From Phaeosaccion multiseriatum (taxonomy: Eukaryota > Protista > Ochrophyta, other classes), in the NCBI GenBank assembly GCA_965112735.1, contig OZ218959.1, positions 1,736,001-1,800,000 on the forward strand: 64,000 nt of DNA, read 5' to 3'. The notes beneath the pieces were generated by a model. The model was given only the letters and a program-made list of their open reading frames with translations, ran no database searches and was not told the origin of the DNA. A program made the position numbers and the translations under genes. Below, piece after piece: positions 1 through 64,000 of this stretch. Every line of letters starts with the position of its first letter. Position 1 is the stretch's first letter.

Positions 1-305
1 GTGTATGCGTATGTATTCCACAAGGGAGGGGGGGAGGGAGGGATAGAGGCGCAGGATGAGAAGGAGGAGGAGGATGGAGGAGAAGATGAAAAAGGAGGAG
101 GATAAGCGAGGAGGAGGAGGAGGAGGAGGAGGAGGAGGAGGAGCAGGCGGAGGAGGAGAATGAGGAGGCTGCGACAAGACAAAAGGACAAGCAAGATAGG
201 GCGTGAGCGTACCCATCTACACGTCTCTTATCTACATGTAGTGTCTTGATGTAACTGTGTAATTGTGAGTGTCTACATGTAACCGAATGTAACCGAATGA
301 ACTCA

Positions 306-1175
306 CGTGCCACTCCTCTTGAATGCCTCGTAGTAGGGAGAGGCCAGAGCAGTGGCCCGATCGGGCGCCAGGAGGAAGTAAATGCGCTTCTGCTCGGGAG
401 TGCAGCGCCCAACGTAGTCATCGAGGCTACACAGCTCACCAGGAGAGCTGAGGGAGGGAGGGTGAGGGAGGGGGGGAGAGAGGATGAGGGACAGGGGGGA
501 AAGGGAGGGAGGGGAGGGGAAGAGAGGGAGGGAGGGAGAAGGGGGAGAGGGAGGGTGAGGAAAAGAGGGAGAGAGAGGAAGGGTGAGGGACGGAGGGGAA
601 CGGGAGAGAGAGGGAGGCGGGGGAGGAAGACACAGCAGGGAGGGAGAGAAGAGAGAGAGAGAGAGGAGAGGGAGAGAGATGAGAGAAAGAGAAGAGGGGG
701 AGAGAGGAGAGAGAGACAGAGGGAAGCGAGAGAAGAGGGAGACAGAGAGGGAGAGGGAGTGAGGGACAGGGAGAGTACGGTACCTCTTGTTGGTCTCGAA
801 GAGAAGGAGCTGTGCGATGTCCCTTTGGCTTTCGTAGTCCTGACACGCACCCTCCTTCAGAAACGCGCTGTACTCGCCCCAAAAGTCCTTGTACTGCTCA
901 GGGAGGCAGGTGGGTAGGAAGGAAGGAAGGAAGGAAGGAAGGAAGATAGGTACGTAGGTAGGTAGGTAGGAAGGTCGATAGGAAGGTTGGGTACGTAGGA
1001 AAAGGTAGGAAGGTAGGGGGGTAGGCAAGTAGGTAGGTACGTATGGTGGACGAGGAGAAAGGGAGGGGAGGGACGTGAAGGGAGTTTCAGTATCAGTTCA
1101 TTGACCCTATTCAATACCACCCCCCCCCCCCTCTCCTCCTCCTCCTCCTCCTCCTCCTCCTCCTCCTCCTCCTCG

Positions 1176-1214
<39 letters not shown>

Positions 1215-2948
1215 TCACCTTGTCGATGTTCCTCTTCTTCATATCTTGCAAGTGCCGAATGACCTTTCGGGTGAGCACTCTGTTTAGTTTCTTGATGAGG
1301 GCTGAGTCCTGGGCAGTCTCACGGGACAGGCTCAAGGGAAGGTCTTCGCTGTCCACCACACCCTGTTATGGTGTTGGCGGGATGGCAGTGGATGGAGGTG
1401 GGTGAAGAAAGAAGAAAGGAAGGAAAGACCCAGTACGACAAGCCACGACGCAACGCCGAAAAGGCCAATGTCGACGAAGATGAGGAGGCGGAAACAAGAG
1501 GGCACGATGGGGGATGGGAGGATGCAGAGGGGGGAAGAAGCAAGCATATGAAGCAAAGACTGAGTGAGAAGGCTAGGCAACCACTCAATCGCCTCTACTC
1601 CACACCCCACTCCTCCTTCTCCTGCTCCTCCTCCTGCTCCTCCTCCTCCTCTTCCTCCTCCTGCTCCTCCTGCTCCTCCTCCTCCTCTTCCTCCTCCTCC
1701 TCCTCCTCCTCCTCCTCCTCCTCCTCCTCCTCCTCCTCCTCCTCCTTTTTTCCCTCCCCCACCGCCTGCTCCTCCCCCCCTTCCTCCTCCTTTCCCCCCT
1801 CCCCCACCGCCTGCTCCTCCCCCCCTTCCTCCTCCCTCCTTACCCTGATGAAGCGCAGCCACTCGGGCAGTATGTCGGGGTTTTTGGCGTCCACAAGCAC
1901 CTTGCGACAATACAGACTCACTCCCGGCTCCAACCTCCCCATTCCGAGCTTCTCTGCGTGGAACTCTGGGATGAAGAAGAGAGCCTTGAGTTCCAGGGGG
2001 GCGTCCATTCGGAAGTGCAGGCGGTCACGGGGGGAGTCCATCGTGTGGTTGATGAACTGGATGGGGAGTGAAAGGTTGGGGTGGGGGGTAAGGGTGGGTA
2101 AGGGGAGGCAGGCAAGACATGTCCAATGGTTCTTCCCAGCACTACCCCCACCCTCTCCCCTCTACAGATCGATAGTGAAACACCATGCCGTACCATACAG
2201 TACTATACCGTACCATACTGTACCATACCGTACCATACCGTACCAAACCGTAGCATATCGTACCATACCGTACCATACAGTACCATGCCGTACCATACAG
2301 TACCATAGAGTACAGTAACACACCGTACCAAACCGTAGCATACCGTACCATACCGTACCAAACCGTAGGATATCGTACCATATAGTACCATACAGTACCA
2401 TGCCGTACCATACAGTACCATAGAGTACAGTAACACACCGTACCAAACCGTAGCATACCGTACCATACAGTATCAAACCGTAGGATATCGTACCATACCG
2501 TACCATACAGTACCATACAGTACCATACCGTACCAAACCGTACCAAACCGTGCCATACCGTACCTGGTAAAACTCTTTGTACTTGTCCTCGTCAACTTCG
2601 TTGGGCATCTTACTCCACAGGGCCTCCACAGTGTTAACCGTCTAGGAGGAGGAGGAGGAGGGAAAAGGAGAAGGGGGCGGGGAGAGGAGGAGGAGGAGGA
2701 GGAGGAGGAGGAGGAGGGGGAGGAGGAGGAGAGGGGGGGGGGGGGGAGGAGTGGGGAGTGGGGGGGGGGGTAAGGGAGGCCACAGAAACGAGCGTGTTTG
2801 GAGGAAGGAATGCCACAACAGACAGAGGAGAGCAAGTATGAATTGGGTATAAGGCGCCTCATGAATCACAAAGCTGACACTAAAACTGAAACACACGAAC
2901 CACTAATCTGTGCGCGTATATATGTGTTGGAGCAGCATGTGTTTATGC

Positions 2949-3016
<68 letters not shown>

Positions 3017-5550
3017 GAGTGTGGGCCTCACTGTAGCTCGAAAGAGGCCACTGCCAGGCCTCCGAGATGTTCGCAAGGCCCTCCTTTCCCCCTCCAGCAG
3101 CCACACAGAGAGCGGTCACCGACACCGAGTAGAGGATGAGGGGCGTGCTGTGTTTGGGAGGTGCCAGGTCGAGCTTCGGTGGTCACCCTTAGCCCAACCT
3201 CCCCCCCCCCAACCAAGCGTCTCCCATCTCTGACCCGCTCCTTTGTCCCGCCTCTTGTCAGTTACAGGTTTATGGGTTTGTTCTAGTCTAAATCTCGGGA
3301 ACAAAGAGAAATGAAGGTTGAGAAGGGAAAGAGGCATTTTCCTGTGACTTTACGGGTCCGTAGGTCGCGTAAAGAAAGAACAAGAAGCCCCCCCCGTCAC
3401 CCCCCCTCCCTCTCTCTCCCTGGCGAGGAGGGGCTCGGACACGGAGGAACGTTCCTCACCGTCGCCAGTCGAGAGAGTGCCGTTTGACTGCGGGCACCCC
3501 CTCAGAGCCGGAATTCCCTTCTTTACTCAACTCACTCACTCAACTCACACACACACTCACTCACTCACTCACTCACTCCCACACTCACTCACTCACTCAC
3601 TCACTCACTCACCCACTCACTCACTGCCTGACTGACTCCCTCCCTCCCTCACTCCCTGACTCACTCACTAACTCACAGGCTCACTCACTAACTCACAGGC
3701 TCGCTCACTCACTCACTCACTCACTCACTCACTCACTCACTCGCTCACTCACTCACTCACTCACTCACTCACTCACTCACTTACTCACTCACTTACTCAC
3801 TCACTCACACGCCCACCCACTCACTCACACGCCCACCCACTCACTCACTCACACGCCCACTCACTCACTCAATTGCTCCTTCGCGCCCACACTCACTCAC
3901 ACAGACTCACTTCCAGACTACCCAATCACTTACCCACTCATTCGCTTACAAATCCCCACTTTACCCCACTCACACTAGTCTCTCCATCCGTCACACCCTC
4001 CCTCCCTTCCTCCTCCCCCCCTCCCTCCCTTACCTCTCCATTGAGTTTGATGGGCACCCCGACAAAGTTGGAGTACTTCTTCACAACCTTTTCCACCGCT
4101 GCCTGTCAAGGCAAGGCATGGCAAGGCACAGCAAGCGAGGGGGGGGGGGGGGGGGGGTCTTACGTACGTCACCCTTAAGTGCCATCTATGCGTGCCAAAA
4201 AGTAACGACTTCGTCGGCCGAATGAGGGAGGGAGGGGTGCTGCTCGAGACAGAGATTAAACGACACGACCGCCGAAGCATGCAGCCAAGCTTGGGCCGCT
4301 ATATAAGGGAGCAAGCTAAGCTAAGCTAAGATAGCATAAGCTAAGACAAGCTAAGATACGGCCAGGTAAGGCAAGATAGGTATGTGTGTATGTAACTGAC
4401 CTTGTCTGCGTACTTGCTGGAGCCCTCCTTCAGGTGCATGACGATTTTGCAGCCCCGGCGCAGCTCCGCCACCTCGGAGTCAGGCACGTCGCCAACTGTA
4501 AACTGCCCTTCTCACGCACGCACACACATACATACACATAATACACATATTACACATACACACACAGAGAGGGAGGGAGGAAAGAAAAAGGCAGTCAGTA
4601 CACTCAAGTCATCGCATACAGAGCGGAGACCCGAGCACGTGCCTGCCTGCCAGCACGAGCTCTATCGTGCTCCAAGTATGTTTCGCCCACTTCCGCTGGG
4701 CAACACCGTAAGAATGCTGGGTGCGTAGAATTCCCCTCTGTAGTATGTCCCTCCCTCCCTCTCTGTATATCTCTCTGTCTGTCTGTCATTCACTACTCAC
4801 CACTGCCATCGCTCGTCCATAGCGAGCAGGACCCATCTTTGGCGCTGCGGCTGTACACACTCACCTGCCCGCACAGAGGAGAGGAGAGGTAAGAGAGTCA
4901 CAGATGAGGCACTTATGGACTCACACCAGGCACTGACTGGCTGACTGACTGATTGACTGACCCCAGGCACTGACTGACACCAGGCACTGACTGACACCAG
5001 GCACTGACTGACAACAGGCACTGACTGACTGACACCAGGTACTGACTAACTGACTAACTGACTAGCTGACTAGCTGACTCATTGACTAGCTGACTCATTG
5101 ACTTACCCTGTCCGACACCATAAAGGCCGAGTAGAAGCCCACACCAAACTGCCCAATTATACCCTCGAGCCCTCCCGCCGCCTCCGCCCCTCCCCCTGCA
5201 GCCCCTGCCTCCCCCTCTGCTGCCATCTCCTTGAGGAATGCCTTGGAGCCGGACCGAGCTATAGTGCCCAGGTTGTCCACGAGCTCCTCCCGAGTCATAC
5301 CCACGCCCGTGTCCTCAATAGTGAGCGTACCGGCATCAGAGTCCACAGAGATGCAAATCTCCAGAGGGGTGGATGATGATGATGATGATGGTGAGGAGGA
5401 TACTTCATCGGGTATCTGGCCCGCTACTTGGAGGTGTCGAAGCTTCTCCATGGCGTCGCTTGCGTTGCTGATGAGCTCTCTTAAGAACACCTGCGAAAAG
5501 TCGTATAGTGGCAGTGGATGTGGACGACACATCGGGCATTTGCCCGGGCC

Positions 5551-5602
<52 letters not shown>

Positions 5603-6349
5603 TAAGGACACCATGCTAGATGCCGCTCACTGTTTCAGGTTATTAGCCCACCCTTGTTGCCTCACCTCCTTGTCTGTGTAGATGGAGTGCGTGACGATAT
5701 CAAGGAGCTGCCTTGTCTCTGCCTTGAACTCGATGGTCTGCGCCAATAAGTGGTGGACATGGAGATTGGGACATTAGTCTCGTCTATCGGCCCAAGACGT
5801 CGAGTCGAGGAAGAAGGCGACCAGATGCAGAACCATTGATTTGCAGCGGCGAATTTAGCAGATGGAATTTAGTCTCCACTCCCCCCCACCTCTCTCTGCA
5901 AGCGCGGCACAAACGAAGTGACAAAGCCGCCCCATTCTCTCCAAAACTATAGGCACGAGCACACCATCCATTGTCTCCATCGGAAGCCCCACCAGGCCAG
6001 GGTTGACCACCTCGCTGCCTCCCCCCCCAAAACCCAGTCCCGCGCCCACCTCTTGGGCAGCAGCGCTCTCCCCCGGCGCCGAAGAAGAGAAGGCCCTTCC
6101 TCCTTGAAGGAAGCTTGACGCCGTGAAGGGCTGAGACTGGTGGAGAGCACTGCAACCGCAGTCACCGCGCTTGCCCCTGGGCCCGTGGCTGCTGCTGTTG
6201 CGGCCACAACCCCACGTGGCGGAGGAAGCAGCGCATCGCGCGGCAGCTACCGATGCGGGCTCTGCGCGGGCCGCTGCGACTCCTGCAGCTGCTGCAGCCG
6301 TCCTGCGACTCACCACCCTGGCGCCTCCTTGTGTAAGGCGAAGCATCAT
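306..6349 (-). CDS. TRAP1: Mitochondrial Hsp90 (TRAP1/Hsp75), multi-exon; the 3' end continues beyond position 1
   Basis: Approximate spliced exons: 6349-6050 (Arg/Ala-rich presequence MMLRLTQGG...), 5737-5666 ([24 protein letters not shown]), 5490-5107 ([13 protein letters not shown]...IEDTGVGM...[12 protein letters not shown]...[15 protein letters not shown]), 4863-4799, 4506-4401, 4102-4034 (KKYSNFV), 2642-2564, 2056-1844 ([17 protein letters not shown]), 1362-1218 ([15 protein letters not shown]), 895-784, 440-308. GT-AG boundaries. The signatures are classic Hsp90 ATPase and middle-domain motifs, and the charged linker is absent as in TRAP1. Confidence 0.93.
2180..2563. repeat. Degenerate pentamer satellite (GTACC/ATACC/ATACA) inside a TRAP1 intron
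   Basis: Directly visible ccgtaccata/cagtaccata array with a longer internal duplication. Confidence 0.9.
3020..3520 (-). ncRNA. Candidate structured intronic RNA (family unassigned) in a TRAP1 intron
   Basis: About 500 nt of non-repetitive sequence between (GT)n and (CACT)n tracts, with about 9 short inverted-repeat stems and no Hsp90-coding role. Confidence 0.3.
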
Positions 6350-6465
6350 TTTTTTTTCTCTCTTTGGATTTCGGGCTTGGATCTGAAATTGAAGGCGAAT
6401 GAGCTGAGACCAAACTCTGATGCCCATAAGCCCCTAAATGGCGGTTTCAACAATTGCAGCGGGGG

Positions 6466-6707
6466 GAGCCTTCTTGAACACCGATCGGTAAGGTGGGAAG
6501 TGCTTTTAAAGTTGCTCCTGTTGTGCATGCTACCCCCATAGAGGCAAAGGTAGTCGCACGAGCAAGCTTGCCCCTGGCAGTTTCAACAAAATAGGAGGAA
6601 TTTTAGCGTAGGGGAGCCATCTTGAACACCGATCGGGAGCTTACATCTTGCCCCTGTTGTACATGCTACCCCCATATTGGCAAAGATAGCCGCACGAGCA
6701 AGCTTGT
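6466..6707. repeat. Degenerate ~140-bp direct duplication in the divergent TRAP1/ORF promoter
   Basis: Blocks tcttgaacaccgatcgg (~6472, ~6619), ctgttgt(g/a)catgctacccccata (~6518, ~6654) and cgcacgagcaagcttg (~6555, ~6691) recur in the same order. Confidence 0.8.
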
Positions 6708-6833
6708 GTCCGTCTTGCATCGCCCAAACTCGAAGCTCTTTTGGAATAGAGTCGACAAGGGAAATACTCAACAAGACAAAGGAAAGACCAACAAAGGCAC
6801 AAGCATCGACAAGCAGAGATACATTCACAGAGC

Positions 6834-8246
6834 ATGAAGGGTCAGAGAGCAGTTCAGTTCTGCGAGAAAAACGCAAGGATGGAAGCAGCAGGGGTGCCTG
6901 CGGGGGGAAGGGAGTTCTGGGCTCTCTCCCATCACGCCCGCCGAACGAGCCCCCTTTTTGATGTGTACGAGGAGAGCAGCGAGGACGGAGAGGGAGACAC
7001 CAATCGGGAGGACAGTCAGAGCGAGACCCCGCCTTCGCGGAGGATGGAAGACGTTTTGCATTCAGGCTCGTCCTACTTCTGCGACGAGCTCGACGAACTC
7101 GAACTTCCTCGGGAGGGCAGGGCCTTCTCCGCACCCGAGGCAGGCTACAGCATGGATCAGAGTTTCGTTGTGGGCGTGGGCTGCTCTCGTTTCATTCGGG
7201 GCTTGGAGATCGACCCCGACGACGCCAGCAACGGCGAGAGCGACGACCCACAACATGAGGGCGGCGCGTCAGCCCCAGTCCCACGAGGGGCGGAGTTTCC
7301 GCTGCAACCCCCACTGCAGCGCTTCAGAGTTGCCTACAACACCACCGACGCCTTCCCCACAGCCAAGCGAGCTCCAGAAGGCTCAGCAGGCAAGCGCAAA
7401 CGAGTGGTGACCGCCCCTCGCACCCATTCGGTGTTCCAGAGCCTCACGCGTCGCATGCCGGACTTGGTTCCCCGGCCGCATGGTGGCGCAGACCGCCCCT
7501 CGGGGCCCAGTTCCCCTGATTGGAGTGCGGGGGCAAGTCATGGCGATGGCTCGGACGCAGGTCGGTCGAAAGAAGACCAACAACACTTCGAAGCACCAAC
7601 CTCGCCGCACTTTCAGTACGAGAAGCGGCAGGAGCACCAGCGGAAGCTGGACCACGTCTGGCGCGTGTCCACATCCTCCTCGTCCTCGCAAGACACCGAC
7701 GAGACAACGTGTCCATCGCCCATGTCTAGCAGCGGCGGCGGCGGTAGCACTGGCAGCACTTCTTCCAACACACCGAAGCAGAACTGGGCGGTGGAGTCAC
7801 GGCATCAGCAGCCTCACCCCGCCCGCCACCGCTGGTGGAGACGGATTCATCTATCAGGCGCCGGGCAGATCCTTCCCCTGGCGGAGTTGGATATGAGCTC
7901 ACCAACACACTGTCTACATGGCACATCAGCATCCAGCGTCGTGTCGAGCGGTACGAATGGGTCGGACTCGGGCTCGGAACAACAAGCGCGTACCCAACGG
8001 GCAAATAGCTCGTGCCTTCCGCTGCCATCGTCGTACTCCATCATGACGCTCGCTGAAGCACACGCTCTCCAGCAAGCTGGAAAAACAAGGCGGGGCTCGT
8101 CGCCCGTAGGAGGAGGAGGAGGAAGAGGAAGAATAAGAGGGGGACCAGCAGGCTTCTTCTCTCTTTTGAAGCACATTCCCAGCCATTTCCATCGCCACAC
8201 ACATGAGCATCCGAGGACGGCCTTAGCCAACAGGACCACGACTTGA
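6834..8246 (+). CDS. Hypothetical intronless Ser-rich, probably disordered protein (470 aa)
   Basis: Long non-repetitive ATG ORF with GC3-rich codons, head-to-head with TRAP1. No recognisable domain; the start could be a downstream Met. Confidence 0.6.
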   Translation: MKGQRAVQFCEKNARMEAAGVPAGGREFWALSHHARRTSPLFDVYEESSEDGEGDTNREDSQSETPPSRRMEDVLHSGSSYFCDELDELELPREGRAFSAPEAGYSMDQSFVVGVGCSRFIRGLEIDPDDASNGESDDPQHEGGASAPVPRGAEFPLQPPLQRFRVAYNTTDAFPTAKRAPEGSAGKRKRVVTAPRTHSVFQSLTRRMPDLVPRPHGGADRPSGPSSPDWSAGASHGDGSDAGRSKEDQQHFEAPTSPHFQYEKRQEHQRKLDHVWRVSTSSSSSQDTDETTCPSPMSSSGGGGSTGSTSSNTPKQNWAVESRHQQPHPARHRWWRRIHLSGAGQILPLAELDMSSPTHCLHGTSASSVVSSGTNGSDSGSEQQARTQRANSSCLPLPSSYSIMTLAEAHALQQAGKTRRGSSPVGGGGGRGRIRGGPAGFFSLLKHIPSHFHRHTHEHPRTALANRTTT

Positions 8247-8292
8247 GGGCCTCCTGCCCCCTCGTCGTATGTACATGTGTGTGTGCGTGTGC

Positions 8293-8335
<43 letters not shown>

Positions 8336-9117
8336 TGTGTGTTCGTACGGTTGTCGACCAGCCGTGGGCCACTATACACTACCCAAACGTGATTTTTACC
8401 CAAACTGGATTGGATATCCAGAGGGAAGCTGTGCTTCATGAAATAGTCATCAGAGTTAGCTTAGCTTTAGTAAGACACAAGGGGAGAGAGATTTTGAGTA
8501 GGTGTGTAAGTGTAGGAACATCAGAACTTTTTTTTTTTTTCACAGACAGTAGTACTTACATGCATTAAACACAATCTAAGAAGGTGAACCGATGTTGAAT
8601 CTCTCGGATGATTGGCCGGGGGGGGGGCAACTGCATGTTTGTGCATACGGGCCAGGCAAACACGTATGTTAAGAGTCGTACCTTTGTCTTTCTTTTTTAC
8701 TTGACCGGTGTTGACTTATTGTCAACATCAGTACTCCCATATCGACAGCAATTGCTGACATTATATGTTGTACTGAGTGAGAGAAATGGAGTGAGCGGCC
8801 GCGCCTCAAGAGGGTTGATCGGTTGGCGGGGGGGGGGGAAGGGTAGTAAGTCACTGAGTAGAATGAATCGGGCCCCCCCGGGCCGACGCATAGAGTATAA
8901 ATCCTATCCTATTTGGGGTCAGCCCCATTTGCGGCGCTTCCTTTCAAAATACGTACAAGTGTAGTACTTGTAAAAAACAAGAAAAAAAAAAGGAGAAAAA
9001 AAAAAAAAAAAAAGAGAAAAGAGGGGATTTTTTACTTTTATACCAAGGATGGCAATGGATGGCGCCGGCCGTTGAGAGCGAGGGAACGTAAAGAATCGCT
9101 GGCAGGGAGGGAGAAGG

Positions 9118-10069
9118 ATGAAGACGAAGCTGCTGTGGGACGACATTGTGCCCGAAAAGGAGGGCCAGAAGAAGTCCATCAATGACCTCTGCTTCAGTCC
9201 GGATGGCAAGCAGATGGTGGCCGCCGTGGGCAACCGGGTGCTTGTCTACGAGCCCGATACGGGCGACTTAATTCACAGTCTCAGAGGCCACAAGGATACT
9301 GTGTATAGTGTGGACTACAGCGCCGATGGCACCCGCTTTGCCTCTGGAGGGGCGGACCGCACGGTGATTATCTGGACGAGCGAGGCGGAAGGGATTCTCA
9401 AGTTCTCCCACAATGAGAGCGTTCAGCGTGTCGTGTACAATCCCAAAATCACGGTTCTCGCCAGGTGAGGAGGCGGTAGTGAGGCCAGAGAGCGGGTTGG
9501 TAGGGCTTGCTTTGTCACAGTGGTAAAGTTGTAACAACAGATCTGAAGTTGTCTGCTCCTGCCCCCCCCCCCCCCCTCTCTCTCTCTCTCCCTCCCTCTC
9601 TCTCTCTCTCCCTCTCCCTCTCTCTCTATCTCTCTCTCTCTCTCTCACTCTATAAAACGTTCTCCCCACTGTCTCTTGGCATACTTGCCACCCTACAGCT
9701 GCACCGCCCTGGACTTTGGGCTGTGGAGTCAGGAGCAAAAGAGTGTGAGCAAGCAGAAGGTGCATGCAAAGATCCTCGCCGCAAGCTGGTCCAGAGACGG
9801 GCAGCACATGGCCCTTGGATTCATAGATGGAAAAATCAGCGTCAGGAATATCAAAGGCATAGAGAAGGTGAGGGAGAGAGGGCTGGGGGCGGGGAGTGAG
9901 GGGCAGGGAGAGAGAGAGGAAAGAGAGGGGTAAGGCGGGAGAGGACAACCAAAGGATATGAGAAGAGCAGGAGACTGAGATAGAGGGAAAGCAATACATC
10001 CTATCTATAGGTCTACGTCCCTCCGCCCCGTCCCCAACCAACTCTTGGCGACCCGCCCGCCTTCTCACC

Positions 10070-10112
<43 letters not shown>

Positions 10113-13100
10113 ACACACATACACACACACACACACACGCTTGCTTATCATCGACAGATGACCATCGAACGTAACGCGCCGGTGTGGTGCCTCTCTTGGT
10201 CACCCTCTCCTGAGGAGCCTGAGCTGCTTGCGGTGGGGTGCTGGGACCAGACGCTCTCCTTCTACAAGATGAGCGGCGCACAGCACTTCAAGGACAGGAA
10301 GCTGGGTTTCAACCCGTGCAGGTATGACTTGGCTTGGCTTGGCGTGGCTTGGTGCCATTGGAGATGTCCATGGGGGTGTGCGTGTGTGTGAAGGTGCTGC
10401 GCTTCAAAGTCGAGAACAGGGGTGGGTAGGGATGGGTAGTGGTGAGCCACCGGGCACATGTACATATACATGCACCTGATGCAGAACAACAGTTGCGCAT
10501 CGGTGGGCACACGGATGTGTGTGTGTGTGTGTGTGTGTGCGTGTGTATGCCCTCACCATCCCTAAAACATTTGCCTGACCGCCTTCCACGTGTCTGGTCA
10601 TCGATCTATCGTCCTCTCCCCCTACGTCTCATTAATCTATCGACTTACGTTCTTTCTCTTGCTCGCTTTCTATCGCTCTTTCTATCACTCGCCTGCTCTT
10701 TCTATGAACCATCCAATCGTTCTGTCTGCCAGTGTGAACTACATCAAGGGAGGTGACTTTATTCTCATCGGAGGGAGTGACCGTAAAGCCACTCTGTGCA
10801 CCAAAGAAGGGGTGAAGTTGAGCTGCATCAGGGACAAGAAGGGTTGGGTGTGGGGCTGCTATGGAAGGCCCAAGAGCAACTCCGTGGGGATAGCCTGTGA
10901 CGATGGGAGTATTGAGGTGGTGGACATTGAGTTTCAACCGGTACATAGCCTCTATCGGGAGAGATACGCCTATCGTGAGAACATGACTGACGTCATCGTG
11001 CAGGTACGTGTGTTGGAATACGCTTTGCTATATCAGTCGTCGCCAGAGCTGAGCGAGCAGAGGCACAGAGACACATACACGCGCGCATGAGGATGGGTTC
11101 GGTGCGCGGATTCGTTAATTGTCGCGTTAACGTTGAAGCTGCCCTACTTACTATCCTCCCTCCCTCCCTCCCTCTCTCCCTCCCTCCCTCCCTCCCTCCC
11201 TCTCTCTCCCTCCCTCCCTCCCTCCCTCCCTCCCTCCCTCCCTCCCTCTCTCCCTCTCTCTCCATCCCTCTCTCCCTCCATCCCTCCCTCCCTCCCTCCA
11301 TGTACTGCCGCCCCCCTCTCTCAGCACCTGTACACGGAGCAGAAGGTGCGCATCAAGTGCAGGGATTACGTGCAGCGCATCGCTGTGTATAAGGACCGCC
11401 TCGCAGTGCAGGTACAGTTTCAGTTTTTTGGTACAGTTTCAGTTTCGGTTTGTTGGGTACAATTTCAGTTTCATTGCTGTGTCTATGTTCCGTCTATGGG
11501 TTCAGTGCTTTGGGTACAGTTAACCCCCCGTTCACCCCCCCCCCCCCCCCCCCATCCACTGCCATCCCCCCTCAGCTGCCCGACAAGGTGTACATTTACG
11601 AAGACGACTCTGCCGACCTCCACTATCGCGTCAAGGACAAGTTTTACATCCCCCCTGGAGCCTGCCGGGGACACCTCATGGTAACGAGCACGCTTGTGGT
11701 GCTGTGCGAGGGCAAGAGACTTGAGCTCTACGCCTTCAAGGGCCTCAAGGTGAGATACGTGGTAGTGGGGGGTGGGAAGGAGGGAGGGACGGAGGGACAG
11801 AGGGAGGGAGGGAGGGAGGGAGGGAGGGAGGGAGGGAGGGAGGGGGGGAGGGGGGGAGGGAGGGAAGAACGAAGGAAGGAAGGAAGGGAGGGAGGGAGGG
11901 AGGGAGGGAGGGAGGGAGGGAGGGAGGGAGGGAGGGAGGGACGGAGGGAGGGACGGAGGGAGGGAGGGGCGTGTTGCATGCGTGATGCTTGTGCGTCGTT
12001 TGTATCGTGTGTGTATCACCAACTGCTGTGCGATGCTTTGCTATGCTTTTACCGGGCACCCTTCCCTCCAGGCTCGCGAATGGGTGCTCGACTCGGATGT
12101 GAACCACATTAAGGTGAGAGAGCGAGAGAGAGAGAGAGAGAGATGTACGAGCTTGAAGAAGTCCACTTACACACCTGCTCACTCACTCACTCACACACCC
12201 ACTCACTCACTCACTCACTACTCACTCACCCACTCACCCACTCACTCACTTACTCACTCACTCACTGTCACCCCCACCTCCCCATCCACTGCCACCCTAC
12301 CCCATCCACTGCCATCCCACCTGCTGCCTCCCCCCCTCCCCATCCACTACCATCCCTCCTCCCCATCCACTGCCATCCCCTCCTCCCCATCCACTGCCAC
12401 CCCACCCCATCCACTGCCATCCCTTCCCACCTGCTGCCTCCCCCCCTCCCCATCCACTGCCACCCCCCCCTCCCCATCCACTACCATCCCACCTCCCCAT
12501 CTACTGCCATCCCCACCTCGAAAGGTGTGCGGTGGGCCTGCTGGAGGGGAGGCGCTGCTGCTCGGCCTGCAGAGCGGAGCAGTGCTGCAGGTACGTACGG
12601 ACGTACTTATGTAGGTACTTACGTAAGGGGAAGTATGACGTTACCTAAGGGGCAGTGTGACGCATGGCCCTATCTGGTTAAAGATGGACGAACGCATTGC
12701 CTGCTGCTGCTGCTGGGAGAGAACTCCTCCCTCCCCAACCCCTCCCCCCTTCGCCCTCTCCTTCCCTCTCTCCCTCTCCCCCTACCTCTTCATCCCCCTC
12801 TCCCATTCCCCCTCCACTCTCCTCTCCCCTCCCCCCTTCGTTCTCTCCTTCCCTCTCTCCCTCTCCCCCTCCCCCTCCACGACCCTCTACCCTCCCCCCT
12901 CCCCCCCCTCCTCCACCACCCCCCCCGCCCCCCCCCCCCCTCCCTCTTCATCCCCCTCTCCCGTTCTCCCTCCTCCTCCCCTCCTCCCCACTCCCCTGCC
13001 CTCCTCCCCCCGTGACTCACAGATGTTTGTGGATAACCCATTCCCCATGGAGCTCATCAAGATGAGCAACCCTGTGGTGCACTGTGACCTGTCCCTCATG

Positions 13101-16100
13101 AGGGGTCAGTTGGCAGTGGTGGACAGCAGCAGTCGGATCCTTGTGCACAAGCTCAGTACCAAGGAGGTTACCTTCCAAGAGGCTGGGGCTACGGCAGTGG
13201 CGTTCAATCAAGAGGTATGGTGTATGTGTATGTCTATGTGTGTGTGGGGGGGTGGGGGGTGGTGTGTGTGTGTGGGTGTGTGTGTGTTTGACGGCGCGCG
13301 AAGTTGTTGGTTACAGCGGATGCTGAAACGATCAAGTCCTGAAGCTGAAACTGGAACTCTGCTCTGCCCACAGGTGGAGGACATGATGTGCTATAGCAGC
13401 AGAGGGGGAGGGCTCCACTTCAAGACGGGGGACAGCCCGCTTGAGATGCATCAGGTCCGTCAGTCAGTAAAACACACACTGCAATTCAAACTGAAGCATC
13501 AAACACTGTCACTGCAGAGTCAGCCAATCAAGGGTCAAACGGTAGACGTTTGCATAGGGCTCTCTCGCTCGGCCTCTCTCTCTCTCTCTCTTTCACTTTG
13601 GCTCCCTCCTCCTCCCCCCTCCCCTCCCCTCCACTCCCCTCCCTCCCCGTCTCCCACAACCCCCCTGCCACCTCTATCCCCCCCGCCCCCCGTCCACGCA
13701 CATGCACACACACACACACACACACTCACACACTCACACGCACACGCACACACGCACACTCACACGCACACGCACACGCACACGCACACACACACATACA
13801 CAAAGTGCCTCAAGACCAAGGGGGATGTGCTGACTCTGAGCTTCAAAGGCTCAAAGGTGTTCGCCCGCCATGATAAGTCTTCAGAGCTCTTCTTCCAAGA
13901 TGTACCTCAAGCCGCCTCCATGTACAGACACGTGGAGAACGGTGACTATGAAGCCGCCTACAAGGCAAGTGGTGCAGTGATGCAGAGTATATGTATGTAT
14001 GTATGTATGTATGTATATACAGGCTTACGTAAGTAGAGCAGAATAATGCAGATTGGGGTGTCAATCGAGTGAATTGGAGCGGATCCTTCCCGCCAGCCAC
14101 TGTCACCCCTAACACCATAACCCTTGTCGTACCGCCTCCCTCCCTCCCTCCCTCCCTCACTCCCTCCCTCCCTCCCTCCCTCCCTCCCTCCCTCCCTTCC
14201 TTCCTCCCTCCCTCCCTCCCTCCCTCTCTCCCTATAACCTCTCAGATTGCCTGCCTGGGGGTGCCTAACTCCGACTGGCGTGTGCTTGGCATGTGTGCTC
14301 TTCGGGCTCTGGAGCTCGGTGTGGCTCGGAAAGCCTTCACTCGCATCAAGGATATGGGCTTGTTAGAGCTCCTCAAGAGCATTGAGCTCAAGCGAGAGCA
14401 GACGCATGCGCTCCGGAAGGTGGGTGTGTTTGGGTGTGTTTGCATGTGACCGTGCGTGTGTGTGTATGTACGTGTGTGCGTGTGTACCGTGCGTGTGCGT
14501 GTATGTGTATGCATGAGCTTACCTTTACGTATGCATGAGCTTACCGTTACGTATGCATGAGCTTACCCTTACACTCCTTCACTCTCCTCTCCTCCACTGA
14601 TGTATGGGACTCTCCACTGACTTACTCAACTCTCCACTGACTTACTGGACTCTCCACTGACTTACTCTACTGGCCTGGCCTGCAGGGCCCCACTGGGGCG
14701 GGTGTAGCGGAGATGGAGCAAGAGGCCCTGGCGGAGGTCTTGGCCCACCAGGGCATGTATCAGGACGCGGCCAAGGTGAGTTTCAGTATCAGTTTATTAG
14801 ATCTGTCCAGTACCTCTCCAAAATTACGTAGTACCCTAACTACTCTGCACTGCTTTGCTCTGCTCTCCCCCACCAACCCCCCCTCAACCCACCCTTCCAC
14901 ACACACGCACACACGCACACACGCACACACGCACACACGCGTACACCCCCAACCAACCAACCCATCCACGCCCCCACCCACCCACCCACCCACACGCACA
15001 CACGCACACACACTCATCCCCAACCAACCCCCCACCGCGTTCCCCCCCTCCAACCAACCCACCCCTCCCTCACCCCTTCAACTCATCCACCAACCCACCC
15101 ACCAACCCATCAACCAACCAACCAACCAACCAACCAACCAAACAACAAACCCATCAACCCACTAATCCAACCAACCCACCCACCAACCCACCCACCAACC
15201 CACCCACCCACCAACCCACCCACCAACCCACCAACCCACCCACCCACCCCCCTCCAAAGGTGTGGGCACGTAACGGCATGGTGGGCAAGGCCATTGACAT
15301 GTTCTCCGACTTGCGGCAATGGGAAGAGGCCAAAGTTTTCGCGGCCAGCAGTGCCTCCTCCGTCAATGTCCGGGACCTTGTTCGGCGCCAGGCAGAGTGG
15401 ATGGAGGAGATTGGAGACTTTAACAATGGTGGGTGGTTGGATGAGGGTGTGTGGAGTTAAGGATGGGTGGGCGGGTTTGGACGTGTGTGTTGTGTGTGTG
15501 TGTGTGTGTGTGGGGGGGGGGGGGGGGACGCTCAATACTACTACTCACTGTATCACCATCTTCCCTCTTCCTCCTCTGGCTGGCTCGACTCCCTTCCTAC
15601 CTACCTACCCACCTACCTACCTACCTCCCTACCTCCCTACCTACCTCCTTTTCTACGTATGTACATATCCAACTACTCGCTGTGGTGTATGTGTGTGTTT
15701 GTACCTATGTGTATCTATAGCCGCTGAAATGTACGCTATCTCTGGAGAGCCCCTCAAGGCAGCAAACATCCTCAGAGACAACAAGGGGCAGGGCTGGCAA
15801 GAGCGCCTGTTGGACATTGTTAGAGGCGTCGCCAAGTCGGAGGACCAAGTGCTGCAGTTGGCAGGCACGGCCTTCAGCGAGGAGGATGAGGCAGAGATGG
15901 CCAAGGAGGTGGGTGGGTGAGAGGGAGGGAGGGAGGGAGGGAGGGAGGGAGAGAGGGAGGGAGGGAGGGAGGGAGGGAGGGAGGGAGGGAGGGAGGGAGG
16001 GAGGGAGGGGAAGGGATGGGGAGACGGTTGGGAAGACGGAGCTTCTTTCTTCTGCTCCCCTCTCTTCCCTACCCTTCACTCTGGTGACACTTACCCCCCT

Positions 16101-17423
16101 TCTCCCCCCCCGTCCCTCCTCCCTCCTCCCTCCTCCCTCCTCCCTCCTCCCCCCGGAATCCCACGCCTGACCCTACACTCTTCTCTTTCACTGACTTAGG
16201 TGTACCTGAAGCTGGGAGACTTATCTAACCTTATGGCCCTCTACATACGTAAGAAGATGTGGGCCGAAGCCGTCAAGCTCAGCGAGGAACACCAGGTAAG
16301 TACTCAGCTTAACAATGGCTCGGTGGATGCATGGTTGGGTGGGGGAGGGGCGGGGGCCCATTCAATGACTGCTGGGGACATTTTGGGGCAACGCGACGCG
16401 ACGCAAGCCTAACAGATGCACTTACTCCCTCCCTCCCTCTCTCCCTCCCTCCATCCCTCTCTCTCCCTCTCTCCCTCCCTCCCTCCCTCCCTCCCCTCCC
16501 TCCCTCCCTCCCTCCCTCCCTCCCTCCCTCCCTCCCTCCCTCCCCTCCCTCCCTCCCTCCCTCCCTCCCTCCCTCCCTCCCTCCCTCCCTCCCTCCCTCC
16601 CTCCCTCCCTCCCTCCCTCCCTCCCTCCCTCCCTCCCTCCCTCCCTCTCTCCCTCTCTCCCTCCCTCCCTCCCTCCCTCCCTCCCTCCCTCCCTCTCTCC
16701 CTTCCTCCCTCCCTCTCCCTCTCTCTCCCTCTCTCCCTCCCTCCCCCCCTCCCTCCCTCTCTCCCTCCATCCCTCCCTTTCCCTCTCTCTCCCTCTCTCC
16801 CTCCATCCCTCTCTTCCTCCCTCTCTCCCTCTCTCCCTCCCTCCCTCCCTCCCTCCCTCCCTCCCTGCCTCCCTCCCTCCCTCCCTCCCTCCCCCCCTCT
16901 CTCCCTCTCTCTCTCTCTCTCCCTCCTTCCCTCCCTCTGCAGGGCAAGTACGACATGGGCGTGTTCTTGCCCTATGCAGAGTGGCTGTCCGAGCAAGACC
17001 GCTTCGACGAGGCGCTTGATGCCTATCGCAAGGCGGGGCGTACCGACCTCTCTCTCAAGACGATGATGCAGCTCATTTACAACGCCGTCGTCAAGGTGTG
17101 TATGTATCACCAACATGTGCGTGTGTGTGGTGTGGTGTGTGCGTCTGTGTGTGTGGATGTGTGTGTATGTGCTCTCTCTTGTTTCTCTCTCTCTCTCTCT
17201 CTCCTTCTCTTCCTGCCCCTTCGACGGGAAGCAACCTCACACGCCCGACGAAACTACCCTTGCCTCAACTAACGGTCACGTGGCCTGCTTCCACTGTCTG
17301 CTTCGCCCGTGTCGTCTCCTCTTCTCTTCTGTCGACCCTCCTCTTTGACCTCATCTCTGTCGATCCTCCTCTTTGACCTCATCTCATCTCTGTCTCTTCT
17401 CTCCGTGCTCCTCCCCTCCCCGT

Positions 17424-17481
<58 letters not shown>

Positions 17482-17913
17482 TCCCTCTCTCTCTCTCCCC
17501 CTCCCTCTCTACCCTCCTCTTCTGGTCTTTCTCTCCTGCCTCCCTCCGCCCACAATCCACCCTTCAGGCTCAGTACAAGGACGCGGCCTACTACTACTGG
17601 CTTAGCGCCAACGAAGTACTCAGGGGCAGTTCCCTACCAGGACAAGAGGAGAACAGAGCATCAGCAGCAGCTGTTGGTGATACAGCGGCAGGAGCAGGAG
17701 GTGGAGGAGGTGGAGGAGGTGGAGGAGGAGGAGGAGAAGGAAAGGACGGGGAGGGCAAAGATGCGGGGGCGAACGGGCGCAGCAGCGGAGAGGTGGAGCG
17801 GCAGCGAATGTACGATGAGTACATGCTAAAGGCAGACTTGTACTTTGCTTTCAGCCACGTGAGGGCCTTCACCACAGACCCCTTCACCTCCATGCAACCG
17901 GATATGCTCTTCC

Positions 17914-17953
<40 letters not shown>

Positions 17954-18093
17954 GTGTATGTGTGTGTGCGTGTGTGTATGTATGTGTGTGTATGTATGTG
18001 TGTGTGGATGTGGGTGGGTACATATGTATGTGTGTGTGTGTGGGTGTGGGTGTATGTATGTGTGTGTGGGTGTGGGTATGTGTGTGCGTGTAT

Positions 18094-18124
<31 letters not shown>

Positions 18125-21100
18125 CGTGTGGCAGTGAATCGCAGTGGATCGTAGGGGATGGCAGTAGATGACAGTGGAGGACACCGCACGGCGTATCATG
18201 ACTGTCACGGCAATGCTCGAAAGAAACTCTTGCTAGGCCTCTGTCCTCCCTCATTCTTTCTTGTGACCCTCCCCTCCCCTCCCCTCCCCTCCCCTCCCCT
18301 CCCCTCCCCTCCCCTCCCCTCCCCCACCCGTTCTCCCTCCCTCCCCCCACCATCCCCCTTCCCCTCTCCTCTCCCTCTCCCCCCCCCTCCTTCTCTCTCT
18401 CTGCGTATAGGTGAGCCGATACCTCATCAATGCCCTCGGCAGCCTCGAGGCCCCCTACGGCATCAGCAGGGCCCACACCCTCTACACGCTGGCCAAGCAG
18501 GCCATGACTCTCGATGCCTTCAAAGCCGCGCGATTTGCCTTCGATCGACTAGAGCAGCAGCGGGTGCCTCCTACCTGGAACGATCAGATGGACCTTGACA
18601 TGTTGACTCTCCAAGCCAAGCCTGTGAGGGACAGCCCCGAGCTGTTGCCAGTCTGCTACCGCTGCGGCTCCACGAATCCGCTTCTCAACCCCTTTAACAA
18701 TCACTTCGCCAGAGGAGACGTGTGCACGAATTGCGGCCATCCCTTCGTCCGCAGGTGGGTCACAGGGTCACAGATACCGTGCATTCGATGTAGGGTATCG
18801 CAACAACAGTGCTTGTTTTCGTTTGTCTTTCTGTCTGTCTGTCTGTGTGTGTGTGTGAGCGCGCATGTGGGTGTGGGTGTGGGTGGGCATGTGTGTGGAT
18901 GTGTGTGTGTGAGCTCATGTGGGTGTGTGTGTGTTTGAGTGTGTGTGAGAGACATCGCTTGTAGATGTACATGCGTGTAGGGGCAAGCGTGCGTGTGTGT
19001 GCGTCTGCACGTGCGTGTGTGTGTGTGTGAGAGAGAGTGGGTTTTGTAGGTCTGCACGTGCATGTGTGTGTGTGTGTGAGAGAGAGAGAGAGTGGGGTTT
19101 GTAGGTGTGCATGTGCATGTGTGTGTGTGCATGTGCATGTGTATTCGTGCGGCCGCGCGAGCATGCCTGTCTGCCTTTGCTGACCATCGTCTGAAAGGCT
19201 CATCCTACTCCGCTCCCAACACCATACAACCAACCCATCCCTCCCGCCCTTACCCAAACTACCCAACGCTATCCTTACCCTATATACAACCCCTTTCTCC
19301 CCTCCTTTGTCCCCAAACTACCCAACGCTATCCTTACCCTATATACAACTCCTTTCTCCCCTCCTTTGTCCCCAAACTACCCAACGCTATCCTTACCCTA
19401 TATACAACCCCTTTCTCCCCTCCTTTGTCCCCAAACTACCCAACGCTATCCTTACCCTATATACAACCCCTTTCTCTCCTCCTTTGTCCCATGCCCGCTC
19501 TAACACCCCCCCCCTTTCCCCCTTATTCTCCCCTGCTTGCAGCTTCCTTAACTTTGAGGTTCTTCCGCTCGTGGAGTTTCGCCCTGACCCCTCACTGACT
19601 GACGCAGAGGCAGTGGCCATGATTCGGACACCGCCATCGGAGCGAGGGCGAAGGGGGCGAAAGAAGTGGGGAGGGGCAGGAGCAGGGGCGGGTGGAGGGG
19701 GAGGAGGAGGGGCAGGGGAAGAGGGCAAGTGGAACGAGAGCAAGACAATGGACGGAGCGAACGTGATGACGATGGACGATGCTGACGATGGCATGATGGG
19801 CGAGGGGGGTGAGTAGTGGGGGAGCGAGGGGGGGTTAAGGCTGGGCAGTTGTACTAGCTCTGGCTGTGAGCTCTTCTCAACCTCGCCTTGGAGCTGCTTC
19901 TCACATGCGCGTGAATTTGCCGCCCTTGAGCCCTTGAGGGTGAGCAAGCACATACACTGACCTCTCTCCCTCCCTCCCTCCCTCCCTCCCTCTCTCCCTC
20001 TCTCCCTCCCTCACCACCCCCCTCTCTCCCTCCCTCACCACCTCCCTCTCTCCCTCCCTCACCACCTCCCTCTCCCCCTCCCTCTCTCCCTCTCTCCCTC
20101 CCTCCCTCACCACCTCCCTCTCTCCCTCCCTCCCTCTCTCCCTCCCTCCCTCCCTCCCTCCCTCTCTCCCTCCCTCCCTCCCTCCCTCCTTCCCTCCCTC
20201 CCCCCCTCCCTGCCTCCCTCCCTCCCTCTCTCCCTCCTTCCCTCCCTCCCTCTCTCCCTCCCTCTCTCCCTCTCTCCCTCCCTCCCTCCCTCTCTCCCTC
20301 CCTCTCTCCCTCCCTCACCACCCCCCTCTCTCCCTCCCTCAACACCTCCCTCTCTCCCTCCCTCACCACCTCCCTCTCTCCCTCCCTCTCTCCCTCTCTC
20401 CCTCCCTCCCTCACCACCTCCCTCCCTCCCTCCCTCCCTCCCTCCCTCCCTCCCTCCTTCCCTCCCTCCCCCCCTCCCTGCCTCCCTCCCTCCCTCTCTC
20501 CCTCCTTCCCTCCCTCCCTCTCTCCCTCCCTCTCTCCCTCTCTCCCTCTCTCCCTCCCTCTCTCCCTCTCTCCCTCCCTCACCACCCCCCTCTCTCCCTC
20601 CCTCTCTCCCTCCCTCACCACCCCCCTCTCTCTCTCCCTCTCTCCCTCTCTCCCTCCCTCTCTCCCTCCCTCTCTCCCTCCCTCTCCCTCCCTCTCTCCC
20701 TCCCTCCCTCCCTCCCTCCCTCCCTCCCTCTCCGTCTCGAGCAGAAGACTACTTCGGCGCTGCCATCAACGATGCGCTGGACCAGCAGGAGGGACATACA
20801 CGTTACCACATGGTCATCGCTGACCCCCCCACCCTGCTCAGCCTGAGGAGGGAGAGTGTGTTCTACATTCCGCCCGGGGGGGGAGGGGGAGACTCGGAGG
20901 AGAGTACACAGCAAGAGAGCGCACCCAAGGGGGCCTTACCCAAGGGGGCTTTACCCAAGGGGGGTTTGCCCGGAGGGCGCATGAGGGGGCGCTTTTACGT
21001 GAATATGATGCCCGAGATCGCAGGTAAAGAGGAAGGATGGCAGTCTAAAGGCGGAAGGATGACAGTCTATAAAGACAGAGCTCTCTCTCTTCACGCGTCT

Positions 21101-21645
21101 TGTAGGAGGGTCTCTTTGTGAGTTTGCGCTTTTACCCACACCCACTTGGAAGAATATTCGATTCACACATCTCTTGATTGACAACGAACGACTTGTATCT
21201 TATGCATTGGTGGGGTCCAATCAACTGAGACTCAAATGGAAACATTCTACTTCAGAGCTTCAGTAAGTGTGTATTGAAGTGACCTCCTCTCATCACTGCA
21301 GTATGCCCCCACCCTCTGTCTCTCTCCCTCCCTCCCTCCCTATCCCCCCCCCCACTTCCTCTCTCCCTCCCTCCCTCCCTCCCTCCCTCCCTCCCTCCCT
21401 CCCTCCCTCCCTCCCTCCCTCCCTCCCTCCCCTCCCTCCGTCCCTCCCTCCCTCCCTCCCTCCCTCCCTCCCACCCTCCCTCCCTCCCTCCCTCCCCCCC
21501 TCTCCCTCTTGCGCTGACTGCAGTGGCGGTGTCTCAGCCGTGCGGACGCTTCTTCCACGAGGAGGACTTCGAATTCGCATACCTCAAGGAAGGGCGCTGC
21601 CCCTACAGCAGAGTCAAGGACGTAGGAGACTACGGCACGTGCTGA
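9118..21645 (+). CDS. IFT122: Intraflagellar transport protein 122 (IFT-A core), >20 exons
   Basis: N-terminal WD40 ([53 protein letters not shown]). Other motifs: [106 protein letters not shown] and the C-terminal FFHEEDFE...CPY. Stop TGA at 21643-21645. Confidence 0.96.
19253..19490. repeat. 59-bp minisatellite, ~4 copies, in an IFT122 intron
   Basis: Unit cccaaactacccaacgctatccttaccctatatacaacccctttctcccctcctttgtc starts at ~19253, 19312, 19371 and 19430. Confidence 0.9.
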
Positions 21646-22330
21646 TTGATGACCTGGATGGATGTGGACATGTTGGTGATATTTCCCATAGCGCTTGCCA
21701 ACCTGTGAGTCCACGCCACGGTGCTGATTGAAGGGCTTGCATGTGGGCGGCCTCTCTCTCTTTCTTTGTCGAAGAGAGAGACAGAGAGGGAGAGAGAGAG
21801 AGAGAGAGAGAGATGGTTGTCGCTGGGGGGCCGGTGCTTTGAAGCTGGCAGCCTGTTGGCACCACCCTCACGCAATCTTCTCCCAAAACCCGCCGCAGCG
21901 CACTACTCGTACAAAGTTCTGATATGGTGCGTAAGCTACTTAATCACTTCTCTTCTGTACAAAACTCAAAATCAAATTATTACTACGAAGTACTTACTTA
22001 CATGCCTCTCTGTGAGGGACACAACCTCACCGTACCGTACAGTACCGAACCACCGATCTCGCCAGGCCAGGGCCAGGGTTGGTTTGTTGTGGTCGTTCTA
22101 TTGTCTATTGTCCCTTTCGACTGCCACACAAGGCACACACACACTCACACACACGGCCTCTCTTTGCCCTTAGACTGTGTGGCTGTGTGGTGCTCTCCTG
22201 CTGCTGTGCTTCATCATTGCCATTCTCCCATCCTCGCATCGCGCTGTCAATCTCCCTCCTCCCCCTCTCAGCTGCATCATCATCATCATCATCATCATCA
22301 CCACCATCACCATCATCGCATCAGCCACCG

Positions 22331-23656
22331 TCAGCTCCGTCCCCTCTTCTTTTCCAGGCACGTCACGGGCAGCGCTTTGAACAAATGCCTGAGCCAATGC
22401 ACCTGCCCGTCCCACCCGCAATTGTCATGAAACATGCCCACCTGACTCGGTTCGTACTTGGCCTCACGGAACCCTTGACAGCGCTCGGCGTTCCAAAAGG
22501 CCGGCACCTCTCCAATGAAGTCTGCATAAACGTGCCGAAGGGCGTAGATTACCATCTGGTCGCCTTGCGAGTCCACTGGGGCAGTGGCGTGAAGGGCCAA
22601 GTCCACGGCTCGGTTGTAGTCCACCATCTCATCGTCCTTGGCTGCAGCAATGTCGAGGCCTGCCATGTGCATGTTTCGTATCCGTTGCATGTGTACAATC
22701 ATGACGCAAGAGCAAATCTTGGGCAAGCCAATCATCTTGTAGAGATTGCGCTCGCTGCCTGTGTTCCGGACGTCCCATAGAGCTGCTGGGTCGGTGCTAA
22801 ACACCATATCTGTGTCTACAAAGATTGCATCGGAGACTGTGGGAAAGGCACGATGCAAGAAAATCTTGGCAGCGCCGAACTCCATGGAGCGGTGGTCGAC
22901 TCTTGGCCCGAAACAGTTGGCGTCCTTCCGCCACTCTTGGACCTGAGTGGCGTTGGTCGTGGACACGCTGTATGTAAATGGCACCCGAGGGCTCTGCAAC
23001 TGCTGTTGCTGGAAGAAGTCGGTGAATCGCGTGCGCGAGGCCTCGTCAGTGAGGATATTGATTTCGCAGCGCCGGGAAGAGAAAGCGAGTATGCTCTTGA
23101 TGAGTGCGAAGCTCTCTGCCACCACATCCTCGGGCCCGGCTACTCTATTCCTTCCCGCAACGAGAGCGAAGACGATGGGCTCCTCTTCTCCATCGTACTG
23201 AGGACCTTCGGCCTCGAGCATGGAGCACAGATCGTTTGCGTGGGTGGAGAAGTACTCCTCCCGTTGAGCCCAATCCCCCGCCCCCTCCGCCTCATTTACA
23301 TCAATCGCCTCCATGGCCCGACCCACATCCTGCAGACTTAGCCCTCGCTTCGAACCAGTGCGTTCATTCCCTCCCTCTTGCGGTCGCGTCGGCTCCCCCT
23401 GGCGCTGCTCCTGGGGCTGCTCCTGGGGCTGCTCCTGGGGCTGCTGCTCCGGCTGCTGGATCTGCCCGATGTTCGTGGGCAGCGTGTTTGGCGGGGAGGT
23501 CGTCTGCTTTTGGCCGTCGTGGTGGTGCGGGCCGTCGATGCTGCTGGCCGAGGGAAGGCGAGGACTAAGCTGGCCAATGTTGAAGAGGACAAAGAGGATT
23601 CCGACGCTTGCCAAAGAGCCAAGGAGAAGGTTTCCCGTACGATTGCTCAATCTCAT
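22331..23656 (-). CDS. Type II membrane glycosyltransferase, GT-A fold (GT8/LARGE xylosyltransferase-like), intronless
   Basis: Start MRLSNRT at 23656, then a single TM helix (LLLGSLASVGILFVLFNI), a Q/P-rich stem, LIKSIL..INILTD, a DxD motif (AIFVDTD), GDQ, WN..RC and a late His (MFHDNC). Confidence 0.8.
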   Translation of the reverse strand: MRLSNRTGNLLLGSLASVGILFVLFNIGQLSPRLPSASSIDGPHHHDGQKQTTSPPNTLPTNIGQIQQPEQQPQEQPQEQPQEQRQGEPTRPQEGGNERTGSKRGLSLQDVGRAMEAIDVNEAEGAGDWAQREEYFSTHANDLCSMLEAEGPQYDGEEEPIVFALVAGRNRVAGPEDVVAESFALIKSILAFSSRRCEINILTDEASRTRFTDFFQQQQLQSPRVPFTYSVSTTNATQVQEWRKDANCFGPRVDHRSMEFGAAKIFLHRAFPTVSDAIFVDTDMVFSTDPAALWDVRNTGSERNLYKMIGLPKICSCVMIVHMQRIRNMHMAGLDIAAAKDDEMVDYNRAVDLALHATAPVDSQGDQMVIYALRHVYADFIGEVPAFWNAERCQGFREAKYEPSQVGMFHDNCGWDGQVHWLRHLFKALPVTCLEKKRGRS

Positions 23657-23862
23657 GGAGCACCCCGAAACCCGACCCGAAACTGGCTTGGATCCTTTGT
23701 GATAAGCAAGTTGTAATCCAACTCTGGCGACGAACGCCCAAATCCTTGTTTTCCCTTCTCTCCTCAATAAAATCCCTTCTCTCCTCAATAAAGTCCCCCC
23801 TTCTCTCCTCATCCTCCTCCCCAGAGTGCACTGTATCTAAGAGAAAAGACCACTTCAAGAAA

Positions 23863-26869
<3,007 letters not shown>

Positions 26870-27143
26870 GAGGGTGGGGGCGGAGGAGGGGGCGGTGGGT
26901 GATTGATAATCAGTGGGGGGATGGGAGGGTGAGGGGAAAGAGGGAAGGAGGGAGGGAGAGAAGGGAAGGGAGGAAGAGAGGAAGGAAGGGAGGAAGGGAG
27001 GGAGAGAAGTTGTGTGCCTATGGAGATCAATCGATCCGAGGATAGATGGAGTGCTTTAATGTCTTCATTTTTTATTTGAATTTTAATTTAAAAAAAAAGC
27101 GACTATGAAGTAACCACCCTCTAATCAAAATCGATGACAAAAG

Positions 27144-41398
<14,255 letters not shown>

Positions 41399-41885
41399 CT
41401 TCCTCCAACACCCTTGGGGGACGAGCAGTAGACTTGTTGGGGCCCTAGCTGCCCTCTCGAACAGAGAAGGTCTTTATTTCGTAAGTATTTTTTATGAAGT
41501 CAACGATGTAACGCCAATTCTTCTCGTCCCCCCTCTGTTGCTTGCACCCAAGCGCCACCATTCCGCCGCTCTTCTCCCTCGTGTGGTTCCTCTCATTCTT
41601 GTTCGTGCCTAGTGCGACTCAGAGTCTTGCCTGGCTTCTTGATCAAAGCTGAAGGGGGGATACGCATAAGAAAACAAAAGAGGGGAAATTGGAGCAGGGC
41701 CGAAATGGTTGTGTGCGAAGGAGAGTAATGGGGCGACCGCGAGGAAGTCGAGGAAGCGCACGAGGAAGGGTTTAGGGAACTCCTGCGACTGGTGCGGCCC
41801 CAGGGGCGGGAGGCGGAGGGCAGGGGGAGCAACAGGATTGGTACACTGTTGTGGTACTTCAGTCATCTTGGAGCAGCCGCAGCAA

Positions 41886-42361
41886 ATGTCACAGACAGCG
41901 CCTTCCTACGCCGGGGGAGGCAGGGGAGGGAGGGGCGGCGGAGGTGAGATGCACCCTCAATATCATCCGCAGCTCAACCAAACAATTTCGGCCGACAGCT
42001 CTCAGTACGCGTGCTACAACCGCGGAAAGTTCCCTCCCCCCTACCGCACGAGAATATACAACGAGGAGGCTTTTGATGCCCTTCTCACACATTCGAGCCT
42101 GGACAAGTCGACCAAGAGTTTACCATCGACTTTGAATCCCCGGCCGGGCTCCAAGGCAGCCAAAGCTGCAGCGGCAAGGGCGTTGAAGGAAGCAGAGCAA
42201 ACGAAGAAGGACAGGAGATACCAACTATATAGAGAGGACATGGCTAGAAAACAGGTCAGTCAGTGAGCCAGGCATCCACAGAGTCAGGGGTACAGAGAAG
42301 GCTGGAATTCCATCATCAAGGTGGACTACATTTCACGGCCTCCCCCAATCCCTCCACCTCT

Positions 42362-42430
<69 letters not shown>

Positions 42431-43227
42431 CGCACACACGCACGCACACACACACACACACACGAACAGCAAGATACCAAGCGGCTACTCCAAGAGCGAC
42501 TGGCAGAGCGCCAGGAATCCCAAGAGGCACGCTTCCACGGACTGTGCTCTAGCTTGACGGCCGGCTCGGGCTTTGTCGAGCAACTGTCCAAGAACTTAGA
42601 CATGGGTGAGGCAGCAGAGAAGAACAAGAAGCTAAAACAGTATCAAGAGTGGAATGAGAATGTGTTTGGTGCCATCCAAGGGCGGATCACAGAGGGGATC
42701 AATAAGGAGGGCTACAGAGCCATCAATGCGCGTCGCTGTGGATACATGGACGAGTTCATAGATATTACCAACAAGAAGGCGGCCATCTTCAGGTGAGAAG
42801 GGAGGAAACAGCAACAGCAACACCACCTCACAAAAAGAAAACCAAACAAATCCTCGGGGACAGTAGGACTAGGAGAGGACGGCAGTAGATGGTTCAGGTC
42901 TAGACTTTCCACGCATATCGCCGTCTACCTCGCACACGCACGCAAGCACGCACGCACGCACGCACCCACTCTTTGCTCTCGCCCTGCCGGTCTGTTGATC
43001 CGCCGCCCCTCTCGCCTCCACGCCCCTCTTGCCTTCTCAAACTTACGTTACGTTCCATACGTGCAGGGACATCATCATCGAGAGCGATTACGATCCTCTG
43101 AAGCCTAATCGGTGAGAGCGAGACTGAGCTATGCGTCGCACTTCCCTCCTTTCCTCCTTTTCTCTCTATCCCTCCGTCCCTCCTTCTCTCTCTCTCTCTC
43201 CCTCCTTCTCTCTCTCTCTCTGTCCCT

Positions 43228-43258
<31 letters not shown>

Positions 43259-43522
43259 CCTTCCATCCTTTGAGAGCGAGGTGTCTTCCTTCCCCCTCCT
43301 GGGCTCTAACCCGTCCACTGCGATCGGCCGCCAACCCCCCCCCTCCATCTCTCCACCACCCGTCGACTCCCACAAAAGGCACTGCGTCAACGCCAGACCA
43401 GCGCCGGGTTCCTTACGTGACCCCACAAGCAGAGTGTTGGACAAATACAATGAAGAGACAAACATGCTCAGCGGTGAGGCGACAAGAAGGGATGAGGCAG
43501 TAGTGTGGATGGAGCGGTTGTG

Positions 43523-43558
<36 letters not shown>

Positions 43559-44346
43559 CTTCCTCCTGTCGACTCATCGTGCCCCCACCTCCTCCGCTTG
43601 TTCATCCATTCATTCACTCATTGACTTACTCACTCTTCTGCTGCGCTACTCTACCTCTTGACTGGCACTATCAGGCGGAGGGGGGACGAAAGAGACCAAG
43701 ATGAGGCACACTCTGGACACGAAGCAATGGGCCACGGGAGTCATTGAAAGCACACCACACGGATTCTTCTCCAAGGTTAGTGGCGCTGCTTTCTCGGTCT
43801 ACGAGTGAGAGAGGCGGAGGGGCCGGCGACAAGGGGCAGGCTCCGGAAGGGGGGGGGGGGCAGTGAGGGAGGATGGGGCCCACCTGCATCCACAATTACT
43901 CACGGTTGTGGTGTTGTTTTTGTCACGGTGTTGTGATGTTGTTGACACCAGAGAAGTTTGCACTTGCTCTGAGACGCGTTTTGGGTCACTCACTTTCTTT
44001 TCCTTTTTTTTTTTTTTTCTTTTCTTTTCTTTTCTTCGCTTTGCCTTTGCCTTGCTTGGCTCTGCCATGCCTTGCTTTGCTTTCCTCTGACACCCGCCAC
44101 TGATGGATGGAAAATGCTGCCGCTGCACCTCTCTGACAGATGATGGCCAAGAGCGACAAAAACGACAAGAACAAGAACAAGAACAAGAGCAACATGGCCG
44201 GAAAGCCCAGCTTGACCTACCAGAGCAGCGTGCACTTGGACGACTTTGACGCGCCTCAGGGAAGAGACGTGGTCACCAAGGAGTTCCCAAGAGGCAAGAA
44301 GACATTTGCGGCAGGAGATGACTACGAGCTCAGGAAGCTCGCGTGA
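41886..44346 (+). CDS. Conserved hypothetical coiled-coil protein, FAM228-like, 6 exons
   Basis: Exons ~41886-42254, 42471-42792, 43066-43111, 43379-43473, 43675-43775 and 44140-44346 splice in frame (KKLKQYQEWNENVFGAIQGRI..YMDEFIDITNKKAAIFR|DIIIESDYDPL..LRDP). The family assignment is from memory of motifs only. Confidence 0.65.
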
Positions 44347-44624
44347 TTACACGCACGCACGCAGGCACGCACGCACGCACGCACTTACATGTATGCGCGA
44401 GATGGGTTGCACTGCTCATGGTGGCTTGAGTAGAATCATTCGATAAAATTCCAAATGGCTGCAACCACCGAGGTACAGCACCCGTGCTGCTCGGCCAATC
44501 GCTGCCGATTGCTCCTCTCTCTACATGCAGTGTAGTCTAAATTCACGGCTCGAAGTAACCACCATTCCCTTGTCGGCAACCGCGCTGAGCAGCCGTTGGT
44601 GGTACAGTACACCAGTTGCTCAGC

Positions 44625-44862
44625 TCACTTGTGCATGAACGACGGCGGTTTCGGGGGGAAGCTCGGGCGTGTACCGATGGTGTGAGTCGAGTTTGAAGGA
44701 GCTCCGTACTGCTGCTGTTGTTGCTGCTGTTGTTGCTGCTGTTGTTGCTGCTGTTGCTGTTGTGCCCAGGAGGGCGCTTGCTGGTTGTGGTGTTGGTAGT
44801 GGTGGTGTTGGTGCTGCTGGTGGCCTTGATGCTGGTACGGAGGTTGCTGATGCTGTTGCTGC

Positions 44863-44922
<60 letters not shown>

Positions 44923-46544
44923 ATCGCCATCTGCTGCTGCTGTATTGCCAACTGCTGCTGGTAAGGTATCAGGATGTGGGGGGGGGGCTGCTGGTATGGG
45001 CCGGTGTACGCTGCATACGGTTGGGCATGGCCCGAGACAAAGGGTGGAGGTGGAGGTGGGGGAGACATGGAGTGGTGGAGAAACGGAGGCGGCGGGCCTT
45101 CCCCTGCTCCTCGGCCCCCAACGATGTGGTATCGCGGCTGCTGCTGCTGCTGCTGCTGTTGGTGTTGTGGGAAGGACGGGGGGAAGACCGGGAGCTGAGG
45201 GGGGCCAAAGCCAGGCCCTCCACCCCCCCCCCCTCTTCCTCTGCCGCTGCCACCCTCCTGCTGGCCAAACTCACCTCCTCTGCCCCTTCCCCCTCTACCC
45301 CTCCCCCCTCCTCTACCCCCTCCCCTCCCGACTCCTCCTCTACTCCCCCCACCCCTGGCGTTGGCTCCTCCCCGCCCGCTGCCGCCACCCGCCCCCCTAC
45401 CTCCTCTCCCTCCTCCAAATGTCGCTGCTCCTGCATCTCCCTCTCCCATGGTCGCCACGCCTGCCTCCTCTCCTCCCCCTCCTCCCCCACCTCCTGCTCC
45501 TCCTGCTCCTCCTTCTCCTGCTGCTGCTTGGCCTTTACCCTTCCTGCCCTTAGCCCGCTTGCCCCTCGTCTTGGCGCTTCTCTCCTGCTCGTCGTCTGAG
45601 AAGTCTCTCTCCTCCTCGCCCACCTCTTCCTCGTCCTTGTTGGATGCGTCGCACCCTTTCGACACCAAGCTCGATGGCACTAAATGCCTCGAGTACTCTT
45701 CCACATAGTACACTTTGGTCTCTGACTTCACCCCGGCGGGCAGGCCCTGTCCTTTGCTTAGTTTGATGGAGTAGAAAGGCTCCGTCACTGGCCCAAACAC
45801 CTCATAAATGTTACCAAGAGGCACGTGCCTAGCCCTCCCTCCGGCGGCTGCTGCTGCTGCTGTATCACCAACTGCTGCTGCTGCTAGTGGCACTATTGGT
45901 GCTTGGGAGGCACTCTCGTCTGCAGCAGCGTCGGAACCATCCTGTTGCAATGGTTCCTCAGGTACTGCTGTATCACCAACTGCTGCTGTATCACCAACTG
46001 CTAGTGTTGCTTCTTCTTCTTCTCGCTCCACACAGAGCAAGCTGCCATCCTCCAGCGGCTTCGTGTCTGCCGCAGCCTTGACAATGACCATTCCGTCACT
46101 CTCCATTACTGCCATCACCTGCCCGCAGAGGAGGAAGTGATGTCGAGCATCGATGCGCACGTCGACTTCCTGCGCTCCATTCATTCACACACAAGGGGAG
46201 GGGAGCGGAGGGTAGGGGGGGGGGGCGAGGTCGGGAGAGGAGAGAGAAAGGGTGGGCAAGGGGCGGGGAAGGCGCTCAGAGTGTCAGGGCGGAGGTGGAG
46301 GTGGAGATTGAGGTAGGGGGGGGGGGCAGGGAGGACGTGGAGGAGAGGTATGGGTATACAAGAAGTCCTCATTCTCATCCCTCTTGCATCTACGTCTCCC
46401 ATGTCTGATACCATCCGCCACAGTAGTACATTCTGGGTCCAGCTCCGACACCCAAAATGCCGCCCCCGGAGTGCTCTACCAACACAACAAGGACGGGCAG
46501 CGTAAAGTTTCCCTCCTCATGGGGATTGACAGGACTTCTCTTGC

Positions 46545-46591
<47 letters not shown>

Positions 46592-46944
46592 ATACTGCCG
46601 GTGTGACCCGTCCCATCTAGAGTCATACGCCACACTACCTACGTACCTTTACGGGGGCCTCAAATTCGTTCCTGGTTCGCGGGCCTTCGGCTCCGTACAC
46701 GTCCCCATCAACACCCTCCTCGTCCAAGCTCAGAAGGAAGTCCTTCGCGGCGGCATGCTCCTTGGCAAGTTTCGCCTTGCGGGCGTCGCCGTCGTCGTCA
46801 TTGTCACCATCTTCACTGCTGCTACTATCGCTGCTGCTGTTGTTGTCGGTCCCTGCCGTCGCGCGGGCCGCAGCTTGAGCACAATCTGCCGCCCTTTCCT
46901 CCGCCCCCGTCCCCGCACGACCATCAGCACGTATGTCCATGTCG

Positions 46945-47028
<84 letters not shown>

Positions 47029-47408
47029 CCACCACCATCATCGCCGCCTCCTCGGTTGGCTTGTGCTGGTCCATCGTCGCTGAGCTCCGGTAGGACGCCC
47101 AAGGAGATTGCGGCCGCGACTACATCATCAACCGGGCGGCCCTCTCTGTCATCGTACCATGCAGCATCTTCTCTATCCTCTGCTGCTGCTGCAGCTTCAA
47201 CATCCTCCGGACCTTCCTCGGGTTTCCTCTTTCTGGACGTTTGCTCCTCCTCCTCCTGCTGCTGCTGATCATGATCTGCCTGAGTGGGCTGCTCCACCAC
47301 AGCACCTCTGCCGCCTTCCTCCTTCTCTTCCTCCCCACGCTGCTGCTGCTGCTGCTGCTGCTGCTTTGCTTCCCCCTGCGGCTGATCTTCCGCTTTGTTG
47401 GAAGACAT
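44625..47408 (-). CDS. NAF1: H/ACA RNP assembly factor NAF1 (Gar1/Naf1 domain), 2 exons: 47408-46647 and 46169-44625
   Basis: Acidic N-terminus, PRTRNE, core domain with LEDGSLLC..LGNIYEVFGPVTEPFYSI..VYYV, the NAF1 signature KGCDASNKDEEEV..RDFSDDEQE, and an RGG plus P/Q-rich tail. Confidence 0.9.
46359..46543 (-). ncRNA. Candidate multibranch structured RNA in the NAF1 intron
   Basis: Closing stem at 46361-46369/46531-46539 plus two internal hairpins whose mismatches become G-U pairs only on the transcribed strand. Confidence 0.3.
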
Positions 47409-47674
47409 GGTTGCCTCCCTGGGAGGTGGGGAGCAGAGGCTCTTTGAATCTTTGAGAAGAGATGGATGCTTGCTTGGCCGCGAGAAGCGAGGAGAAGATG
47501 GATTCTCCGTATGTCAGTGGGGGATCCGACGGCGGGCTTCCTCTTTTGGACCTCCTTATCTGATCATTCTCTCCCAAGTCCACCCACCCCTCCATTATAT
47601 TGCCCCAGTCAGACGGCTCTCTGTGCCGCTGCTCTTACCGCGCCTCTCTCTTTCTGCCTTACTCAACCGGTACC

Positions 47675-49135
47675 ATGCAAAGGACCTTCAGCACTGAGGT
47701 AAAGTTCCCCCCGCCACCTCTACCCGAATGACACTCTCACTCGCTCTGTCCATGCATGTTCCCCTCCTACTCTCACGCTGTTACTTTGCTCCTTGTGGAA
47801 GGCCACCCGTCTGCGGGAAGCCATCATAAGTGGACGGAGCGTCAAAGAGGTGAAAGCGGCGGTGAGAGCCCTAGTCGCTGAAAACGGAGGGAGGAAGGCA
47901 TGCTTGGACGAGCCCTACGATGAGAATGGATGGCTTGCCCTGACCGGAGCTATAATTGAAAGGAGGGGTGACATCACAGCTCTTCTGCTGCAAGAGGGGG
48001 CGTCGCCGAATGTAGCAAATCGTGTGGTCAGCTTGACTGCGTTAATGATGGCATGTAAGGAAAAGGATTCTGCTGCTATTGTACCACAGCTTCTCTCTGC
48101 TGGTGTGGACGTCCATGCTGTAGCGAGAGATGGAAGTACAGCCCTCCATATAGCCTCACTTAAAGGACATGAAAGGGCGGTCCAGCAGCTGCTCTCAGCC
48201 GGCGCGGAGGTCGATATAAGACAAATTCCGAAGGCGTTACGGCCTTGATCGTAGCTTCCGAGGAAGGGCATAATGCGGTGGTGCGGCAGCTGGTGTCGGC
48301 CGGCGCTGATCCCAACCACTTGGATGGCAGAAATGGCAACACCGCCCTGTACATTGCCGCACAAGACGGACACCACAGGGTTACGCAGCTGCTCCTCACC
48401 GCAGGGGCAGATGCGAATTTAGGAGGCCCCAACGGATGGTTTCCGCTCAATGGTGCAAGCGAACATGGACACGGCATTGTGGTGGATCAGCTCATCGCAG
48501 CTGGCGTGGGACTCGAAAGCCGTACTGGTCGGCAGGGGGGGAGAAGTGCGTTGATGGGGGCGTCTAGGCAAGGGCACAGAAGTATTGTGCGAAAGCTGCT
48601 GCGGGCTGGGGCAGAGGTGAATGCAATGAGTACTGGCGACGGGTTGAGCGCGATACACTTCGCATCTCTGCGTGGCCATGCTCGCATCGTGGAGGAGCTC
48701 ATCTCAGGAGGGGGCGATGTGGAAATGCTGGAAGGCAAGGGGTACACAGCTTTGTTGCTGGCTGTTGGGGAGGGCCATGGGGTAGTGATCCGTGTGCTCC
48801 TGTCTGCAGGGGCTGACCCTGATAATGAGGGCCATACCGATACCCGTAGAACGCCCTTGTTTTGGTCGGCATACAATGGCCACAGCGGGGTGGCGCTGGA
48901 GCTGCTGTCAGGAGGGGCCTCACTCTCAAAGGCCCTGGCTCAGGCACGAGAGGATGGGGTAGAGGCATCTGTTGAATTCCTTTTGGCCGTGGACAGACAG
49001 CACTTTGCATCACAGAGTGCATTGGACCTGATGCGGGGAACTGACCGTCTCTTTGGCAAGGAAGGGAGGCTGAAGGTGTCGCAGAGAGAGGTTAGCCCTG
49101 AGGTGCTGCAGGAGGTGGCGGAGGAGATGGCATGA
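47675..49135 (+). pseudogene. Ankyrin-repeat protein gene (~9-10 repeats) with a 1-nt frameshift at ~48215-48225 (pseudogene or assembly error)
   Basis: Exon 47675-47698 (MQRTFSTE), intron 47699-47801, then ankyrin repeats (GSTALHIASLKGH, GNTALYIAAQDGH and others). The consensus continues as KTNSEGVTALIVASEEGH only in the -1 frame. Confidence 0.7.
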
Positions 49136-49755
49136 TGAAAGGGGCGTCTCTCGCGTGCGGTGGGAAGGACGACGGGTGTTGCCCTCAGGGTGAGGACGAA
49201 AAGGAAAGGGGCTCTTGTCATGGGAATTGTGTGAGTTTCAGTGAGAGGGCGTTGAGGGAGAGGGCGTGCCCATGCGGAATGGTGCGTCAGCTTGAGGGGG
49301 CAGTGGGGTAGGCAGGAGGATCAAGGGGAGAGCAACTCCCCCCTCCACCTCAGGGTGTCCAAAAAGGAGGTTTCGTGGTGGAAGTGGCGGCGTGACCTTG
49401 CTTTTCCATGAGCACCAATGAAAGAGTTACTCAAATAGAGGCGAAGGAGACACCCTCCCCCCTTTCTTCTGTGGTTCCGTTGCTTGGGATAGGAGCTTTG
49501 TGGGGAGAGTTGGAGGTGAAACGTGAAGGATTTTTGGGTCTTCTCGAAGTTGAGGACAAAGAGGAGAAGAGAGCGACCACGGGAGGGACATGAAACCCAA
49601 GTAAAACAAGATGTGGGGTGGGGTACCATGTAGTTTAAAAGAAAAAGCGTTCGCCCATCCCATGAATAAAGTCCCTCCTTGATTGGGGGTGGGTGCGCAT
49701 CTTCCGGGCACTCGAATTAACTTGCAAGTGTGCGCTGCACCACTCAGTCCAGTCC

Positions 49756-49787
<32 letters not shown>

Positions 49788-49836
49788 CAGCAGCAGCAGC
49801 AGGAAGCAGCAACAGTTGGTGATCCGGCAAGGCCCG

Positions 49837-52682
49837 TCACCGCAGCGCCGTGTTGCCCCACGCCCTTAGCCCTTCAACGGCCTTCCTCCCCGGCGGCGGC
49901 TCGAAGGAGTTCCCTCTCTTTTGATACTCCGTGATGAGGCTCTGCAAGAGGGTGCGGGAGGGGCCCTCGGGCAGCATGGGCATGACCTTGTCGATCAGAA
50001 GGGACATGAGCTTGGAGAACTGCCGACCGTAGGCCACCTTAGGTGTGGGGGGGGGGCGGGGAGGACGGGGAGGGCAGGGCAGGAGAGAAAGAGGGCAGTT
50101 TCAGCATTGAGGTGTACTTCATGTTTACTCCGTGTTCCTAAATTAGATACGGTATGAGGACGGAGTTCAAGCAGTCGCCGCACCACCCCGACCCACGCCC
50201 ACCCACCCGCCAACCCGCCCACCCACCCACCCACCCACCAACCCACACCCAACACACACGCATAGACATAGACATACCCCCCCACTCACCCACCCACATC
50301 CACACCCACACACGCACACACCTGAAGGGCGTATCCTGCGGCCTTGAGAAAGCCCACCAGCATGGCGGGGACAGCGGGCAGCGTTTGAGCGGTCTTTCCC
50401 TCGTAGGCGTGCAGCTGATTCAGCGCTCGAGACAACCACATCCAGCCGTCCCTAGGCGTTGGGGAGGGGGGGGAGGGGGGGTGGTGTAACGTGAGAATTG
50501 CGTCGGGAGAAGGGTGTGATACTTGCTACTAGTGATACAGAGAGGAAGGGTTGGGCGGTGAGGGCAAGAAACAAAGAGAGGTAGGATGACGGAGGGAGGA
50601 AGAGACGGAGAGCGGGAGAGAAAGACAGAGAGAGAGACGGGGAGAGGAGGGAGTGAGGGAGTCGGAGGACACATAGACAGACGGAGAGAGGGGGGAGTGA
50701 GGGAGTCGGAGGACACATAGACAGACGGAGAGAGGGGGGAGTGAGGGAGTCGGAGGACACATAGACAGACGGAGAGAGGGGGGAGTGAGGGAGTCGGAGG
50801 ACACATAGACAGACGGAGAGAGGGGGGAGAGATACGTGATGGACAGAAAGAGGCAGACTGAGACGCAGACTGAGACACAGACTGAGACACAGACTGAGAC
50901 ACAGACTGAGACACAGACTGAGACACAGACTGAGACACAGACTGAGACACAGACTGAGACACAGACTGAGACACAGACTGAGACACAGACTGAGACACAG
51001 ACTGAGACACAGACTGAGACACAGACTGAGACACAGACTGAGACACAGACTGAGACACAGACTGAGACACAGAGAGAGAAACGCAACACTCAAACTCAAA
51101 ACCACACACGCACTTGAGAGAAAAGACGTCCATGGAGGCATCCAACTGCGGCGAAACCGGCGTCACCATGAGCGCTCCCATGAGCACACTCAGGCCGGTC
51201 ATTCGCTTCACGAAGGCGGGCAGCCCCTCCACCCCTTCCCCTCCCCCTGTTCCTCCCCTCATGCCCATCGCCACAAGGGTCTCTGCGTCGCTGAGGCCGC
51301 TGCAGTCCACGCGCATTCTCGGCACTGCATAGGGGCAAGCCTTGTACAAGACGCCCTTGAGGAGTCTCCCTAGCGCTGCCTCGCGTGCACACATGTCCAC
51401 GCACACACACGCGAGGGGCCATACGTCGGCGTAGTCGGAGGCGTCGAATTGGTCCTTCTGAGCACGACTCACAACCTGAGGTTATTTAGGTAGAGGTAGG
51501 TAGGTAGGTAGGTAGGTAGGTAGATAGATAGGGAGGAAGAGAGGGAGGTGGGTGGAAGGGTGGGTAGAGGGAGGTAGGGAGGGAGGAGCAGGGTGGTAGG
51601 TAGACAGGTAGGTAGGTGGGCAGGTAGGTAGGGAGGTGGGTGGGGGGGTATAATCGGGGAGTGCGCGGCAGGATCAGCCGCAGTGCAGGGGCAGTTGGTG
51701 ACACAGCTGCAGGAGAAACCGCAACAGCAGCAGCAGCAGCAGCAGCAGCAAGCGACAGGGCTCATTCGATATATCTGTGGCAGCTCAAGGGCAGTGCAGT
51801 GGGGAAAAGAGCTAAAAGCACCCACATCATCACAACACCGCTCCTCACCTGCATCACCACATTCATGTACAAAAACGGTTCGGCCTTGCTGCCCCACTCG
51901 GGCATTGTCTCTGCCCTCTCGAGCTGCTGCCCTCCGTTGGCGAAGATGATCTGCACGGACTGCTTGACCTTATCCTCCGAGGCGGAGAGGGTGCTAAAGG
52001 CCTTGTTGTAAACCTTTGGGGGAGGGAGGGTGAATACATGCGTCACAGTCAGTACAAGCCACAAAGGCGAGAGGGTCGTGGACGAGGGGAAGGAGGAGGA
52101 GGAGGAGGAGGAGGAGGAGGAGGAGGAGGAGGAGGAGGAGGAGGGATGCCATCGGGGTTGCCGCACAAGCGGGTGGAAGAGAAGAGAGGGAGGTGAGCAA
52201 AGGGGGGAGAGGGAGAGAGAGGGAGAGAGAGGAAGGTCGAGAGAGGTAGAGGGCGGGGCAGAGAGGGTTACAGACAAACGAGAGAACTACGAGCGATGTA
52301 GCAAAGGAAAGCCATCATATCCCACACATCCACGCACCCACGGACACCTCTTCGTCCTCACCTTTCTGAACTCGAGGCGCTGTCCCTTGAGGTTGGGCAC
52401 TGTTCTGTAGCTCGCCTCGATCTCGTCCACGATGGCCTTTGCTCGATCGGCCTCCTCGATCAACTCCAAGGCCTGAGGGGAGGAGGAGGAGGGAAATATC
52501 AGAGGGTAAGTCCCGACACTCCGCTACAACAAAAGTGCTTTCCTTCTTCTTTCCTTGGAGGGGCAATAATAATCTCGTGCGTCTTGACAAGAAGAGTCCT
52601 TCTGACGTGAGGAGAGGAGAAGGAACCAAACAAAACCGAAAAGCACAAAAGCTGACTAGTCTTCATCGAGTGCTCCATACCA

Positions 52683-52762
<80 letters not shown>

Positions 52763-53596
52763 ATACTACCAGCTCACCTCGTTCTGGAATGCCGTCTTCT
52801 CGCCAGCTGCCCGTTCAGCCTGTTCACTCTCCCGCCGCGCCCTCTCCTCCTCTGCTCTTCTCCTCTCCTCTTCCTCCCGCGCGCTCTGCTCTCTCTGCGA
52901 CGATAGAATAGCGGCAGCGACGGCCTCTCTCTGGCTCGCTTCTTGCTGCTCCGCCCTTTCTCGCTCGGCCTTCCTTTGGGCGTCGAGCACCGCTGACTCT
53001 GCCGCCTCTAATTGGCTCTGTGCCCACATACAGACCTTCTGATCGGCCAGGAGCACGCCCATGGATGATTGGAGACACTCTTTCACCACCTTGAATTGTT
53101 TCTGTACAGGGAAAGCAGCAGCAGAGGCAGTAGGGGCGAGACAATAATTTGACAGTTGCCAGTGTGATGTCATATCTCCATCGGCAGACCCGGCAGGGAC
53201 GGACGGAGGGAGGGAAGGAGGGAGAAGAAGAAAGAAACGACCCGTGCGAAGGCCATAGGGGAAGAGAAGGCACAACATAAAACCGGATGGCACGCCACCT
53301 ACTGAGTCCCTCCCTCCCGCCCTCCCTACCCCCCCTCCCTCTCTGACCTGATCAGCCGCCGTCTTGACTTCCGCCAGAAAGTTGAAGTATTCTGCCACCC
53401 TTCTCCGACAGCGCTGCAAACTGTCCGCGGCCCCGAATCGCTCCATAATGGGGTGCCTGCTGCTCACCAAAAGACGGGCCCCCAGCAGGTCCACACGAGG
53501 TGAGCGGCTGGAGGAGGGCGAGAGAGCGGCGTCGATGGCCCTTATGTGCTCCTCTTTGGACTCCTCCCCTATGGTTGTTGTAAGACACACGCGTAA

Positions 53597-53657
<61 letters not shown>

Positions 53658-54007
53658 ACGCAGCACGGATGCGCACACAGGCACACATGCACACACACGG
53701 CCAAACGGGTAAGGTAAGAAGGTGTATGGTCTAATCGTCTAATCCAACCGAAATGTGGGCTGAGCAAAGGAAGCAACGACGGCCGTGGTGAGTTCGCACA
53801 GACCTCACTCACTCATAATACACAAATCATGGACAGGGTATGATGGTATGACCAGCCTTTCGAGGTCGATGAATTACGTAAGACAGTATTTACAGAGAGG
53901 CCGGAGTGGCTCACCTTTGGAGAGCTCGAGAGTCACTTTGGTACACACGCCGTGCACAAGACTTGCCCTGAGAGAGGCAAGAGGAGGGGCGGATGGATCG
54001 ATGCATT

Positions 54008-54062
<55 letters not shown>

Positions 54063-55481
54063 AAGAAAGAAAGAAAGAAAGAGCGCCAGGAGGGAGGAGA
54101 GATCGGATCGGGCGGCAGAGGAGGCGGGTGAAGACTGGCAGCAGGTCGCAGTAGTATCGCAAGATCGAGAGGGGTGCGACGAAAGACTTCCGCCCACCCG
54201 CGTGACTCGCACCGCAGAGCCAGTTTCAGTTTCGCTGCCCATCCTTCTCGAGAAGCCAAAACCGATAGGATTCTCACTTCTCCCTCCCCCCCCCCCCCTC
54301 CCCTCCCTCTCACCTCCGCTCGCTCATGGCGATGAGTTCCCGTTCTTCGCGTCGCATCTTATCCCGAAGAGATCTTCCCACTGCACATCCCCCTTCCCCT
54401 CCCTGCCCCTCCTCCTGCTGCTGTTGCTGCTGCCGCCTCCTCTCCCGCTCCTCCTCCTCCCGCTCCTCCACGTACCCCATCGAACCTTGCTCCGAGTTGC
54501 TAATGTCCATGCTGCGCACGCTGCCTCGGCTCTGAGTACTCGCTGCTGCAGCAGCCACAGCCTCGGGATGGAGCACCGCCTCGCTAAACACGCTCAGCCG
54601 CCGCCGTTGCTCGAACGCAAGCAACATTCGGTGGCCCCTATATACACTCGTCGTGAGCCCTTCATCGCCATCGCTGCCCCCACTGCCATCAAAGTCAGAG
54701 TCCCCCTCCTCCTCCCCCTCCTCTTCGCTGCTGTACGCGCCATGGAAACTCGCGGGAAGCGTTTTGCTAAAGTCCATCTCCCCCCCACCACCCCCCCCTC
54801 CTCGTTCTTCCCTCTCTCTGCGGTTCCGGCTTCTGTTCCGCGACGTCTCTTCTCCACGTGGACCCTGCATAGACGACCTGCGCCCTCCTCCGCCATATCT
54901 TGTTGCCTCTTTGTTGTACCCGCCCTTCTGCTGCCGCAGCTGCTGCTGCTGCTGCTCTAGTCTCCACTCGTGACTGCCGTTTCCCCGGGCGGCATCATTC
55001 TCATCGTTTTCATCGTCGTCACTGTCATCATCTCCGTCGCTTAAGATCAATCGTGAGGACCGAAAGGGCCCCTTTGATCGGGCATTTCCGTCCCCAGGTG
55101 AGCTGCCGTCGCCGCCAAACCGGTTGTGCCTCTTGCTATCCATCCAAGCGGTTCTGTCCACTGGAGTCGCATTATAGTCTTCATCTTCACATTCATGGTG
55201 TCCCCTTTGCAAGCCGTCTGCAAAAGAGAGAGGAGGAAGAGAGGGTGAGTAAGTGAAGGACTGAAAATGTGCAGCAGTGCATTGAAATCATAAGAGCGGT
55301 GTTGTGTGTGGCGCGACTTCTGCTGCTGAAGCTGTGTGCGGCTGAAGCAGTGTGGCATCGGAGCAGGCCTATCCAATTCCTCTAGTCGCCCCCCCCCCTG
55401 CCTTTCAATGTCTAACCTGGTGGTGGATCTTCAGCAGAGGCAGTAGGGGAGATACCCAGCCCGACTACCCCCCGTAGCCAT
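49837..55481 (-). CDS. GLE1: mRNA export factor GLE1, multi-exon; start exon uncertain (55481 tentative)
   Basis: Disordered N-terminus and E/R coiled coil, then a GLE1 domain: VLYKACPYAVP, FVKRMTG, GWLWLSRALN, FLKAAGYALQ|VAYGRQFSKLMSLL. Confidence 0.85.
50640..51072. repeat. 45-bp minisatellite (~4 copies) followed by a 12-bp (ACAGACTGAGAC)n array in a GLE1 intron
   Basis: ggagtgagggagtcggaggacacatagacagacggagagaggggg repeated, then about 18 dodecamers. Confidence 0.9.
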
Positions 55482-55747
55482 GTCCACATAGCTGTAGACT
55501 TTTTTCTCTCTTGTACAATGGTATCTCCATTCAACGGGATTTTTTTTTTTTATTTCAGCAGCAGCGACAGCTGTGACTCTTCCCGCTCTTGCTACAGCTC
55601 GTAGCTCTCCTCTCAAAGAGTCTACCGCTGTTTCCTGGCTTCAAAGGCCAGGCAACTGAGGGAGGGGGAGAGGGAGGGGGAGAAAATGCAGAGAGCCGAA
55701 ATGCATGCGACAGGGCCATTGACATACTTCTTTTTCGCGATCGACAA

Positions 55748-56186
55748 TCGGCCCCATGCACGCCTAGCGGCCTAGGCCTATTTGGGAAAATTGCCCGGCC
55801 TAGCGAGGGCCGTAGGCCCTCGGCCTATTTATATGCGGCCGCCTAGGCGGCCTAGGCGGGCCGGAGGCCCGCGCGGCCTAGGGCAGACGCCAGCCAACTA
55901 GACGGACCGTGGGAGTGCCCAGAGTCGGCCAGAGTGCAAAGAGCAGTCAGTTTCATTGCATGGGATTGGAAGTGAGGAGTAGACTTGGTTCGTGTTGTCT
56001 CTTCCGCCTCGCTGGCCCTACGAGGAGTGCAGGCCTACAGGTGTGCTGCTACCCACTGGCTGGGCGGCACCACGCACGCGCCCACGGTCACTGGGAGGCT
56101 GCCTAGAGGCGGGCTAGCTATATAGGCCGCCTATGACTGAAAAGTGAGCGGCCTAGAGCAAAACCGCTAGGCGTGCATGGGGCCGA
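55748..56186. mobile_element. Non-autonomous DNA transposon (MITE), 439 bp, perfect 23-bp TIRs, 6-bp TSD CGACAA
   Basis: Left TIR tcggccccatgcacgcctagcgg (55748-55770) is the exact reverse complement of ccgctaggcgtgcatggggccga (56164-56186). cgacaa flanks both ends (55742-55747 and 56187-56192). The interior is rich in CCTAG/GGCC motifs and has no credible ORF. Confidence 0.88.
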
Positions 56187-56288
56187 CGACAACACTGTTT
56201 CAACGCGCACAGCATGACTTAACTTACGATTATTCGCTCTTTCTCAACTCGTCCTCGCTCTACAAATCTACAAAGCACCTCTGCTGCA

Positions 56289-56372
56289 TCAGCCAGTCAA
56301 CGACTAGGCACTGTGTGCTCAGCTCAGCCAGTCAACGACTAGGCACTGTGTGCTCAGCTCAGCCAGCAGTCA
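56289..56372. repeat. 35-bp tandem duplication (2 copies plus a partial)
   Basis: tcagccagtcaacgactaggcactgtgtgctcagc occurs twice back to back. Confidence 0.85.
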
Positions 56373-56592
56373 ACGCTGACGTCCAGGGGGGCGGGCACCA
56401 TCCTCTCCAAATCACCTCCGTCCCTCCGTCCCTCACTTACTCTGCCCCCATTTTCCTTCTCTCCCCCTTTATCCCGACCTCCCTCCCTTTCGCCCTTTCC
56501 CTCCCAGACCCTGCCTTTTCTATGTATAAAAATGTACTTCAATTGAAAAAAATCCCTCTTGCTGTCCTGTTAAGTGATTGCCCCGCTTTGCT

Positions 56593-59500
56593 TCAGTCGA
56601 GGAAGAGAATGGTATGATCGGGGAAGCCCAAGTCCTTAAGATGCTCGTTCATGCTCTGTGGAGTCATAAATGCAGGGAGGAGGAGGGAGGAGGAGGGAGG
56701 AGGAGGAGGGAGGGTGGGGCATGAGAGCATGAAGCGGAAGAGCAGGCGACCACGCGCAAACACAGAGACAGAGAGCGCGAAAGCAACCCCGCATGCTTCG
56801 CGAGCAGCGGCTGAAGCAAGCCCCTCTTGCTTCGCGAGTAGCGAGGAATAATGGAAAAAGCAACCGCAGCAAGCCGCAGACAGACAGAGAGGAAACGAAT
56901 CAAGACTGGGAAAAGAGAGGAAGAAGACGAACAAGAAGGGGTGAATCCCTCCCTGCCTCTAGTCACTTACGTCAGCAAAGGGGGGCGGACCCGAGACGAT
57001 AATCACCGTGTTGCGGGAGTGCTGCTCCGGCTCGGGGACCGTCGAGTCCTCCCTCTCCTCCCTCTCCGCCTCCTCCCCGAGACGGCCGGACAAGAGGCGT
57101 CGCATATGCCTCTGCACATCTGTGTTGTCGCTTGCCATGTCGCGCATGAGTAGCGATCGGAGGATAGTGGTCGCCTCTTTGCCCAGACCCGGTTTGTTGC
57201 CGACGTCCAAGGCACCCAACAGAGAGTCAATCTTGGCAAGTTGCTCCTTCTCCGGCAGCTTCCTTAGCATGCTGTCGTGGTGTTTCTCCCACTCGAGCCC
57301 CTCCAAGGGCTTGGCAAGCATGTTGGCAAGGTGGTCCTACGGGAGAAGCGCCATTTGTTGGCGTTGTTGTTTGTGTTGACAGAAGGTTGACGGGATGCAA
57401 GACAACGCGCTTGTTAGGGCCAAGAGGAGAGGCGGGGTAGCTGTTCAGTGTTGGGGGGGAAAGGAGGGAAGGGGACGCGTAACCGTAGATACCGGGCGCA
57501 CGCACGCACGCACGCACGCACGCATATTCAAACGAGAAATCATAAGCTCTCCCACTTTGCCATCACTTCCGCTCCCTCACTCCCTCTCTCCTGTCCCCTT
57601 CTCTCTCTTGTCTCAGTGACGTACCCGAGAGACCCTTCCGATTGTGCATTGCTCGCGCCGCTGTTGATCCTGCTGGGCCGCTGCAACTACAGCAGCCAAC
57701 CCCTGCCCCCGGGAGGCGCCCCCTCCTTGTGGCTGCCTCTCTGGCGCCGGCGGTGGTGGCAGCGGTGGTGGCGGTGGTGGCAGGGAAGCTCTAGGCTGGG
57801 CAGAGAACAGCACGCTCTGCCCCGAGGTAGTCTCGAGCATTTGCCTGCGGCGGCTGGTGGTGCCGAGCTCGGTAGACTCTCTGGAAGGGGGTCGCGACAG
57901 AGAGAGGGAAGGAGGGTGAAACATGGGGTGGTAAGGGATGAGGGAGGTGCCACCATGTATCAGATGGCAGTGGATGGGGGGCAAACATGATCGACCTCGG
58001 CTGGAGCTTCATTTCTTACCCCTTGTGCTCTGCTGCCTTCTTCCACGCGAGTCCGAGCCGCTGGAGCTGGGGGGGTGGCGGGGGGGGGGGACTGCTGGTG
58101 CTATCGCCTGCCCCACTGACTTCCCTGCTGCGTGCCGCGGTACTGCTGCTAGTGCTGGGCACTGGGACTGCACCACTGCCTGGTCTGCTTGCTGTGACGG
58201 AATAACTGCCTGTGCTCGCGACTGTGATTGTTCCACTGCCTCCTGGCCCACTCCCTGCCCTGCTGCGTGACCCTGCCTGCTGTACGGCAGCCGTAGCCCA
58301 GGCTGATGGGACGCTGCCCGTGCTGTGGCTGTGAGGCCCACTGACCGGTTGGGGCCTCTTAAAGTCCTTGGCCTCCTCCTCCCCATGCTGCTGCTGCTGC
58401 TGTTGCTGCTGCTCCTCCTCCTCGCCTAATGCGGCTCCGCTGGTACCTGTGAAGTCCGTTCGGAAGACCGCAGGAAGGAGGGAAGAAGGCAGCCGAAGGG
58501 TGCACAATCGGAGAGGGAGCATCAGCAATCACAAGAGGGACACAAAGACGTTGATACATGAGGTAGGGCACACAGCGTAGAAGCGCACACACAAGCCTCG
58601 GACGCACGCTCTCTGTTCTCTCTGTGTCGGTCAGCCCACCGGTCTCGCCCCCTCCCGTGCCATCTCACCCCTGAGCCTGACTCGTTGCTCCTTCCTGCCC
58701 ATGGCCTCACTGACCTCTGGTACAGCTCAGCGAGCCAAAGCAGCTCGAAAGCGGTGGGGCATCCTCCGGGCTATGAGATTAGAAGCCAACAAGGAGAGGC
58801 AATCAAGCCAAGCGCGAGGGTGGGGTGGACGGCAGGGGAGTAAACGACGAGAAGTGAGGCAACAAGAAGGAGTAACGACAGACAGAGGGTCGGGCAGGGG
58901 GTCGCTCTCTTCCATCCATCCATCCAGCTATCCATCCATCCGTCCATCCATTCATCCATCCATCCATCCATCCATCCATCCATCCATCCAGCTATCCATC
59001 CATCCATCCAGCTATCCATCCATCCAGCTATCCATCCATCCATCCCTCCCTCCCTCCCTCCCTCCCTCCCTCCCTCCCTCCCTCCCTCCCTCCCTCCCTC
59101 CCTCCCTCCATCCATCCAGCTATCCATCCATCCATCCATCCATCCAGCTATATCCATCCATCCATCCATCCCTCCCTCTCTCCCTCCCTCTCTCCCTCCC
59201 TCCCTCCCTCCGTTCCTTCCTCACCATTCCACGAGCTGTCTCAAGCCCCCGATGGAGTAGCCCCCCTGCCTCTCACTTCCACTGTCCGCCCGTTTACTCC
59301 TCTCACTTGCGCTGCTCAGGCGCCTGTTCCGACTTCCACTGCTCATACGCCTGCTCCTGTGCTCGTGCGTGTCCTCCTCACTACAGAAGATAGAGTAGCG
59401 GAATGAGCCCCCGGCGTCTGTTGCCATCTCCTCGAGCTCTGCCATGCCGAACACGTCACTGCGGAAACAGAAAGCAGGGCACACAGAGAGAGAGCGCGCG

Positions 59501-60060
59501 GACACAGAAGTGGGCAGGAAGAGAAGAGATGAGAGGAGCAAAGCAGAGGTACCCTCGTCATACAAAGCTGAAAACTGAGCCCCCATATGCGCACCTACGA
59601 ACCCACTCACCCACTCACGCACTCACCCACTCACGCACGCACACAACGCACACAACGCACACAACGCACCTCCGGGACCTCGTCTGCCACAGCAGCGTGA
59701 GCGTCTCTGCAGAAGGCTCGGTTATGCTGTCCAGCAGCAACTGCTCCTCATCCGTCAGCTCCTGCTGCTCCTCCTTCTCCTCCTCCTTCTTCTCCTCCTC
59801 CTTCTTGCCCTCTTCCTTCTTCTCCACGGGCATTGGGGCTACCTGTGGAGTCGCCAGTACCCCAAGCACCCCAACCTTCGCCGACCTTGCCAGGGCCAGT
59901 GCCCACGGCCCAGGGGCTTCGCTTGGATCCTCACCTCCCCCTCTCTCTTCATCCTCCTCTTCGCCCCTCATTTCGCACTTCGTTTCGCCCTTCTCTTCAT
60001 CCTCGCTCGTGAGAGGGCTTTGTCTCCTCCGCATCCCAGAATCACTCTTGCCGCCTCCTC

Positions 60061-60097
<37 letters not shown>

Positions 60098-63000
60098 TTC
60101 TCCTTCTCCTCCTCCTCCTCCTGCTCCTCCTCCTCCCCCCCCCCCTCCTCCTCCTCCTCTGGTGCTCGCCACTGCCGCTCTCCACCGGGAGGTCGGGCTT
60201 TTCGCCTCCGCCCTTCCCGCCAACGCCCTGCTCTCCGTCGTGCTCCCCGTCGTGCTCTTAGCATTTGAGTCTCTGCGTACACCGCGCTTCTTGCGGGCAG
60301 CGATGTTGATCAGAATGTGCTGGAGCATCGGGGTGACTCCCGTGCCTGTGGAGGGATGGCAGTGGATGGGGGGTTGGAGGGGGGCGGGGCTGCATGAGAG
60401 TACGCACGCACGCACGCACGCACGCCCCCAGCGGAGAATGAAAGAACGAAGGAAGGAACGAACCAAAGAACGAACGATCGACCGAATCAATGAAGTATCG
60501 AATGCATAAATGAACAGGCACGACTGAAGGGCCTCCCTTCCTCTCCCTCACCGGCGGCGAGCATGTACACGTGGTCGGCATGGTGCTGCATTTGCGGGAC
60601 CTGAAACGGGCCCTGCACACGGATGGTGTCGTCCGCCTGAGGAACCAGTGGGTGATACAGGGCAGCAGTTGGTGATACAGCCGTCTACATGCACACCCAC
60701 TCACACCCACCCACACACACTCACCTTGAGCTCTGAGAAGGCCCTGCTCATCTGCCCTCCGGGGTATAACCGTACGTAATAGTCATAGACATCGTAGTCC
60801 TTCAGCTCCCGCCGCCGGACAGGCGTGTAGGACCTCTGAATCACAGCGCCCTTGTACACCACGCGGAACTAGGGCGGGGAGGGGGGGGTGGAAGTAGGCG
60901 CGTTGGTGATACCGGAGGGAGAGGGAGGAGGAAACGGTAAGGAAGGGGATGCAAGGGAAACAAAGGAGACCAATGAGACAGAGAGGCTGGGATATAGGGA
61001 GCCAGCCCATCATCTCTTTCGGCTATGGCAATGGTAGTGGGTGAAGTACCTTCATATACGCCCCGTTGGTGACGGCTGGCAGTCGGTCGTCCGTCCCAGA
61101 CCTGAGCGACAACTGGAGAATGGGGCTTTCTTCCTCGTTTGGCTCCGAGCTGGAGGTGCGATTGACCTGTAGCTTGCTCACCACAACACACTTGGAGAAT
61201 TGAAGCTCTTGGGCGAAGGCACGTGAGCGACGGCTCGACCGTATCCTATACACGCCGAGTAGGGTGGGGTGGGGTCGAGTGGAGTGGAGTTTACATGGGG
61301 TTTACATGGGGTTCATGGGGGTGGAGGGCGAATGGGTCAATCAGAGACGGTCAGGGAAAGGAAAGACAGAGCGGAGCAGGGCAGGGCAGGGCAGGGCAGG
61401 GCAGGGCAGGGCAGTTGGTGATACAGGGCAGGGACATACGTACTTTGCAAGGAGGCTGCGCTTGCCTTGGCCTCCCTCCTCTTCGTCGGCCTCGTCCAGG
61501 TCAACATCCGGGGCAAGCTCGTGCCTGGAGAGAAGAGCGGGATGAGGAAGGAACAGGATCCGTCAGTCTCTCACTCACGCACTCACGCACTCACGTGTAC
61601 TCACGCAGTCACTCACGCAGTCACTCACGCACGCACACACGCACGCACCCACTCCATCTCCCCTGCCCCCTCTGCCCCCCTCCCTCCTTCCCTCCCTCCC
61701 CGCACTTACCTCTCCACCCAGCCCACGACCGCCTCGTTGATGGCTGCCCACGCTGTGGCGGAGTGCCTGTGTGGGTAGTTGTAGACGCCTTGCCCCATAG
61801 CGCGCAAACCGAGAACTTCCTGCGTCACATCAAGTCCGATGCTCTCCTTCATGATGCGGCTGCCTCCGGGGTGCACCTGTGGGAGTTGGTGCGGCGGTCC
61901 TCAGTTTCAGTTTCAGTTTCAGTTTCAGTTTCAGTTTCAGTTTCAGTTTTGCTGACCTCGATCACTCGTATCGAATCGATTGTTTGTCTTACCTTCATGA
62001 ACTCTCCGATGTCGACGACCATGTCGTGTACCACCACCCACTGGGGGTGGGGGTGGGGGTGGGAGTTGATGAAGGGGAGGGAGGGGGAGGGAGGGAGGGA
62101 GGGAGGGAGGGAGGTAGGGAGGGGGAGAGGCAGGGAGAGAGGGAGGGAGGGAGGGAGGGAGGGAGGGAGGGAGGGAGGGAGGGAGGGAGGGAGGGAGGGA
62201 GGGAGGGAGGGAGGGAGGGAGGGAGGGAGGGAGGGAGGGAGGGAGGGAGGGAGGGAGGGAGGGAGGGAGGGAGGGAGGGAGAGAGGGAGGGAGGCAGGGA
62301 GGGAGGGAGGGAGGGAGAGAGGGAGGGGGAGAGGCAGGGAGAGAGGGATGGAGTGGGGCAAACAGACGCAGACACAGACACAGACACACGGACGTGGGCA
62401 GAGAAGGGACATCGATAAGACCCAAGCCAAACAGTTGGGCCGCGGGGAGGGTGTGGCGTAAGATGCGCAAAAGAAGCCACAGGGTGCCTTCGCTCACTTC
62501 GCTGCTCGTCAACCAATACTCGCGCCCCTCTCTCTCCACCCCCTCCCTCTTCTGTCTCGACCCTATACTATTTTGCCACGCACACACACACACCCACCTT
62601 CTCTCCGTTAAAGACTCTGTCGTTGAACTCCTCCCACGAGTAAGCCCTTCCCTCCATGAGAAGCTCCTCGATGATGGTGCCCCCCTTGGCCTGGCTCCGT
62701 TGGTGGCGAATCTCCTTGTGGATAAAGATGAGCACGTACGCACACGCAAAGACCCAGTACAGGTAGCTCTGTGTCGCAATAAAGGGCACAAAGGATGGTT
62801 GGGGTATGGTATGGAGGAAGAAGTAAGGAGCCATGCAGCAGAGAAGGTGGGAAGAGAACGCGAGAGCCGACCCAGCAATCGGCCGTTTCGCCATAACTCA
62901 TCAGCTAAACTGGAAGTGGAGACTGGAGACTAACAAGCGAGAGGCCAGCAGCAGGGAGGACACAGGCACACCCATGATCAGGGCAGCACCAGGGATACCA

Positions 63001-63872
63001 GGCACCACAGGAGGGGATCGATGGATGGCAGCTGATGGGGAAGGGAAGGGGCACACTGTTTCCTCTTGACCGATACAGTAGCGGCTGGCAGACAAAGGCC
63101 CAAACTGAACGGAATTGAACCCTGACTGGTATTGAAACTGCCACTGCGTACTCTCTCTCTCTCCCTGTGTACACTCTCTCACCTTCAGAGGTCCGAAGAT
63201 GTCTACATTGAGCCCGATGGAGTCCGTGCCGCTGCCGTTGTCAATGCCCTCAATGACAATGGTGCTGTCCTCAGGTGAGATGAGAGTGAGTCCGAGGTAG
63301 ACTTGGTACAGCCCCGTCACGAGCATGAGGCGGCCCATGTCTCGGTGCACAACCTTGATTGTTAAAGGTGATGATTCAGTTTGCCCATCACAAAGCAGTC
63401 AATCATGTGTGTGTGGGGGGGGGAGAGAGGAGCGGTTGGGGTCAGGCTTCTTGGCTGGGCGGGGTTCAACATCTTACATATATAGGTACGTATATAGGGT
63501 GAGGCTTAGGATTAAGTGACGCGAAGCTTAAGCCGCGGGATTAGGGTTGAGGGAAGGATGTGACCTCGGCTGAGGCTTAGGACTCGACTCGACGTACCTT
63601 GTTGACCATGTGGAAGCGACTAGTGTTGGTGCCGATCCACTTGACGCCTCTGTTCTGTATCCCCAACATGCGAATGCTTCCCGTCACAATCTGCCCAACG
63701 ATGGAGAAGAGCAAGGCGATGCCGATCTTGCCATGACGGGTTCGAAACCCTCCTCCGGACGCGGCGATGGCGCTGATGGCCAGAGGGATGGAGGCCTCAG
63801 CGACGAAGCTCGACATGACTTGGTGGATCTCGAGCCAGTTCGGCATGTTCTTGCAGTAGCGGGCCACGTACA
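56593..63872 (-). CDS. Cytochrome b561 - cytochrome b5 - FAD/NAD(P)H b5-reductase-like fusion protein; 5' end lies beyond 64000
   Basis: b561-type TM helices with His (WLEIHQ, RHGKIG, VHRDMGR). Cytochrome b5 motifs ([22 protein letters not shown]|VHPGG..IGLDVT..HS..A). FAD-binding domain (GAYMK|[24 protein letters not shown]). NAD-binding domain (MLAA|[40 protein letters not shown]|[11 protein letters not shown]). Stop at 56593-56595. Confidence 0.85.
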
Positions 63873-64000
63873 CTGGTTGGTGGTATAGGTGGGTGGGGTG
63901 GGAATGGGAATGGCAGTAGATGGCAGGTGTGTGTGTATGTGTGTACAAACAATGGCATGCGGTGGTGAAGGGGTGAGGAAGGCAGTGGATGATGGTAGGG

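Follow-up and report, generated by a model that had tools for sequence, protein, structure and literature searches.

The question raised by the 64,000-nucleotide stretch of Phaeosaccion multiseriatum DNA analysed here (the window) is whether one gene could specify an entire transmembrane electron chain in a single polypeptide, with a cytochrome b561, a cytochrome b5 and an FAD/NAD(P)H reductase joined in that order. At a probability of about 75%, the locus is a single gene for a CYBDOM-type b561 fused to a b5 and a cytochrome-b5-reductase-like (b5R-like) module, which would act as an outward electron chain fed by NAD(P)H, with a path and topology that we infer.

On the minus strand, from 63872 to 56593, 16 in-window exons join into a frame of 1137 aa with its sole stop at the 3' end. 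The exons have AG acceptors in every case (16/16) and GT at all 15 internal donors, and the phases are compatible at all junctions. The first in-window exon is entered in codon phase 1, directly behind an AG (63874-63873). The gene's 5' part is truncated by the window end and continues past 64000, i.e. the window holds the 3' two-thirds of a single protein-coding gene and the remaining N-terminal third (helix 1 with its histidine, the DOMON domain and any peroxidase) is beyond it. The borders re-derived here agree to within 1-7 bases with the exons placed by the first-pass annotation, and the motifs that it read (HPGG, RSYTP, YPGGQMS, GTGVTPM and SGPP) are all found in the spliced frame. The exons, numbered from the first in the window, are as follows.

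63598..63872, minus strand: exon 1, cytosolic ARY-x-K loop; b561 helix 2 (WLEIH histidine), helix 3 (RHGKIG histidine) and the beginning of helix 4 (FH..NK)
63183..63353, minus strand: exon 2, b561 helix 4 carrying the invariant HR..GR histidine, followed by an outside beta-hairpin loop; the equivalent helix and hairpin are visible in the predicted model of a relative
62598..62768, minus strand: exon 3, the bridging exon; fifth (last) transmembrane helix, then the first cytochrome b5 strand
61993..62040, minus strand: exon 4, core strand of b5, placed by tblastn with relatives and by alignment
61710..61876, minus strand: exon 5, b5 haem site with VHPGG (axial histidine 1) and HRHS (axial histidine 2)
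61444..61524, minus strand: exon 6, acidic linker from b5 to the FAD domain
61050..61245, minus strand: exon 7, N-terminal strands of the FAD-binding barrel
60725..60868, minus strand: exon 8, FAD motifs RSYTP and YPGGQMS; tblastn identity with relatives 42-54%
60552..60636, minus strand: exon 9, closing part of the FAD domain (VQGPF), then the strand into the NAD site
59670..60345, minus strand: exon 10, GTGVTPMLQ helix that would bind NAD(P)H, ~180 aa of in-frame low-complexity insert in which GGA/GCA repeats encode runs of Gly/Ala/Glu/Lys, and the LLWQTRS strand
59225..59458, minus strand: exon 11, a helix and a strand of the NAD domain, followed by a Ser/Arg-rich stretch in which several RRxS-type sites occur
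58770-58715, 58446-58020 and 57880-57625, minus strand: exons 12-14, low-complexity coding insert ending in a conserved GRVSR element; provisional borders
56971..57336, minus strand: exon 15, segment specific to the lineage, followed by the last NAD-domain strand (CGPPxM motif, Ser for Cys)
56593..56655, minus strand: exon 16, C-terminal strand ...TILFLD and stop; relatives end ILYLD or VLFLD

By blastp, the spliced protein is 40.6% identical to a Tribonema protein (P0001) over 470 collinear residues running from b561 through NAD (E 9e-95). It is also collinear with ochrophyte algal proteins of 1400-1800 aa and scores 216 bits against a profile built from the family itself. The best matches by themselves point to a probable photosynthetic stramenopile as the source. 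Seven relatives used as tblastn queries recovered the window exons in unchanged order, and exon 1 as a phmmer query retrieved 9 proteins at E<1e-10. The match of the in-frame exons to relatives is, by sequence comparison, far beyond chance. Furthermore, the whole chain occurs in single ORFs of relatives, including a Trinity ORF of Tribonema gayanum, MMETSP transcript ORFs and an intronless 1633-aa metagenome ORF, and the contig of one relative carries it as a single 1514-aa ORF.

It could be argued that in-frame reading has falsely joined two adjacent genes, a CYBDOM-type b561 and a soluble b5-b5 reductase resembling Ncb5or. The sequencing runs that hold the locus are genomic contigs from one sample, which read through the introns and have no splice joints, the Pfam matches from single exons are weak, and soluble fusions of b5 and b5 reductase do exist, e.g. 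CYB5R4, with 6mv1 matched weakly. However, exon 62768-62598 codes for the last b561 helix and the b5 start alike, with helix and first b5 strand unbroken within it, so b561 and b5 are not separate genes. The compatible phases at every junction tell against a false join, as do more than 50 relatives from two eukaryotic lineages that share the identical fused order, several of them known from transcripts or the intronless ORF. Two genes are very improbable, and the original claim of one gene stands on the bridging exon and on relatives with the full chain in single transcripts and an intronless ORF.

Within the window, the b561 part comprises four of the five helices and three of the four haem histidines (helices 2, 3 and 4: WLEIH, RHGKIG and VHRDMGR); the helix-1 histidine (FHG) is off-window here and invariant in relatives. 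Pfam searches on single window exons gave no match for the transmembrane exons, with b561 (PF03188) not detected, and a profile of the family's transmembrane region had no match among PDB sequences. Because single-exon Pfam results are weak or empty, the b561 assignment rests on full-length relatives, conserved histidines and fold. PF03188 was found in eight of ten relatives at E<=0.1 (best E 1.3e-7); P0010 (27.9 bits) and P0025 (31.1 bits) exceed the gathering cut-off of 23 bits, and others score 19-22 bits. Four haem-histidine columns, one per consecutive transmembrane helix, hold throughout both the algal and the fungal clade. The fold was examined on P0001, a relative with 47% identity in exon 1, in place of the window protein. 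An AlphaFold model of its transmembrane part (P0001:545-800) has five helices at pLDDT 74, and a search of this model against the PDB returned b561/Dcytb structures first (4o7g, 4o6y and 5zle, probability 0.96-1.0). Against Swiss-Prot models, 12 Arabidopsis proteins of the b561/CYBDOM family came first (E 3e-5 to 4e-3), followed by FRRS1 (E 0.006 to 0.05). Meanwhile, an ESM Atlas feature search with exon 1 gave b561 at 0.91. As predicted from these alignments and the relative's model, the transmembrane part is a CYBDOM-type, five-helix, two-haem cytochrome b561. The first-pass annotation had called b561 and its haem ligands from the letters alone; HMM and fold comparisons of the relatives favour the former, and the histidine columns kept across both clades uphold the latter.

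The axial histidine motifs of b5, VHPGG and HRHS in exon 61876-61710, are conserved in all relatives in the alignment. This exon alone, a part-domain, matches Pfam Cyt-b5 (PF00173) at 17.4 bits, below the cut-off; relatives score 24-41 bits, except P0008 at 18.9 bits (below the cut-off). Exon 60868-60725 alone matches FAD_binding_6 (PF00970) at 26.1 bits against a cut-off of 21.1, and the FAD motifs RxY(S/T) and GxxS are present as RSYTP and GGQMS. For NAD(P)H, GTGVTPM fits GxGxxP, and the CGPPxM site reads SGPPPF, with Ser for Cys. NAD_binding_1 (PF00175) had no match on single window exons; among the relatives it scores low in the algal ones (18-28 bits) and high in the fungal ones (66 bits). 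The closest solved sequences to the reductase module are the NADH-cytochrome b5 reductases 2eix and 7rom, together with cytochromes b5, and the C-terminal ...TILFLD is kept to the last residue relative to the other family members. Taken together, the module is NADH-cytochrome-b5-reductase-like, with a predicted cytosolic location and predicted FAD and NAD(P)H binding.

The NAD domain is split by ~500 aa of low-complexity sequence, the borders of which are set by frame only, so that part of it might be intron or might impair the domain. For exons 12-14, the insert is supported by the frame alone, along the sole phase-consistent GT..AG path found. The repeat-derived origin of this sequence, the SGPPPF in place of CGPPPM and the NAD_binding_1 scores of the algal relatives, near or under the cut-off, are what would be expected if the copy were decaying or non-functional, its reductase inactivated by inserts and the Cys-to-Ser change and its b561 running on ascorbate or not at all. 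Against this, the 16 exons contain no premature stop or frameshift and retain all cofactor motifs and the exact C-terminus, while inserts at the same NAD-domain loop throughout the algal clade point to a tolerated or regulatory loop. Going by b5 reductase mutants, the Cys of CGPPxM is dispensable for activity. Decay is improbable.

The family to which the window protein belongs extends to ochrophyte algae and to ~40 Glomeromycotina/Mortierellomycotina proteins, in which the domain order is An_peroxidase, DOMON, b561, b5, FAD, NAD. A DOMON domain lies directly N-terminal of b561 in every relative examined, with weak CDH-cyt Pfam matches on it, and from this order the upstream DOMON guessed at by the first-pass annotation is very likely to be encoded beyond 64000. 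Most relatives start with an animal-type haem peroxidase (An_peroxidase, PF03098) at 93-340 bits, and by the same comparison a peroxidase probably also precedes the DOMON of the window gene. Aligned to 8s6c, the peroxidase of P0010 retains the distal Gln/His (Q..HD), the Arg and the proximal His, and the DUOX1 peroxidase domains 7d3e and 6wxr are weak sequence matches of the relatives' peroxidase. In at least one model, the seeming lack of a peroxidase stems from faulty gene calling, as peroxidase ORFs lie just upstream. Five complete relative models have a hydrophobic, signal-peptide-like N-terminus.

Members of the family are already in public protein sets, unstudied, as 'heme peroxidase' or 'cytochrome b5 heme-binding domain-containing protein', and arbuscular-mycorrhizal fungi have many paralogues of it. 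Word-based protein searches did not return P. multiseriatum's own protein, which is probably absent from the protein collection, and three long ORFs of the window, looked up in an assembly index with a view to the sequence past 64000, had no record there. In a literature search with most subscription journals outside its reach, no description of a b561, b5 and b5R fusion or of a peroxidase-DOMON-b561 fusion was found.

A DOMON outside and five helices would place b5 and reductase in the cytosol. There, NAD(P)H would reduce the FAD, which would pass single electrons in turn to the b5 haem. Free-standing b561 proteins bind ascorbate at their cytosolic face, and the b5 could dock at this same site; the fused b5 and b5R suggest a cytosolic donor other than ascorbate. 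The two b561 haems would then carry the electrons through the membrane to the outside DOMON haem, and from there they would probably pass to the peroxidase haem or another outside acceptor. We infer this direction and end point of flow from the layout, and know of no characterised precedent for electron transfer from b5 to b561. By analogy, the protein would act as a dual oxidase/ferric reductase with a built-in donor, made from b561 and b5/b5R instead of NOX parts.

As a rough split of possible end reactions, peroxidase-driven oxidant or halogenating chemistry on the outside is favoured at something under even odds, removal of outside H2O2 paid for by NAD(P)H is rather unlikely, ferric-chelate reduction is unlikelier again, and other reactions account for the rest. 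In marine algae, iron is often scarce, and a peroxidase is not seen within the window. The architecture could be real and yet work in iron uptake by reducing ferric chelates, with Fe(III) as the outside acceptor and no peroxidase role, in the manner of plant CRR/HYP1 or animal FRRS1 but fed by NAD(P)H. The transmembrane fold is nearest to that of CYBDOM proteins and FRRS1, known ferric reductases (PMC10784552, PMC10784544). However, nearly all relatives have a catalytically intact peroxidase fused before the DOMON, at least one apparent loss being the gene-calling error above, and iron reduction alone leaves this conserved fusion unexplained; a purely iron-reducing role is quite unlikely. The wider proposal, tentative and held at slightly less than an even chance, is that the family forms a class, so far unrecognised, of self-contained 'dual oxidase analogues', in which one polypeptide with an FAD and five b-type/peroxidase haems (b5, two b561, DOMON and peroxidase) would wire cytosolic NAD(P)H to a competent outside peroxidase. 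Such proteins would carry out extracellular peroxidase, oxidase or halogenating chemistry, or H2O2 destruction, with neither a diffusible reductant nor a NOX domain. Their assembly would have been independent of that of DUOX, and two distant lineages would have retained them, ochrophyte algae and arbuscular-mycorrhizal/Mortierella-type fungi.

To our knowledge, there are two known designs for plasma-membrane electron export, NADPH-fed NOX/DUOX/FRE and ascorbate-fed b561/CYBDOM. If active, the chain described here would be a third, a b561 wire with an NAD(P)H-fed b5/b5-reductase and usually an outside peroxidase, and a DUOX-like logic would have evolved on two occasions out of unrelated parts. 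In brown algae and related groups, wall cross-linking and defence draw on extracellular oxidants and halogenation, and arbuscular-mycorrhizal fungi live in plant apoplasts, where oxidant signalling decides symbiosis; algal wall and defence oxidant chemistry and mycorrhizal oxidant signalling are settings possibly affected. The chain would also be a small, naturally occurring system in which to examine electron transfer between haems over long range.

The b5 and reductase part has the b5 fold, the ligands and, with Ser for Cys at CGPPxM, the FAD/NAD motifs of cytochrome b5, b5 reductase and their fusions (CYB5R4/Ncb5or and the haem-FAD fragment of nitrate reductase). Those systems, soluble or held by a tail anchor, pass electrons to desaturases, P450s, Mo-centres or methaemoglobin, whereas the window module is fused with a membrane b561, lacks both CS and Mo-cofactor domains and contains long low-complexity inserts in its NAD domain. 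Membership of the nitrate reductases was rejected on the missing Mo-cofactor domain, and membership of Ncb5or on the missing CS domain and the membrane-bound character of the window protein. Cellobiose dehydrogenase offers another likeness, a flavin-fed b haem in a DOMON-fold domain; its mobile DOMON-like cytochrome domain ferries single electrons to a catalytic metal centre set apart from it (LPMO). That enzyme is fully secreted and takes its electrons from sugar oxidation, whereas here cytosolic NAD(P)H would supply them via the membrane wire.

With CYBDOM proteins (Arabidopsis CRR/HYP1, animal FRRS1/SDR2), the family shares the five-helix b561, the four haem histidines, the ARY-type cytosolic loop, a DOMON directly upstream in all relatives, the best fold matches and, putatively, outward electron flow. 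CYBDOM proteins have three b haems and reduce Fe(III) on the outside with electrons drawn from ascorbate in the cytosol (PMC10784552). The known ones stop after helix five and are ascorbate-fed (PMC10784552), whereas the window protein runs on into a b5 and an FAD/NAD(P)H reductase of its own, and its relatives have a peroxidase before the DOMON.

As in DUOX and NOX/FRE, cytosolic NAD(P)H and a flavin would drive outside chemistry through two membrane haems. Unlike in NOX/DUOX/FRE, the membrane domain is b561 and not the six-helix Ferric_reduct (PF01794), and the flavin module is FAD_binding_6/NAD_binding_1 and not FAD_binding_8/NAD_binding_6; membership of these families was rejected on both grounds. 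Pfam searches of the relatives gave stray sub-threshold NAD_binding_6 matches and one stray Ferric_reduct match. The first-pass annotation had set the chain beside NOX/FRE, as an alternative to them, and the closest analogy moves to DUOX because most relatives begin with an animal-type haem peroxidase, sharing with DUOX an N-terminal outside domain of the peroxidase family. Unlike DUOX, the family has an extra b5 and DOMON haem and no EF-hands, and whereas the DUOX peroxidase domain is reported to lack the proximal His (PMC4420034), that of the relatives keeps it. The likeness to DUOX/NOX/FRE is one of function, not of family, and the proteins described here look like an as yet unstudied equivalent of the animal dual oxidases, assembled from other components.

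The minus-strand gene whose in-window part runs from 63872 to 56593 reads as a spliced eukaryotic gene, with exons that code for a b561 membrane part, a cytochrome b5 domain and an FAD/NAD reductase in one predicted polypeptide. Its exons were assembled manually and verified by script. All ten exons from 63872 to 59670 have an AG acceptor and a GT donor and share a common frame, which six further exons extend to its sole stop at 56593, giving a model of 16 exons and 1137 codons in a region of ~0.58-0.60 GC. Within the window the first exon starts at codon phase 1, directly behind the AG at 63874-63873, and the sequence upstream of it is pyrimidine-rich and intron-like up to 64000, indicating that the gene extends past the window. 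The four runs that contain the locus are genomic contigs from one sample, continuous through the introns and without splice joints. The introns are packed with microsatellites (62090-62380, 58930-59200, 61900-61960 and 61380-61425) comprising ~290-base (CCCT)n, (GGAT)n/(GGGA)n arrays, (GAAACT)n and (CCCTG)n, and short-read contigs are broken by them.

When the exons were run singly against Pfam, the transmembrane exons gave no match in that exon-by-exon search, and the two cofactor domains scored as follows:

61876-61710, minus strand: Cyt-b5, 17.4 bits, below the Pfam cut-off
60868-60725, minus strand: FAD_binding_6, 26.1 bits against a Pfam cut-off of 21.1

The joined protein opens, within the window, with a cytosolic ARY-x-K loop. 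Helices 2, 3 and 4 come next, carrying WLEIH, RHGKIG and VHRDMGR respectively, and after them a hairpin loop on the outside and the fifth helix. The b5 domain carries VHPGG and HRHS and is followed by an acidic linker; the FAD barrel carries RSYTP, YPGGQMS and then VQGPF, the NAD site [21 protein letters not shown] and [12 protein letters not shown], and the C-terminus is TILFLD. A single exon, 62768-62598, codes for the fifth helix and runs on into the first strand of b5 ([15 protein letters not shown]), which is direct sequence evidence against separate genes for b561 and b5. The single polypeptide proposed in the first-pass annotation is supported, its exon coordinates were only 1-7 bases off the rebuilt borders, and its HPGG, RSYTP and YPGGQMS motifs were all recovered in the joined protein, in the order b561, b5, FAD, NAD. 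Members of the algal clade have long inserts that interrupt the NAD domain behind the GxGxxP helix, and in the window protein these putatively coding inserts consist of GGA/GCA/CAG repeats totalling ~500 residues; at 59700-60290 and 58020-58446 the repeats are read in frame as poly-Gly, poly-Ala, poly-Gln and Glu/Lys runs. Near them, a Ser/Arg stretch at 59290-59370 contains several RRxS-type sites, which might be regulatory phosphorylation sites.

A phmmer search with exon 1 (91 aa) against 1.84 billion representatives returned 22 matches, nine with E <1e-10, most of them proteins of 1400-1640 aa aligned at residues 350-880. The Pfam order in these relatives is An_peroxidase, DOMON, b561 (weak or passing), Cyt-b5, FAD_binding_6 and NAD_binding_1. 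Their sources are Tribonema minus, T. gayanum, Chrysoparadoxa australica, Discosporangium mesarthrocarpum and Pylaiella littoralis, as well as environmental data, where one member is a 1633-aa gene without introns on a JGI contig and another a single 1514-aa ORF on a Logan contig. The spliced window protein is collinear with them from b561 through the NAD site (40.6% identity to the Tribonema relative P0001 over 470 residues, E 9e-95), tblastn with seven relatives as queries recovered the window exons in order, and its C-terminal strand and last residues agree with the relatives' C-termini.

Four lines of evidence concur in identifying the membrane part as a b561. Eight of ten algal members match PF03188 at E<=0.1 (best 1.3e-7). 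An AlphaFold model of residues 545-800 of P0001, built with the family alignment as input (mean pLDDT 74), shows five long helices plus a hairpin on the outside; the top five PDB folds found with it were Arabidopsis cytochrome b561 and human Dcytb (probability 0.96-1.0, with modest E-values and TM-scores), and the top twelve Swiss-Prot models were Arabidopsis b561 and CYBDOM (DOMON plus cytochrome b561) proteins, with FRRS1 next (E as low as 3e-5). Finally, histidine columns are kept in both the algal and the fungal clade, namely FHG (helix 1), WLEIH (helix 2), xHG/xHA (helix 3) and K-x-x-H-R/K (helix 4); the window protein has all three that fall within the window, and the additional histidine of R-x-HQ is not kept in fungi. 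The b561 assignment and haem-ligand conservation on which the first-pass annotation depended are supported in the family. In a language-model feature search, exon 1 likewise pointed to b561 (0.91, 204 features in common). A family sequence profile matched none of the PDB chains, indicating that the relationship is distant.

A further search recovered this six-domain order in ~40 proteins belonging to Glomeromycotina (Rhizophagus, Gigaspora, Acaulospora, Entrophospora, Paraglomus and others), Podila humilis and MMETSP transcripts. Each of the six Pfam families exceeds its cut-off in the fungal members (Cytochrom_B561 31.1 bits, NAD_binding_1 66.3 bits). Arbuscular-mycorrhizal fungi hold many paralogues, and the protein is present in Podila too (P0025-P0064). 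A maximum-likelihood tree separates fungal and algal clades with 100/100 support each and places the window protein within the algal group (98/98). The patchy distribution between fungi and stramenopiles could reflect ancient origin with loss, or transfer. The nearest tree neighbour, with weak support, is the algal-clade relative P0008, whose model apparently lacks the peroxidase; this absence is a gene-calling artefact, since two An_peroxidase ORFs lie directly upstream on the same strand of its contig. On a JGI metagenome contig (L003:971-5340), prokaryote-style calling cut one family gene into two An_peroxidase ORFs and a 930-aa DOMON-to-FAD ORF, so database members apparently without a peroxidase may be truncated models. 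The DOMON domain that had been suggested to lie upstream of the window exons is very likely there, and the gene probably encodes a peroxidase as well.

Public databases list family members by automatically assigned names, among them 'heme peroxidase' and 'cytochrome b5 heme-binding domain-containing protein'. A literature search found no publication describing or testing the fusion, although most subscription journals were outside its scope and an earlier mention is possible. Reviews on peroxidase superfamilies, the ferric reductase superfamily and CYBDOMs name other fusions and not this one, and one survey records animal-type peroxidases in Mucoromycota without mentioning their extra domains.

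Among solved sequences, the b5-FAD-NAD stretch of the relatives comes closest to NADH-cytochrome b5 reductases (Physarum 2eix, E 2.5e-16; yeast 7rom) and to classical cytochromes b5, which makes the module one of b5/b5-reductase type and not of NOX type. Five complete relatives have a signal-peptide-like hydrophobic start, which would put peroxidase and DOMON outside the membrane, and five helices would leave b5 and reductase on the cytosolic side, the site of NAD(P)H. In CYBDOMs, electrons travel from the cytosol through two b561 haems and a DOMON haem to Fe(III) on the outside (PMC10784552). By analogy, the outer haem would be bound by helices 1 and 3 and the inner one by helices 2 and 4, and the fused b5 would take the place of ascorbate, donating electrons at the basic, conserved ARY-x-K face. 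At the far end, reduction of the peroxidase haem could consume H2O2; alternatively, the haem might be taken to the ferrous state and activate O2. Fe(III) may also be an acceptor. In an alignment with a solved peroxidase, the peroxidase domain of the relative P0010 retains the distal Gln/His/Asp together with the catalytic Arg and proximal His, which argues for a working haem peroxidase at the outside end of the electron wire; DUOX peroxidase domains, by contrast, reportedly lack the proximal His (PMC4420034).
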